From an uncultured Holophagales bacterium (GTDB lineage: Bacteria > Acidobacteriota > Thermoanaerobaculia > Multivoradales > UBA5704), in contig CAWJGT010000034.1 in assembly GCA_963842525.1 (NCBI GenBank), positions 96,001 through 160,000 on the forward strand: a stretch of DNA of 64,000 nt. The letters run 5' to 3'. The position numbers and the translations under genes were made by a program. The notes beneath the pieces were generated by a model that worked only from the letters and a program-made list of their open reading frames with translations, was not told the origin of the DNA and did not search any database. Shown piece after piece: positions 1 through 64,000 of the stretch. The stretch's first letter is position 1. The number at the start of each line of letters is the position of its first letter.

Positions 1-259
1 GGAAGGACCGGTCGAGATCCGCGCAAAGGTTCTGGAAACCCGCACAGCGCTGCGGCCTTCCGTCTCTCCAGGGGCAGATCCTTTCGGCCTGAGCTGGCTG
101 GCCGAACCCGGTGAGGTTCCGGCAGAGCCTCCGACGCTCTGGGCATCCCGTGGCGATCGGGAGCTGCGGATCGATCTGCGTGGCCCAGAGCGGGGTGTGG
201 ATTCTGAGGCCTCTCCGCTCTGCACGGGCTCGAAGTAGCCCCGGCTCCGCGCTGTCTCT

Positions 260-273
260 TTGACCCAGCGCAA
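260..273. promoter_or_regulatory. Possible Crp/Fnr-family palindromic site upstream of hemG
   Basis: TTGAC-CCAG-CGCAA resembles TTGAT-N4-ATCAA, within tctttg...caaaga, about 90 bp upstream of a heme biosynthesis gene. Confidence 0.3.
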
Positions 274-360
274 AGACCGCCCCTCCCCCACCCCACCCCC
301 TGAGGCAGGCTACCACGGCCGTAGGCCAAGCGAGCAGAGTCCCGACATACACTGCACGCC

Positions 361-1728
361 ATGAGCGTAAGCTCCCTTCTCGACACCCTCGTCGTCGGCG
401 GCGGGATCTCCGGGCTCACCACGGCCTTCTGGCTCGCCCGGGGCGGGATGCAGGTCGCCGTCCTCGAAGCGTCGGCGCGGGTGGGCGGGGCCATGGAGAC
501 GTACGTGGACGGGCCCTGGCGGTTCGAGATGGGACCGAACACGGTCGTCGAGAGCCACGAGAGCGTGACCCGGCTGATCCGCGAGTGCGGTCTGGATGAG
601 GAAAAAATCAGCGCATTGCCGAGCGCCAAACGGCGCTACCTCTGGAAGGGGGACCGTCTTCATACCTTGCCCGGCGGGCCTCCGGGGCTCCTCAAGACGT
701 CCCTCTTCTCCAAGCGCGCCAAGCTCCGCTTGCTCAGGGAGCCGTTCATCTCCCGTTCGGAGAGCGACACGGAGGAGACCATCGCCCAGTTTGTCCGCCG
801 CCGGCTGGGGTCCGAATTCCTGGACTTCGCGGTAAGCCCGTTCGTCTCTGGTGTCTACGCCGGCGATCCGGAACGGTTGTCGGTGCGCTGGGCAGTCCCG
901 AGGATCCATGCCCTCGAACAGGACCACGGCAGCCTGATCCGCGGCGCCCTGGCCAAGCGGAAGGGGCCTGCACCGGGCGGAGCGATGATCTCCTTCCGGG
1001 ACGGCCTCGAATCCCTCCCCCACCGCTTGGCCGAGAGGATAGGAGACGTGCGGACCGGCGTGGCTTGTCGGCGCATCGTACGGACCGGTACGGGCTTTCG
1101 GGCCGAGACCGACGCCGGGCCAGTGGACGCACGAAAGATCATCCTTGCCGTCCCGGCAGATGCCGCGGCCCGGCTCCTCGACGAGGCCACGGCCGGAGCA
1201 AGCCGGGCCTTCGCTGAGATCCCCTATGCCCCTGTAGCCGTGGTCGCCCTCGGCTACCGCCGGGAGGACGTTATGCACGCACTGGATGGCTTCGGCTTCC
1301 TCGTCCCACGCCGGCAGGGTCTGCGCATCCTGGGCTGCCTCTTCCCCTCCTCGATCTTTCCGGAGCGGGCGCCGGACAGGCACGTCGCCCTGACCGTCTT
1401 CGTCGGCGGCAGGACCGATCCGGAGATCGTGGAGCGGAACAACGAAGATGTCCTCACGGTAGTCGAAGGGGACCTCCAGCGTGCCCTCGGGATCCGCGGC
1501 GAGCCCGTCTACCACATTGTCCGCCGCTGGCCGCGGGCCATCCCGCAGTACGAGATCGGCCACGGACGCTTCGTCGAGCTGGGCGAGAAGATCGAGCGCG
1601 ACCTCCCAGGCCTCCTTCTCAGCGGCAACTATCTCCGCGGCGTTTCAGTCCCGGACTGCATCAAGAACGCGACGGCGCTGGCCGAGGTTCTCCAAGAGCG
1701 TTTTGACGCGAAGAAGACTTTGGAGTAG
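361..1728 (+). CDS. hemG: Protoporphyrinogen/coproporphyrinogen III oxidase (HemY/HemG flavoprotein)
   Basis: GGGISGL FAD motif, FEMGPN, GVYAGDP, GFGFLVP, RWPRAIPQY, GNYLRGVSVPDCI. Confidence 0.92.
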   Translation: MSVSSLLDTLVVGGGISGLTTAFWLARGGMQVAVLEASARVGGAMETYVDGPWRFEMGPNTVVESHESVTRLIRECGLDEEKISALPSAKRRYLWKGDRLHTLPGGPPGLLKTSLFSKRAKLRLLREPFISRSESDTEETIAQFVRRRLGSEFLDFAVSPFVSGVYAGDPERLSVRWAVPRIHALEQDHGSLIRGALAKRKGPAPGGAMISFRDGLESLPHRLAERIGDVRTGVACRRIVRTGTGFRAETDAGPVDARKIILAVPADAAARLLDEATAGASRAFAEIPYAPVAVVALGYRREDVMHALDGFGFLVPRRQGLRILGCLFPSSIFPERAPDRHVALTVFVGGRTDPEIVERNNEDVLTVVEGDLQRALGIRGEPVYHIVRRWPRAIPQYEIGHGRFVELGEKIERDLPGLLLSGNYLRGVSVPDCIKNATALAEVLQERFDAKKTLE

Positions 1729-1737
1729 AATACACGC

Positions 1738-1941
1738 ATGAGCATCCACGCCAAGAGGCACTTGGACCTCCGAACGCCAGCAGCGGCCCCCGATCGGGAA
1801 GCCGAGAATCGTCCCAGGGCCGAAAGCGGGAAGTCCGGGCGCTTCGTTGTGCGCCCGAAGGCGCTCGATGCTCACCCCGGTCTCGATTTCGATGACATTG
1901 AGGGATTATTGGACCATCTCGAAGGTCCACGCCGACAGTGA
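1738..1941 (+). CDS. VapB-like antitoxin (C-terminal part recognisable; DNA-binding N-terminus atypical)
   Basis: 67 aa, overlaps the downstream PIN gene by GTGA; C-terminal FVVRPKALD..PGLDFDDIEGLLDHLEGP. Confidence 0.6.
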   Translation: MSIHAKRHLDLRTPAAAPDREAENRPRAESGKSGRFVVRPKALDAHPGLDFDDIEGLLDHLEGPRRQ

Positions 1942-2380
1942 TCCTCGTCGACGCGAATCTCCTCATCTACGCCTACGACCGCAGCAGCCCGTTCCACGCT
2001 CCCGCGCGGCTTTGGCTGGAAGGCTGCTTCTCTTCTCAATCGCCAATCCGGCTCTGCTGGATGACCGTGTCCGCTTTCCTGCGAATCACGACCAACCCGA
2101 GCTCCTTCAAAAATCCTTTCTCGATTCTGGAGGCGACGAGGATTGTGGAGGACTGGTTCGCCCAACCTGGGGTAGATCTCCTGTATCCCGGTGAGCGCCA
2201 TTGGAGCATCCTCCGGGAGCTTGTCTCCGAGGCCAATGCGACCGGGCCTTGATCAGCGATGCCCGCCTCGCGGCTCTTGCCATAGAGCACGAGGCTACGC
2301 TTCATACCACCGACAGGGACTTCTCACTTTTCAAGGGGCTCAGGCTGCGGAACCCTCTCGCTGCAAATAGCTCGGTTTAA
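1938..2380 (+). CDS. vapC: VapC PIN-domain toxin, apparent frameshift near 2250
   Basis: MILVDANLLIYA N-terminus; another frame continues LISDARLAALAIEHEATLHTTDRDFSLFKGLRLRNPL to TAA at 2378-2380. Confidence 0.85.
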
Positions 2381-2397
2381 TATTGTAAGTCCTTCGA

Positions 2398-3216
2398 TCA
2401 TCGAGTCGGCGCCGCTGCCGTATCCTTTTTCTCCACTCCCTTCGCTTTCTCCGCTTTTTCTTTCGCCGCCTTCTCCTGCTCTTCCTTCATTTTCTTTTCC
2501 GCCGCCCTCCGCTCCTCCTCCCTCTTGTCATCGGCGTCGTGGACCTTCCCCAGGTGCTCGAAGAAGGACATCTTCTCATTCATCTGGAAAAGCGAGGCCT
2601 TTGGATCGCGCCAGAGGATCGGCCGCAGGAAGGTCGCGGCCTGGAGGGAGACGAGGGCGAAGAGCAGCAGCCAGAGGATCATGCCCCGGGCTCCGGATGC
2701 GGCAAGCGCTCGACCCAGGAACCGCCATCCGACCGCGAGGGCGATCAGCCACAGCGCGACGTGCAGCCACACGACCGAGGCGAGATAGCGGCTGCTCACC
2801 GAAAAGAGCCAGGAGATCGGCAGCAGCGCGGCAAGCAGGAGCGACAGGATGCCGGCGAAGCCGGCCATGACGGCCAGGAAGCTCCGCGGCGTCCACCGCG
2901 CTCCGGCGAGCGCGCCGAAGACGTAGAGGCTCGGCGCACAGAGCAGCAACGTGAGCGCCAGGATCAGCGGCGCTTTGAACGCCGCGATCAGGATCTGCGA
3001 TCCCCCCTGGAAGAAACCGGCCGCCACGCCGTACAGCGCATAGCCGACGAACGAGCCGGCGAGCAGACGGAGGGGCACCGACGACTGAGCGTGCCGCGAC
3101 CGCTCGATCACGGCCAGCGGCTGCACGAGCAACTCGTTGAAGGAGCCCAGAAGGGTCCGGGGCTCAGGGTGTCCACCTTCAGGCAAGAGCGGAGTTTCCA
3201 TGCGGGTCTCTCCCAT
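2398..3216 (-). CDS. Multi-pass membrane protein, paralogue of the adjacent gene
   Basis: Several hydrophobic helices; KAPLIL/LRP motifs shared with 3220-3930; Lys/Glu-rich tail. Confidence 0.7.
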   Translation of the reverse strand: MGETRMETPLLPEGGHPEPRTLLGSFNELLVQPLAVIERSRHAQSSVPLRLLAGSFVGYALYGVAAGFFQGGSQILIAAFKAPLILALTLLLCAPSLYVFGALAGARWTPRSFLAVMAGFAGILSLLLAALLPISWLFSVSSRYLASVVWLHVALWLIALAVGWRFLGRALAASGARGMILWLLLFALVSLQAATFLRPILWRDPKASLFQMNEKMSFFEHLGKVHDADDKREEERRAAEKKMKEEQEKAAKEKAEKAKGVEKKDTAAAPTR

Positions 3217-3219
3217 CCA

Positions 3220-3930
3220 TCAAATCGACACAAGGTGAGGAAGGATGTCCGTGAAGATGAACTCGTAGACGTTGCCGTCCAGAGCATCCCCACGGAGAAA
3301 GACGACGGGAACGTAGACGCTCCCCACGAACGGGCGCAGGGCCCAGGCCACCTCCCCGCCCACCAGGGCATAGGTCACGACCCAGAGCAGGTAGACGGTG
3401 CGGACGCTCCGCAGGGGTGCGTCAAGCCGCCGCATCGCCCGCCAGAGGACGGCCGTACCGGCCAGGCCGCACCCGCCCACGAAGGCCGTATGCATCAAAT
3501 ACAAGAGGTTGTGCGCGGTCCGCGCCTGCGTCCCCGGAGCGGGGGCGCAAAAGGTGAACAGCCACGCCACCGGGGCGAGCGAAGCCAGCAGCAGGCTGGC
3601 GACGGCCAGGGCCAGGAAGGTGAGGACTGCCATCTGGCCGAGCCCCAGGGTCAGCCCGAGCACACGGGCCGCGGTCCACGCGAAAACGACCGTGAGCGCC
3701 GAGGTCAGCAGCAGGACGAGAGGAAATTTGACCGCCACGTAGAAGGATAGCTCGGCGCCATGCCACATGCCGAGGACCGCGCCATAGAGCGCGGCGCCGG
3801 CGATCATGACGGCGCTGAGGACGAGCCAGTGCCGCACCAGGCCGCGTCCCGCCATCACGTCGTCCAAAAGGGGCTCGAGCTGCAGCTCCCAGCCGCTGCT
3901 CCGATCTACACCGGTGTCCAAGGTTGCCAT
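3220..3930 (-). CDS. Multi-pass membrane protein
   Basis: Hydrophobic helices; KFPLVL, PVAWLF, WALRPFVG motifs. Confidence 0.7.
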   Translation of the reverse strand: MATLDTGVDRSSGWELQLEPLLDDVMAGRGLVRHWLVLSAVMIAGAALYGAVLGMWHGAELSFYVAVKFPLVLLLTSALTVVFAWTAARVLGLTLGLGQMAVLTFLALAVASLLLASLAPVAWLFTFCAPAPGTQARTAHNLLYLMHTAFVGGCGLAGTAVLWRAMRRLDAPLRSVRTVYLLWVVTYALVGGEVAWALRPFVGSVYVPVVFLRGDALDGNVYEFIFTDILPHLVSI

Positions 3931-4130
3931 AGCGATGTTCGACGTCCGGGAGGGTATACGGACCGGACCGGATCGCCGTCGCGACGGGGCCTCTTGCTAC
4001 TTTGTAAAAATGGGAACGAACGGATTTCGGCGGATCGGGAGGGAATCAGGAATGACGAGGAACCGCCCCAAAATACGGGAGGGGCCCCGGGCAGACCCGA
4101 GACCCCCGTTGCGCCTGCAGACGGAACCGC

Positions 4131-4400
4131 TCAGCGGACAGCGCCGCGGCGGAACAGGTTGACGATGGCCAGCAGGACGATCGCCCCGACCAGAGAGATC
4201 AGAAGACCCGAAAGGCTGAAGTCTCCCTGGGTGATGGAGCCTGTGCCGAACAGCGGAGCCAGCAACACACCGGCGAGCAAGGCGCCGACGATGCCGACGA
4301 CGATGTTGAGAATGACGCCCTGCTGGGCATTGGTACGCATGACCATGCTGGCGATCCAGCCAATCAGGCCACCGACGATGAGCATAATGATGATGTTCAT
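4131..4400 (-). CDS. GlsB/YeaQ/YmgE family (transglycosylase-associated) stress membrane protein
   Basis: LIVGGLIGWIAS...LNIVVGIVGA...SLVGAIVLLAIVNLFRRG; RBS AAGGAGG. Confidence 0.9.
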   Translation of the reverse strand: MNIIIMLIVGGLIGWIASMVMRTNAQQGVILNIVVGIVGALLAGVLLAPLFGTGSITQGDFSLSGLLISLVGAIVLLAIVNLFRRGAVR

Positions 4401-4536
4401 GAGCCTAACCTCCTTCGTTGGTGAAGCTTGTTGATGAAAGTTTCTTATCCCTCTCCCTTCGCCTCCGATCCCCTCCTAGAGCAACAGTCATGCCATGTGG
4501 TGAGCTCCGGACTCCACTAGAATCCCTTCGGCTCTC

Positions 4537-5493
4537 ATGGACACCTCGCTCCCCACGGACCCCTCACCGCCCACGCCGGCACCACCGCGTCCGCGCTGGC
4601 ATCCGGTCGTCCGTTCGCTCCTGTTCGTGGTGGCTTTCCAGATCATCACCGCGGCCGCGGCGACCCCTGTCGTCCTGTTCCTCTGGATCACCCGCGGCGT
4701 CATCAACCTGACCGGCGAGGCGCTGCTGGTCGTCAATGCCCTCGCCGCACCGCTGTTGGTCCTGGTGACGCGCCTCTTCGTGCACTACCTCGACCGCCGG
4801 AGTCTGGCGAGCCTGGGCGCCCGCTGGCCGGCCGGAGGGAAGAGGGCGGCGCTCCGCCAGGCCCTCGTCCTGACGCCGGTGGTCCTCGGCCTGCTCGGCC
4901 TCTGGTGGCTGCTTCTGGATGCGCTCCCCGTCAGCGAGATCCAGGCCGCGGGATGGAGCGACGGCATGCGGGCCGCCGGCTGGAAGGGCCCGCTGTTCCT
5001 GGTCCTTCTGGCCGCCGGGTTCCTGGTGCAGGGAAGCGTCGAGGAGTGGGTGGTCCGGGGGTACGTCTACCACGCGCTCAAGGAGCGCTGGCGCTGGTGG
5101 GCCGCGGCCCTCACGTCCTCCCTGCTCTTCGCGGGGCTCCATGCGATCAATCCGGACTTCTCGTGGGTTGGCATGATTAACACGTTCCTCGCCGGCCTGA
5201 TCTTCGCCCTGCTGGTCGAGCGCAGCGGCAGTCTCTGGGGCGCCTGCGTGGCCCATGGCGCCTGGAACTTCGCCCTGGCCTCCCTGTTCTCGCTGCCGGT
5301 CAGCGGCATCCGCGTCTTCCACCTGCTCGACGTCCGGGTCGAGGGTCCGGAGCTGTTGACCGGAGGCGGTTTCGGGGCGGAGGGGAGTCTCCTGCTGACG
5401 GTCCTCGCCCTGCCCCTCGTCCCGCTCCTCTGGCCGCGGCGCAGGCCCGCTCCGGCGGACACCGCGAGCACAGAAGAGGGGACTGTCCTCTGA
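4537..5493 (+). CDS. CPBP family (type II CAAX) intramembrane glutamic endopeptidase
   Basis: EEWVVRG, FAGLH and HGAWN motifs. Confidence 0.9.
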   Translation: MDTSLPTDPSPPTPAPPRPRWHPVVRSLLFVVAFQIITAAAATPVVLFLWITRGVINLTGEALLVVNALAAPLLVLVTRLFVHYLDRRSLASLGARWPAGGKRAALRQALVLTPVVLGLLGLWWLLLDALPVSEIQAAGWSDGMRAAGWKGPLFLVLLAAGFLVQGSVEEWVVRGYVYHALKERWRWWAAALTSSLLFAGLHAINPDFSWVGMINTFLAGLIFALLVERSGSLWGACVAHGAWNFALASLFSLPVSGIRVFHLLDVRVEGPELLTGGGFGAEGSLLLTVLALPLVPLLWPRRRPAPADTASTEEGTVL

Positions 5494-5611
5494 AATTTCC
5501 CGAAAACCGGGCCGGGTGTAAGCTGGAGAGGACGTTTTTATGGTCCTCCTCCCCGGAACGGACGTGGCGCACCCCTTGCACAACCCGGATTCAAAGCCGG
5601 AGGAGCTGCCC

Positions 5612-7453
5612 TTGAGAAAGCTTGGCCTCGCCATTCTTGCTGCCCTGCCCCTGCTGTTCCCTCGCCCTGCCCTCTCCGCCCCTCCCGAAGCCGAGCCGGC
5701 ATTCGGCGAGCAGGTCGAGGTCAACGTCGTCAACGTCGAGGTCTACGTGACCGACAAGGACGGCCACCGCGTCCCGGGCCTGCGGCGGGAGGACTTCGAG
5801 CTGCTGGAGGACGGCCGGCCGATGGACGTCGTGAACTTCACGGCCTTCGAGCGGCACGCCGCCCCTGCTCCCGCGGAGCCGGGAGCGAGCCCCGCAGCCG
5901 CCATCGCCGACCCGATGACCATCGTGGTCTACGTCGACAATGCCAACGTCAGTCCGGCCCACCGCACCCGGGCCGTGCGGCAGCTCCGGGAGTTCCTGAC
6001 CCAGAGCCTCGCTCCCGGCGACAAGGTCATGCTGGTCTCGTACGATCTCGGCCTGAAGATCCGGCTGCCCCTCACGGAAGACCGGGCGGCCCTCGCCCGG
6101 GCCCTGGAGGGGACGGAGAAGGCCGCCGCGACCGGAGGCGAGACCGAACGGGCCCGCAGCCAGGCCCTGCGCGACATCTTCCAGGCCCGCGCGACCGGCC
6201 TTGCGGATCCGGAGCCGGACCATCGGACTCCCTGTCCCCTCGACATCGTCCAACCCGCACGGAGCTATGCGGAGGCGGCCCGCGGCGAAGTGCTCCGCAC
6301 CATCGGCGCGCTGACCGTCCTGGTCAACTCCCTCTCCGGCGTGCCGGGCCGCAAAGCGGTGCTCCACGTCAGCGATGGGATCTCGATCATTCCGGGCCAG
6401 GAGGTCTTCCAGGTCCTCGCGGAGCTCTGCGGCGGCGGCTCTGCCGAGCCGGTCGACCGCACGGCACAAGGGAGGGCACCTACCGGCGCGGAGCGACGGA
6501 TGCTCAATGCCGCAGACGAGGAGGCAGGCGCCGCCCTGGAGGCGACCTGGAGCCAGGCCGCACAGGCCCGTTCCTACCGGGGCACCCAGGCACCCATCGA
6601 CGCCCAGGCCTACAGCACCGCCAAGGAGTGGAGCGCTCTGGCGGCCCACGCGAGCTCGCACCGCGTGACCTTGTACACGCTCCAGGCGAGCGGCGCCGAG
6701 ACCCTTGCTGCCGCGTCAGCCAGCGGCGGGCCGGCCGAGCAGATCCTGCAGACCTCCTCCATCGCGTCGATCGACGAGAACAACCGCAAGGGCTCCCTCT
6801 CTGCCCTGGCCGCGGACACCGGAGGCCGCGCCGTCTTCAACGCGAACGACCTCCGGCCGGCGCTCGCCAGCATCCAGGAGGACTTCGGGACCTATTACTC
6901 CCTCGGTTACAGCCCCGCGCACTCGGGCGACGGCAAGGAGCATCGCATCGAGGTCAAGGTCAAGCGTCCCGGCGTCCAGGCCCGGTACCGGCGGACCTAC
7001 CGCGACAAGCCGCTCCTGGAGCGCACCGTCGATCGCACCCTCGCGGTCCTCTTCTACGGCGTCGAGGACAACCCGCTGGAGATCGGCATGGAGATCGGCG
7101 ATCCCGCGCCGGCCGACGGGGGCAAGTTCGCCGTCCCCGTCCGTCTGCGCATCCCGCTGTTCAAGGTGGGCACCGAGATGAAGGCGGAGGACTACCAGGC
7201 CCGGGTCCGCCTGTTGGTGGCGACGCGCGGCGCGGACGGCACCAGCTCCCCCGTCCGCCAGGTCCAGGTCCCGATCCGCATCCCGCGCGAGCAGGCCATG
7301 ACAGCCCTCTCCCAGTACTACCTCTACGAGCTGACCCTCCACCTCGGCCCCGGCGAGCAGCGGGTCGCCGTGGCCGTACGGGACGACATGACGCTGCTGA
7401 CGTCTTTCCTGGGCCGGACGGTGCAGGTCGGGGGGGACGCGTCCAGCCGCTGA
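5612..7453 (+). CDS. Secreted VWA-domain protein (acidobacterial VWFA-related type)
   Basis: Signal peptide after GGAGGAG RBS (TTG start); VNVVNVEVYVTDKDG, PGRKAVLHVSDG, LAADTGGRAVFN, YYSLGY. Confidence 0.85.
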   Translation: MRKLGLAILAALPLLFPRPALSAPPEAEPAFGEQVEVNVVNVEVYVTDKDGHRVPGLRREDFELLEDGRPMDVVNFTAFERHAAPAPAEPGASPAAAIADPMTIVVYVDNANVSPAHRTRAVRQLREFLTQSLAPGDKVMLVSYDLGLKIRLPLTEDRAALARALEGTEKAAATGGETERARSQALRDIFQARATGLADPEPDHRTPCPLDIVQPARSYAEAARGEVLRTIGALTVLVNSLSGVPGRKAVLHVSDGISIIPGQEVFQVLAELCGGGSAEPVDRTAQGRAPTGAERRMLNAADEEAGAALEATWSQAAQARSYRGTQAPIDAQAYSTAKEWSALAAHASSHRVTLYTLQASGAETLAAASASGGPAEQILQTSSIASIDENNRKGSLSALAADTGGRAVFNANDLRPALASIQEDFGTYYSLGYSPAHSGDGKEHRIEVKVKRPGVQARYRRTYRDKPLLERTVDRTLAVLFYGVEDNPLEIGMEIGDPAPADGGKFAVPVRLRIPLFKVGTEMKAEDYQARVRLLVATRGADGTSSPVRQVQVPIRIPREQAMTALSQYYLYELTLHLGPGEQRVAVAVRDDMTLLTSFLGRTVQVGGDASSR

Positions 7454-7454
7454 G

Positions 7455-7490
7455 CCTCACCCCTGTCCCCCTCTTCAGGGAGAGGGGGAC
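7455..7490. repeat. REP-like family A, short copy
   Basis: CCTCACCCCTGTCCCCCTCT..GGGAGAGGGGGAC immediately after the TGA. Confidence 0.75.
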
Positions 7491-7613
7491 CGGCCTGCGT
7501 CGCGCTTGTATCCCCGGCTTTGTTTCTATAAGATTCCTACGTTTCTTGCCGTCTCCCTCTCTTGTTTTCTGCTGGATCGGTTTTTCCTGTCGTCGACGAC
7601 GACGGAGACCTGG

Positions 7614-9336
7614 ATGTCTGTGCGCGCAGCCCACGTCACGGGCCCTTCCGACCTGGTCGTCAGGACGCTGGTCCTGACCGACCTGGTGGACAGCACGAAG
7701 ATCCTGGAGCGGATCGGCGATGAGCGCTCCGTGGGCGTCTCGGTCCGCCACGACAGGGTCGCCCGCGACCTGCTGATGCGGTTCGGCGGCCGGGAGATCG
7801 ACAAGACCGACGGTTTCCTCCTCCTCTTCGACCGCCCGGCCGACGCCCTGGCCTACGCCCTGGCCTATCACGAGGCCCTCCTCGACCTGTCGAAAGAGAT
7901 CAGTGTGCAGCTCCGGGCGCGAGTGGGCATCCACTTGGGCGAGGTCTTCCTGCGGGAAAACCCGCCGGAGGACGTAGCCCGCGGCGCCAAGCCGCTGGAG
8001 GTCGAGGGCATCGCCAAGCCCACCGCCGCCCGCCTGATGTCGCTTGCCCGAGGCAAGCAGACCCTGCTGACCCGCGCCGCCTTCGACGAGTCCCGGCGCA
8101 CCTCGGCCGGGAGCGACCTCTCCCGGCGCGAGCTCGCCTGGCTGGCCTACGGCCCCTACCGGCTCGAGGGCCGCCTCCAGGTCCCCCCGCCGCCAGTGGA
8201 CATGACCGATCCAGTAATGGCTCGCGTTGCGGATCTATCTGGACATCACCCGCGACCTTGTCGCCAAAGAGCCCGCGAACACCACCTGGCGGATCGAAGA
8301 GGCCTATGCCCATGCCAACATCGGACGGGTGCAGGAGGCCCAGGGACAGGCGGAAAGGGCCCTCGGGGAGTATCGCGCAGCGCAGCGGATCACCGAAGAG
8401 CTGCTGGCGGGAGACTCGAAAAACACGGATTGGCGGCTGTTCCTGACCGACAGCCACACCAACGTCGCGAAAGTGCTGCGGGGGTTGGGCCGGCCGGAAG
8501 AGGCTCTGGCGCAGCACCGCGCCGCTCTCGAGGTCAAGCGAGCCATGGCGGCGGAGGATCCGGACAACACGTCCTGGCAGGAGCGCCTGTCCACCTCGCA
8601 CAACTACGTGGGAGGAATCCTCGAAGACATGGGCCGGCCGGAAGAGGCCGGAGAGGAGCTCCAGCGCGCCGTGGAGATCTCCCAGCGTCTGGTCGCCGGC
8701 GATCCGACAAACGCCCGCTGGCGGCGGGGGTTGGGCGCCAACCACGCACGGCTGGGCTCGATTCTGCTGTCCCGAAACCGGCCCGACCAGGCGCTCGCGC
8801 ATTTCGCGGTCCATGTCCGGATTGCCGGCGATCTGGCCGCCGCAGACCCGACGAACCTCGATTTTCTGATCGACCGAGGGGCGAGCCACCGGGTGGTCGC
8901 CAGCGCACACCTGCAGCGGAAGGCCCTGCCGGAAGCCACGGCGGAAGCACAGATCGCCGTCGACCTGCTCGAGGCTCTCGCCGCGGACAATCTGGAGGAT
9001 CGCCAGGTGCGGCAGACGCTGGTGGAAGCCCGCATCCTCCAAGGCCGAGTGCTGGACCGGCTCGGCCGGACGAGAGCGGCTCACACCTCCTGGAACCGCG
9101 CCCTCGAGCTCCTCGCAGGCCTGAAAGGCGCCGGCTCCGACCAACGGCTCCTGGCACCGCAGGCGGAAGCCTTGTTGTATCTCCATCGCGTGGAGGAAGC
9201 CCGGCCGCTGGTCGAAAAGCTGACCGCCCTCGGGTACCGCCGGTCCGATTTTCTGGAGCTCTGCCGCAGCCGGGGGATCGGGACCAGGGATGCGGCAGGG
9301 CGAGGGGAGGAAACAGCCCGACAAAAGGAGGGATGA
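7614..9336 (+). pseudogene. Class III nucleotide cyclase-like domain + TPR protein, disrupted by internal deletion/inversion at about 8160-8226
   Basis: LTDLVDST, GREIDKTDGFLLLF, RVGIHLGEV, VEGIAKPTAARLMSLA (resembles the peptide-modification-system cyclase family); TPR repeats at 8227-9336 in another frame. Confidence 0.7.
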
Positions 9337-9339
9337 GAA

Positions 9340-9684
9340 ATGGCGAGTTTTACCCTAAAAGTGAAGCTGAATACGTCCCCGTCCCCTGGCCGCTCGGCGG
9401 TCACCGTCAACCCGACCACCTTGGCGGTGTCCTTCGGCACGGACACGATCTACTGGATCCCCGCCAAAGACCAGAGCGGCTGGAAGTTCAAGAGCATTGT
9501 GTTCACCCCGTCCGAGCCGTTCGTCAACATCAAGGTGAAAGACCGTACGATCAGGGTCACCGACGAGGACGCGAATACGACCGGTGTGGTCCAGACATTC
9601 TTCTACACCTTGTATGTAAAATCGGGCACAACGGTCTTCAATTCCGATCCCTATATCCTCAACGAGCCGGAACGGCCTACGTGA
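9340..9684 (+). CDS. Small beta-rich protein, DP-EP family-like
   Basis: RBS AAGGAGG; C-terminal SDPYILNEP motif; coupled to the next gene by TGATG. Confidence 0.65.
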   Translation: MASFTLKVKLNTSPSPGRSAVTVNPTTLAVSFGTDTIYWIPAKDQSGWKFKSIVFTPSEPFVNIKVKDRTIRVTDEDANTTGVVQTFFYTLYVKSGTTVFNSDPYILNEPERPT

Positions 9685-12600
9685 TGCCGGCCGGGCCGAG
9701 CCGGGGGCCGGAGCCTCTTCAGGAGGAGTCGGCCCCCTTCGAGATCGTCCTCCATACCGGGGGTCTGCCGATCCCCGACGGCGATCCGGTGGACCTCTCC
9801 CTGGGGGGCTCCGAGACCGCCGTCGTCTCGATGGCACACGCGCTGAGCCGGCTGGGCCACCGGGTCAGCGTCTCGTGCAACACCGGAGAGCCCCGCTCGC
9901 GGGGAGGAGTCGATTACCTGCCGCGGGAGCGGCTGGTAGCGGCGCGCGAGGGGCGCGAATGCGACCTCCTGCTCGCCGCCCGGGATGCGACGGTCCTGGA
10001 GCAGCCGGTGCCCGCCCGGATGCACGGCGTGTGGCACCACGACATGCCGGACGAGGAGTCGGTCCGGGTCCTGCGGCCGGGGTTTGCGAGAGCTTCGTTC
10101 TTCCTTTTCCTCAGCCGGTTCCATCAGGAGGCCTTCGAGGCGTTCCTCCCCGGGCTGTCGCGGTACTCCTTCCTCACCACCAACGGTGTGGACTTCGACG
10201 CCCTCGAGCCCCTTCGCAGCGAGCCTGCCGGGAACGCCTCGCCGCCGCGGTTCCTCTACGCTTCGCGCCCGGAGCGAGGGCTTGCGGTCCTCCTGGGCGA
10301 CATCTGGCCGGTCCTCAAGCGCCGCCTGCCCGAGGCGGAGCTGCTCATCACCACGTACTCTTTTGAGGGACTCCTGCTACCCCCGCCGGTCCAGGAACAC
10401 TACCGGCTGTGCGACGAGCTGATCCGGCGCGCGGACGGCGTGCACAAGATCGGCCCCCTCACCCGTCGTGACCTCTGGCGCGAGCTCGCGGCAACAACCG
10501 CTGTCCTCTACCCCACCGACTTCCCCGAATCGAGCTGCATGGTCGCCCTGGAGGCCCAGGCCATGGGGACTCCCATCGTCACGACCGGGCGTTTCGCCCT
10601 CGCCGAGACCGTGGCGTGCCGCGAGACCCTGATCACCGAGCCGTGGCGCTCCCCCCCCTACATACGCGCTTTCGTCCACGCCGCGGTCCGGCTGGCCGAG
10701 GATGCGGAATTCGCCCGGCAGGTCCAGGAGACCGGGCTGCGCCATGTGACCCGGGAGAGCCACTCCTGGGATGCCATCGCCAGGTCCTGGCAGGACCTCT
10801 TTCAGCGCCTGTTCCAGGAGCGCTTCGGGAAACGCAAGGGCGGAGTGCTGCGCCGCCTCCTGCGGGATTCCGACGCCGAAGCGGCAAGGCGTCTGGTGGC
10901 TTTGGAGCCCGAGCCGGAGAAGGTCTTCCATCCCTCGGACCTCGCCGAGCTCGCGTCCCGGTGCAAGGCCAAGGCGGCCGAGCTCGCGGCGGAGCCGGTG
11001 TGGATCGACTTCCCGCCCGATGCCCTCCCTCCCCAGCTCGCGGAAACCTACCGAGCCCTGTCTCTCCTCCTGCCCGACGGCGAGCCCGCGGAGATCCTCG
11101 ACGTCGGTTGCTTCGCCGCCAATCTCTCCCTGCTCTTCGCAAAGGATCGTTCCTGGATCCGGCTCACGGGCGTGGACGGCAACCCGGCGGCCATCGAGAC
11201 CGCCACTCGCAAGGCCGGCGAGCTGGGTCTTGGCGCGCGGACGCGGTTCCTGTGTCTCGTCGATCCTCATCGGGATGAAAGCGGTACGCCCGAGCTCGCC
11301 CCACGGAGCCACGACGTCGTGCTCCTCTGCGAGGTGCTGGACTACTTCCAGGACCCCTTAAATCTGCTGGAATGGGCGGAGAGCCGGGCGCGGAAGGCCG
11401 TCGTCGGCTACACGCTCCACGGGCCCTGGGAAGCTCTCACCGGTGAGCGCTTCCGCCTCTGGAATCCGGAAGAGAGGGGAGCTCCGCCGCCTCCTGGGAG
11501 GCAAGCGCGGGCTCGAGCTTCGTTATTTCAGATGGGGCCAGACCGGCCGCGACGAGCCCCTCGGGGGATGGCTCTTCCGCTATGAGGTCGCTCCCGAAAA
11601 CGTTCCCGGCTGCCTCGACCTGGATTGCAAGATCCTGCGGGCTCTTCCTCTGCCGCGGATCTCGGTCAACATCCTGGTGAAGAACGAAGAGGCCCACATC
11701 CGGCGTGCGGTGGAGAGCCTGCAGGAGATCGCAGACGAGGTCGTCATCGGAGACACGGGCTGCACGGACCTGACGTTGGACATCCTGGAATCCATGGGCT
11801 TCCGCAAGTGCAGCGGGAAACCTGTTCGGGGCTGCTCCGACCGCCGGATCGTGGAGATCGCGTTCGAGGACTTCTCACAGGCACGCAATGCCCTGGCCAG
11901 CCATGCCACCGGGGACTACATCCTCTGGCACGATGCCGATGAGGCCATGGTGAGCTCCTCCGTCCTGCGCGGCCTCGTGGACTTCAACGAATATTTCGAC
12001 GCTTTCGGCATCGAGCAACGCCATCTGGTCCTCGACCTCCATATGAGCTCCGATTACCCGCTCCGCTGTTTCCGGCCGCAGACCGCCGACGGCCCCCTCC
12101 AGTGGACCGGCTGCATTCATGAGCAGGTGGAGCACCGGCTCAACGAGCCGCCGCGCAGGGTCCTGATCTGCCCCGGCGTCTATGTCATCCACCTGGGGTA
12201 CCTCGAAAACCAGTTGCGGGCGGACAAGGCCTTCAACCGCAACTGGCCCCTGTTCCTCAAGGACCGGAAGGAGAATCCCGGCCGCCTGGCCGGGTACGTC
12301 CTGGGCATCCGGGAGTACCTGCTGCTCGCCAACTGGGAGATCGCCAAGGCCGGTTGCATGACGCGCAAGGCCTATCGCTGCCTCAACTACGGCTTCGAGG
12401 TCTGGCACCGGTACGTTCGTCCCTTGCCGCAGCAATACCGGGATCACGGCTTTTCGATCTCCCGTGAGATCCTCGCTCTGCTGGGCCGGCATGGCATGCC
12501 CCTGCGCCTCACCGGCACCGTGCCGTTCCAGGCCGAGGTTGCCCTCGAGGTCGTCCCCGCCGGCCGGCCGGCCCCGGCCGAAGGCCGGCCCCGCCTATGG

Positions 12601-12777
12601 ACCTTCTTCGCCGACCTTGGAGAGCTGCGGGAGGAGATCGAACGAGGCCTCGACGGGATCGCTGCCGGGCTCGACGCCGCGGCCGGACCCGCGCCTGCGA
12701 TCGACGTCGAGAGCACGTCGGAGCTCCGCGAGTGGAGCCTGCTGCCGGAGCTGTTCGACCTGGAGCCGTTGCCGTGA
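9684..12777 (+). CDS. Multidomain GT4 glycosyltransferase - SAM methyltransferase - GT2 glycosyltransferase (frameshift near 11470)
   Basis: SLGGSETA, YASRPERGL, ESSCMVALEAQAMG (GT4); ILDVGC (MTase); NILVKNEE..GDTGCTD..DFSQARN..HDADE..IHEQ (GT2, ORF 11443-12777). Confidence 0.8.
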
Positions 12778-12861
12778 TTCACCGTGAACGGAGACGAGAT
12801 CGTCGCGAACGCGGCCGATTCATGAAGAACGAGGGCCGATTCACGGGAAACGGCTTCGCGA

Positions 12862-13884
12862 TCACGGCAAATCGGGCTGGTTCACGGCGAATCGAGCCGG
12901 TTCACCATGAATCGGCTCGCGTTCACGGCAAACCAGAGCCAGTTCACCATGAATCGGCCCGCGATCACGGCAAATCAGAGCCGGTTCACCATGAATCGGC
13001 CCGCGTTTGCGGCAAACCAGAGCCGGTTCAGGCCCCCGCTTCTGGCCCGTGACGGTCGGGAGAAGAGCGACGAGATCCTCGATCTCCCACACCCGGGTAG
13101 TGACACCGGCCGCCATTGCCGGGGTGATTCTGAGGCTCCGGTGAATCCGGCAGAAGTTGTAATGGGCATGGAAGAGGCCGATCGCCGCGGTATGGTTCTC
13201 CACCTTCTTAGAGAATGCGTTAGTGAGTCTGGTGAAGCGCCGGAGGCTCATCCGGATCGTGAGGTTTGACCGCTCCACGTACGAGGTCGAGATGTGGTGC
13301 GGGTTGGGACAGCCGACGACGGCATGCTTCTCGGCGCCGATGCACTCTGCCGGCGAGTAGCGCGTCTCCGGACCGCTCGGGGCGACACCGTAGAGCTTGA
13401 CGAGCTGCGCGAAGTCGATCTCGCCGCCGAACGCGTCCTCCACAGCGCTCAAGTACATCTTGTGTCCGTCCGTCGTGAGCTGTACCCGATTGACCATGCG
13501 GCTCGCGAGGTCTTGCATGAACTCGGTCGCGCACCCGACGTCCCGGGAGCCGACCAGGAAGCTCGGGATCAATTTAGTATCAGCATCGATTGCGGTGAAG
13601 GTCCAGACGTCACCATAGCCAAACTGGCCCTTGTACTCTGCGGGGACGATCTTTTCCTTCGCATACACGAAAGACCAGATCTCGTCTACCTGGATACGCT
13701 TGCAGGTAAGGTTCCGTAACTCATTGTCCTGCATACGGATACAAGCTTCGCCGATCTCCCGCCAGAGCTTCATGACGGTGTCTTTGGAGACGCCGGCCAT
13801 GCGAGCCGTGGCCCGGATTCCGACACCTTCGACCAGGGCGGAGACGATCTGGACCCGCTTCGCGGTGCTGAGTACGTTTGCCAT
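12862..13884 (-). CDS. IS1-family DDE transposase (native C-terminus lost at the element edge; reads into the flanking repeat)
   Basis: N-terminal HTH, IQVDEIWSFV, QLTTDG, STSYVERSNLTIRM, RRFTRLTNAFSKK, YNFCRIH, TPAMAAG. Confidence 0.9.
   Translation of the reverse strand: MANVLSTAKRVQIVSALVEGVGIRATARMAGVSKDTVMKLWREIGEACIRMQDNELRNLTCKRIQVDEIWSFVYAKEKIVPAEYKGQFGYGDVWTFTAIDADTKLIPSFLVGSRDVGCATEFMQDLASRMVNRVQLTTDGHKMYLSAVEDAFGGEIDFAQLVKLYGVAPSGPETRYSPAECIGAEKHAVVGCPNPHHISTSYVERSNLTIRMSLRRFTRLTNAFSKKVENHTAAIGLFHAHYNFCRIHRSLRITPAMAAGVTTRVWEIEDLVALLPTVTGQKRGPEPALVCRKRGPIHGEPALICRDRGPIHGELALVCREREPIHGEPARFAVNQPDLP
12894..13030. repeat. 42-bp tandem repeat (about 3.3 copies here; degenerate units back to about 12777; continues at 17025-17042)
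   Basis: Unit GAGCCGGTTCACCATGAATCGGCCCGCGxTCACGGCAAAyCA. Confidence 0.85.
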
Positions 13885-13891
13885 ACTAGAC

Positions 13892-13920
13892 ATTATACGT
13901 AGGCGTCTTGGCACTGTCAA
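13892..13920 (-). promoter_or_regulatory. Perfect sigma70 promoter for the IS1 transposase, probably leaderless
   Basis: TTGACA-17 nt-TATAAT on the minus strand, 7 nt before the ATG at 13884. Confidence 0.85.
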
Positions 13921-14003
13921 GCCCTTTGCTTCGGAGACGAGGTAAGATAGGGACGAACCACAGAAGGCGGACGCCACTACAGAACACGCGACAATACCGC
14001 GGA

Positions 14004-14019
14004 ATCACATTTTTGTGAT
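14004..14019. promoter_or_regulatory. Palindromic operator candidate for the XRE antitoxin
   Basis: ATCACA-TTTT-TGTGAT overlapping the putative GTG start of the toxin. Confidence 0.45.
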
Positions 14020-14443
14020 AGTCTAGGACTACATCGGCCGCAGAGGGGCTGCGGCAGTCAAGCGAAGCCCCGATCCCCCTACACCAGGGGCAATAAGGAC
14101 TTGGCGAGATGGGTTACCGGTACCGCAGCGCGCCCAACTCGACCAGAAACTCGACATGCTAAGAGATACACATGACACGAGTCTCTTGCCGGGCCTGATG
14201 GCCGGCCCGATCAAGAGGTTTCCTCATCTCTATAAGCTTCAAGCGGGCGGGAAGGTGCGACTACGCCCGTTACTGTGCCGGGGACCGTTTGATGCTGAGG
14301 TTGAGCTGACGCTGCTAGCTCCCGCCACTGAGCGCGATGGGCAGTTCGAACCGCTGAATGCACCTACTCAGGCAGACAATCACCGTCTGGAGATCATCGC
14401 CGATGCAAGGCTCCGAGCAGAATACCTCTTCCCTCTGGACTAG
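14015..14443 (+). CDS. RelE/HigB-like toxin (in-frame TAG at 14024-14026; track ORF starts at 14156)
   Basis: VIV*DY...IRTWRDGLP...RAQLDQKLDML...LYKLQAGGKVRLRPLLCRGP...LTLLAPATERD; toxin-first arrangement. Confidence 0.6.
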
Positions 14444-14939
14444 GCTCACTCGATCATTTCGGGATCGTGAATACCGGCACGTCTATGCCGAGTCATTTAC
14501 AAACACCCTGATCGCTGCGCAACTGAAAGCCAACCGTGAAATGCGCAAGCTCAGTCAGGAACAACTTGCTGAGCTTGCCGGCATGAAACAGTCGCGCATT
14601 TCCGCTATCGAAAATGTTAACTATGAGAGTTGGAGCGTGAGGACTCTTCGGCGCATAGCTCGCACCTTCGATCTCGTTTTGGTTATCAAGTTCGAAAGTT
14701 TCGGCAATGTCGTCCGCGAAATGGAGTCTTTCGACCGTTCAAGCCTAGAGAGACCATCATTCCAAGATGATCCGGATTTTAAAGTTAGCAGCGAGCGAAC
14801 GACAACACCAGGCAACGTGGTGGCGTTTCCGGGAGCGCGCTCTCAAGAGGACTCGTCGGCAGGGGACGCGCTAGCCGTGGCGGACTTTGCAGGCGAGATA
14901 ATCGGCTCACACAATTGGGGAATTACAGCTCATGGCTGA
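14358..14939 (+). CDS. XRE/HigA-like HTH antitoxin with C-terminal extension
   Basis: IAAQLKANREMRKLSQEQLAELAGMKQSRISAIEN..SVRTLRRIA; start uncertain (possibly ATG at about 14403). Confidence 0.8.
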   Translation: MHLLRQTITVWRSSPMQGSEQNTSSLWTRLTRSFRDREYRHVYAESFTNTLIAAQLKANREMRKLSQEQLAELAGMKQSRISAIENVNYESWSVRTLRRIARTFDLVLVIKFESFGNVVREMESFDRSSLERPSFQDDPDFKVSSERTTTPGNVVAFPGARSQEDSSAGDALAVADFAGEIIGSHNWGITAHG

Positions 14940-15459
14940 GCATAAATGGTCCCTTCTCTGCTATCGGGCGTGCATCGATAAGCACTCCAATATGTTAACT
15001 ATTCTGGAAGTGACCGACGAAATCACTATCGAGCTAATTCAGGAGCCGCTACCGGAAAATCCGCTTTTGCCGCTTAGCCTGCATCTGGTCTCTATGTGGC
15101 ACCGAAACGATCCGGAAAAGCCAGAAAAATTCTGGTCGTCTTACACAATTTCCACACCCGGCGGCGAAGTGTTTGTCGCCGGCAAATCGCTTGAGGGGAA
15201 TCTCGAGACACACCTTCGCCTTCGCCTAATCTTCGGTATTCAAGGTGCCCCATTCAAAGGTGCGGGGGTCTATACGTTTAACGTTACGGTTGCAGACAGC
15301 CCGAGCGGTCCCTTCGAGACAGTGGTGGCTCAGGTACCGCTGGTACTCAAGATCAGAGAAGACTCTGACGCTTCTGCCACCTTGCCAGAGCAGCCCGGCG
15401 AGCCGACTCCCGCCGCTCCTCGGAAGTCATCTTCGCGGCGCGGGCGTGGCCGCCCTTAG
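14932..15459 (+). CDS. Hypothetical beta-rich protein (DUF6941-like)
   Basis: WSLLCYRACID..NMLTILEV, GAGVYTFNV; overlaps the XRE stop codon. Confidence 0.6.
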   Translation: MAEHKWSLLCYRACIDKHSNMLTILEVTDEITIELIQEPLPENPLLPLSLHLVSMWHRNDPEKPEKFWSSYTISTPGGEVFVAGKSLEGNLETHLRLRLIFGIQGAPFKGAGVYTFNVTVADSPSGPFETVVAQVPLVLKIREDSDASATLPEQPGEPTPAAPRKSSSRRGRGRP

Positions 15460-15601
15460 CTCCCCCGAGCTTCCCCAGCGCAACAGCCGCCGGATTCTTC
15501 CCGGCGTCCGGATCTTCGCGTGGGCGCTCGCCTATGGCTTCCTGGAAGACTTGGAAGGCTAGCTCGTTCGGGTCACGAGGTCTGCGTGGGCGCTTAGGCA
15601 T
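15353..15601 (-). CDS. Small basic protein typical of IS1/IS1595-associated elements
   Basis: MPKRPRRPRDPNELA...KNPAAVALGKLGGAKGGHARAAKMTSEERRESARRAALARW; extended -10 TGnTACCAT 6 nt upstream. Confidence 0.8.
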   Translation of the reverse strand: MPKRPRRPRDPNELAFQVFQEAIGERPREDPDAGKNPAAVALGKLGGAKGGHARAAKMTSEERRESARRAALARWQKRQSLL

Positions 15602-15762
15602 GCTCCCATGGTATCACACTCCTCTGGGCGAGCGTATGCTGTCGGCACTCAGCATAGGAGGGAGTGAGGCATGAGAATTAAGACCAACATCAAGGCCGGA
15701 CCCGAGATCATCAATAAGCCTACGGGTTGAAGCGGGGCGGCCCGTACAGGCGCCGCCCGGAG

Positions 15763-16216
15763 TCAGACCGACTCTCGGCGGTACCGCTCGACGATCGGGA
15801 GAGGGTCCGGCAGCTCTCCGCGGAGGATTGCAGGAGCCAATTCGGACGCAAGCGATTTGCACTGATGGTAGGTGCGCAGCGTTGCCAGAATGCGGCGGGT
15901 CGGGAGATGTACTAGGGTGTAATGGGCGCTGACAAGGTCCTGCCCTTGGGCGTTACCGCGGAAGGCCCCGAACGGCTCAGAGAGGCGACCGTTCAACATT
16001 GTCTCGCCGGCTTCCAGCTCCGCCAAAAACCGGCCCCTGCGCCACGTCAAAGGGATCGGCCTCCCGACCCGTGCGCGAGCCTTCAGGTAGCAGTCTGCCG
16101 CCTGTGCGAGCCACCCGCCGATCGAAGAAGAAGCCGTCCAGGTCTGCGGCTCTCTTCCAGTCAACGGACTGGCGATCCGTGGCACGGACGGAGAAAGTAG
16201 CCGTCTTCACGCCCAT
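15763..16216 (-). CDS. Hypothetical protein with RHH-like N-terminus (probable frameshift near 16125)
   Basis: Joining ORF 15977-16216 (MGVKTATFSVRATDRQSVDWKRAA) with ORF 15763-16185 (SIGGWLAQAADCYL); RBS GGAGGAG. Confidence 0.45.
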
Positions 16217-16497
16217 CTCTCCTCCGTCTCCAGGGCCGCCCGCTTCGCCTGGAGCTGCCGGCGCTCGGCCTCGAAGTCGCGATGCACGCTGGTCAGCTTG
16301 GGGTGATTTCGGATGACGTAATCCGCGCAGTAGAGCAGAAACGCGGCGAGCCGGGTGCCGTTGCCAAGCGCCTGCCGTGCGGCAGCATCGAGGCGTCTCT
16401 GGTCGAAGGTGTCGTAGACCGTCACGGTGATCCGCTCCGGCCGGTAGTCACCTACCGGGGCGAGCTTCCGCCGCTGTTGGATGTGGTACCAGGCCAT
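16207..16497 (-). CDS. Hypothetical protein
   Basis: RBS AGGAGG; coupled to its neighbours. Confidence 0.55.
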   Translation of the reverse strand: MAWYHIQQRRKLAPVGDYRPERITVTVYDTFDQRRLDAAARQALGNGTRLAAFLLYCADYVIRNHPKLTSVHRDFEAERRQLQAKRAALETEERWA

Positions 16498-16499
16498 GG

Positions 16500-16868
16500 C
16501 TAGACCTCCTCTCCTGCCTGATGCTGCCGCTCCTGCCACTCCTCAAGCAGCTCGGCCGGGGTCAGGTCCCCGGCCTCGTCGAGCGCCACGATCGCCGGTT
16601 CCAAGTCATCCGAGAGGATGCATTCCAGGCTCCCGACGATGCTGTACGTCAACGCCTGCGGCGTCCGATGCTCTCCCATGGCTTCGGCTTCTTCGGCCGA
16701 GTAGACCTCCGGGAGTGAATGCCGGATGCCCCGGAGCACCATGGCGATCTGGCGCAGCTTGCCGGCGGCGCATCGGATGAGGCGTTGCGCGACGATCTCG
16801 TCTCTGGTCTTCCGGGGGAGCGAGGGCTCTTCGGGGTGGGGTGTAAAATCCTCAACTAGCTCGGGCAT
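16500..16868 (-). CDS. Hypothetical protein
   Basis: RBS GGAGG before MPELVEDF; first gene of a three-gene operon. Confidence 0.55.
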   Translation of the reverse strand: MPELVEDFTPHPEEPSLPRKTRDEIVAQRLIRCAAGKLRQIAMVLRGIRHSLPEVYSAEEAEAMGEHRTPQALTYSIVGSLECILSDDLEPAIVALDEAGDLTPAELLEEWQERQHQAGEEV

Positions 16869-17029
16869 GGGATGCCTCCGTGCTCGGGTCAGGCTCGGGC
16901 GGGTGCTCACTACACCCGTTCGGGCCGTTTCGGGTCTTCGAGGGGATACGCTTCCCCCCTGTAAGGGGGAAGCTACAGCAGAATCAAGGGGTTACGGGGG
17001 CGGATTTCAAACTAGGACACTACCCCGGT

Positions 17030-18016
17030 TCACCGTGAATCGGGGGTGAGGTCCAGCACGATCTTGCCAAACACGCCCCCGCGCTCCAGGGCCTTGTAGG
17101 CCTCGGCGGCGCGTTCGAAGGGGACGACGCGGGCGACGACCGGGCGCAGGCGGCCGTCGCGCAGGCGCGGCAGGGCGAAGGCGGCGAATTCGGAGACCAG
17201 CTTCGCCTTCTCCTGTCGCGGACGGGGACGGAGCAGCGAGCCGGCGATGCGCAGCCGGCGGCCGAGGATGAGCGAGAGGTCCACCTCGTGGGTCCTGCCT
17301 CCGAGCAGGCCGACCAGGACGAGCCGGCCGCGGTCGCGCAGGGAGGCCAGGTGGGCGTTGAAAGAGGCGCCTCCCACGAGGTCGAAGACGAGGTCGACGC
17401 CGCGCCCCCCGGTCGCCTCGCGCACCTGCCGGGCGAGGTCGCTCCCTGCCACGCAGATCTCCTCCACCCCCAGCTCCCGGAGCTGCTCCAGCCGGCTGCG
17501 GTCGCGCGCCACGGCGAGGACCCGGGCGCCGAGCTCGCGGGCGAGCTGGACGGCGAAGCTGCCCATTCCGCCCGTGGCGCCGGTCACCAGGACCGACTGC
17601 CCCGCCTCCAGCTCCCCCTCGACCACCAGGTTCGTCCAGGCGGTGAGCGCCGCCTCGGGGACGGCAGCCGCTTGCACAAAAGAAAGATTGTCAGGGATGG
17701 GCATGAGCTGGCCCGGCGGGATGGCGACGAACGAGCCGTGCGCGCCGCCGCCGGTCAGGGCCATGACCCGGGCCCCGGGCTGCCAGAGGCCGGGGCCTTC
17801 CTTCCCCACCACCCGCCCGGCACACTCGAGCCCGGGGACGTCGCTCTCGCCGGGCGGCGGCGGGTACTGGCCGCGGATCTGCAGGACGTCGGCGTGGTTG
17901 ACGCCCGCCGCCTCCACCGCCACCAGCACCTCGCCCGGCCCCGGCACCGGATCGGGGAGGTCCCCGATGCGCGGCGCCGGGATGCGAGGGTCGGACGGGG
18001 GGAGGACGGCCCGCAC
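17030..18016 (-). CDS. NAD(P)H-quinone oxidoreductase (zeta-crystallin/PIG3 MDR family)
   Basis: GVNHADVLQIRGQYPPPPG, PGLECAG, GATGGMG, GKIVL. Confidence 0.92.
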   Translation of the reverse strand: MRAVLPPSDPRIPAPRIGDLPDPVPGPGEVLVAVEAAGVNHADVLQIRGQYPPPPGESDVPGLECAGRVVGKEGPGLWQPGARVMALTGGGAHGSFVAIPPGQLMPIPDNLSFVQAAAVPEAALTAWTNLVVEGELEAGQSVLVTGATGGMGSFAVQLARELGARVLAVARDRSRLEQLRELGVEEICVAGSDLARQVREATGGRGVDLVFDLVGGASFNAHLASLRDRGRLVLVGLLGGRTHEVDLSLILGRRLRIAGSLLRPRPRQEKAKLVSEFAAFALPRLRDGRLRPVVARVVPFERAAEAYKALERGGVFGKIVLDLTPDSR

Positions 18017-18032
18017 GCAGGAAAGCCCGGGA

Positions 18033-19967
18033 TCAGTTGGTCCCGACCGGCCGGGCCTTGGCCTTGGGGACGGAAACAGGGTCTTCCATGCCGAAGACCC
18101 CCTCGGGCTTCAGGTTGGCGGCCTTGCGGTCCTCCAGGGTGAGGATGCCGGTCTCCATCCAGGCGTGGCGGCCGTCCAGCACCTTGAGCGCGACCTTGTA
18201 CTTGCGCACGTCGTCGTTGCGCCATACGTCGCGGAAGAGCTGCGCCACCTTGCGCCGGGCATTGCGGCAGAAGAGGTCGGCCAACTCGGCGGCGTTCTCC
18301 GCGTCGCGCCTCTGCTCGTCGCGCATGGCCTGGACGCGGGCGATCGAAGCCGCCATCGCGAACATCTCGTTGGCGACGTCCACCAGGCGGAAAAGGAAGG
18401 CCTGCTTGTGCTGGAGCTTGCCCTGGTGGACGAGCATGCCGTGGAAGATCTGCCGCGACAGACGGCGGGTGTTCCGCTCGATGAAGCGCAGATGGGTGGC
18501 CATCTCGCCGAACTCGGAATAGCGCGGCCACTGCCCCCAGCCCAGCCAGCGCGTGGGATACCACGAGGCGTAGAAGGCCGTCATCGGCGGGATCTGGGAG
18601 ATCTTCTCGGCCACGCTCTTCTCGGGGTCGATCATGGCGCCGGCGATCTGGAGGTGCTTGTCCACTGCCTCGCGGGCCATGAACAGATGCATGATCTCGG
18701 TCGACCCTTCGAAGATGCGGTTGATACGGTAGTCACGCATCATCCGCTCGACGCCGATCGGCTCCTCACCGCGCGCCGCGAGCGACCGCTCGGTCTCATA
18801 GCCGCGCCCGCCGCGGATCTGCATGGTGTCGTCGATGATCTGCCAGGTGCGCTCGGAGTTCCACTCCTTGCAGGCCGCCGCCTCCAGGCGGATGTCGTAG
18901 CCGCCGCGGTCGGTCATCTCGGTGGCGAGCTTGGCGATCGACTCCATGGCGAACGTGGTGGCCGTCATGTCGGCGATCTTGTGGGCGATCGCCTCGTGCC
19001 TGCCGACCGGCTTGCCCCACTGCACACGGTCGGCAGCCCACTTGCGGCAGATCTCGATGCACAGCTTGGCCGTGCCCACCGAGCCGTTGGGGATCGACAG
19101 GCGCCCGTCGTTCAAGGTGGTCAAGGCGATCTTCAGGCCCTTGCCCTCCTCGCCGATCAGGTTTTCCGCCGGCACGCGCACGTTCTTGAAGCTGATCACC
19201 GCGTTGGCGAGCGCCCGCAGGCCCATGAAGTGGCAGCGGTGCTCGATCTTGACGCCGGCCCAGTCGGTCTCCACCACGAAGGCGCTGATCTTCTTCGTCT
19301 TGGGGTCGCGCGCCATCACCACCAGGAGCTTGGCGAGCGTGCCGTTGGTGCACCAGAGCTTCTCGCCGTTCAGGATGTAGGCGTCTCCGTCCGGCGTCTT
19401 CTCGGCGCTGGTCTGCAGGCGCGCCGGATCGGAGCCGACCTGCGACTCGGTCAGCGCGAAGGCGGAGATGTCCCCGCGGGCGCAGCGCGCCAGGTATTTC
19501 TGCTTGAGGATGTCGCTGCCGAAGAGCTTCAACGGCTGCGGCACGCCGATCGACTGGTGGGCCGACAGCAGCGCCGACAGGTTGCCGTCGATGCTGCCGA
19601 TCAGCTCCATGACCTTCTGGTACTCGACGTTGGTGAAGCCCAGACCGCCGTACTTCTTGGGGATCTTCATGCCGAAGGCGCCCAGCTTGCGCAGGCCGTC
19701 GACGACGTGCTCGGGGTATTCACCCGTCACGTCGATCTCCACCACGTCGACCTGGTCGCGGAAGAATTCCTTCATCGCATTGTAGAAAGCAGAAAATTCG
19801 GGCCGCTCCTCGTCGGGCAGCGGATACGGATGAATCAGGTCCAGCCGGAAGTTGCCGAGGAACATCTCGCGCAGGAAGCTGGGCTGCTTCCACTCGGTCT
19901 CACGAGAGGCCTCCGCCACCTTCCTCGATTCCTGCTCGCTGACGTTGTGCGAATCCTTGTTCGCCAT
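18033..19967 (-). CDS. Acyl-CoA dehydrogenase (long, VLCAD/FadE10-like)
   Basis: FALTESQVGSD, LNGEKLWCTNG, QIRGGRGY, RINRIFEGS. Confidence 0.93.
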   Translation of the reverse strand: MANKDSHNVSEQESRKVAEASRETEWKQPSFLREMFLGNFRLDLIHPYPLPDEERPEFSAFYNAMKEFFRDQVDVVEIDVTGEYPEHVVDGLRKLGAFGMKIPKKYGGLGFTNVEYQKVMELIGSIDGNLSALLSAHQSIGVPQPLKLFGSDILKQKYLARCARGDISAFALTESQVGSDPARLQTSAEKTPDGDAYILNGEKLWCTNGTLAKLLVVMARDPKTKKISAFVVETDWAGVKIEHRCHFMGLRALANAVISFKNVRVPAENLIGEEGKGLKIALTTLNDGRLSIPNGSVGTAKLCIEICRKWAADRVQWGKPVGRHEAIAHKIADMTATTFAMESIAKLATEMTDRGGYDIRLEAAACKEWNSERTWQIIDDTMQIRGGRGYETERSLAARGEEPIGVERMMRDYRINRIFEGSTEIMHLFMAREAVDKHLQIAGAMIDPEKSVAEKISQIPPMTAFYASWYPTRWLGWGQWPRYSEFGEMATHLRFIERNTRRLSRQIFHGMLVHQGKLQHKQAFLFRLVDVANEMFAMAASIARVQAMRDEQRRDAENAAELADLFCRNARRKVAQLFRDVWRNDDVRKYKVALKVLDGRHAWMETGILTLEDRKAANLKPEGVFGMEDPVSVPKAKARPVGTN

Positions 19968-20117
19968 GGTCTCTCTTCCCCTTTCGCCTGGGCAGCTTTA
20001 CTGCAATGGGCGTTCCCGACGGGCATTTCTGGCCCTTGCCGCACTGCGACGTCGATTGTACCCCAAAAACGGGTGCAAGGGGAGGGGGATGCCGCGATGC
20101 GGCTGACAGAGGTGCTA

Positions 20118-20954
20118 CTACGCCGGCTGCAGAAACGCGATCAGTGCGCCCGTCGGGTCGGCGGTGACCGTGAACCGGCCGACGTTGGGGATATCCGACG
20201 GCTCGCGCCAGACCTTGCCGCCGAGCTTCGGGATGCGGGCGGCGATCGCGTCGACGTCCTCGACCGCGACATAGGGGAGCCAGACCGACCGTTCCTCAAC
20301 TCCTCCAGGCTTCGGCAGCATGCCGCCGGCATCGACGCCCCGGTCCTTCCGGCGGAAGATGAAATAGGTGCCCGGCATGGGGACCGGCAGCTCCGCCAGG
20401 GTCCAGTCGAAGACTTCGGCGAAGAACGGCCCCTCCGTGGCGGAATCTGCGGCGAGCAGCTCGTGCCAGCAGAACATGCCGGGCCGCGCAGGCCCTGTGT
20501 AGCCCTCCCCTTGTGGGGTGAGCGGACGATATGGGGAGATGGCAGCGCCGTTCGAATCGACGATCACCGCAAAACGGCCATGGCCGGGGATGTCCGTCCC
20601 CGGCACCGGCGCCTGGCCGCCGAGCTCGACCGCCCGCGCCACCGCGGCGTCGACGTCCTCCACCGTCACATAGGAAATCCAGTGGGAAGGATGGCCATCG
20701 GCCGGATCGAGGGGGGCGAACCCGCCCTGATCCTCGCCGGCGACCTGGATCATCCGGTACGTCCAGTCCCCCGTCTGGACCTCCCGATAGGTCCAGCCGA
20801 GGAGGTCCGCGTAGTAGGCCAGGGCCTTGTCGACGTCGGTCGTCATCAGGTCGTGCCAGACAAACTTGCCCAGCGGCAAATCCGGGGTCGAGCCGGCCTG
20901 GACGTCGGACACTGCATCGGTGATCTGGCTGTTGACGGCGGTGGGATCGGCCAT
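20118..20954 (-). CDS. VOC/glyoxalase two-domain protein with a RebB-like N-terminal peptide
   Basis: GKFVWHDLMTTD, DIPGHGRFAV, FCWHELL, DIPNVGRF; N-terminus MADPTAVNSQITDAVS. Confidence 0.88.
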   Translation of the reverse strand: MADPTAVNSQITDAVSDVQAGSTPDLPLGKFVWHDLMTTDVDKALAYYADLLGWTYREVQTGDWTYRMIQVAGEDQGGFAPLDPADGHPSHWISYVTVEDVDAAVARAVELGGQAPVPGTDIPGHGRFAVIVDSNGAAISPYRPLTPQGEGYTGPARPGMFCWHELLAADSATEGPFFAEVFDWTLAELPVPMPGTYFIFRRKDRGVDAGGMLPKPGGVEERSVWLPYVAVEDVDAIAARIPKLGGKVWREPSDIPNVGRFTVTADPTGALIAFLQPA

Positions 20955-21030
20955 GGGACTCCTCTCTTGCAGTAGTTCGGGCGAAGGATGATATCCCAGC
21001 CGAGCCGCGGTTGAGATAACCTCTCCCCCA

Positions 21031-21609
21031 ATGGACCGCCGCCGCGTGCGTGTGAACCTCTTCAGCCTGCTGGGGCTGCTGGCCCTCGGGGCTCTCGTGT
21101 GGATCACGCCTGAGACCCGGGAGATGGCGGAACGGATCCGCCAGCACTTCCTGATCCGCTTCCAGAAAGCCGAGCCGGTCGAACGCCAGGAGAGCACGCC
21201 CGAAGAGACGCCGGAGGAGGTCAAGGAGGAGCCCGCCGAGGAGCAGGCTCCGCCTCCGCACGTGGAAAAGAATGACGCCGGCGAATACGTCCCCGAGCCG
21301 GGCTATACCTGGGTGAGCCCCGAGCCCGGCAATTTCGAGGTCCGGTGGTGCCCCGGATGCCGTCACCGCGACAGTCCGAACCTCTTCGCCAGCGCCGAGG
21401 AGGGGCAATGGCATCCAGGTCCGGGGTACGACTGGGCCGATCCCGAGCACGACCTGAGCCTCGTCTGGAAGCCGGGGCTGCGGCATCCCCAGCACGAGCA
21501 CGTGCTCGCGGCCGAAGAAGAGGCCCAGTGGGTCCCGGAGGCGGGCTACCACTGGGCCGACAAGGACGATCCGGACGACTTCCGGGTCCTCCCCGGTCCG
21601 CCGGAGTGA
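21031..21609 (+). CDS. Membrane-anchored Trp/Pro repeat protein
   Basis: N-terminal TM segment; three [YW]xPxxGYxW and two WxPGxRH repeats. Confidence 0.65.
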   Translation: MDRRRVRVNLFSLLGLLALGALVWITPETREMAERIRQHFLIRFQKAEPVERQESTPEETPEEVKEEPAEEQAPPPHVEKNDAGEYVPEPGYTWVSPEPGNFEVRWCPGCRHRDSPNLFASAEEGQWHPGPGYDWADPEHDLSLVWKPGLRHPQHEHVLAAEEEAQWVPEAGYHWADKDDPDDFRVLPGPPE

Positions 21610-21610
21610 G

Positions 21611-21806
21611 GCCTCACCCCCTGTCCCCCTCTCCCATCTCCCTCCCTTCCCCCGGGAGAGGGGGAACGTCGCTGAGGCGGTATCCGCGAGTCCCTGACAA
21701 CCTATCTGTGGAAAGCTCGCCTCGACCTCGCCTCGAATGCTCCGCCTGCGTCCCCCCTCTCCCGGTCGGGGGGAGGGAGATGGGAGAGGGGGACAGGGGG
21801 TGAGGC
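21611..21806. repeat. REP-like family A doublet (MITE/BIME-like)
   Basis: Terminal IR GCCTCACCCCCTGTCCCCCTCTCCCATCTCCCTCCC plus inner hairpins. Confidence 0.9.
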
Positions 21807-21860
21807 TCGCACAACCGTCCGAGCTTCTGCATAGGCCCGTCTTCATGTAGACTTTCCCTC

Positions 21861-22319
21861 ATGATCGACGACGAGATCCGGCGTTGTGCGAAGCTGTTGG
21901 AGTCCCTGGTGCGCATGGGAGGCATGTCGGCGCGCCAGCTCGAAGAGAGGCTGGGCTATGGCGCAGGCACGGTCCACCGCCTGTTCAACGGCCGCATCGA
22001 GCTGAAGCTCCGGCACGTCCTCCTCATCCTGGAGGTGGTCGGCATACCGCCCTCCCAGTTCTTCCGCGAGGTGTTTCCCGAGGACGAACGCCCCCGCGGC
22101 GAGCCCGAGACCGCGGCGCGGCTGCTCGACCTGCTGGAGAAGTACGTGCCGAAGCGGCCCGAGCCGGCGAAGGCGGCAGCGCCGGCGCTCAGCGAGGACG
22201 ATCTCGACAACCGCATCATCGCCATCCTGGACCGCCTCGGGCTCGTGCCACCGGCCGAGAACGAGCCAAAGCCTCCCCCGCCCCCGGGCCGGCGGCCTCG
22301 GCGCAAGATCAGTCGGTGA
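21861..22319 (+). CDS. XRE-family HTH transcriptional regulator
   Basis: SARQLEERLGYGAGTVHRLFNGRIELKLRHVLLIL. Confidence 0.85.
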   Translation: MIDDEIRRCAKLLESLVRMGGMSARQLEERLGYGAGTVHRLFNGRIELKLRHVLLILEVVGIPPSQFFREVFPEDERPRGEPETAARLLDLLEKYVPKRPEPAKAAAPALSEDDLDNRIIAILDRLGLVPPAENEPKPPPPPGRRPRRKISR

Positions 22320-22995
22320 AGCGGAGATCAAGCTCCTTGGAGTAGAGCTGGTCGAGCGGCAGATAGACCCTTCTCGTCCCGCTTTCGACGGCCAGGGAGT
22401 GGCTGCCCGGCTGGAAGAAATCGTCCCCGGGAAGCCAGGGCAGCTCGATGTGGAAACGACCCTCCGGGTCCGTCTCCACGCTGCCCAGCTCGAGGACCAT
22501 GACCATGCCGTCGATGTAGCCGAAGAAGCCCATCCCCTCGCCAAGGGTGTAGCGGATCCTCAGCATCCTGCCGGCGAGCGGCTTGCCGTCCGGCCCGGTC
22601 GCCCGTCCGGACACGGAGGCCCGCGGCAGCGGCTCGAACCGGGGAGCCCAGCGGGTCGGCGCTTCGACATCCTGCCACGCCATCTCGAGCGTCGCGATCT
22701 TGAAGCCCGGGACATACGCGAGCACCTTGACGGATGTGGGCTCGCCGAAATCGCTGCTCAAGGAACAACGAGGATCGAAGCGGACCACAAAGGCTTTGCC
22801 GCTGGGCTCCGGCGTCAACTGGTCGATGCAGAGTCCCTTGCCGTAGAAGCCCTGCTCCACGACCGTCCCTTCACCAGCCTCCGGCGGAACCGTCACCTCG
22901 ATCCGGCGCTCGGACATCCCGACGCCGGCCGAGGCAAAGGTCGCAAGGATCGAGATCGCGGCAGCGAGGACCCAGAGGCGGTGCGAAGTGGACAT
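22309..22995 (-). CDS. Secreted hypothetical protein (carboxypeptidase-regulatory-like Ig fold)
   Basis: Signal peptide; VSGRATGPDGKPLAG..TDPEGRF; TATAAT 6 nt upstream of the ATG. Confidence 0.65.
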   Translation of the reverse strand: MSTSHRLWVLAAAISILATFASAGVGMSERRIEVTVPPEAGEGTVVEQGFYGKGLCIDQLTPEPSGKAFVVRFDPRCSLSSDFGEPTSVKVLAYVPGFKIATLEMAWQDVEAPTRWAPRFEPLPRASVSGRATGPDGKPLAGRMLRIRYTLGEGMGFFGYIDGMVMVLELGSVETDPEGRFHIELPWLPGDDFFQPGSHSLAVESGTRRVYLPLDQLYSKELDLRFTD

Positions 22996-23034
22996 GACCC
23001 TATTATAAGGGAACGTGCGCTGGGCCAGTGTCCC

Positions 23035-23212
23035 GAGTCCTTACCCCCTGTCCCCCTCTCCCATCTCCCTTCCACCCCCCGCCGGGAGAGGGGGGACGCA
23101 TCCGGAGCCGTTCCGCGAGCTCGCCACAGAGGCTTCAACAACGTCCCCCCTCTCCCGGGGATAGGGTGGGTGGGAGATCGGAGAGGGGGACAGGGGGCGG
23201 GGGTGAGGACTC
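23035..23212. repeat. REP-like family A doublet
   Basis: Same terminal IR and inner hairpins as 21611-21806. Confidence 0.85.
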
Positions 23213-23221
23213 CCGCCACCA

Positions 23222-26200
23222 CTACGGCGCAGCCGGCGTCTCCGTTTCCTGACCGGATTCCGCCGATTCCATTCCCCCGCCATCCATCCCCGCCATCAAA
23301 TCGAGAACCCCCTGGGCGCCCTCCTCGCCGACGTGCTCTTGCAAAAGCTCGGCAAACCGCTCCTCACCCAACAGCTCCCGCTGGCGGCGCAGCCAGTGGA
23401 GATCGATCCGCACCTCTGGTACACGCAGCTCCAAGCGGATGGCCAAGCTCCGGAGATTCAGCGGAAGCGCCTCCTCCGGGCGCCCCTGCGTCGTTGCGAG
23501 CACGCCCAGTTGGCTAATCGTGCTCGCCATGCCCGACCGGTTGCCCAGCTCTTCGGAAATCTGGAGCGATCTCTTGTACCACTCCAGCGCCTGGTCGGAG
23601 TCGCCGCGATCCTGGGCCATCCTCCCGAGCTGACCATACGTCGCCATGCCCGCCCGGTTGCCCAGCTCTTCGTTGATCTGGAGCGATCTCTTGTACCACT
23701 CCAGCGCCTGGTCGGAGTCGCCGCGATCCTTGGCCACCATCCCGAGCTGATGGTACGTGCTCGCCATGCCCGACCGGTTGCCCAGCTCTTCTTTGATCTG
23801 GAGCGATCTCTTGTACCACTCCAGCGCCTGGTCGTAGTCGCCACGCTTCTGGGCCACGATCCCGAGTCCATGCAGGAAAACGGCCGCTTTGGCGGAGCGT
23901 TCCGGCAGCCACGTCAGGACTTCCCGGCAGAGCTGCTCCTCGCGGCGGTAAGCTCCCCAGGTATCAAGCTGTGAGCAGATCCCTTCGGTCACCTCAACCG
24001 CTCCGTCGATGTCACCAGCCTCGCGGTAGTGTTGCCGAGCTTCGAGAAGCTGCGCAATGTCGTCCTGCCGGCTTTGGGGGACCCGTTTGACCCGCCAGCG
24101 CCAGTGGCGGGCCGCACGCTCATGGGCCTGCCGAACCGCATTGGCCGGGCTCCGTCCGAGCACTGCCGAGGCCGTCCAGCGATGACCTGCGAAGCGGGCA
24201 TCATCAGCTGAGTCGCTCCATTGCACCGGCACCAACAAGCCGAGGGTTCCCAGGAGCGCCAAAGCCTCTCCAAGGCCCTCCGGAACATTGAGTGGAAGCC
24301 GGTCCCCCGTGTCCTCGATCTCCTCCGCCACCTGCCAGGCGAGACCAACGAGATCGATGGGGACCCGGTAAACAGAAGCGCCCAGCAAAAGCTCCTTGGC
24401 AATGGGCACGCCCTCCAGCTTCTCAAGCAGGCGATCCAGGAGCACGTCGTCCACGGCGAGCGTCACCGCCTCGGCCAGAGCGCGATCGAGATCACCCTTT
24501 GCTCGGCGCAACCAAACATCGGGCTTCTGGATACCCTTCCTCTCCAAAGCCGACTCCATCCGCTCGGCGACATCGTCGAAGCGGGCTTCACCGCCCCGGA
24601 GCAGGGCGTCCAGGTATTCGAGTGCTCGCGGGTGGCCGCCGACATCGGTGTAGGCGCGGAGCTGGCCGTCGCGGTCCAGAGCGTCCAGGCCCGGCAGGCG
24701 CCACATCAGCTTGCGGGTCTCGGCGAAGGAGAGCGGGCCGAGATGAAGGTCCTTCAGGCGCTCGTCGGCGTCGCGAGGAAGCTCGAAGGGCGGGCGGCTT
24801 GTAACGAGGAACCGGCTGCGGCCGGGGTTGCGCATCCAGTGGGCGAGCAGGTCGGCGAGGTCTTCATTCTTCAGCCCCGGCCCGAGCCCTCCGTCGGCGA
24901 GGTTGTCCTCGAAGTTGTCGAGCAGGACGACGAGCGGCCGGTCTCCCAGCAGGATGCGGGAGAGCAGCTCGAAGCGCTGCTCCCAATCCAGGTCCGGACG
25001 GCCCAGGGCGACGGCGAGCTGGCGCCGCGGATCCCCTTCGTTCATCCCCTCGCGTTGGAAGGCGGCGAGGTAACAGTGGCCCACCTCGGCCAAGAGGTCG
25101 TCCGGTGCGATCTCGCCGTGCAGCGAGGCGACGAGCCAGCCTTCTTCCAGAAGCTTGCGGAGGGTCTCGGCCGCGAGGGTGCTCTTGCCGACGCCGCCGA
25201 GGCCGCGCAGGAGGACGCCGGCCTTCTGCGATGTCTGGAGCGTGTGGAGGATCTGCCGCTTCTCCCGGCGGCGGCCGACAAATTCGCCGACCCGGCGGAC
25301 GACGATGCCTTCCGCGAAGCGAGGCTCGGGGGGCGGCTGGATCTCCTTGAACGGGACGTCAAGGTCGAAGAGCGGCAACGAGGGGCCGCGCAGATAGAGC
25401 GACGGTGTTGCCCACTCGGCGAGATCGACAGGACCGGCGAGCTTGCCGGCCTGGCGGTCGGTCTCGACCGAGCGGCGGGCCTGGACGAGGGCGGCGAGGG
25501 GGTCAGGGCGTTCAGCGATGGCGAGGGTGCGGTAGAAGCGGGCGCCCAGCTCGGTGGCGTAGGGATCGCTGACCGGCGCCTGCATGGCCACGACGGCCGG
25601 GACGCCGCGGGCGAGCAGATCGCGAGCCAGGCCGGGGAGGGCCGACTCGCCTTGGGCCCTCTCCCCCGGCCCCTCTCCCGCAATCGGGAGAGGGGAGCTC
25701 AAGGCCGTGGCGCATCCGGCGAGGACCACCACGGGGACGCTGCGGCCGGGCACCAGGGCCTCGTCGCAAAAGCGGTCGGCCTTGACCTCATCCTTGCCGC
25801 CCTCCTCCGTCTCAAGCACCAGCGTTCCAGGCCCGGCGTGGCAGGTGATGTGGAGGACGTGGTAGCGCTCCCCTTCGAGCGCCTCCCGGATGGCCTGGAC
25901 CGTGCCCCGCTCGAGCACGCGGACATGGGCGGGCCGTTCCTGCCGGCGGGCGGGCTCGACGGCGTCGAGGATGCGCGACAGCTCCCGTTCCATGTCGAGC
26001 AGCTCGCCGCGCTCGTTCTGCTCCTCGGGGCTGCCGATCGCCACCAGGATGCGCAGCGGCCCGGGGATGCTCAGGGCGGGCGTAGGGCCGAGGTTGGACA
26101 CCGAGCGGAAGAGGCGGACGTTCGGATGGAGCGCCACCGGCTCGCCCGGCAGGCCGCCGGGGCCGGGCAGGCGGAGGGTCTCCCACGGTAGGCCCGCAAG

Positions 26201-27033
26201 ATCGTCCTCGGGCTCCAAGGCCAGCTCGAACGGCGCACCCAGCCGCTCAGCCTCGGCGAGGACGCGGCCAAGGGCCTCCCCCGCCGCTCCATCCAGCAGC
26301 TCCACCCCGAGCGCGGCTCCCACTTCCAGAAGAAGCGCGTGCTGCCTCGATTCCTGGCTCGCGGCCCCGGCGCTCCCGGCGGCACGGTAGAGCCCGGCCT
26401 CCTCGGGAAGGTGCCCATGACGGAGGCGTTCCAGGTCGAAGAGAAGCTGGTGCTGCGTCCGGAAGCTGAGACCCTTCGGCTGATGGTCGGCCTCGACCAC
26501 GTCCTTATTTAGAAGGGCGACCTTGTCCCGGCCGATCCGCAGCCGGCGGGAGATCACCCCCTCGGCTCGAAAGGCGGTATCCGGCCGCGGCAGCAACTCG
26601 CCCGTGCGGGGCGGCGGGGCGGGTCTTTCGCCCTTGAGAAGGGCGACGAGCTTGCGGACAGCCTTCTCGTACTCCGGCCCGTCGGCGCTACGGAGGTCCA
26701 CCCAGACCCGGCTCGCCAGGAGCGGCGGCATGTCGGCATCGGCGAGGAGGACAGGGATCAGCCGCAGCTTTCCCTCCACCGCCCGGGTCATCATCGCCGC
26801 GTACTCCTCCTGCACCCAGGGGCGGGAGAGAGCCGTGGGCGTGCCGCCAGGATGCCGTTGAGGCTGTTCAGGAGGCCCCGGTCGAGCTGATGGACCAGGA
26901 CGTCCCCCGGAGCGATCTCCCACTCGTCGTAGAAGACCTCCAATCCGGCATTGTGGAGATTCTCGGCCAGGCGGTGGACGTGCGCCGCGTCGGCGTGGGC
27001 ATAGGAGATGAAGACATCGTAGCGATCGGCCAC
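23222..27033 (-). CDS. TIR - CHAT (caspase-like) - STAND NTPase - TPR protein (frameshift near 26845)
   Basis: YDVFISYAHAD..SRPWVQEEY (TIR); HITCHAG and LAGC dyad (CHAT); FVGRRRE, GLGGVGKS, LLDNFE, GHPRALE (NTPase); C-terminal TPRs. Confidence 0.88.
25657..25696. repeat. REP-like family A short copy, in-frame inside the CHAT domain
   Basis: CCCTCTCCCCCGGCCCCTCTCCCGCAATCGGGAGAGGGGAG; translated on the minus strand as SPLPIAGEGPGER. Confidence 0.75.
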
Positions 27034-27089
27034 GGGACCTCCACAGGGATGACCCGTATTTTCGCATGTTTCTGGGACGAGCAGTTTCT

Positions 27090-27199
27090 CCCTGGGACCG
27101 CGGGCGTCTCGCCCGCCCTCTCCTCACGCTCGGGCCGGCGTCGGGCTGTCGGCAACGCCGCGGTCGATGAAGTCTGTGCGGGCGAGACGCCCGCGGTCC
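27090..27199. repeat. REP-like family B palindrome (5' exon of the intron; completed by CAGGG at 30108-30112)
   Basis: CCCTGGGACCGCGGGCGTCTCGCCCGC ... GCGGGCGAGACGCCCGCGGTCC|CAGGG. Confidence 0.85.
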
Positions 27200-27626
27200 G
27201 TGCGCCCACAAGCGCACTTGTCCAGAGAGGTGAAAGTCCTCTTCAGGCATACGTTCTCCGGCCTGTAACTGAAGGTAACTGCGTCGCCGTGAGGCGGGGT
27301 GGGGAGCAACTGGAGGTGAGAGACCAGTCCGTAGGATGACGAACTCGATTCGGCCGTGCGCATCGGCGAGCCAGCGGACTAATGGTGAAGCCCAGACCCG
27401 CAAGGGAAGCCCATCGAGCCGAGGGGTAGTGTAGACGCCCGCCTTATTTCGTGACCGCCGCCTGAGTTTTTCCCAGTTTTCAGCGTGGTCAGGTAGATTC
27501 GTCGGCGCAGGAGTGCGGGACGATTTTGCCTGTGGAGAGGTCGGGCAAGGCAAGCGAAGCCCGCCGGGCTCTCCTTGTGTCTTTTGGCGGACCGGGGATG
27601 ACCCGACGGGCTTCCGAGAGGAGGCC

Positions 27627-28190
27627 ATGTTAAGTCTGAAGGGCGTGGGCTGCAAGCAGTATCGAGAGCAGATGGACGGCGGGGCGGTTCCCGAGCTGAG
27701 CTGCCCGGATCCGGATTGTCAGAGGACCCGTCTGCGGGGCCACGGCTCCTACAAGCGCTTCCTCGCAGGAGTGCTTCAGGCCTTGCGGCGGGTGCGGTGC
27801 CCGCGTTGCAGGGTCAGCCATGCGGTGTTGCCGGAGGACGTGTGCGCCTATCGCGATTTGACCTTGGCGGCCGTGGAGGCGGGTCTGGCTGCGGGGAGTC
27901 CGAGCGAAGGCGCCGAGGTTTCAGGGCAGTGCGGCAGTTCGGGGGTGCGGCGGGTGCGGGGTTGGCTGCGCAGCGCGCACGAGCCCTTTGCCGCCAAGCT
28001 GCAGGCGCTGCTGGGGCCAGTGCCGGCTCCGTGGTGGCGGGGGGCGCAGGAGGTGGTGGGCCAGGCGGCGGGTTGGTTGACGCGGCTGCGGCACTTTCTG
28101 TGGTCGTCCTGGGGCTGCTTTTTCGGCGGAGTGAGCGGACTGTTCCGCCACGGCCGGCCGTCCTGGCGGTCAGGGGAGGCCTCTCCATAG
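27627..28190 (+). CDS. Zn-ribbon accessory protein of the transposon (DUF6431-like)
   Basis: CPDPDC..GHGSYKR..RVRCPRCRVSHAVLP; RBS GAGGAGG. Confidence 0.75.
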   Translation: MLSLKGVGCKQYREQMDGGAVPELSCPDPDCQRTRLRGHGSYKRFLAGVLQALRRVRCPRCRVSHAVLPEDVCAYRDLTLAAVEAGLAAGSPSEGAEVSGQCGSSGVRRVRGWLRSAHEPFAAKLQALLGPVPAPWWRGAQEVVGQAAGWLTRLRHFLWSSWGCFFGGVSGLFRHGRPSWRSGEASP

Positions 28191-28282
28191 GTTGGTAACT
28201 ACCCATCGCAGGGTTCTGCCACGAAGCTACTGGCGGGGGGCTGTGGGATGGTCCCAGAGCCCGATTGCGGAGACTTCGTGCG

Positions 28283-29125
28283 ATGGATGAGAGCCAAAGA
28301 GAGCAGATTGCGTTGTTTCGCCACAGCGTCATTGCCGAGCTGATCAGCCGGCCGTTGGCGCCACGCGAAAAAGAGAAGCTGTTGTGTGCGATCGCGGAAA
28401 AGACGTGGACGATCCCGGGCAGCGCGCGCAGCCACGTCGGCCGTTCGACGGTGCGAGATTGGCTCGAGCTGTACCAGATCCATGGGTTTGAGGGGCTCAA
28501 GCCGGGCCCGCGTACCGATGCCGGGCGCTCGCGGGCGATCCCGGAGGAGGTGCAGGATCTGCTGCTGGCGCTGCGGGCCGAGCGGCCCGGTGCTTCGCTC
28601 GACAGCCTGATCCGCGCCGTGCATCTGTGCGGCCGCTTTGCGCCCAATCTGCGGCTGTCGCGCAGCAGCGTGCACCGCTTCTTCGCCGCCCAGGCGGTGC
28701 CGGCCCGCCAAGGGTCCAGCGCCGAGCCGGACGCTTTGGCTTTCACCTTTCCGCATGTCAACGACCTGTGGACCTCCGACCTGATGCACGGGCCCCGCCT
28801 GCTGGTGCCGGGGCGCAAGGACGGCGGCAAGACCTACCTCTACGCCTTCCTCGATGACGCCTCGCGCATGGTGCCGTTTGCCGCCTTCTACCTGGCCGAA
28901 AACGCCGCCTGCTTCCAGGACGCTCTGAAGCAGGCTCTGCTGCGCCGCGGCCTGCCGCGACGGCTCTACTGCGACAACGGCGCCACCTTCCGCACCCACC
29001 ACCTGCAGGTCATCTGCGCCACGCTGAACATCTCCCTGGTCCACTCCCGGCCCCACAAGCCGCGCGGTCGCGGCAAGATCGAGCGCTTCTTCCGCCACGT
29101 CCGCACCGCCTTTGTCCCCCACCTG
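28283..29125 (+). pseudogene. DDE integrase/Mu-like transposase, C-terminally truncated
   Basis: LWTSDLMHGP, FLDDASR, LYCDNG, GKIERFF; homology stops after AFVPHL. Confidence 0.85.
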
Positions 29126-29164
29126 GGCTCCCCTGATAGAACTTCTTGGCGATGAGCTCGAGGT

Positions 29165-29397
29165 AGCTGTCGTGCAGGTACACAGCGCGCACCTGGTCGG
29201 GGTGGAGATCGTCGCGCAGTCGCCTCAGGGCGGTGGTTTTGCCGCTGCCCGGCTCGCCGGTGAGCAGGCCGATGGCCCTGGAGTCGACCAGGTAGCGCAG
29301 ACGGCTGTGGAGCTCTTCGAGCCCCTGAGGCCGAAACAGAGAGTCGGCGGTGAGGGGGCCGTGGAAGGGCGGCCGGGTGAAGCCGAAGGCGGGTGGG
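29165..29397 (-). pseudogene. Inverted N-terminal fragment of an ExeA-like AAA ATPase
   Basis: PPAFGFTRPPF...IGLLTGEPGSGKTTALRRL on the minus strand. Confidence 0.75.
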
Positions 29398-30014
29398 GAA
29401 CCCCGCAAGGAGCCGTGATCAGCCCCCTGTTGTCCAACATCTACCTGGACCCGCTGGACCATCACATGGCTCGGTTTGGCTATGAGATGGTGCGGTATGC
29501 GGACGACTTTGTGATCTTGTGCCAGAGTCAGCTCGAGGCCCAATGGGCCCTGATCATGGTCGAGGAGTGGGTGACTGCGGCAGGTTTGCAGCTCCACCCT
29601 GACAAGACGCGGATCGTCGATGCCAGCCAGCGTGGGGGCTTCGACTTCCTGGGGTATCACTTCGAGCGGGGCCTTCGTTGGCCCAGCGCGAAGAGCCGCC
29701 GTAAGTTCCAGGACAAGATTCGCAGCAAGACCGGGCGCACCAACGGGCACAGCCTCCAGCGGATCATCGCGGACCTGGTATCGATCCAGCGCGGCTGGTT
29801 TGAATACTTCAAACACAGCCACTGGTCGACCTTTGAGCAACTGGACAAGTGGATCCGGATGCGGCTTCGCAGCATCCTGCGCCACCGCCAGAAGCGCAAG
29901 GGGAGATCCCGGGGCCGCGATCACAACCGCTGGCCGAAGACCTTCTTTGCTGAGCTTGGGCTGTACTCCTTCTACGCAGCCTACGCCCAGACCCGTCAAC
30001 CCTCTCGGAGGTAA
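29397..30014 (+). pseudogene. ltrA: Group II intron reverse transcriptase/maturase, C-terminal half only
   Basis: GTPQGAVISPLLSNIYL, VRYADDFV, LHPDKTRIV, FDFLG, RGWFEYF; N-terminal RT domains absent; no endonuclease domain. Confidence 0.9.
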
Positions 30015-30162
30015 GACCACCAACCGGAGAGCCGGATGCGGGAGATCCGCACGTCCGGTTCGGAGGGAGGGGGGACCGGGTAAACAACCGGTCCTCCCTA
30101 CCCCTATCAGGGGCCCCCACCACGCCCAACAGGAAACTCTCTGGCCTGAAACGCTACGCCTG

Positions 30163-30219
30163 CGTCCCCCCTCTCCCGGTCGGGGGAGTGCGATGGGAGA
30201 GGGGGACAGGGGGTGAGGT
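30163..30219. repeat. REP-like family A half element
   Basis: GTCCCCCCTCTCCCGGTCGGGGGAGTGCGATGGGAGAGGGGGACAGGGGGTGAGG. Confidence 0.8.
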
Positions 30220-30237
30220 TGAATTAGGCTACCCCTC

Positions 30238-32157
30238 ATGTCGCCCCGAAGCCGGCTCGTGCTTGTCCTCCTCCTCCTCGCCCTCTGCCTGTCCTGCCGG
30301 CAGGGCGGGCCGGCCAACGACCCGGCAGCCAGCCCGGGCCGGCCGGTGGTCTTCGTCGGCCTCGACGGCGCGGACTGGCAGCTCCTCGACCAGTTGATGC
30401 GGGCGGGGCGGATGCCGAATCTGGCAGGGCTCGTTCGCGAGGGCCAGGCGGGGGTGCTGACCACGATCCAGCCGCCGCTCTCCCCTCTTGTGTGGACGAC
30501 CATGATGACCGGGGTGAGCCCGCTGGAGCATGGCATCCTCGACTTCACCCGGTTCAACCCGCGGACCGGGGTGCGCGAGCCGATCCCCGGCACGGAGCGG
30601 CGGGTGCCGGCGGTCTGGAACATGGCGAGCGACGAGGCGAAAAGCGTCGCGGTTTTCGGGATGTGGGCCACCTATCCGGCCGAGCCGGTGCGCGGCTTGA
30701 TGGTGGCCGACCGGTTCCTCTCCTTCACCTCGGGCGCAGGCGGTCCACCGCCGAGCTCGGTCCATCCTCCGGACCGGGAGGGCTGGGCGCGGGAGGTCCT
30801 CAAACGCACGGAGGCGGAGGTCGGGCTTGCAGCGTTGCGGACCTATCTGCCGGACCTGTCGGAGGACGAATTCCGCGCTGCCGCAGCCCGGCCCGATCCC
30901 TATGCCCACCCCGTGAGCGCTCTGCGCAAGGTCCTCGTCGAGACCCGGGCCTATGACGAGCTGGCGCGCACGTGGATCGCAAGGGAGAGGCCGGACCTGG
31001 CGATCGTCTACTTTCAAGGGACGGATACGATCGGCCATGTGTTCGCGCCCTATGCGCCGCCGCGTCAGCCTTCGATCTCTCCGGAGGACTTCGACCGCTA
31101 TCACCGTGTTCCGGAGGTCTATTTCGCCGAGGTCGACCGCCTCCTGGGCGGCTACCGGAAGCTCGCGGAGGAACGCGGTGCGGTGCTCTTCCTCGCTTCG
31201 GATCATGGCTTCCTGTGGGGCGAGGGACGGCCGGAGCGGCTGTCGAGCGCTGCCGTGGCCACGGCCGGGCGGTGGCACCGGGACGCGGGGATCTACCTCC
31301 TGTGGGGGCCGGGCATCGCGGCCGGGAGCGAGAGGCCGCGCGGCCGGGTGGGCCAGGTCTGCGCCACGCTGCTGGGGCTGCTTGGGTTGCCGCCGGGCAA
31401 GGGGCTCGAAGGCGGGCCGCTCCCGGGCGCTCCTGCACCCCAGGGCGAGCCGATCGACTATCGGGCTCACTACAAGCCGGCCCAGGCGGCGTTGTCCTCC
31501 GGGTCCTCCGGGTCTTCCGAGGACGAGATCGCGAAGCTTCGTGCCCTGGGCTATGTCGGCGCGGGCGAGCGCACGCAAGCGCCGCAGGGATCGGGCTCCA
31601 CGCGCACCGCGGCCTCCTGGAACAATGAAGGGCTTCTCCACCGTCAGGCTGGCCGGACCCGCGAGGCCGTGACGGCCTTCGAACAGGCCCTCGCCCTCGA
31701 TCCTCAGTACGCCTCCGCCCTCTGGAACTTGAGCGATCTGCTGCGGGCCGAGAGCCGTGAGCCGGACCGTTCGGACGACCTCCTGGTCCGCGCTCTGGAG
31801 GCGGGGCTTCCCGACGGGGCCGACCAGGCCGGCGCCCGGGCCGTCGAGGAGGCGCGGGCTGGCCGGTCTGACCGGGCGATCCGGCTGCTCGACCGCGCGC
31901 TCGCGGTTCAACCTACCGAGCCGAAGCTGCTCCTCACCCGGGGCCGGTTGCGCCTGGAAGGACAGGACTGCCATGCCGCGTTGGCCGACTTCGAAAAGGC
32001 TGCGAAATCCGCTCCGGATCTTGCCCTCGCCCACAGCTCTGTCGGCCTTGCCCGCCTCTGCCTGGGCGATCCCACAGGGGCGAAGGCGGCGTTCCAGCGG
32101 TCTTTGGAGATCGATCCGAACCAACCGGAGATTGCACGGGCGTTGGCGGGGCTGTGA
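30238..32157 (+). CDS. Alkaline phosphatase superfamily (phosphodiesterase-type) lipoprotein with C-terminal TPRs
   Basis: Lipobox-like CLSC; VGLDGADW, SPLVWTTMMTG, DTIGH, SDHGF, LRALGYV; TPRs. Confidence 0.88.
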   Translation: MSPRSRLVLVLLLLALCLSCRQGGPANDPAASPGRPVVFVGLDGADWQLLDQLMRAGRMPNLAGLVREGQAGVLTTIQPPLSPLVWTTMMTGVSPLEHGILDFTRFNPRTGVREPIPGTERRVPAVWNMASDEAKSVAVFGMWATYPAEPVRGLMVADRFLSFTSGAGGPPPSSVHPPDREGWAREVLKRTEAEVGLAALRTYLPDLSEDEFRAAAARPDPYAHPVSALRKVLVETRAYDELARTWIARERPDLAIVYFQGTDTIGHVFAPYAPPRQPSISPEDFDRYHRVPEVYFAEVDRLLGGYRKLAEERGAVLFLASDHGFLWGEGRPERLSSAAVATAGRWHRDAGIYLLWGPGIAAGSERPRGRVGQVCATLLGLLGLPPGKGLEGGPLPGAPAPQGEPIDYRAHYKPAQAALSSGSSGSSEDEIAKLRALGYVGAGERTQAPQGSGSTRTAASWNNEGLLHRQAGRTREAVTAFEQALALDPQYASALWNLSDLLRAESREPDRSDDLLVRALEAGLPDGADQAGARAVEEARAGRSDRAIRLLDRALAVQPTEPKLLLTRGRLRLEGQDCHAALADFEKAAKSAPDLALAHSSVGLARLCLGDPTGAKAAFQRSLEIDPNQPEIARALAGL

Positions 32158-32453
32158 CCTCACCCCTTGTCCCCCTCTCCCATCGCACTCCCCCCGACCG
32201 GGAGAGGGGGGACGCAGGCGATGCCTTCAGCGCGAGCCCAAGACTGTCATTCTGAGCGCAGCGAAGAATCTGGTCGGGCGGAGCTTCCCCAACCCCCAGA
32301 TCCTTCGCTTCGCTCAGGATGACACGGCGGGGCAGCATTGCCAGACATCCTCCAGGCTGTTGGAGCCTGGACCTCGCCCCTACGGCCTGAGCCACGTCCC
32401 CCCTCTCCCGGTCGGGGGGAGGGCGATGGGAGAGGGGGACAGGGGGTGAGGTC
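32156..32453. repeat. REP-like family A doublet with a nested family C element
   Basis: Terminal IR GACCTCACCCC.TGTCCCCCTCTCCCATCGC. Confidence 0.88.
32245..32324. repeat. REP-like family C palindrome
   Basis: TGTCATTCTGAGCGCAGCGAAGAATCT ... AGATCCTTCGCTTCGCTCAGGATGACA. Confidence 0.85.
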
Positions 32454-32481
32454 CCGCTCTTGTTGTACGCTCCCTGGTCCG

Positions 32482-34201
32482 ATGGAGCTCCTCGAATCGC
32501 GCCGCCTGACCGGCCCCAACCTGCTCCAGGAGCGGGAGGGCGCTGTGCTCGACGTCTCTCTCCTTCCAGAGGAGACGGAGGCCGCGGTGGCCGTATGGCA
32601 GGAGCAGGTCCGGCTGCTCCTCGATGCGGTGGGCTGGCGCGAGGAGCAGACCGCCGTGCGGCTCTTCCCCGGCGGAGCGAGCCTGGCGATCTCGGCGCCG
32701 ATCGACACCCTGTACGCCGCGACCGAGGTGAATGAAGCGGCGTGGCGGGCTGCCGAAGCGGTCCTGCACGGCGCATCCGTCCAGGACCTGGAAGAGACGG
32801 CAGGCCAGCTCCGGGAAGAGATCGAGAGGGAGAGGAACCCTGCCCTCCTGACCCTTCGGGATGCGGCGGAGCGCCACGGCGTTGCCTTCCTCTGGGACGC
32901 CGACCAGGTCTCTGTCGGTCTCGGGACGGGCTCGCGGACCTGGCCGGCCGGCGAGCTGCCCGGCCCTGACGCGGTGCCCTGGCAGGAGGTCCATGACATC
33001 CCCGTCGCGCTCGTGACCGGAACGAATGGCAAGACCACGACCGTCCGGCTGCTCGCGGCCATGGCGCGCGCCGCGGGCATCATGGCCGGAACCACGTCGA
33101 CCGACCGGGTCGAGGTCGGGGGCGAGGTGTTGGACGAAGGCGACTATTCAGGCCCTGGTGGAGCGCGGACGCTGCTGAGGGACCGGCGGGTGGAGCTGGC
33201 GGTGCTGGAGACCGCCCGTGGCGGCGTGCTGCGGCGGGGCCTCGTGGTGCGCCGGGCCGATACCGCGGCGGTCACCAACGTGGCCGCGGACCACCTGGGT
33301 GATTATGGGATCCATGACCTCGAAGCGCTCGCGGACGCCAAGATGCTGATCACCCGGTTCGTTCGGCCGGACGGGCGCGTCGTTCTCAACGCCGACGATC
33401 CCCTTGTGGTGGCACGGATGGGCCGGGCTTCATCCCCGGTGGCCTGGTTCAGCCTCGACCCCGGTCGCCCTGGATTCCAGGACTTCCTCTCCCCCACTGC
33501 CACGGCGTGGGTGCTCTCCGGAGATCGCCTCGAGCGCTGGGAGGCGGGCCGGCGGGAGGCTCTCGTGGATGTTGCTTCGATCCCCATCGCCTTCGGAGGA
33601 GCCGCCCGGTACAACCTCGCCAATGCGCTGGCGGCCCTGGGTCTGGGCGCGGCGCTAGGGCTCCCCCTGGAGGCCATGGTCCATGGCCTCACGGGGGTCC
33701 GCGGCACTCCGGAGGACAACCCGGGGCGCCTCAACCTGATGGACCTCGGGGGCGGCGTGCGCGTCCTGCTCGACTACGCCCACAACCCCCACGGCCTGGA
33801 GGCCTTCCTCGCGGTTGCCCGAAGCCTCCCTGCCCGGCGCCGCCTGATCCTCCTCGGGCAGGCCGGAGACCGCAGCGACGAGGCGATCCGTGACCTCGCC
33901 CGCATCACCTGGACCCTCCAACCCGATCGCGTGGTCATCAAGGAGCTTCCCGAGATGCTGCGTGGACGGATGGCCGGCGACGTCCCGGCGATCCTGGACG
34001 ACGAGCTTCCGGCAGCTCGGAGCCACGGATGAGGCGATCGACCATGCACCGGACGAGCTGACCGCTGTCCGCCAAGCCCTCACCTGGGCCCGGGAAGGGG
34101 ACCTCCTTCTGCTCCTCGTCCATACGCAGCGTGACGAGGTGCTGGAGCTGTTGGGACAGCTTCGCCTGAGCGGTTGGGAACCGGGAGCTCCGGTGCGGTA
34201 G
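32482..34201 (+). CDS. Mur ligase-family protein, cyanophycin synthetase C-terminal-like (frameshift near 34010)
   Basis: SRRLTGPN, VTGTNGKTTT, GDYSGPGGA, LETARGG, TNVAADHLG, NPGRLN, DYAHNP; C-terminus in ORF 33890-34201. Confidence 0.85.
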
Positions 34202-34207
34202 ACGGGA

Positions 34208-35095
34208 TCAGTCGCCGCCGCTGACGAACTCAATCCGCTGCCGCAGCCAGCGGGCCTCGTCCTCGAACCCTACGCTCTCGCTGAATTCGAGCAGCCGGCG
34301 GGCGCGTTCGACCACCTCGAAGCCGATGCTGTCGTGGAGCTTGCGGAGGTCCACCGGGCAGAGGTGAAGTGGTTGGGAGTCGGTCTCTTCGAGAGAGTTC
34401 GACCCGTTCATCAGGCAGCGGTAGAAGGTGCAATGGTGGATTCCGAACATATGGCCCGTCTCATGAGCCAGCACCTTGCAGCTCCGCCGCAGCATCAGCC
34501 GCCGCCAGTCGGCGGGTCGCGTCTCGCCATAGAAGAACGGGTCGAATCGCGCGAAACTGTAGACCCCGACGCGATCGCGCAGCGAGGCCTGGCCGAAGAC
34601 GAAGTTCCAGTCCGGGCCTGGGTACAGATCCTCCATCGTGACACCCAGCACCGCGAAGGCATCATCCGGGAGCTGCCGCTCCAGCAAGCCGAGGAGATCC
34701 CCCGTCAGGAACTGGCGGTTCTTCGTGAAGGGGTTCTGCCGCGAGGTGATACGGTGCGCCTCCAGCGAGAGCGGTGGCAGGACCTCGGCCGTCAAGGCGA
34801 AGAAGGCGGCGGTGAGCTGCCTGAGCTGTTCGAGCGGCGGGCTGTTCGGGCCGAATGTGCCCAGAGGCTGAAGGTAGATCTTGTTCCGGCGGGCGTCCGG
34901 CCGGTTGGGCCGCGACCTCACAAACCGTTCGAAGGTCTGGCCCTTTTCCGGATGGATCTCCAGCCAGTCGCCGGATTTCACCTCGGGCATCGGCTCGAAG
35001 TCGTCTCCTGGCTCGAAGACGCGCGCAGGGACCTCGGGACGGCAACTGACGCTGGCCAGCGACCCGAGCAGGAGCAGCGCCAGCAGAGTGCGCAT
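34208..35095 (-). CDS. Archaemetzincin (peptidase M54) lipoprotein
   Basis: HETGHMFGIHHC..CLMNGSN..D..PLHLCPVDL; DLYP..WNFVFG. Confidence 0.9.
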   Translation of the reverse strand: MRTLLALLLLGSLASVSCRPEVPARVFEPGDDFEPMPEVKSGDWLEIHPEKGQTFERFVRSRPNRPDARRNKIYLQPLGTFGPNSPPLEQLRQLTAAFFALTAEVLPPLSLEAHRITSRQNPFTKNRQFLTGDLLGLLERQLPDDAFAVLGVTMEDLYPGPDWNFVFGQASLRDRVGVYSFARFDPFFYGETRPADWRRLMLRRSCKVLAHETGHMFGIHHCTFYRCLMNGSNSLEETDSQPLHLCPVDLRKLHDSIGFEVVERARRLLEFSESVGFEDEARWLRQRIEFVSGGD

Positions 35096-35110
35096 GCCGG
35101 CTTCCCGCCT

Positions 35111-36247
35111 CTACAATTTCCGCAGGTCCGTTGGCAGCTCGAGCACCATGCGGTAGGCGGTCACCTGCCAGGCGGGATCGTTCATCACACCCGCGGTGCC
35201 GGCCAGGAGGAGCCGGAAGAGCCGCCAGGTCTCCACGCTCGACCGGCGGACGGCCTCCTCCCGGTTCTCGACCCAGCGCTGGTGCCCGTGCTTCGCCCAG
35301 AGGTGGTAGTTGCGCCGGTCGTTCCAGACGCCGGCGAGCTGGATGGGCGACCGGTCGATGGCCGCCATCAGCTCGGGCATGTAGGTCATGCGGAAGGTCC
35401 CGGGCCAGACGTATCTGGTGATGAAGCTGGACGTCCCGAACGGGACCTTGCCGGACGCGAAGTCGAGGTAGATCCGCCCTCCCGGCTTCACCAGCTCGGC
35501 GAGGCGCTGCATCACCCGCGGATAGTCCGACAGGTCCTCGATCACTCCCATCATCGAGATCGCGTCGAATCTTCGACCGGGCTGGTATGTAAAGAAATCC
35601 TGATAGAGAACCTGGGCGTCGAGCCCCCGCTCCCGGATCAGCCCGGTCACATAGCCGAGCTGGTCTTTCGAAAGGGTGATGCCCTGGCCGTGCAGGCCGC
35701 GGCCGCAACAGTACTGGAGGAAGCCACCCCACCCGTGCCCGACGTCGAGCACCTCGTCTCCCTCTTTCAGTTGCAACTGCTCGAAGGCGAAATCGTACTT
35801 GCGCCGCGTGCTCGTCTCGAGCGTGTCGTCCTCGTTCTCGAAGATGCCCGGCGTGTAAGCTCTGTAGTCGCGATCGATAAAGAGGAGCTGGATGTTGCCG
35901 GAGTCGTAGTGTTTGGCGATCCACTCCGGGTTCAGCCGTTCACGGCCGAGCAGCAGCGGCTGGAGCCGGCGCCAGGTCTTGATCCAGAGCCGGTCATCCG
36001 ACAAGAGATTGCGAAACCACATGGCGCGGACGGCGTCGCCCTCGATCTCGAGGTCTCCCCGCACATAGGCCTCGGCAATGGCCAACTCGTCGAGGGATTG
36101 CAGCGCCTTCGTCCCCCTGCCGTTGCGCACGTGCAGCTCGAAGGCCGGCTCGCCGTTGCCCAGGGTCATGGCTCCCGCCTCGGTGTGGAGCGTGAACGCG
36201 CACGGCAGCTCTGCGAATCGCGAAAACAGATTTCCGATCCCATCCAT
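35111..36247 (-). CDS. Cyclopropane-fatty-acyl-phospholipid synthase family methyltransferase
   Basis: AEAYVRGDL, IAKHYD, VLDVGHGWGG, GITLSKDQ, FITRYVWPG. Confidence 0.85.
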   Translation of the reverse strand: MDGIGNLFSRFAELPCAFTLHTEAGAMTLGNGEPAFELHVRNGRGTKALQSLDELAIAEAYVRGDLEIEGDAVRAMWFRNLLSDDRLWIKTWRRLQPLLLGRERLNPEWIAKHYDSGNIQLLFIDRDYRAYTPGIFENEDDTLETSTRRKYDFAFEQLQLKEGDEVLDVGHGWGGFLQYCCGRGLHGQGITLSKDQLGYVTGLIRERGLDAQVLYQDFFTYQPGRRFDAISMMGVIEDLSDYPRVMQRLAELVKPGGRIYLDFASGKVPFGTSSFITRYVWPGTFRMTYMPELMAAIDRSPIQLAGVWNDRRNYHLWAKHGHQRWVENREEAVRRSSVETWRLFRLLLAGTAGVMNDPAWQVTAYRMVLELPTDLRKL

Positions 36248-36350
36248 CCTCGTCCACCTCACAAGGTCTGTGGCGCTACAAGGTCTATGATGCTGAAGCT
36301 CGGGCAGAAGTTTAGCCTAGAATACGCCCCATCGTCTTGGAGGGGGTGGG

Positions 36351-36794
36351 ATGCACAAGATCCAGAACATCGTCGGCAGGCTCGTAGAGGTCAGGGTGGC
36401 GCCGCCCCTGACCCTGGACGAAATCAAGCAGTTCGTGGAAGAGCACAAGGCGACGATCAGCCGCATCCCGGACCGCTACGTCGGCGTGGTCGATCTGCAC
36501 CGGGCCGACATCTTCCCGGCGGAAGTCACCGACGCCCTGATTCAGCTCCTCTCGCGGGTGGCGGACCGGGTGGAGCGGACCGCCTTCCTGATCGGCGAGA
36601 GCGCCGTGTTCGCGCTCCAGATCGAGCGAGTGCTCCGCAACGCGGCCAGTCCGAACCGCAGGACGTTCCGCGATCCCGAGCCGCTGAAGGAGTGGCTCGG
36701 AGAGGTCCTGAACGGCGGTGAGCGCTTCCGGCTCAACCGCTTCCTGACGGACGTGCTGGCCCCGGACGACGGCGGGCGCCCCGCCAAGAAGTGA
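36351..36794 (+). CDS. Hypothetical protein (STAS/SEC14-like)
   Basis: 147-aa alpha/beta protein; VVDLHRA, RRTFRDPEPLKEWL. Confidence 0.6.
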   Translation: MHKIQNIVGRLVEVRVAPPLTLDEIKQFVEEHKATISRIPDRYVGVVDLHRADIFPAEVTDALIQLLSRVADRVERTAFLIGESAVFALQIERVLRNAASPNRRTFRDPEPLKEWLGEVLNGGERFRLNRFLTDVLAPDDGGRPAKK

Positions 36795-36990
36795 CCTCAC
36801 CCCCTGTCCCCCTCTCCCATCGCCCTCCCACCGACCGGGAGAGGGGGGACGCAGGCATGGCGTTCGAGGCAAGGTCGCGCCCCGATCTCCGCAGACAGGC
36901 TGTAAGAGGACTCGCCCACACCGCCTCCTCTACGTTCCCCCTCTCCCGGAGGCAGGGAGGGAGATGGGAGAGGGGGACAGGGGGTGAGGT
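36794..36990. repeat. REP-like family A doublet between convergent genes
   Basis: Terminal IR abuts both stop codons. Confidence 0.9.
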
Positions 36991-39330
36991 TACCCGGCCC
37001 GCACCAGACCCCGCAGCTCCCGGCTGTCAGGGTACCGCCCCAGGGCATGGCGCAGGAGAGAGTCCGCCGAGGCCGTATCCTGGAGGAGCCGCAGGGTTTT
37101 GACCGCCTCGGCGTAAGCCGCCGGGCCGGGGCTCTTTTCCACCATGCGCTTCAGGGTCGGCCCCACCTCGGCGGGACGGCCGCTCAGGGCGTAGAGGATC
37201 GCGAGGCTGGACCACGCGCGGACGTTGTCGGGAAAGAGCCGGATCTCCTGTTGGAAGGCCGCTTCCGCGCCGCGGGCGTTCCCGGAATCCGCCAGGATCT
37301 TCCCCTGGATCAGCGCGAGCCCGCGGACCAGGTCCGGGTCCTTGGCCTCGCGCTGGTCGTAGGAGGCCGCGGCCCGGCGCGTCATCTCCAGCGCGCCGGC
37401 GTAGTCCTTCCGGGCGTGAAGCACCTCGGCCAGGGTGATCATCGGACCGATCCGCAGGCTCTTCTCCTCCAGGGCCAGCCGGGCCTCCCGTTCCGCCGTG
37501 CCGAGGTCGTTGCGCGAGAGGGCGATCTGGGCCAGCAGGCCGTGCGCGAAGGACGGATGGGTCGGTGCGGCCATCCGGGCGTGGGTGACCGCCTCGTCCA
37601 GGAGCCCCAGCTCGAAGAAGAGCGAGGCCGCGGACATGGCGACCTGCGGCGAGCCTCCGGAGACCTTCAGGGCCTGCCGGTATGCGTCCAGCGCTTCGCC
37701 GGTCCGTCCGAGCCTCTTCAAGGCGTTGGCGAGGAACTCCCACGCATCGGTCATCTGCGGGTTGGTGGCCAGCACCTTGCGGAAGGCCTCCACGGCCTCG
37801 CTGTATTCGCGCCGTGCGGTGTGCTGGAAGCCGACCTTCAGGTCGGCCAGGGTACCGATGCGGCTCTTCGGATCCGGGAGTGGCCCCTCCAGCGAGCTGC
37901 CGCCCCCGGCGCTGATGTAGCCGAGCGCGGCCATGGCCTGTTTGGTCTCCTCGTCGACCGCCGAGGGCGCTGACAGCCGGCGCTCGTAGCCGGAGAGGCT
38001 CGCGGCGCATCTCGGCGTAGACCCGGCGCTCGCCCCGCAGGAGGTTCTTCCGCTCTCCCGGGTCCTGGACGAGGTCGTAGAGCTCGGGCTCCGGCCCCTC
38101 GATGTAGTGCCAGCGCGCATCGACCAGCGAGGCCAGGTCGCTCCAACCGAAGTGCAGCCGCGGATAGAAGGTCTCGGAGTAGACCCGCCGCGGTGTTCCC
38201 GGGGGCGGGCTCGCGAGGAGCGAGGCCCCGGACAGGCCTTGCGGAGCAGGCAGGCCGAGCAGGGAAAGGACCGTCGGGACCACGTCGGTGAGGTGGACCG
38301 GGCCGGCAGCGGTCTCGCCGGCACGCTGCGACCCGGGCAGCTTGAGCAGGAGCGGCACGTGGATCGCCTCGCGATAGAGCAGGATGCCGTGCTCGTCCTC
38401 GCCGTGCTCGCCGAGCCCCTCGCCGTGGTCCGAGAGGAGGACGACGATCGCCCGGTCGTAGACGCCGAGGCGCTTCAGCTCGTCCAGCAGGTCGCCGACG
38501 ATCCGATCGGCCGCGGCCACCTCGCCGTCGTACTTCTGGGCATAGCGCGAGGCGAAGGGCTCCGGCGGCTGGTAGGGGGTGTGCGGCTCGTAGATGTGGA
38601 AGAAGAAGAAAAAGGGCTTCTCCGCCGCGGCGCGCAGCCAGTCGAGCGACAGCCGCAGGGTCTCGGTCCCCGGCCGCTGGAGGCCGCCGAGGCCGCGGCT
38701 GGTCTGGAACTCGATGCTGTCCTCGTAGAAATCGAAGCCGGTCCGCAACCCGTTCTGCCCCTGGAGCACATAGGCCGACACCGCGCCGCCCGTGGCATAC
38801 CCCTGCCCTTTCAGGATCTGCGGCAGGAACGGCAGCTCGCCCTTCTCGATCCGCGCGCGGTCGAGGTTGTAGCCGACGTTGTCGCGCACGCCGTGGTCGG
38901 CCGGCTGGAGGCCGGTCAGCAGGGACGAGTGGGCCGGGAACGTGAGCGGAGTCGGCGTATAGGCGTTCTGGAAAAGGACGGAGTCGCGCCGCAGGGCATC
39001 GATCGCCGGGGTCTCCACACCCTGGTAGCCATAGGCCGGCAGGTGGTCGGCACGCAGGGTGTCGATGGAGATGATGACGATGGGCGTGCCTTGCGGGATA
39101 TCGGGTGCGGCGCCGGACTTGGGGGAGCAGGCGGCGAGGAGGAGCAGGAAGAGGAAGGCGTAGCCGAGCCGAGGACCCTCACCCCCCGGCCCCCTCTCCC
39201 ATCCGCACTCCCTTCCACCGGGAGAGGGGGAGAAAAAACGAAGAAGCGGGTTCAGTCTGCCTTTGCTCCCCCTCTCCCGGGAGGCCGGGAGTGAGGATGG
39301 GAGAGGGGGCCGGGGGGTGAGGGTCCTCAC
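36990..39330 (-). CDS. Sulfatase-like hydrolase + TPR lipoprotein (frameshift near 38000; REP in-frame at the N-terminus)
   Basis: ISIDTLRADH, TFPAHSSLLTG, SDHGEGLGEHGE, MAALGYI; TPRs in ORF 36990-38324; GTG start overlapping the upstream TGA. Confidence 0.85.
39171..39328. repeat. REP-like family A variant doublet
   Basis: 34-bp IR GAGGACCCTCACCCCCCGGCCCCCTCTCCCATCC. Confidence 0.9.
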
Positions 39331-41372
39331 GACGGCAGCCTCCGCAGCACTCCGCGCGCCTTTTCGATGTCGCCCGCATACCGCGCCGGCGGCGCGCCGG
39401 CCACGAAGCGCTCCAGGGCTTGGCGGGCCTGCTTCGTCCGGCCGAGGCCGGCGGCCTTGAGGCCCAGGTTCCACAGCGCGTCCCAGAGGTCGGGTTTCAG
39501 GTCGACCGCCTGCTGCCAGGCGTCCAGGGCCGCCTCGGGCTGGCCGAGCTGGAAGAGGGCGACCCCCAGGTTGTTCCAGGCCAGGGGGAGCTGCCGTTGC
39601 AGCTCGACGGCCCGCCGCGAACGGTCGCGCGCCCGCTCCCAGTGGCCCAGCCGCAGCTCGACCAGACCGAGTTGCTCGTACGCCTTGGGATTTCCGGGAT
39701 CGGTCGCCAGGACCTTCTCCAGGAGGTCGTAGGCTTCCTGCTGCCGGCCGGCCTCCGAGAGGGCGAGCGCCAGCGCGTTCATCGACTGCGGCTCTCCCGT
39801 CCTGGCGAGCGGTTGCAGCACAGCGATCGCGTCGGCCGTGCGGCCAGCCTCGGTCAGGGTCAGCCCGAGCTGCCGCAGCAGAGAGTCGGAGGCGACGCCC
39901 CGTGCGCGGGCCTGCTGCATCACCTCCAGGGCCTCCGGGGTGCGGCCGTTTTCGAGGAGCGCCTGGGCCAGGAGGGAATGCCCCAGCGGCATCGACGGCC
40001 GGGCCTCGACCACCTCGCGGGCCAGGCGGACCGCATCGTCGAGCCGTCCCGTCGAATAGCGCTCGATGATCTGGTGGATCTTGAGGTCCAGCGCGATCAG
40101 CTTCTTGGGGTCATCCTCGGGGCCGTAACTCTTCTGGCCTGGAGCGGAGCTGGCAACGTAGCCGAGGCTGCGCAGCCGCGCCGTCTCTTCGGCACCGGCG
40201 GCCGTACGAGGCGGCGGCCAGACCGATTCCCGCGGCAGGTCCGCGAACGCCGCGCGGGCCAGGGCTCGGTCTTCGTCGACCCTGTTGCGGGCCTCTCCCG
40301 GATCGCGCTGCAGGTCGTAGACCTCGGGTAGCGGGAGCGCGATGAATTTCCGCCCGCCGCGCAGGAGACCGCGCAGCGGCGCCCAGCCGCGGTTCAGGGT
40401 CGTCGAGAGCGATTCGAAGTAGGTGTCGTCCGGATTTCCAGCAGGCCCCAGCAGCGACCTCCCCGGCTTACCTGCCAGCGCCGGGATTCCGGCCGCCTGG
40501 AGCACGGTCGGAAAGATGTCCACGTGCCGGGCCGGCCGCGTATCCCGTCCGGCGGACACGCCCGGCCCCCAGAGGACCAGCGGCACATGGAGCGTGGATT
40601 CGTAGGCGAAGAGGCCGTGGGTCAGCTCGCCGTGGTCTCCCAGCGACTCGCCGTGATCGGCCGTGACGACCACCAGGCAGCCCGGCTCCTTGCCGTCGAG
40701 CAGCGGCCCGAGGAGAGGGCTCAGGAACGAGTCGGTCGCGGCTACCTCGCCGAGATAGGGGTTGTCCGGAAAGCGCGAGGCGAAGGGCTCGGGCGGCACA
40801 TACGGAGCGTGCGGATCGAAGAGATGGACCCAGAGGAAGCGCGGCTTCCCCCGCTGCTGCCGCCACCAGCCGAGCGCGGCGGCCACCACCTCGTCGCCGC
40901 GCCGCTCGGGCAGCTCGAACTGCTCGGCGTCCGAGCCGCGGGTGGTGCGGTCGTCATAGACCTGGAACCCGCGGTCGAGGCCGTACTGGGAGTCCAGCGG
41001 GAAGGCGCCCACGTAGGCGGCGGTGGCATAGCCGGCCCCGCGCAGGACGGTCGCCAGCGTGGGCACGGTTGCCGGCAGGCGGAAGCCGCTGTTGTCCCGG
41101 ATCCCGTGCTGGTAGGGGTAGAGGCCGGTGAGGATGTTGGCATGCGATGGCAGGGTGACGACGTTGTGCGCGTGAGCATTCGGGAACACCCGGCCCCGCG
41201 CCGCCAAACGGTCCAGCACCGGCGTCGACGCCTTGGGATTGCCGGAGAACCCCACCGCATCGGCCCGCAGCGTGTCGATGGTGATCAGCAGTACGTCAGG
41301 CCGGCGAGGAGGCGCTGCGGCAAGGAGCGCCACTGCCAGTGCGGACAGCGCCGCGAGAACCAACTTCTTCAT
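39327..41372 (-). CDS. Sulfatase-like hydrolase + TPR, secreted
   Basis: ITIDTLRAD, TLPSHANILTG, HLFDPHAPY, DHGESLGDHGE, LRSLGYV; TPRs. Confidence 0.9.
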   Translation of the reverse strand: MKKLVLAALSALAVALLAAAPPRRPDVLLITIDTLRADAVGFSGNPKASTPVLDRLAARGRVFPNAHAHNVVTLPSHANILTGLYPYQHGIRDNSGFRLPATVPTLATVLRGAGYATAAYVGAFPLDSQYGLDRGFQVYDDRTTRGSDAEQFELPERRGDEVVAAALGWWRQQRGKPRFLWVHLFDPHAPYVPPEPFASRFPDNPYLGEVAATDSFLSPLLGPLLDGKEPGCLVVVTADHGESLGDHGELTHGLFAYESTLHVPLVLWGPGVSAGRDTRPARHVDIFPTVLQAAGIPALAGKPGRSLLGPAGNPDDTYFESLSTTLNRGWAPLRGLLRGGRKFIALPLPEVYDLQRDPGEARNRVDEDRALARAAFADLPRESVWPPPRTAAGAEETARLRSLGYVASSAPGQKSYGPEDDPKKLIALDLKIHQIIERYSTGRLDDAVRLAREVVEARPSMPLGHSLLAQALLENGRTPEALEVMQQARARGVASDSLLRQLGLTLTEAGRTADAIAVLQPLARTGEPQSMNALALALSEAGRQQEAYDLLEKVLATDPGNPKAYEQLGLVELRLGHWERARDRSRRAVELQRQLPLAWNNLGVALFQLGQPEAALDAWQQAVDLKPDLWDALWNLGLKAAGLGRTKQARQALERFVAGAPPARYAGDIEKARGVLRRLPS

Positions 41373-41400
41373 GCCGGGTGGATTGTAACCCCGGATTCAT

Positions 41401-41444
41401 CCCCCTCTCCCGCTGAGCGGGAGAGGGGGCAGGGGGAGAGGGCC
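41401..41444. repeat. REP-like family A short copy
   Basis: CCCCCTCTCCCGCTGAGCGGGAGAGGGGGCAGGGGGAGAGGG. Confidence 0.7.
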
Positions 41445-44394
41445 TTACCGGAACCGGAGCGTCGCTCCGACCCGGAAGACGCGCGGGCTGAGCGCCTCCA
41501 GCGGGAAATAGGTGATCGACTCGCTGCTCGGGTTCACCGGCTCCGTCGCGGTGTCGGCATCCCGCTGGCGCTGCAGGACGGTGTCCTCGTTGGCGAGGTT
41601 GAAGCCGTCCAGGCTCAGGGTCAGCGTCGTCGCGCCGAACGTGAAGTCCTTGTCGAGGTGGCCGTTCAGGACGATGACATCGTCGTGGCGGAACTCGTCG
41701 ATATTGCTGAGCTGAACGGTGCGCCGCGACCGGCTGATGGACGGGGGTGTGATGTAGCCTTCGCGTCCTTCGACGCTGCCGCCGAGGTTGAAGCCCCACG
41801 GCTTGTCGGGGGCGATCTGGTAGACGCCGTTCAGGTTGAACGACCACTTGCTGCTGATGATGACGTTGGACTTGTTGGCGCCTCCCGCGCCCTCGAAGAA
41901 CACTTCGTCGCTGTCCGGGAATCCGAGGTCATCCGTGATGGTGTCCGTCGGATCGTCATGGCGTTTGAACTCTGGGCCTAGCTTCCAGTCCCAATCGGCG
42001 TAGGTCACGTGTCCGCGCAACGACCAGCGGTTGGCCAGGCGTTTGTCGGCGCTGAGCGTGACGCCGCGGTATTCCAGCTCGCGATCTCCATTGGTGAAGA
42101 AGTTGCCCCCGGTGGGCGACAGCCCCTCGCGGAGCTCAAAGACGGTCACCTCCCGCGATTGGCGTCCGTTGGGGAGCGTCGCGCTGACCGTCCGTAGGGG
42201 CACCCAGTCGTCGCGCGTGGCCACACGCACCTGCCCGGTGGCCTCGTCGTTGATGAGCTGCCGGGCCTCCGGGATCTCGTGCGAGTTGCGGTAGGTCAGG
42301 GTCACGCCCACTGCGAGATTCGAGCGCAGCGCGTGCTCCATGCTGAAGGTCAGCTCGTCGGTGATCGTCGGCTCGAAGCTCGGGTCGTTCACGTTGGGCG
42401 AGACGAGCGACGCCGGATTGTCGACGTTGATGTTGTAGGCATAGTAGTACGAGAGCGAGCCGAATTCGTTCGGGTCGAGCAGCAGGTTGCGGTTGGCGTC
42501 GGTGAAATAGAAGTAGGCGTAGCCGTAGCCGACCGGATTGACCCGGTTGATCACGTACTGGCCGAGCTGCTCGGCGTACTGCGAGAACGTGCCGCGCAGC
42601 AGGGTCTTCCGCTCTTCGCCCAGCGCGTAGGTGGCGCCGATGCGCGGCACGACCGACTCCCACTCGAAACCGCCGGCGTCGTTGCCGCCGAAGCTGATCG
42701 GCGGCAGCAGGCCGGGAGCGCCCGGCTCGGCGCCCGGCACCGCGGGATTGCCGACGTCGGAGCTCGCCAGGTTTTCACCGGTCTGCTTGTCAAAGCGCAA
42801 TCCGGCGCTGATCGTCCAGCCGGTCGAGCGTCAAGGTGTCCTGGATCCAGGCCGAGTCGTAGGTGGTGAGCAGGCCCGCCGACCGGTTGCGGGGGAAGAT
42901 GACCAGCTCCTGGTCTTCGGGGAGCTCCGGATCGGTGAGGGCCACGGTGCGCTTGCCGCGCGGCCAGACGGTGCCCGAGTGGTTCTCCTGCTCGCGGAAG
43001 CCGGCGCCGAACTTCAGCTCGTTGTGGCTGCGGCCGGCGTCGAAGAAGTAGCTCGCGTCCACGCGCGCCTGGTCGATGATCGCATCCTGGGCGAAATCGA
43101 AGTTGCTGCCGCGCCGCACCCCCTGCTCGTCGGTGAAGACGTCCGCATCGAGGCCGCCCTGGGGGGCGAGCGTGAAGATGCCGTCGTCGCGGCTCCAGAG
43201 GGCGGTCACGAAGAAGCTCTGCGTCGGGATGAAGGTGCCCTCGACCTTGTAGATGTCCTGCGGCGTGGTCTGGTCGTGGGTCGACGCCGGGACGCGCGTC
43301 GGGCCGGCGCCGCGGCCGAATTTGAGCTTGTCGTTGGTCCAGTAGTGGAGCACGCCCGAGAACTTCGATCCGGCCTGAAAGTTCAGCTTGGTGTTCAGGT
43401 CCTCGAGCTTGGTCCTGTCGGTCTGCTGTTCGCCGCCGCCGAGGAGGCCGACGAGGTTGCGGATGTCGCTCTCGCCATAGGCGGCCCAGATCCACAGGTG
43501 GTCCTTCCAGAGGGGTCCGCCGACGTCGGCTCCGTACTCTTCCACCGTATCGATCTCGGGGCCGATGGTGAGCGGATCCTGCACCAGAACGGGCGGCTCG
43601 GACTGCGCGCTGCCGTCGGTGCGCAGGTACCGTGCCTGGCCCCGCCATTCGTTCGTGCCCCGCTTTGTCACCTGGTTGACCGTGACGCCGGCGGTCGCAA
43701 TCGTGACGTCGGTGCTCGAGACCGTGAGCTGCACCTCCTCGAAGGCGCCGAAGTCGAAGTACGTGGCCGAGCCGCCGACGGCGTTCATGTCGGTGAGGAC
43801 GACGCCGTCGACCGAGAAGACGTTCTCGGTGGAGGGCGCTCCCAGGCCGAGGAAGGTCGACTGCTGGCCGCTCTCGTTGCCGCCGATGTTGAAGCGGTCG
43901 ACCAACACGCCGGGGGCCTGGCTGAGCAGGGACCACGGATCGCGGGCGGTGGGGACCTTGTCCAGCTCCTCGGCCGGGACACTCGAGCCTCGGTTGACGC
44001 GCCGCTCGTCGAGCAGCGGGCTCTCGCCGGTGACGGTGATGACGTCCGTCACGGCGCCGGTGAGGGTCAGCTCGAGCGTCGGCTTGCCGCCGACCCGGAT
44101 GCCGATGTCCGGGTACTCGAGGGTGGAGAACCCCTGGAGCTCGGCGGTCAGCTTGTAGGTCCCGGGGTAGAGGGCAAGGAACCGGAACTCCCCCTCATCC
44201 TCGCTCACCTGCACCTGCGGAGCGCCGATTCCAGTCAGAGTGATCGTCACTCCGGGCAGGGGTTGCCCCTGCTCGTCCTGCACAGTTCCGTAGAGGTCGC
44301 CCGTCTGGAGCTGCGCGGAGGCCGGCGTGGCCAGCGGCAGCAGAAGAAGAGCGAGTGTAGCGAGGGTCCATCTCCAGCGTCTGACTCCAGTCAT
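41445..44394 (-). CDS. Oar/TonB-dependent receptor-like outer-membrane protein (frameshift near 42820)
   Basis: Signal peptide; GTVQDEQGQPLPGVTITL, PTARDPW, NQVTKRGTN, GGPLWKDHLW; C-terminal SPRVFRVGATLRF. Confidence 0.88.
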
Positions 44395-44492
44395 GCTGTT
44401 CGCCCCCTTGCAAGCGGAAGCCCCGCTTGCTTCAAAGAAGAGTTGCGCTAGATGATAGCACCGCTGCGAAAATTTATGGTTCCCTATGCGTC

Positions 44493-45293
44493 ATGAGGAG
44501 GCTCCTCTGGATCTGGCTGACCCTGCTCGGCGCCTTCCCGGTGGCGCGGACCGCGGTCGCGCTCGCCACCTCCGGCTGGGGCGGCTGGAGTGCCGAGGCC
44601 TGGCTCCAACTCGTCACCGTCCCCGCCTTCCAGTCCGTGGTGATCTGGTGGGTGACCCGCGGTCCCGGAGTGCGCTGGCGCGATGTCCTGCGGCCGATCG
44701 CCACGCCGTGGCTCGCCGCCTGGCTGGCGTGGGACGTCCTGATCGTCGTCCTCGGCTGGCTTCTGCCCGAGCATCCCTTCTTCACCCCCTACGGCGCGCT
44801 CACCCTGGGCGGCCTGCACAAGGCGCTCGCAGGGATCGCCGCCTGCCTGGTGGCGGCGGCCTGCGCCCGCAGGGAGGCCTTGGCCCGAGACAAGCTCTGG
44901 ACGGCCGCCTTCGCGGCCTGGCTGCCGCTCCTGGGGAGCGCCTTCCTCTTCGCCTGGCCGGACCTGCTCGCCACGCAGCTCGCGCCCCCGCTGACACCCC
45001 TGGTCGCGAAGATCGTGGTCTACGGCTTTCTCCTCTCCGCGTCGGTGGGCCTGGCTTTGCGGCTGGAAGCAGCCTGGCTGCCGCGGGCCCCGGTCGCGGT
45101 GCGGCTCCTTGAGGCCGCCGTGGGCCTCGCCCTGCTGGCCGCGGTCCTCGGAGCAGCGCACCTGGTGCTCCATCCCGAAGAGCCCTGGCCTCTCGCCGCC
45201 CGCGCCTGTGCCTTCTTCGCGATGACTACGGCGCTGTTGGCCTGCGTCAGTGCGTTCTGGGCGCTCCGGACCGAGAAGGAATTGGCCGTCTGA
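44493..45293 (+). CDS. Hypothetical multi-pass membrane protein
   Basis: Multiple hydrophobic helices. Confidence 0.65.
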   Translation: MRRLLWIWLTLLGAFPVARTAVALATSGWGGWSAEAWLQLVTVPAFQSVVIWWVTRGPGVRWRDVLRPIATPWLAAWLAWDVLIVVLGWLLPEHPFFTPYGALTLGGLHKALAGIAACLVAAACARREALARDKLWTAAFAAWLPLLGSAFLFAWPDLLATQLAPPLTPLVAKIVVYGFLLSASVGLALRLEAAWLPRAPVAVRLLEAAVGLALLAAVLGAAHLVLHPEEPWPLAARACAFFAMTTALLACVSAFWALRTEKELAV

Positions 45294-45417
45294 GGACAGG
45301 CCTGCCTCTGCATGGCTTTCTCGACGATACGGTCGCCCACGCCCCGCTGGTGCCCCCTTACCTGGCGGTAGGAAGCGAGATTGAGCTAGAATTCGCCTGG
45401 AGGAGGAACAGGTTCGA

Positions 45418-45702
45418 ATGACCCTCACGATCGACCTGTCGCCGGAGCTGCAAGAGCGCCTCAGCCGAGAAGCGGCCCAGCAGGGTATCCCCATCGAGAG
45501 CTACGCGCTCGAGCTCCTGGACAAGCACCTGCCGCCCGAGGATCGCCCCGCCGAGCTGATCTCGCTGCTCCAGTCCTGGATCGAGAAAGGAGATGCAGAG
45601 GAGCAGGGGGAGACCGGGGAGTATCTGGTCCGCGTCCTGGACGAAGACCGCCTCTCCGATCGCAAGCTGTTTCCCCCGGAGCTCAAAGGCGTGACCTGGT
45701 GA
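45418..45702 (+). CDS. RHH-type antitoxin-like protein; no intact downstream toxin
   Basis: MTLTIDLSPELQERLSREAAQQG..RKLFP; RBS GGAGGAGG. Confidence 0.7.
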   Translation: MTLTIDLSPELQERLSREAAQQGIPIESYALELLDKHLPPEDRPAELISLLQSWIEKGDAEEQGETGEYLVRVLDEDRLSDRKLFPPELKGVTW

Positions 45703-45808
45703 GTTTGCCCTGTTCTTGGCGGTAGCGCGCTTCACCGAGGCGATATACTTCTCCCTCTGGCGGTGCACCAACCTGCCTCCTTAGAGGCATGGCTCGCTAG
45801 GGGACGAC

Positions 45809-46045
45809 ATGGCAGCTCAAATAATTGGACGGCACATCGTAACCGACCCTGGTATCTGCCACGGCCAACCCACCTTCCGCGGCACGCGCGTCCTCGTCTC
45901 CGACGTGTTGGAGGAGATCGCTTCCGGTATGGCCTGGGAGACCGTGATCCAGGAATGGCACGGGAGCATCACCAAAGAGGCCATTGCCGAGGCACTGCAA
46001 CTGGCCACCTTCGATTGCGGCTGCCCCGAAGGGGCAAAGGCGTAA
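45809..46045 (+). CDS. DUF433 protein (antitoxin-like); C-terminus runs into the REP
   Basis: IVTDPGICHGQPTFRGTRVLVSDVLE..G. Confidence 0.85.
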   Translation: MAAQIIGRHIVTDPGICHGQPTFRGTRVLVSDVLEEIASGMAWETVIQEWHGSITKEAIAEALQLATFDCGCPEGAKA

Positions 46046-46217
46046 AGCCTGGCGCTTCAGCGCCAGTCAGCGTTCCCCCAACCCTCCAAGCCCCGAAGGG
46101 GCGACGGCATAGGCGAGGGGCGCGAGCCCCGCTGCGGGCGGATGGTAGAGAATGCCTACGCCCCTTCAGGGCTCCAGGTAATTGGGGGGCGCCAACCTGG
46201 CGCTGAAGCGCCAGGCT
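46023..46217. repeat. REP-like family D cluster, completed at 47824-47846 beyond the IS110
   Basis: GCCCCGAAGGGGC..TAAAGCCTGGCGCTTCAGCGCCAG ... CTGGCGCTGAAGCGCCAGGCT|TTATGCCCCAGCCCCTTCGGGGC. Confidence 0.85.
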
Positions 46218-46239
46218 TCTATGTGGGCCCCCGTTGTCA

Positions 46240-46598
46240 AGCGTTTCGGGTAAGTGGGTCTGCGTTTCGTCTCCTTCCTGAATGCCGCCTGAGGTTTGTT
46301 GCCCGGAGAGCTCCCCCGGCAGCAAGGTGCTGTTTCTCCTACCTCAAATGCGATCCCGTCTGGGGCTTGCCGATTGCGCCAGGAACCGTAGTCCCCGTCA
46401 AGCTTCTATCCGTGCTGACCTCCCTCAATTTCTTGGAGAGGGCACCAAATGCAGCATGCGCTGCGAGCGACTCGGGCAAGCAAACGGAGCGGCCCCATCT
46501 TTAATGGCGGCTCGAAACCGAACCCAGCCTGGCGCCGGGCACGCTCCTCCCAGCCTGAAATCTCCTATTTTGCGGTCACACTTTCTGCCTCTTGATCC
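46240..46598 (-). ncRNA. Putative bridge RNA/seekRNA region of the IS110
   Basis: Target-matching segments at 46526-46535 and 46499-46503; donor-matching segments at 46447-46452 and 46403-46409; transcript ends unknown. Confidence 0.7.
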
Positions 46599-47738
46599 TT
46601 ACCTGGCCTTCAGCTCAGCGCCATCAGGAATGATCCCTTGGTCCAAGTAGCGCCACAGCGCGGTCAGAAGCTTGCGCGCCAGGGCCACGATCCCTACCCG
46701 TCGCGAGCGCCGGTTCCCAGGGCCATAGCGCCCCTGGAACCATAAGCTCAAGCGGCTCTGCGGCTGGAACCGCAACCACGCCCAGGCGATCTCGATCGAC
46801 ATCGTACGCACCCGCACATTGCCGGACTTACTGATCCCCTGCTCGTGGTCCACCGTCGTGCCGCTCTTGTAGGGCATCGGCGTCAACCCAGCCAAGCTGC
46901 CTACCTCACGGCGATTCCGGAACTGCCGCCAGCCAAAAAATTCCAGGACGAACAACCAGGCGCTGTTGTCGCCGATGGCCTTGAGCTTTTTCAGCCGCTG
47001 CACCATCCCGCCCTCTCTGGACGCGGCTTCGGCCCGCTGCCGAGTTTGCTCCAACTCCTTGATCTGACTCTCCAGAAGCTCCAGCCGCTCGACTTCCCGA
47101 CGCAGACGCTCCCGCAAGACTGGCAGCAGCGGCTCGCCGTTCCACTGCCGCAACTGCTCCAACTGCTGCGCAAACCCCTTGCCTACCTTCACCCGGATTC
47201 CAAGGCTCACCAGCAAGGACTTGATCCGATTGGTGTGGGCCGTCCGCTCCTGCTTCAGGCCCTCCAACTCTCGACCCAGGTGGCGCACATCCTCCTGCTC
47301 CGGCGTCGGCGCATGCGCCACACCGAACACTTTTCTTTCACCTGCCGCGTAGCGGATCAGCAGCGACAGCAACTTCTCAGCGTCAACCCGGTCCGTCTTC
47401 GCCCGCCGAGCCCGACGATTCACCTCGATGCTCGAGGAGTCCACCACAACGTTCTCCACACCCTCCAGCAGCAAGAACCGGTGAAGCCAGAATCCATCCC
47501 GGCCTGCCTCGTAGCAACTCACGACAGGAGTTGTTTCCGGTAAACCGAAACGGTGTTTGGCGCGTCCGATCTCCAACATCAGCCCGTTGAGATCCCCGGC
47601 CGCCACCGAGCGCAGCCGAGGTTTCGGGCCAGCCTCCGCAGCAAAAGCCAACTTCCACTCGCTACCGCCCAGCTCCAATGCCACGTGCAATGCTCTCTCC
47701 GTTCGCGTAAACTCTGCCTTCTGGGCTGTCTGGTTCAT
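46599..47738 (-). CDS. IS110 family DEDD recombinase/transposase
   Basis: VALELG, CYEAG, AKTDRVDA, GLTPMPYKSG, GISKSGN, VALARKL. Confidence 0.93.
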   Translation of the reverse strand: MNQTAQKAEFTRTERALHVALELGGSEWKLAFAAEAGPKPRLRSVAAGDLNGLMLEIGRAKHRFGLPETTPVVSCYEAGRDGFWLHRFLLLEGVENVVVDSSSIEVNRRARRAKTDRVDAEKLLSLLIRYAAGERKVFGVAHAPTPEQEDVRHLGRELEGLKQERTAHTNRIKSLLVSLGIRVKVGKGFAQQLEQLRQWNGEPLLPVLRERLRREVERLELLESQIKELEQTRQRAEAASREGGMVQRLKKLKAIGDNSAWLFVLEFFGWRQFRNRREVGSLAGLTPMPYKSGTTVDHEQGISKSGNVRVRTMSIEIAWAWLRFQPQSRLSLWFQGRYGPGNRRSRRVGIVALARKLLTALWRYLDQGIIPDGAELKAR

Positions 47739-47879
47739 CGGGGTTCCCCTTTCAAACGCTAAGTTCCCCGAAACATACAACCAGCGGCCCCGCTCTTGCA
47801 CCCCCTCGCCCTGCATAGCATCTTTATGCCCCAGCCCCTTCGGGGCCTCTCCAACCGAAGCGAATCTGACAAAGCAGAA

Positions 47880-48776
47880 TTATCCTCTGCCAGTAACGCG
47901 CGCCACCGAGGCGAGCCGGCGGCAGGCCCACACCGCCGCAACGCCGCCTAAAGAAAAGACCACGGCCGCGATCCAGAACGCCGGGTCCGGTCCGCTCTCC
48001 CAGAGCAGCGGCCGCGGCGCGGGCTCGCCCATCCGCCAGACCCAGAGAAAGGTTGCGACGTCCACCGCAGTGTGGAGGACCACGCCCGGCAGGATGGAGC
48101 CTGTGATCCAGGCCAGGGCTCCGAAGAGCACGGAGACGCCCAGGAAGACCGGCATCAGCGCCGGCGACCAGCTCGCATGCGAGGCATGGATCAGGCCGAA
48201 GACGGTCCCGGTGATCAGGATCGCCACCACCACGCCGTGGCGCCGCTCGATGGTCCCCTGCATATAGCCGCGGAAGCCGGCCTCCTCGGATACGCCGGCG
48301 ACCAGGGAGACCATGATGAAGAAGCTGAGGATCTCGAGCGAGGAGAACCGGGACAGGTCGGGGAGCGCCTCCCGCGGAATCGCGATCAGCCGCAGGATGA
48401 GCCGTTGCAGGCCGACCACGCTCGCAATGCCAAGGACGCCCGCGAGCAGCGACCAGCTCCAGGCGCGCCCGGACAGGCGGGTGGCCCGCAAACCCCGGCG
48501 CCGCGCCTCGGCCGTGGACCGAGGCCATCCCCGTCCCCGGAGCCATTGCCAGAAGAGCCCGAGCAGGACCGCCATGACCAGCACCGACCAGGGGATGGGG
48601 AATGCCCAGGGGTGTTTCAGGTTGGCCCCGACCAGGAGCGCCCAGGGTCCGTTGCCTCCGGCCGAAACCAGCAATCCAACGAGGATCGCGCGCGGGATGA
48701 CCGGGAGACCTCGCCAAGCCCTGGCCGCCAAGCTCCCTGCCGCGTCCGTGGGCGTCCTCGTCCTCTCGTTTGCCAT
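47880..48776 (-). CDS. CPBP family intramembrane glutamic endopeptidase
   Basis: EEAGFRG, FGLIH, GSILPGVVLH. Confidence 0.88.
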   Translation of the reverse strand: MANERTRTPTDAAGSLAARAWRGLPVIPRAILVGLLVSAGGNGPWALLVGANLKHPWAFPIPWSVLVMAVLLGLFWQWLRGRGWPRSTAEARRRGLRATRLSGRAWSWSLLAGVLGIASVVGLQRLILRLIAIPREALPDLSRFSSLEILSFFIMVSLVAGVSEEAGFRGYMQGTIERRHGVVVAILITGTVFGLIHASHASWSPALMPVFLGVSVLFGALAWITGSILPGVVLHTAVDVATFLWVWRMGEPAPRPLLWESGPDPAFWIAAVVFSLGGVAAVWACRRLASVARVTGRG

Positions 48777-48886
48777 TACGTCAGGAACCATCTCCAGCCT
48801 CCTTTCGCGGCGTCCGTGCCGCCTCCATCTCCTCTGAAGATAGGTCTCCAAGCCGCTCTGAGTCCTGGAAAAGAGCTGGGATCTTC

Positions 48887-50318
48887 CTAAGGAAAAGATG
48901 AGGAAGGCACGGACATGCCCAGCCGGCGGAGCAGCCGGGGGAACCGGGGATCAGAACGCAGGCCGTCGATCAGCGGCGAGACCGGGAAGAGGACGAGGTA
49001 GGGGTCCTGCCGCTCTACGCCTCGCTCGATCCAGGCGAAGGCCCGGTCCCGATCTCCCGCGGCGGCGTAGAGGACCGCGAGGTCGATCCAGCTCCCGGCA
49101 CCGAGCACCGGAGCCGCGCCCTCCATCCAACGGGCCGTAGCGCGGTACAAGCCCGGGAGGCCCTCCGCGGCGAAGACGCCGTCGAGGTTTTCCAGGACGC
49201 GGGGCGTCACGCCCACCGAGCGGAGCGTGGCGCGGAAGGCGGCGTAGGCTTCCCGGTCCCTGCCCTGGTGAGCCAGCGCCCATGCCACCTTGAGGCGGGC
49301 ATCCGCATGGTCGGGAGCCAGCTCGAGGGTCCTCTTCCCCTGGCGGACGACCGCTTCGTAGTCGCGGGCGAGGAGAAAGACCTCCAGCACATCGCGGTGG
49401 ATCGTCAGATCCCGGGGAGCGAGGCTCAGGGCCCGGCGTGCCTCGGCCACGGCCTCGGACCGCCGTCCGCTGCAGGCGAGGACGAAAGCGTACCAGCGGT
49501 GGGCATTGGCGTCATCGGGCCGCGACCGCAGCGCGCGGCGGATCTCCTGTTCGCCGCGTGGAAAATCGTGATCGGCCAGGAAGAACACCATGGCGAGGGT
49601 GGTCCGCGCCTCGGCCAGATCCGGGTCGAGCGCAAGCGCGCGCTGGGCCGCGGCCCGGGCGTGCGGATAGAGGTCCGCGGGACGGTCGAGGCCGATGACG
49701 ATCCGCTGCAGATAGCTGTCCGCAATGCCCGCATGGGCCTCGGCGTAGCGCGGGTGGATCTCGAGCGCCCGCTCGAAATCGACGCGGGCCTGCTCCAGCG
49801 CCGGCGCGATCCGCTGATCGAGGAGGGCACGTCCGTGAAGATAGGCCTGCAGGGCCTCCGGCGGTGGCCGGTCCGCGCCGATCCGCGGCAGGCTCCCGGC
49901 GAGGACAAGCGCCAGGATCAGGAGGAGCGCGACCGTCGCCACCGCCGGAAAACGCCGGCTCTTCGATGAGCGGCGCTCCCTCGGAGACCGTCCCAGGAGC
50001 AATCAGCAGGCGATAGCCCCGCTTGGGAAGCGTCTCGATGAAGCGTGGGCTCCGGGCATCGTCCCCCAAGACCTTGCGGAGCTGGTAGATCGAGCCGCTC
50101 AGCGCATCGTCGCTGACCGCGCGCCCACCCCAGACGCCGTCCAGGAGCTGCTGCTTGGAGACCACCTCGCCCGGGTGCGCGGCGAGGAACACCAGCACAT
50201 CCATGAGCTGCGGCTCGATCCGCTGGGAGACACCTGCGCCACGCAGGGTGCCGTCCACAGGCCGGACCTCCCAGGGTCCCAGTCGGAAGGAATCGCCGGT
50301 GAAGGAGCTTGCGTGCAT
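48887..50318 (-). CDS. Winged-helix (OmpR/CadC-type) - TM - TPR regulator (frameshift near 50000)
   Basis: IEPQLMDVLVFLAAHPGEVVSKQQLLDGVW..IETLPKRGYRL; EALQAYLHG; TPRs; LRSDPRF. Confidence 0.85.
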
Positions 50319-50337
50319 GTGGTCCAGAGCCAGGGAT

Positions 50338-53300
50338 TCAGAGTCCAGGGCGGAATTGGATCAGCGCCACCCGAAAGCCTATGGTCCTGTAGCGGCGCCG
50401 AGGGTGCTCCTTGTTGCGAAAGGCGCAGCGCATGAACCTGGAACTCAAGATGGCCGAGCCTCCCCGCAACACCCGGCGGCCCTCCACAGAATGATCCTCA
50501 CGGCGCTGCCGATCTTTGAGGTCCGCCGGGTACGGGTAGGGCTCAAAGAGGCTGCGCGTCCATTCCCAGATATTCCCAGCCATCTCCTCGCAACCGTAAG
50601 GGCTCGCTCCCCCGGCAAAACAGCCGGCCGGGCTCACCTGCCGAGTTTTCGCCTCCAGAGAATTAGCAAGGCGACGATCGTCCTTCTCTCCCCAGGGGTA
50701 GCGCCGGTGTGGCCTCGGATTCTCCATCAGAGGACCATTCGAACTCCTGTTTCTCAAGGAGCCGACCTGCGGACGACTCAGAATTTTCACTCCGCCCCGT
50801 GCCGCCTTCTCCCATTCAGCCTCAGAGGGCAAGCAAACCGCCCACCCCTTTTTGAGCAGACCTCCGACTCGCCACCTCTCGGTAAGCCATTCACAAAACG
50901 CTGCGGCATCGTTCCAATTGACTCGTTCCGCGGGCACGTTGAGCGCTCCCCATCCCCACAGGCCGAAAGGCGCTCTGGACTGCCGGCCTGAGGCTTCCGC
51001 CCAGGCCCGGAGCTGCGTCACGGTCACTGGATACCGGGCAAGGAAATAGTCGTAGGGGATTTCGCAGAGATGGAGCGGCTTCTCTTCTTCCCATGCCTGC
51101 TCGTCGGAGTCCTCGCTCCCCATCCAGAACGGTCCCGCGGGCACCCGGCAGAATTCCATCCCATCGAGCGTCATGACCTCCGGCCGCGGATCTCCGACGT
51201 CGGCCAGAGCCCTACCGGCCTGTGCCCGGCGGACCGGCGCCACCTTGTCCGCGCGCATCGTCCGGAGCAAAGCCTCAACCACTCTCTGCCGGCAGGCGGA
51301 AGTCACGCCGGCCGAGCCGGCATCGGCCACCGCGCGGCCGGCCAGCACGACAGCCTGTCCGGGTCGACCGGGCGCTTGGTCCAGGAGCGCCTCCACCACC
51401 GCGCTCGCCGCCTCGTCCCGCTTCTGACCGATCCCCAGGTACCCGACGGTCAGCAGAATCACCTCGTGCCACGGCGCCTCGTCCACATGCTGGGCCAGCG
51501 CCTCGACGATTGGCTCGACTCCCTGCTGGCCTTTCTGCGCCAGGGCCACCGCCGCCAGATACTCCTGGAAGGTCAGATGAATGAAGCCGTATTGGCGGCC
51601 TCCCCGGTCGAGGAGGAGCGCGGCGTGGTCCCGCACGTCGTCCAGGAAATGCCGGGTGGCCGCTTCCGGATCACTCTCCCCCCTCTCGCGATAGATCCGC
51701 TCCAGCTCCTGGTGGAGGTCCCACTCCCTCACCAGGCCCACGCCCGGCGATGTCTGGTGCATCCAGAGAGCCAGCGGCGCCAGGATCTTCAGGGTCTCCA
51801 CCAGATCCAGGTCGCGGGACGACCGGCCGGCCAGGCTCCGCACCAGGTTCCAATTCCGCAGCAGCGTCTCGACATATGTCTGGTAGAGCTCCGTCCGCCG
51901 CTCGGGAAGGGTCACCCCCTGCCGCTTCATCAGGGCCAGGATGGTCAGCAGCAGCGGATTCGCGGCGAGCGAGCGCACCCCGGGATTGCGCTCGATGGCG
52001 GCAAGCAGCTCGTCCCGCTCGCGCTTCGCGTCCTGGACGGCCACTTGGCCGTCCCCCACCGCCGCGCGCTCCAGGGCGGAAGTCCACTTCTCCACGAACA
52101 CCTCGATCTCCTCTCGATCGAAGTCCACCAGCGTGCCTTCGACCAGCCCCTCGGCAGCGGGCCGGACCTCCCTGTACCCCACGATGCGGCTGGTGAGGGC
52201 AAATTTGTTGCCCTGCCGGCGGTGGAGGCCGTAGAAATCCCGAACCCGCTCGACCACGGTGTTGCGCAGGCCCAGCTCCTTCACCTCATCCAGACCGTCC
52301 AGAAGGAAGAGGACGTTGCCGCGAGGAAGCTCGCTGTCGAGGAGGGCGTCCAGGGGCAGGTCGAGCCCCCGCTGCTCCTGGTGATACCGGGGCAGGAAAC
52401 GGCCCAGGGGGATGTCCTCCTTGACGAGCGCGTTGGCGTAGGCGGAGAGCGGAAGGAGCACCGGCAGGCGGCCGCCCAGGCCCAGGGTTTCGCCCTGGCC
52501 GGTGGCGAGGGTGAGGGCCAGGTACTTGAGGAAGGTGGTCTTCCCCGACCCCGGGTCTCCCAGCAGGACGAGGCCGTCGTGGCTCGCCAGGAGATCGAGG
52601 ACCGGCTGCGGCTCACCGAGCTTCCGGCCCATGGCCTCCGCCTCGTCCTCGGAGGGCGTCCGGCCGGCCAGGAGGAGGCGCTCCCAGGTCTCCCCCTCGG
52701 GCGTCTCCAGGCGGGCTTTCAGAGGCACGTACATCTCCAGCAGGGGGAGCCGGATCGCGACACGGTCGGAGACGCCGAAGCCCTTGAAGTCCAGATAGCG
52801 GTAACGCTCGACGAGGTGAGCGAGGTAGCGCTCCCGGACCTGGGCGAGGTCGGGGGCCGGGGCTCGCTGGGAGTTCCTCGGCTCGCGGGCGTCGACCTTC
52901 GGCTCCTTGTCCCGCTCGAGATGGCGGAGGGCTGTGACGACCTGGGTCGCCAAGGTGTCTGGGTTGCCGTCGAAGACGTCGACAATTCGGTCCTGGCGGA
53001 CCCGGTCACGGAAACGATCCTGACGCTGGAAGAGCTCATCCGGCTCATGCAGGCTCCGGGGCAGCGGGAAGTCGTCCGAGGCGAGGAAGATGAGACGGGG
53101 AATTCCGGCAGCGATCGCGGCCTCGTATTCGCGCTCCGTGAAGGAGGTCTGCGATCCGGGAGGAGAGCTTCCGTAGAGCCCTCCGACGAGGCCCACGAGC
53201 ACGTCGCACTCGGCGATCTTGGTGCGGCAGAAGACGTCAGCTTCCCAGTCGCGGGCGCCGAAGTCTTCCATCCGAATGCAGACGCAGCCGTAGCGCTGGA

Positions 53301-53367
53301 TTGCGCGATAGACCGCCGCCCTGTGGGAACCGAGGTCGCGGGCTGTGGAGCTGAGGAAGACTTTCAT
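50338..53367 (-). CDS. DUF4062 - NACHT - formylglycine-generating-enzyme (SUMF1) domain protein
   Basis: MKVFLSST..SFTEREY; GDPGSGKTT, LLDGLDE, NPLLL, FIHLTFQEYLAA; LPSEAEWEKAARG, MAGNIWEW, RVLRGGS, IGFRV. Confidence 0.92.
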   Translation of the reverse strand: MKVFLSSTARDLGSHRAAVYRAIQRYGCVCIRMEDFGARDWEADVFCRTKIAECDVLVGLVGGLYGSSPPGSQTSFTEREYEAAIAAGIPRLIFLASDDFPLPRSLHEPDELFQRQDRFRDRVRQDRIVDVFDGNPDTLATQVVTALRHLERDKEPKVDAREPRNSQRAPAPDLAQVRERYLAHLVERYRYLDFKGFGVSDRVAIRLPLLEMYVPLKARLETPEGETWERLLLAGRTPSEDEAEAMGRKLGEPQPVLDLLASHDGLVLLGDPGSGKTTFLKYLALTLATGQGETLGLGGRLPVLLPLSAYANALVKEDIPLGRFLPRYHQEQRGLDLPLDALLDSELPRGNVLFLLDGLDEVKELGLRNTVVERVRDFYGLHRRQGNKFALTSRIVGYREVRPAAEGLVEGTLVDFDREEIEVFVEKWTSALERAAVGDGQVAVQDAKRERDELLAAIERNPGVRSLAANPLLLTILALMKRQGVTLPERRTELYQTYVETLLRNWNLVRSLAGRSSRDLDLVETLKILAPLALWMHQTSPGVGLVREWDLHQELERIYRERGESDPEAATRHFLDDVRDHAALLLDRGGRQYGFIHLTFQEYLAAVALAQKGQQGVEPIVEALAQHVDEAPWHEVILLTVGYLGIGQKRDEAASAVVEALLDQAPGRPGQAVVLAGRAVADAGSAGVTSACRQRVVEALLRTMRADKVAPVRRAQAGRALADVGDPRPEVMTLDGMEFCRVPAGPFWMGSEDSDEQAWEEEKPLHLCEIPYDYFLARYPVTVTQLRAWAEASGRQSRAPFGLWGWGALNVPAERVNWNDAAAFCEWLTERWRVGGLLKKGWAVCLPSEAEWEKAARGGVKILSRPQVGSLRNRSSNGPLMENPRPHRRYPWGEKDDRRLANSLEAKTRQVSPAGCFAGGASPYGCEEMAGNIWEWTRSLFEPYPYPADLKDRQRREDHSVEGRRVLRGGSAILSSRFMRCAFRNKEHPRRRYRTIGFRVALIQFRPGL

Positions 53368-53417
53368 GGCGGACGGAATCTCGCCATGAGTTTAGCAAAG
53401 GCGGTCCCCGCCTGCTC

Positions 53418-53693
53418 TTAAGGTTGGGCAGTCACCGCCCTTCGCTAACGACAGGGGCGTCGAGGTTGGGCAGTCGCTGCCCTTCGCTAACAGCAGGGCC
53501 GTTAAGGTTGGGCAGTCACTGCCCTTCGCTAACAGCAGGACCGTTGAGGTTGGGCAGCCGCTGCCCTTCGTTAACAGCAGAGCCGTTGAGGTTGGGCAGC
53601 CGCTGCCCTTCGTTAACAGCAGAGCCGTTAAGGTTGGGCAGTCACTGCCCTTCGTTAACAGCAGGGGCGTTAGGGTTGGGCAGTCGCTGCCCT
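53418..53693. repeat. 42-bp tandem repeat, about 6.5 copies, with one hairpin per unit
   Basis: Unit TTrAGGTTGGGCAGyCrCTGCCCTTCGyTAACAGCAGrrCCG; GGGCAG-N3-CTGCCC. Confidence 0.9.
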
Positions 53694-53763
53694 CGGTCAG
53701 GAATCGACCGGGATTCGAAGAGCGGGCGAGACGCCATCGGTCCGAGGCCCGCCCACCCCAGCT

Positions 53764-54879
53764 TCAGACCAGCCCCTGGAGAAACGCCAGAGCCGGAGCG
53801 ACGCGGATCCCCTCCGGGCTGACATAGTCCTTCTGCCCGGTGGCCGAGATCTGCCAGGCCTCGGCGTCTGGAAAGCGCGCCTTGAGGTACCGCAGGCTGC
53901 GGTCGATCTCCGCGTCCGCCCATTTGCACTCGATGAGCCGGAGGGGCTTGCGCCTGTCCGTGACCACGAAGTCCACCTCCCGGCCGTCGACGTCCCGGAA
54001 GTACCGCAGCTCCAGGTCGCGCCCCTGGGTGTCCTGCTCGTACTGGACCCATTTCAGGAGGTGGGAGGCGACCAGGTTCTCGAAGCGCTGAGGGTCGGTT
54101 GGGACGAGGGTCCAGTCGAAGTGGTAGTGCTTCTGCTCCTTCTTGACCGCCCGGATCGCCGGGCTGCCGAAGGGCGGCAGGCGGAAGATTGCGAAGAGTC
54201 GTTCGAGGATCTGCAACCAGCTCGACACGGTCTTGTGGCTCACCTGGAGATCCTCTCGCAGGCCGTTGACCGACAGGGGCGATCCGACGAGATCGGGCAG
54301 ACGGAGCATCAGCAGCTCGAGGGTTCCAAGATCCTGGACCCGCTCCAGGCTCACGAGCTCCTCGCGGATCAGCAGGTTGCGGTATTCGCGCGACCAGCGC
54401 CGGGCCTCGACCTCGGAGCCGCTGAAGTAGGGCTCTGGGAAGCCTCCCAGGGTGAGGAGCCGGAGCAACTCGTCCAGAGTTGTGAGGCCAAGCTCGGCTG
54501 ACGACAAGGGATGGAGATGAAGCAGGTGATAGCGCCCCTGGAGGGAGTCCCCGGAGTAGCGGTATAGATCCAGCCGTGCGCTGCCGGTGACCAGGATGTG
54601 CTGGTCGGGCGACTTGCCGTCGTAGAGACCCTTCAGATAGTTGAGCCAGAGACGGTATTTATGGATCTCGTCAAAGATCCAAAGAGGGGACACCGGCAGC
54701 TCCCGGCGGAGGATCCGCTCCCGGTGCTCAGGGATGTCCCAGTTGAGATAGCCCCGATCCGCGCCCGGCAGACTCTTCGCCAGTGTGGTCTTGCCGACCT
54801 GGCGCGGCCCGGCCACGAAAACCATCTTCCGGGTCAGATCCTTCTCGATCTGGGATCTCAGATACCGGGGAGCGTCCAT
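53764..54879 (-). CDS. AAA_14 ATPase + DUF4143 (restriction-endonuclease-like C-terminus)
   Basis: GPRQVGKTT, FDEIH, VTGSA, GGFPE, FENLVA, REVDFV..IECK. Confidence 0.9.
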   Translation of the reverse strand: MDAPRYLRSQIEKDLTRKMVFVAGPRQVGKTTLAKSLPGADRGYLNWDIPEHRERILRRELPVSPLWIFDEIHKYRLWLNYLKGLYDGKSPDQHILVTGSARLDLYRYSGDSLQGRYHLLHLHPLSSAELGLTTLDELLRLLTLGGFPEPYFSGSEVEARRWSREYRNLLIREELVSLERVQDLGTLELLMLRLPDLVGSPLSVNGLREDLQVSHKTVSSWLQILERLFAIFRLPPFGSPAIRAVKKEQKHYHFDWTLVPTDPQRFENLVASHLLKWVQYEQDTQGRDLELRYFRDVDGREVDFVVTDRRKPLRLIECKWADAEIDRSLRYLKARFPDAEAWQISATGQKDYVSPEGIRVAPALAFLQGLV

Positions 54880-54989
54880 GTCACCATGGTGCCAGGATTT
54901 TCACCCCCAGTCAAAAAAACTCGCGCGTGTTTTCGACTCCGGGTGAAAACGCTCGGGGGTCGCTCCATGCTACTCTGAACACAGGGCTT

Positions 54990-56096
54990 ATGCGCGACAC
55001 CAAGCTCATCCTGATCCTGCTGTCGATCCTGGTCTTCCTGACCGTCGGGTTCGTCCTCAACCTGCTGCAGTCGATCCTCATTCCGCTGGTGGTCGCGGTC
55101 TTCCTGTTCCAGATCTTCTCGCCGCTGATGGCGGCGCTGCACCGGCGGCGGCTGCCGCCTTCGGTGGCGATCCTCGTGGTGCTGGTGGTGGTCTCGGCGG
55201 TCCTCCTGCTCGCCTCCCTGATCCTCTATTCGAGCGCGGAGGCCTTCACCGAGAAGATGCCGGCGTACCAGGAGAAGCTCACCGGGCTCTTCGATCACCT
55301 CTTCGCGCGCCTGAGCGCCGCCTTCCCCGTGATGCGGCCGCAGGTCGAGCGCTGGCGGATGGGCGAGACCCTCGAGATCTCGGCGGTGACCGGGTTCCTG
55401 GCCGCGGGGGTCGGCTCGTTCCTGGTCTTCTTCACGGACCTGGTGATGATCCTGCTGTTCCTGGTCTTCCTCCTGCTGGGGAGCGCAAGCTTCCCGAACA
55501 AGCTGGGCCGCGCCCTGGCGCCGGGCCGCACCAAGCGGATGACCGTCATGATGCGCAACATCGAGGAGCAGGTCCGGCAGTACCTGCTGATGAAGACGCT
55601 GATCAACCTCGCCAACGGCGTGCTGGTGACGATCCTCCTCGCCGCGTTCGGCGTCGACCTGCCGATCTTCTGGGGGTTCGTGACCTTCCTCGCCCACTAC
55701 ATCCCGCAGATCGGCGGCGTCCTCTCGGTCGGCCTGCCCGCAATCTTTTTCCTGCTCCAGTTCGACTCTCTCGGACAGGCCCTGCTGGTGGCGGGGCTCA
55801 ACCTGGTGCTGCAGTTCGTGATCGGCAACGTCGTCGAGCCGCGGGTCATGGGGACGCGGCTCAACCTGAGCCCGCTCCTGGTGCTCCTCTCCCTGATCTT
55901 CTGGGGCTGGCTGTGGGGACCGTGGGGCATGGTCCTCGCCGTGCCGATCACCGCCACGATCAAGATCGTCTGCGAGAACGTCCAGGTCCTCTGGCCCATC
56001 GCGATCCTGATGAGCGATTCGGTCGACAAGGAGGAGGAGCAGATCGAGGACATCCAGGAGCTGCCGGTCGCGCCGGCGTCCGGTCAGGTGTCCTGA
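54990..56096 (+). CDS. AI-2E family transporter
   Basis: YIPQIG, GNVVEPRVMG, LSPLLV, WGWLWGPWGMVLAVP. Confidence 0.92.
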   Translation: MRDTKLILILLSILVFLTVGFVLNLLQSILIPLVVAVFLFQIFSPLMAALHRRRLPPSVAILVVLVVVSAVLLLASLILYSSAEAFTEKMPAYQEKLTGLFDHLFARLSAAFPVMRPQVERWRMGETLEISAVTGFLAAGVGSFLVFFTDLVMILLFLVFLLLGSASFPNKLGRALAPGRTKRMTVMMRNIEEQVRQYLLMKTLINLANGVLVTILLAAFGVDLPIFWGFVTFLAHYIPQIGGVLSVGLPAIFFLLQFDSLGQALLVAGLNLVLQFVIGNVVEPRVMGTRLNLSPLLVLLSLIFWGWLWGPWGMVLAVPITATIKIVCENVQVLWPIAILMSDSVDKEEEQIEDIQELPVAPASGQVS

Positions 56097-56116
56097 TCCT
56101 CACCCCCCTCGCGCCC

Positions 56117-56758
56117 TCAGACGATCCCCCGCTCCAGCGCCTTGACGACCGCCTGCGTGCGGTCGCGCACACCCAGCTTCGACAGGATGTTCGAGATGTG
56201 GTTCTTGACCGTGCCCTCGGCGACGTGGAGGGAATCGGCGATCTCGCGGTTGCTCAGGCCGCCGGTCATCAGGCGCAGGACCGTGACCTCGCGCTCGGTG
56301 AGCGGGTCCGGCTCGTCCAGGCTCGGGAAGGCGGAGCCCACATGGAGCGCGGCCCGCAGCAGGCGTTCGGTGACCGCCGGTTGCAGGAGGGTGCCCCCGC
56401 CGGCCACGGTGCGGATCGCCTCGGCCAGACGCTCCAGCGAGATGTCCTTCAAGAGAAAGCCGCGGGCTCCCTGGCGGATGGCTTCGAGCATCAGGCCGTC
56501 GTCGTCGAAGGTCGTTAGGACGATGGTCGGCGGCAGGCGGTCTTCGGCGCGGAGGGCGCGCAGGACGCCGATCCCGTCGAGGCCCGGCATGCGGAGGTCG
56601 AGGAGGACGACGTCGGGCCGGGTCTCGGCCAGGACCCGCAGGGCGGTCTCGCCGTCCGCGGCCTCGCCGGCGACCTCGATGTCCGGCAACAGGTCGATCA
56701 GGGCGCGGATGCCCTCGCGCACCAGGGTCTGATCGTCCACCAGGCAGGTCCGGATCAC
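56117..56758 (-). CDS. NarL/LuxR-family response regulator
   Basis: VDDQTLVREG, LLDLRMP, LTTFD, LTERE..GTVKNHISNILSKL. Confidence 0.95.
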   Translation of the reverse strand: MIRTCLVDDQTLVREGIRALIDLLPDIEVAGEAADGETALRVLAETRPDVVLLDLRMPGLDGIGVLRALRAEDRLPPTIVLTTFDDDGLMLEAIRQGARGFLLKDISLERLAEAIRTVAGGGTLLQPAVTERLLRAALHVGSAFPSLDEPDPLTEREVTVLRLMTGGLSNREIADSLHVAEGTVKNHISNILSKLGVRDRTQAVVKALERGIV

Positions 56759-57951
56759 GCCGCGTCCTCCGCGGTGTCCGGCAGCCAAGCCGTCACCTCG
56801 AAGCCGCGGTCCGGGGCCGAGTCGATGTCGAGCCGTCCGCCCAGCTTCTCCAGCCGCTCGCGCATCCCCCGCAGGCCGTTGCCCGGCACGACCTCGGCCG
56901 CTCCGCGACCGTCGTCGCGCGCCCGCAGAGTGAGCCCTCCCCCGCCGTCGCTCACCTCCAGCCAGAGGTTGCGTGCCGCGGCGTGGCGCACCGCATTGGT
57001 AAAGACCTCCTGGGTCCAGCGCAGCACGGTGTGGGCGAGGTCGGAGCTTTCGAGTCGCACCTCCGGCCGGACGGTCAGGTGGACCAGCGGCTCGTCCACG
57101 CCTGCTCCCAGCTCGGCGAGGGCCGCGGCGAGACGGCCTTCCAGGGCCACGGCGGGATCGGACGGGACGGGAGGCTCGTCCTGGCGCAGGGTGGTCACCA
57201 CCTCGCGAACCTCCTGGAGGAGCCCCTTCGCGACGCGTTGCGCCGTGACTACGCGCTCCCGCGCCGTGCCCTCCAGGGTCTCCGGAGCGTGGAGCGCCGC
57301 CTCCAGGTTGAGCGAGAGGGCGGTCAGGTGGTGGCCCAGCACGTCGTGCAGCTCGCGGGCGATGCGCAGGCGCTCGGCCGCGCGGGTGCTCTCGGCGAGG
57401 AGCTGGCGCGTGGCGAGCAGCGATTCATGGGTCCGGGCGAGCTCGGCCCGGGCCTGCCTTTCGCTCTGCGCGATGCGGAAGGTGTAGAGCGCGAAGAGCT
57501 GGAAGCCGAGGTAGACCCCGCTGACAAGGATCGCCATGACGACCCCTGCGCTGGCGACCAGAGGGCCCGCCAACACCGCCGTCTGGACCGCGACCCAGGC
57601 GAGGGAAGGGCCGAGCGGGAGAAAGCCGGGGAGCTGCGCCGCGACGATGACCGGCAGGACGCTTCCCATGGGATTGGGGACCAACCAGCCCAGGGCCAAA
57701 GCCGTCAGGCTCTGGAGCGCCAGGAGGGCCAGGTGCCATCGGGTTGCTCGGTCCGGAGGCCGGAGCGCCGTCACAGTGAACGCGGCAAGGAAGATGAAGA
57801 ACCCCGCCATCCAGGCGACGCACCGGGGCTGGGCCATCCGCGAGGGGTCTTGCAGAAGCTCCATCCAGACCGGGAATTCGGCAAAACAGCAGGTCGCGAT
57901 CCCGACCCAGAGGAGAGGCCGGGTCTGGGACGAGGTCCGGGGCTCGGTCAT
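56755..57951 (-). CDS. Membrane sensor histidine kinase (HisKA_3)
   Basis: ERLRIARELHDVLGHHL, QEVFTNAVRH, DDGRG, GNGLRGMRER. Confidence 0.93.
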   Translation of the reverse strand: MTEPRTSSQTRPLLWVGIATCCFAEFPVWMELLQDPSRMAQPRCVAWMAGFFIFLAAFTVTALRPPDRATRWHLALLALQSLTALALGWLVPNPMGSVLPVIVAAQLPGFLPLGPSLAWVAVQTAVLAGPLVASAGVVMAILVSGVYLGFQLFALYTFRIAQSERQARAELARTHESLLATRQLLAESTRAAERLRIARELHDVLGHHLTALSLNLEAALHAPETLEGTARERVVTAQRVAKGLLQEVREVVTTLRQDEPPVPSDPAVALEGRLAAALAELGAGVDEPLVHLTVRPEVRLESSDLAHTVLRWTQEVFTNAVRHAAARNLWLEVSDGGGGLTLRARDDGRGAAEVVPGNGLRGMRERLEKLGGRLDIDSAPDRGFEVTAWLPDTAEDAA

Positions 57952-57986
57952 GCATCGAGTATAGGCCCGGGCTCGACGGCTCACCC

Positions 57987-58001
57987 GTGCCGAAAGTCAT
58001 G
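57987..58001. promoter_or_regulatory. Candidate response-regulator binding site in the divergent promoter
   Basis: Imperfect palindrome GTGCCGAAAGTCATG between the kinase and the 58121 operon. Confidence 0.3.
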
Positions 58002-58120
58002 ATCGAAAGATCCCACCTCCGGCACTGGGAGATGGCAGGCGTCCCACCCTACCGTGGAGAACAGGCCGGAGACCCGGGGCATGATGCCCTGAACCGACCG
58101 GCCCCCGGAGGACTCACCCC

Positions 58121-58726
58121 ATGCGCCGTCTCGCTCTCCTTCAGATTCTTTTTGGGGCCATCGCCCTGCTGCTCGCCGCGGGCGCCGAAGCCCAGCAGCC
58201 CAAGGACCTCGCCGACATCGCCCGCACGCTTCCGTCCCTGCCACGGGAGGCCGGGCTCGTCCGCATGCCCCTCGACGGGGCCGGTCCCTTCACCTGGCGC
58301 CCCGTGCGCGATGGGATCGCCGTCACCCCCCAGGCCGGTGCGCTGACCGCGTCCTACCGCATCTCCTCGGGGCAGCCCGCGGGTGCGGCCCTGGTGTTGC
58401 CGGCCGGCACCTTCGCCGGGCTCAAGTCCCTGCGGCTCAAGACCCACGGCAGCCGCAGCACGCAGCTCGTGATCGCCCTGCACGACGCGGCCGGCGTGGT
58501 CTACGCCTTTCCGGCCGTCTTCGTGCGGGTCGGCGACAGCCGCGACGCCGAGGTCTTCGTCGAGGATCTGTCGTATCTGGGTCCCGCATCGACCGCGCCC
58601 GATCCGGGCCGCTTCGATCCGTCCGGAGCGGTGATGGTCACCCTGCTCGATCTCGCAGGCTTCATGAGCCCGGACACATCCGAGGTCGCCTGGACGGTCG
58701 AGAGCCTGGAAGGGGTGCTGCAATGA
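58121..58726 (+). CDS. Secreted hypothetical protein (carbohydrate-binding/CIA30-like beta sandwich)
   Basis: Signal peptide AEA-QQ; RBS GGAGG; ATGA overlap with the next gene. Confidence 0.7.
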   Translation: MRRLALLQILFGAIALLLAAGAEAQQPKDLADIARTLPSLPREAGLVRMPLDGAGPFTWRPVRDGIAVTPQAGALTASYRISSGQPAGAALVLPAGTFAGLKSLRLKTHGSRSTQLVIALHDAAGVVYAFPAVFVRVGDSRDAEVFVEDLSYLGPASTAPDPGRFDPSGAVMVTLLDLAGFMSPDTSEVAWTVESLEGVLQ

Positions 58727-59601
58727 GCCGCCGCCGTTCGATCGCCCTCGTCTCCCTGGGTCTCCTGATGGTTTTGGGCGTGGCCGCGGCGCTGGCTGCC
58801 GGCACCGGCCGCCACCCCATGGCCCTCAAGGCCGAGCAGGAATTCTTCGCGGCCTTCAACGGCAACCCGCGGGCCAGGACAGCCCCGCTGCGCAGCCTGT
58901 GGACCGCGGCCGTGTCCGATCCGGCCGACGCCCGCACCTGGCTTCTGCTCGGCCTCGACCACCTGTGGATCGCGGCGGAGGGGGATAAGACCAACCCCAC
59001 CGTCATCGAGCACTTGGTGCTCGCCGAGCGCTTCCTCGCCCGCGCCCAGGAGCTCGACCCGAAGGACCGCCGCATCCCGAGCTGGCTGGTCCCCGTGCGT
59101 CTCTCGCTCACAGGCTACCTCGGCCAGAAAGGCAAGGAGGCGGAGATCCTGCGAGACCTCGAGACCGCCTATGCCGAGGACCCCAATTTCCACTCGTTCT
59201 CGATCGCGCTGCTGGGCGTGGGCTCCGACCGCCGCTCTCCCGAGTTTCAGCGTGGGCTTGTGGCGCTCCGGTCCACCACCAGCGGCTGCGCCGTGGCCGA
59301 AGACCCTTCGTGCCAGAACCGTCCGCACTGGCCGCACAACCAGGAGGCCTATGAGACCTTCTGGGCCGACTACGAGCTCAAGGCCGGGAACGCCGACCGG
59401 GCACGCGAGCTCCTGCTCGCGGTCCAGCAGAGCCCGGCGTATTCGCAGTGGCCGTTCCGCCACGAGACGGAAGACCGTCTGAAGAACCTGGACGCCTACG
59501 CCGCTCTCCTCGGCAACGACGACCCCGGCGACGACCCTCCCCACCTGATGTCCATCTCCAGCGGCATCATGTGCCAGAGCTGCCACCTGGGGGTTGACTG
59601 A
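58723..59601 (+). CDS. Secreted TPR-like protein with a C-terminal CxxCH
   Basis: Signal peptide; helical repeats; ends MCQSCHLGVD. Confidence 0.7.
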   Translation: MSRRRSIALVSLGLLMVLGVAAALAAGTGRHPMALKAEQEFFAAFNGNPRARTAPLRSLWTAAVSDPADARTWLLLGLDHLWIAAEGDKTNPTVIEHLVLAERFLARAQELDPKDRRIPSWLVPVRLSLTGYLGQKGKEAEILRDLETAYAEDPNFHSFSIALLGVGSDRRSPEFQRGLVALRSTTSGCAVAEDPSCQNRPHWPHNQEAYETFWADYELKAGNADRARELLLAVQQSPAYSQWPFRHETEDRLKNLDAYAALLGNDDPGDDPPHLMSISSGIMCQSCHLGVD

Positions 59602-59602
59602 G

Positions 59603-59710
59603 CCCCCTCCCCCGACCCCTCCCCCGCGCGTCCACCACCCCACCCCCCGAGCGGGAGAGGGGCGTCACCACCCAGGCACCATAGCGTTCCCCCTCTCCCG
59701 TTCGGGGTGG
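59603..59710. repeat. Degenerate, truncated REP-like family A element
   Basis: CCCCTCCCCCGACCC...GGGAGAGGGG..CCCCCTCTCCCG. Confidence 0.55.
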
Positions 59711-60164
59711 TTGGAGCTGGGCGACGTGAAGGTCCCGGCTCCGGTGATCGACGTCGCCCTGGTCGAGAAGGGGGCGTTCGCCGACCCTTATCTGGCCGGG
59801 AACGTGGGCGGCGGCGTCCTCAAGCGCTTCACCGTGACGTTCGACTACGGACAGCAGAAGCTGATCTTCGAGCCCAACGAGAGCTACGGAGCTTCCCGAC
59901 GTCTACGACCGGGCCGGCGTCTGGATCAACCGTGACGAGGACGGCTACCGGATCGAGGATGTGGCCCCGGGCGGCCCGGCGGCCGAGGCGGGCCTGAAGA
60001 TCGGGGACGTCGTCGTCACCCTGGACGGCCGTAACGCCGCGGACCTCTCCCTGGCCGACGCCCGCCAGCGCTTGAGGGACTCTCCCGGCACGCGGGTCCG
60101 GCTGACGGTCCGCTCCGGCACGGCGACGCGCGAGGTGACGGTGGTGCTGCGGGATCTGGTGTAG
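59710..60164 (+). pseudogene. 3' fragment of an aspartyl protease + PDZ protein
   Basis: AGNVGGGVLKRFTVTFDY then (frameshifted) YDRAG..VAPGGPAAEAGLKIGDVV; no 5' part. Confidence 0.75.
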
Positions 60165-60318
60165 CCTCACCCCCTGTCCCCCTCTCCCATCGCCCAATGC
60201 CGAACCTCCTCGGGGACTCCCTCGTAAGAAAAGCCTCGACCTCGCCTGCAAGCCCGAGCTACGTCCCCCCTCTCCCGGTCGGGGGGAGGGCGATGGGAGA
60301 GGGGGACAGGGGGTGAGG
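60165..60318. repeat. REP-like family A doublet between convergent genes
   Basis: Terminal IR CCTCACCCCCTGTCCCCCTCTCCCATCGCCC. Confidence 0.88.
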
Positions 60319-60319
60319 T

Positions 60320-60829
60320 CTACTCCAGCCAGGGCTGGAACGCCTCTTCCGCCTCCGGTGTCAGGTCGGGGTGCTGCATGAGCATGCGGGCGCAGGTGTT
60401 CCACCGCAGGATGGCATCGTCGTTGGCGGCAGGACGGACCGCGGCGGCTTTCTCGAAGTGGTCCATGGCCTGTCGCAACCATTCGTAAGCGCTGTGGCCG
60501 GCGACGGGGCCACCGCGCTTCAGGTGGGCCTTGGCCCTCCGCTCGCAGAGAATGCCGCTGTAATAGTGCCGGCTGTACTCGTCACGGAGCCGCGCCAGCA
60601 CGTCACGCGCCTGTTCGGCGGCGGCGGCCAGGCGGTCTTCGAACTGGTCGGTCAGGGCCAGGAACAGGGTGACGAGCGCGTCCTGATTCTCCGAGTCCAC
60701 CGCCAGGATGTCGCGGCAGATGCTCTCGGCCTCCATGGGCTCGTTGAGGAGGCGGTAACGGTGGGCCTTCTCCAGAGCGGCGGGGATGGCTTCGCGCGAG
60801 AGGGGCTTCAGCTCGAATTTTGCCGGCAT
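60320..60829 (-). CDS. Conserved hypothetical TPR-like protein downstream of sdhB
   Basis: MPAKFELKPLSREAIPAALEKAHRYRLLNEP..DAILRWNTCAR; RBS AAGGAGG. Confidence 0.75.
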   Translation of the reverse strand: MPAKFELKPLSREAIPAALEKAHRYRLLNEPMEAESICRDILAVDSENQDALVTLFLALTDQFEDRLAAAAEQARDVLARLRDEYSRHYYSGILCERRAKAHLKRGGPVAGHSAYEWLRQAMDHFEKAAAVRPAANDDAILRWNTCARMLMQHPDLTPEAEEAFQPWLE

Positions 60830-60843
60830 GGGCAGGCCCTCCT

Positions 60844-61591
60844 TCAGCTCGATCCGCGGAAGACCCGGAAGAGGCGCCGGAGCGGATCGTAGAGCTCGTC
60901 GACCACCCGCTCCTTGAGCGGGATGATGGCATTGTCGGTAATCGTGATGTTTTCGGGACACACCTTCGTGCAGCACTTGGTGATGTTGCAGTAGCCGATG
61001 CCGTCGCGACCTCGGAGGTCTTCGACGCGGTCCTGGACATCCAGCGGGTGCATCTCGAGGGCCGCGGCATAGACCAGCAGGCGCGGGCCGATGAATTCGT
61101 CGTGAAGCTGGTGCTCGCGCAGGACGTGGCAGACGTCCTGGCAGAGGAAGCACTCGATGCATTTGCGGAACTCCTGCACCCGGTCGACGTCCTCCTGCGC
61201 GATCCGCCAAGTGCCATCCGGTGCGTCCGGCGGGCGCGGCTGGAACTTCTTGATCCTCTTCTTGGCCGCGAAGTTCCAGGAGACGTTGGTCACCAGGTCG
61301 CGGATCAATGGAAAGGTTTTCATCGGCTCGATGGTGACCGGCTGGTCCAGCGGCAGATCGCTCAACCGGGTCATGCACATCAGCCGCGGCGAGCCGTTGA
61401 CCTCGGCCGAGCACGAGCCGCACTTGCCCGCCTTGCAGTTCCAGCGCACGGCCAGGTCGTTGGCCGGCCCGGCCTGGATCTGGTGCACGGCGTCGAGCAC
61501 GACCATGCCTTCGGAGACCTCGGCCGGATAGTCCACGAACGCGCCGCCTGCGGCATCGCCCCGCCAGATCCTGAAACGTTGCCTGCGCCAT
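60844..61591 (-). CDS. sdhB: Succinate dehydrogenase/fumarate reductase Fe-S subunit (frameshift near 61572)
   Basis: CKAGKCGSC..C, CIECFLCQDVC, CNITKCCTKVCP. Confidence 0.93.
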
Positions 61592-63409
61592 CACTTCATC
61601 TCCTCGATGACCGCCTGCAGCTCCGGGCTCAGCGCGGGGAGCGGCTCGCGGGAGACCTGCATCTCCCCGTCCGGCCCCTTGCGGACGATGACGTTGACCC
61701 GGCCGAACGCATCGTCCTTCTCCGGGTAGTCGTCGCGGAACTGGGCGCCGCGGCTCTCCTTGCGTTCCAGGGCCGCACGGGTGATCGCTTCGGACACGGT
61801 GAGCAGGTTGTCGAGGTCCAGGGCGGTGTGCCAGCCGGGGTTGTATTCGCGGTTGCCGGGGACGGCGACCTGCGCCGCCCGTTGGCGGAGGCGGCCGAGC
61901 CCTTCGAGGGCGCGCTCCATCTCCTCACCCGTGCGGACGATTCCCACCAGGTCCTGCATCATCTTTTGCAGCTCGTGCTGGATCGCGTACGGCCCTTCGC
62001 CCCCTGCATGTCCATTTTGCTCGAAGGGCACCACGGCCCGTCGCGCCGCCGCGTCGACCTGCGCCTCGTCGATCCGTCCGGGTCCGTGCTCGCGCGCGAT
62101 CCGCGCGGCGTGCTCGCCGGCCCGTTGGCCGAAGACCAGGAGGTCCGACAGCGAGTTGCCGCCCAGGCGGTTGGCGCCGTGCAGGCCGGCTCCGCACTCG
62201 CCGGCGGCGAAGAGGCCCGGCACCGAGGACATCTGGCTTTCGGGATCGACCCGCACCCCGCCCATCATGTAGTGGGTCGTGGGCCCCACCTCCATGGGCT
62301 CGCGGGTGATGTCGATCCCGGCGAGCTGCTTGAACTGGTGATACATGCTGGGGAGCTTCTTCTTGATGTGCTCCTCCGCGTGCGGCAGCCGCTCCTTGAT
62401 CCAGGAGATGTCGAGGAACACGCCGCCGTGCGGGCTACCCCTGCCTTCCCGGATCTCGCGCACGATGCAGCGCGCCACATGGTCGCGGGTGAGGAGCTCC
62501 GGGCGGCCGGCGGGCCTCCTTGTCCCCCTGGCAATAGCGCCAGCCCTCCTCCTCGTTGTCGGCGGTCTGGCTGCGGTACAGAGGAGGAATGTCGTCGAAC
62601 ATGAAGCGCCGTCCCTCGCGGTTGCGCAGCACTCCGCCCTCGCCCCGCACCCCTTCGGTCACCAGGATGCCGCGCACGCTGGGCGGCCAGACCATGCCGG
62701 TGGGATGGAACTGGACGAACTCCATGTCGATCAGGTCGGCGCCGGCGTCGTAGGCCAGGGCATGGCCGTCGCCGGTGTATTCCCAACTGTTGCTGGTGAT
62801 CGAAAAGGCGCGGCCGATGCCGCCGGTCGCAAGGACTACGGCCCCGGCCTGGAAGACCAGGAACCGGCCCCGCTCCCGGTCGTAGCCGAACGCTCCCACC
62901 ACCCGGTCGCCGTCCTTGAGGAGCGTGGTGACCGTGTGCTCCATGTGGAAGTCGATCCCCTGGTGGATGCCGTGGTCCTGGAGCGTGCGGATCATCTCGA
63001 GGCCGGTGCGGTCGCCGACGTGGGCGAGGCGGGGATAGCGGTGGCCGCCGAAGTTGCGCTGCAGGATGCGGCCATCCGGCGTGCGGTCGAAGAGCGCGCC
63101 CCAGGCCTCAAGCTCGCGCACTCGGTCGGGAGCCTCCTTGGCGTGGATCTCGGCCATGCGCGGATGGCTCAGGTACTGACCGCCGCGCATCGTGTCCGCG
63201 AAGTGGACCTTCCAACCGTCGCGCTCGTCCACGTTGGCCAGGGCCGCGGCGATTCCCCCTTCGGCCATCACGGTATGGGCCTTGCCCAGGAGCGACTTCG
63301 ACACGACACCCACTTTGGCCCCGGCGGCCGAGGCCGCGATGGCGGCTCGCAGGCCGGCGCCCCCGGCGCCGATCACCAGCACGTCGTATTCGTGGCGTGG
63401 AAGATCCAT
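61591..63409 (-). CDS. sdhA: Succinate dehydrogenase/fumarate reductase flavoprotein (frameshift near 62500)
   Basis: IGAGGAGL, AHTVMAEGG, QFHPTG, TEGVRGEGG, HYMMGG, HGANRLGGNSL, ESRGAQ. Confidence 0.93.
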
Positions 63410-63411
63410 TC

Positions 63412-64000
63412 CTAGAAGATCCTCCAGTCGGTCCAGATCCCCATCGAGCAGAGGCGGACATAGAGGTCCGAGAAGCCCACGGAGAACAGGCTCATCCAGG
63501 CCCACAGCATGTGCCGGCGGTTGAAGCAGCCGACGCATTGGTAGGCCTTGAAGCGCGCGGGAGTCCGGGAGAGCTGGTCCAGCCGTCCGCCGATCAGGTG
63601 GCGCAGCGAATGGCAGCCAAAGGTGTAGCCGCCCAGCATGACCGTATTGGCGGCCAGCACCAGGGTGCCCACCCCGATGCCGAACGACACCGCGCCCGTG
63701 GCGGGATCGGTGAACCACAGGGCCTTCCAGACGTCGTGCGCGAGGAAGATCAGGAAGACGAGGGCGAGATAGAGGAAGTAGCGGTGGACGTTCTGAATGA
63801 TCAGGGGGAAGGAGCGCTCGCCGCGATAGTGCTTGCGCGGCTCGCCTACCGTGCAGGCCGGCGGATCGGCCCAGAACGCCTTGTAGTAGGCGCCACGGTA
63901 GTAGTAGCAGGTGAGGCGGAAGCCGCCGGGCGCCCAGAGGATGAAGAAGGCCGCCGACCACGGGAACCATCCCGGCCACCAGTCGGGCTTGCCGCCGAAC
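63412..64000 (-). CDS. Sdh1-type membrane anchor (Rv0249c-like), 5' end outside the window
   Basis: FRLTCYYYRGAYYKAFWADPPAC, HRYFLY, YTFGCHSLRH, HMLWAWMSL. Confidence 0.8.
   Translation of the reverse strand, partial: FGGKPDWWPGWFPWSAAFFILWAPGGFRLTCYYYRGAYYKAFWADPPACTVGEPRKHYRGERSFPLIIQNVHRYFLYLALVFLIFLAHDVWKALWFTDPATGAVSFGIGVGTLVLAANTVMLGGYTFGCHSLRHLIGGRLDQLSRTPARFKAYQCVGCFNRRHMLWAWMSLFSVGFSDLYVRLCSMGIWTDWRIF

Follow-up and report, generated by a model that had tools for sequence, protein, structure and literature searches.

A 1,604-bp element of the IS110 family occupies positions 46218–47821 of the window (the whole 64,000-nt stretch of DNA analysed, from an uncultured Holophagales bacterium), with a CT core dinucleotide repeated on both flanks (46216–46217 and 47822–47823). 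Very probably, this is an intact IS110-family element with an IS1111-like layout, whose 3′ bridge RNA of about 190 nt would address both a REP target and the element's own ends. The bridge (or seek) RNA reading is strongly supported by computation, because both the RNA structure and the pairing between guides and DNA covary among homologues. The locus is a clear natural example of a mechanism described in 2024 and introduces no new principle.

The element, its insertion site and its copies

The main features of the locus are as follows.

46022–46067, minus strand: intact REP arm, Acido-Lenti-1-like, inverted partner of the interrupted arm (RF01687, 33.5 bits, E 2.9e-5; 27/28 bases shared with the restored arm)
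46196–46215, plus strand: first hairpin of the interrupted REP arm, holding the left target ...GCGCCAGG (the same flank adjoins all four copies)
46216–46217, plus strand: left CT core copy (CT is present at both junctions in every A, B and C copy)
46218–46356, minus strand: right end in transposase orientation, terminal ...CCACATAGA (right donor TCTAT on the plus strand)
46357–46550, minus strand: bridge (seek) RNA module, 194 nt, target-binding loop followed by donor-binding loop (covariance model R1, 160.6 bits; consensus structure)
46599–47738, minus strand: transposase/recombinase gene, 379 aa plus stop (Pfam PF01548 and PF02371; NF033542; predicted fold)
47739–47821, minus strand: left end in transposase orientation, starting ATGCTATGCAGGGC (left donor ...GCATAGCAT on the plus strand)
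47822–47823, plus strand: right CT core copy
47824–47850, plus strand: rest of the interrupted REP arm, with the right target TTATGCC and a second small hairpin

As predicted, deleting 46218–47823 restores the REP arm, giving CTGGCGCTGAAGCGCCAGG-CT-TTATGCC. The restored arm is also the inverse of the neighboring one, its reverse complement matching 46039–46066 at 27 of 28 bases. Uninterrupted REP copies elsewhere in the genome read ...CCAGGCT-TTATGCC, and 19 exact GCGCCAGGCTTTA sites are free. Both arms beside the element (46022–46067 and 46196–46234) align over the entire RF01687 model, with scores of 33.5 and 27.2 bits, respectively, each below the gathering score of 37. Acido-Lenti-1 (RF01687) is filed as an sRNA in Rfam, whereas here it is a high-copy intergenic repeat, often found in inverted pairs, with at least 135 matches genome-wide and at least 98 copies above the gathering score. 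In this genome, the Acido-Lenti-1-like repeat behaves like a REP and is the landing site of the element.

Four copies of the element (group A) are present in the genome, on three contigs, each in a different genomic context and all at the same position of the same REP (...CCAGG-CT-TTATGCC). Copies at unrelated sites, which the original prediction had named as evidence against itself, are therefore not found among them. The four copies are distinguished by a 2-nt indel and three substitutions, all outside the gene (at most five differences in 1,608 nt), and their 379-codon reading frame is identical. From its sequence, the element appears to be intact and recently active.

The genome also contains two sibling elements, with about 77% DNA identity and the same ends, in two other repeat families: group B (five full copies), at the site GCCCAGGG-CT-GAG, and group C (two copies), at the site GGGCGGAG-CT-GAG. 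In the four A, five B and two C copies, the shared core dinucleotide CT lies at both junctions, with no other target duplication. One further sibling copy is truncated (C9:1835724-1836563), and a solo end is present at C12:20672-20707.

The non-coding regions of the element measure 381 nt downstream and 83 nt upstream of the gene. Its subterminal repeat is the 5-bp CTATG, set in from the two ends by offsets of 3 and 1, with an extension in which 8 of 11 bases match; a local alignment score as high was reached in 156 of 1,000 shuffles. Conservation among 51 unique end pairs is limited to (C)TATG, and the family consensus of the left end is AT-nn-TATG. A TTGACA hexamer lies at 46240–46235, 17 nt from the right end, and of 48 unique homologue ends, 44 have a TTGACA-like hexamer at a distance of 16–17 nt, a count in which only the spacing is informative, since a TTGAC filter was used to call these ends. 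A simple scan found no sigma-70-type promoter inside the integrated element. A promoter may instead arise at the circle junction, where the TTGACA would be joined by a GATGCT-like hexamer formed from the core G and the first bases of the left end.

The recombinase and the RNA module

The gene product matches PF01548 (DEDD_Tnp_IS110; 29.8 bits, cut-off 29), PF02371 (Transposase_20; 56.4 bits) and NF033542, the “IS110 family RNA-guided transposase” (193.7 bits, cut-off 140). The best PDB matches of its AlphaFold model (pLDDT 83.8) in Foldseek were the ISCro4 and IS621 bridge recombinases (E 7e-13 to 9e-11, TM 0.55–0.69, 365–373 columns), and the protein is composed of a RuvC-like domain, a coiled coil and a Tnp domain. 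The KTDxxDA and AGLTPxxYxSG motifs align with IS621, in which the catalytic D-E-D-D and serine are D11, E60, D102, D105 and S241, according to the available part of its description (PMC11208158). All 47 homologues retain E77, D116, D119 and S292, and the last three align with IS621 residues in sequence. The first acidic position would be E22 (E in 44/47 homologues, D in 3/47), which was placed by the end of strand 1 in the model, without residue-level structural superposition. Conservation of G284, L285, P289, S292 and G293 in the C-terminal domain corresponds to the GL-P----S(t)G motif.

Downstream of the gene, the RNA module contains the following segments, in 5′ to 3′ order of the transposase strand.

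46526–46535, minus strand: left target guide GCGCCAGGCU, with the same sequence as the left target and core (guides of the siblings match their own targets; covariation in the family)
46509–46524, minus strand: hairpin GGUUCG-GUUU-CGAGCC, which closes the target-binding loop (one pair is U-G in A and U-A in B)
46499–46503, minus strand: right target guide UAAAG, reverse complement of core plus right target, CT-TTA (in B and C, CUCAG for CT-GAG)
46496–46498, minus strand: AUG that follows the right target guide and is complementary to the final three bases of the left donor (CAT), a candidate handshake guide (AGAUGGG is nearly invariant)
46447–46452, minus strand: left donor guide GCAUUU, in which GCAU corresponds to the last four left-donor bases and UU faces the core, with U-G wobble possible
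46412–46445, minus strand: central hairpin of the donor-binding loop (helix 5, 96.8% paired; 6/8 pairs changed on both sides)
46402–46409, minus strand: right donor guide AUAGAAG and the next base, C, which would pair with the last left-target base

Of 80 homologous loci, which belong to other phyla and share 51–62% protein identity, 77 have a full-length match to model R1 3′ of the gene. In the consensus helices, 93.1% of cells are paired, against 35–44% with slid partners, and 28 of the 34 consensus pairs show compensatory changes on both sides; these counts come from an alignment fitted to R1 and from homologues that are mutually related. The second module (helices 3–7) is supported by conservation and covariation as well as the first. 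An Rfam search gave no described family for the 3′ non-coding region; its only matches were in the REP arms, below threshold.

Single-sequence folding gave z = 0.18 for the whole non-coding region, no better than shuffles, and z = -2.04 for the 194-nt module, with 6 of 200 shuffles folding as well. It had been proposed that the guides lie in two internal loops. This description fits the target loop, which is internal and has a closing hairpin; the donor loop branches and carries two further hairpins. Burial of the guides in stems, the finding that was to count against the proposal, is seen in part: in the minimum-energy fold of the module, short helices take up bases of the left target (5/10), right target (2/5), left donor (4/6) and right donor (1/7) guides. 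These helices are not conserved and are absent from the consensus structure.

Guide–DNA covariation and alternative readings

The four guides were confirmed on the minus strand at the positions originally given: GCGCCAGGCU at 46535–46526, UAAAG at 46503–46499, GCAUUU at 46452–46447 and AUAGAAG at 46409–46403. In 200,000 mononucleotide shuffles of the 381-nt region, these motifs appeared at frequencies of 0.1, 25, 3.5 and 2.2%, in guide order, and no shuffle contained all four in that order.

The siblings provide a first comparison within the genome. Their ends and donor guides are the same as in A, and their target guides are GCCCAGGGCU/CUCAG in B and GGGCGGAGCU/CUCAG in C, so that all 11 full copies of A, B and C occupy the target given by their own RNA. 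Sharing a donor module and differing in their target loops, the siblings represent natural retargeting within one genome. Among close relatives, the left target guide matches the flank over 8 nt in G002 and 9 nt in G003, and the right target guide matches at 4/5 bases in G003 and G019.

The expectation that guides covary with insertion sites across homologues was borne out by these siblings and by up to 56 distinct guide variants elsewhere. In this comparison, the ends of the loci were called by terminal motifs. Three loci with no RNA match (L025, L052 and L080) and one whose best gene match lay on the other strand (L048) were excluded, the 5′ end was called in 66 and the 3′ end in 64 of 76 loci, and duplicate guide–flank pairs were removed. 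The right target guide matched its own flank at 4.04 of 5 bases, compared with 1.48 for the flanks of other elements (46 distinct guides). Likewise, the contiguous match of the left target guide was 5.4 nt with its own flank versus 2.5 nt (56 distinct loops, 16 of which have a left-target match of only 2–3 nt). For both guides, none of 10,000 permutations reached the observed value. In homologues with non-REP targets too, the two guide positions of the alignment vary along with the target. Judged from these sequences, covariation support is strong for the target guides and moderate for the left donor guide; covariation of the right donor guide is impossible, because both this guide and the right donor end are nearly invariant in the family.

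The donor side is where another reading has to be weighed. It holds that the RNA, a short seekRNA corresponding to the first module, sets target choice only, that it is mainly the protein that reads the donor ends, via the conserved subterminal CTATG repeats, and that the second module is a scaffold. The predominant RNA bound by IS1111-family transposases is indeed 82–96 nt long and carries two target matches (Siddiquee et al., PMC11187229). Moreover, near-invariance of the right donor guide and of both ends makes donor pairing by RNA inseparable from recognition by protein, the left donor guide matches at no more than four bases, and the guide bases that face the donor core are variable rather than conserved as CU. 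However, the variable dinucleotide of the left donor guide (GC, GT, GG, TT or GA) equals the donor end in 44 of 62 cases, a value reached in 0 of 10,000 permutations, although this guide has only two informative bases and 18 of the 62 are mismatched. In addition, the base after the right donor guide, at the handshake position, equals the last left-target base in 52 of 55 cases, which is explained only if the donor loop pairs with DNA. Together with a second module as conserved and covarying as the first, these observations make recognition of the donor ends mainly by protein improbable.

A second alternative is that the locus is a decaying relic, with copies produced by segmental duplication or old insertion and with a dead RNA and recombinase. 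The absence of a promoter in the scan of the integrated element, the truncated sibling copy and the solo end would fit such a relic. This is nevertheless very unlikely, given four copies on three contigs with identical frames and almost identical sequences, their different contexts at one REP position, and the intact state of all catalytic candidates and of the RNA consensus. Finally, the idea that the target-like strings are captured REP fragments or chance matches and that the protein alone picks the site, which could appeal to the abundance of GC-rich repeats in this genome (the Acido-Lenti-1 matches above) and to the frequency of UAAAG in shuffles, is scarcely credible: it is contradicted by the guide–flank tests across homologues, by the lack of shuffles with the four ordered motifs, by guide positions that change with the target in B, C and non-REP homologues, and by the fixed places of these strings in a conserved, covarying structure.

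The bridge RNA reading is thus preferred, and the intact RNA-guided recombinase aimed at a REP family that had been put forward is supported by the protein profile and fold matches and by natural guide covariation.

Proposed mechanism and relationship to known systems

In the proposed mechanism, the RNA would be transcribed and processed from the 3′ non-coding region. The left target guide GCGCCAGGCU, having the same sequence as the left target and CT core, would base-pair to the target's bottom strand, and UAAAG to the top strand in the core and right target. In the branched second module, GCAU(UU) would address the left donor end and AUAGAAG the core and right donor end. Once strands have been exchanged, the extra base after each right-hand guide may pair with the other DNA, in the manner described for the handshake guides of IS621 in the available parts of two reports (PMC11208160, PMC11208158). 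Excision would yield a circle in which the CT core joins the two element ends, and the RNA-loaded recombinase would catalyze insertion of this circle, without target duplication, just past the first hairpin in one Acido-Lenti-1-like REP subfamily. By analogy, and considering the natural retargeting in this genome, the system may be reprogrammable.

The original guide order and CT core agree with the IS621 guide definitions, and the 3′ position of the RNA agrees with IS1111 seekRNAs. Similarity to IS621 and ISCro4 (IS110 group) extends to the protein fold, the KTDxxDA motif, the YxSG serine motif and the CT core, as well as to the arrangement of a target loop (guides around a hairpin) followed by a donor loop, with left guides sense and right guides complementary to the top strand. 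A handshake base after each right-hand guide is a further common trait, as far as the available portions of the IS621 papers describe it (PMC11208158, PMC11208160). In contrast to IS621, whose RNA is 5′ of the gene, the RNA here is 3′, the gene is not on the strand on which the site reads CT but on the other one, the donor loop is a branched one bearing two additional hairpins, most members of the present family have E as the first acidic residue, and the 379-aa protein has detectable sequence similarity in the C-terminal part only (E ~1e-6).

IS1111 seekRNAs are encoded in the 3′ non-coding region, with the top-strand match 5′ of the bottom-strand match (PMC11187229). The same order is found here: the 5′ GCGCCAGGCU is complementary to AGCCTGGCGC on the transposase strand and the 3′ UAAAG to the other strand. 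The IS1111 elements ISEc11, ISPa11 and ISKpn4 also share the long non-coding region 3′ of the gene, the GL-P----SG motif and site-specific insertion without target duplication. REP targeting is known for ISPa11 (PMC11187229) and, from the available part of its report, for ISPpu9 (PMC12288879). However, published IS1111 transposases have 330–350 aa and subterminal inverted repeats of 7–17 bp (PMC11187229), compared with 379 aa and a conserved repeat of 5 bp here. With IS5075 (334 aa), BLASTP aligned only residues 114–362 (the C-terminal ~253 residues), at 29% identity, and model R1 had no match in the IS5075 locus. The label “IS1111-type” therefore stands for the layout and guide order, and membership of the IS1111 group is unproven.

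The closest named IS found was ISRel9 (41% identity over 375 residues, E 3e-76), a name taken from the NCBI annotation of a transposase on an Agrobacterium larrymoorei plasmid; ISRel9 was not mentioned in the literature searched. A weak RNA trace lies 3′ of this transposase (5.6 bits, E 0.28), but the family is too distant for the RNA model and the plasmid copy is cut by an IS21 insertion.

It is tentatively suggested that the element and its relatives form a third, unnamed subgroup of bridge recombinases, neither strict IS110 nor strict IS1111, perhaps with RNA loading in cis. Such a subgroup may be marked by an RNA that lies 3′ and has a branched donor loop, by a subterminal repeat of only 5 bp, by E-E-D-D as the active site and by a transposase about 380 aa long. 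Preferential loading of the RNA in cis may also occur among its members, as suggested by the three siblings, which share donor ends and guides, yet whose 11 full copies all lie in own-RNA targets.

More generally, programmable DNA insertion by way of bridge or seek RNAs is a recent discovery, and this locus is a clean natural experiment in which three co-resident siblings are each found only in their own repeat family. These siblings could be used to test mutual use of RNAs (cross-talk), and the natural guide variants, of which more than 50 are distinct and all can be aligned to a single RNA model, could serve to map important guide positions outside the IS621 subgroup. The lineage had been described as poorly sampled, but it is not especially so: the genus has five additional species genomes available, and the search took in 24 additional genomes from the family. 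Relatives of the element were found at 550 loci at least, mainly in Acidobacteriota, Chloroflexota, Planctomycetota and Gemmatimonadota.

Element A and its insertion site

The original prediction, of an IS1111-type element lying in one arm of a REP and encoding a bridge RNA, concerns a feature that is real, intact and correctly read, and all of its coordinates agree with the sequence on re-check. The element (A; 46218-47821) and its surroundings comprise the following features.

45418-45699, plus strand: ParD-like protein (24.3 bits, below the cut-off)
45809-46042, plus strand: DUF433 protein
46022-46067, minus strand: Acido-Lenti-1-like arm
46196-46215 and 47824-47850, plus strand: Acido-Lenti-1-like arm, in two parts
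46216-17 and 47822-23: CT core copies, at both element junctions
46357-46550, minus strand: putative bridge/seek RNA module
47738-46599, minus strand: transposase gene (379 aa)
47883-48851, minus strand: Rce1-like CPBP membrane protease

Element A and the REP pair sit between the convergent genes for the DUF433 protein and the Rce1-like protease. Excision of 46218-47823 restores, as had been claimed, the arm CTGGCGCTGAAGCGCCAGG-CT-TTATGCC, whose reverse complement agrees with 46039-46066 at 27 of 28 bases. The target repeat aligns with the Rfam family Acido-Lenti-1 (RF01687), with a score below threshold. In this genome (9.95 Mb, 67.8% G+C), Acido-Lenti-1 gives at least 135 matches, of which 98 exceed the threshold, from 150 scored among 2,775 candidates; 19 exact 13-mer target sites for element A remain free. 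Although Rfam files RF01687 as an sRNA, it is here a high-copy intergenic repeat, whose copies are often paired, inverted and about 150 nt apart (for example, contig C24:30149-30194, minus strand, with 30338-30383, plus strand), resembling REP doublets or a small MITE.

The genome holds four copies of element A, on contigs C34, C9 (two) and C19. No copy lies at an unrelated site: all four are at ...CCAGG-CT-TTATGCC, one position of the same REP. A 2-nt indel and three substitutions are the only differences among them, and none falls within the gene. The extra GA at 46306-46307 belongs to the window copy alone, and the C19 copy carries the substitutions (46309, 46313 and 46433), the last in the loop region of the RNA module's central hairpin.

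The transposase has the Pfam domains DEDD_Tnp_IS110 and Transposase_20 and matches NCBIfam NF033542 ("IS110 family RNA-guided transposase") with 193.7 bits. The fold predicted in its AlphaFold model (41 sequences; pLDDT 83.8) aligns with the ISCro4 and IS621 recombinases across 365-373 columns. Residues E77, D116, D119 and S292 are invariant among homologues, and at the first acidic position of the presumed DEDD tetrad, E22 (codon 47673-47675), 44 of 47 homologues have E and the other 3 have D.

A perfect -35-like hexamer, TTGACA, occurs at 46235-46240 (minus strand), 17 nt inside the element end (46218). Of 48 unique homologue ends, which were called with a TTGAC filter, 44 have a similar hexamer at a fixed distance of 16-17 nt. 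Upon circularisation, TTGACA would face GATnnT, formed by the core G and the first left-end bases (GATAAT in 12 homologues, GATGCT in element A), which suggests, from these motifs, a putative promoter at the circle junction.

Guides and structure of the RNA module

The four proposed guide segments stand at the stated positions of the minus strand: left target GCGCCAGGCU (46535-46526), right target UAAAG (46503-46499), left donor GCAUUU (46452-46447) and right donor AUAGAAG (46409-46403). When the 381-nt non-coding region was shuffled 200,000 times by mononucleotide, 0.1% of the shuffles contained the 10-mer GCGCCAGGCU, and none contained the four motifs in order (0/200,000).

Among species-representative genomes, at least 550 loci encode transposase relatives; the best 80 share 51-62% identity and belong to MAGs of Acidobacteriota, Chloroflexota, Planctomycetota, Gemmatimonadota and other phyla. 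The covariance model of the RNA module (R1), built from nine sequences, has a full-length match 3' of the gene at 77 of these 80. Of 40 related genomes, 5 also contain a match, as does a Cupriavidus plasmid copy; IS5075 gave none. At one locus (L097; MAG contig CAVWOZ010000032.1, locus coordinates 2501-5313), the gene match ends at residue 337 and the RNA lies about 1.6 kb past it; an insertion seems to have split this element.

In the R1 alignment, which is fitted to the model and contains related sequences, 93.1% of cells pair (35-44% with slid partners) and 28 of 34 pairs have changes on both sides. In the consensus, a 10-bp stem closes the target module, where a hairpin separates the left target guide from the right one, after which comes AUG. 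A 7-bp stem closes the donor module, in which both guides are single-stranded: the left one lies between a small and a central hairpin, and the right one between the central and a third hairpin. The target guides hence lie in an internal loop, as the proposed folding test required, whereas the donor guides lie in a branched loop. The minimum-energy fold of element A's single sequence (z = -2.04) places some guide bases in short non-conserved helices (left target 5/10, right target 2/5, left donor 4/6, right donor 1/7).

Covariation was assessed with element ends called from the conserved terminal motifs AG|ATnnTATG and TTGAC...CATAGA|AG, and both target guides track their own flanks. The five non-core bases of the right target guide match their own flank at 4.04 positions, versus 1.48 for the flanks of other elements (46 distinct guides), and the left target guide matches, up to the core C, over 5.4 contiguous nt on average versus 2.5 nt (56 distinct loops, 16 of which match over only 2-3 nt); neither value was reached in 10,000 permutations. 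Similarly, the left donor guide has a variable dinucleotide that agrees with the donor end in 44 of 62 cases (0/10,000 permutations as high). The first core-facing base of this guide is U or C in 54 of 71 and the second is variable; a 5/6 left donor match, as originally reported, is thus usual in the family, with a U-G wobble possible in element A. In 52 of 55 cases, the nucleotide that follows the right donor guide is identical to the first base of the flank and therefore pairs with the left target's last base. This nucleotide and the AU that follows the right target guide almost without variation correspond to the handshake guides described for IS621 (PMC11208158).

Placement among known systems

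The proposed mechanism and the anatomy of element A match those published for bridge and seek RNAs (PMC11187229; PMC11208160; PMC11208158). Its assignment as "IS1111-type" holds in part: the RNA 3' of the gene and the order in which the guides follow each other, taken in gene orientation, are IS1111-like (PMC11187229), whereas the 379-aa protein and its partial 29% identity to IS5075 differ from the published IS1111 criteria, and the 5-bp conserved subterminal repeat does not clearly fit them. The closest named relative is an ISRel9-family transposase (41% identity). In large surveys, such RNAs have already been predicted in most IS1111 elements (PMC11208160) and across metagenomes (preprint). 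The value of element A lies in its natural retargeting series and its link to Acido-Lenti-1 repeats.

Natural retargeting in sibling groups

Two sibling groups in the same genome, B and C, share about 77% DNA and 78% protein identity with element A, as well as its terminal sequences (CT-TCTATGTGG ... GCATAGCAT-CT), and are inserted in other repeats.

Target guides and targets of the three groups
Group A: left guide GCGCCAGGCU, right guide UAAAG; target as for element A
Group B: left guide GCCCAGGGCU, right guide CUCAG; target GCCCAGGG-CT-GAGGCC; five full copies (C34, C11 (two), C30, C21), plus a truncated copy and a solo end
Group C: left guide GGGCGGAGCU, right guide CUCAG; target GGGCGGAG-CT-GAG; two copies, both on C23

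In the aligned 3' non-coding regions, the target guides of each group match that group's own target, and the donor-guide positions GCAUUU and AUAGAAG are identical in all three. For each of the 11 full copies, the copy's own RNA specifies the target in which it is inserted. Such placement, despite identical donor ends and donor guides, hints, in small numbers, that the RNA is used in cis or that there is little cross-talk. B-type targets also flank the truncated copy (C9:1835724-1836563; 840 nt, comprising the right end and RNA) and the solo right end (C12:20672-20707; 36 nt).
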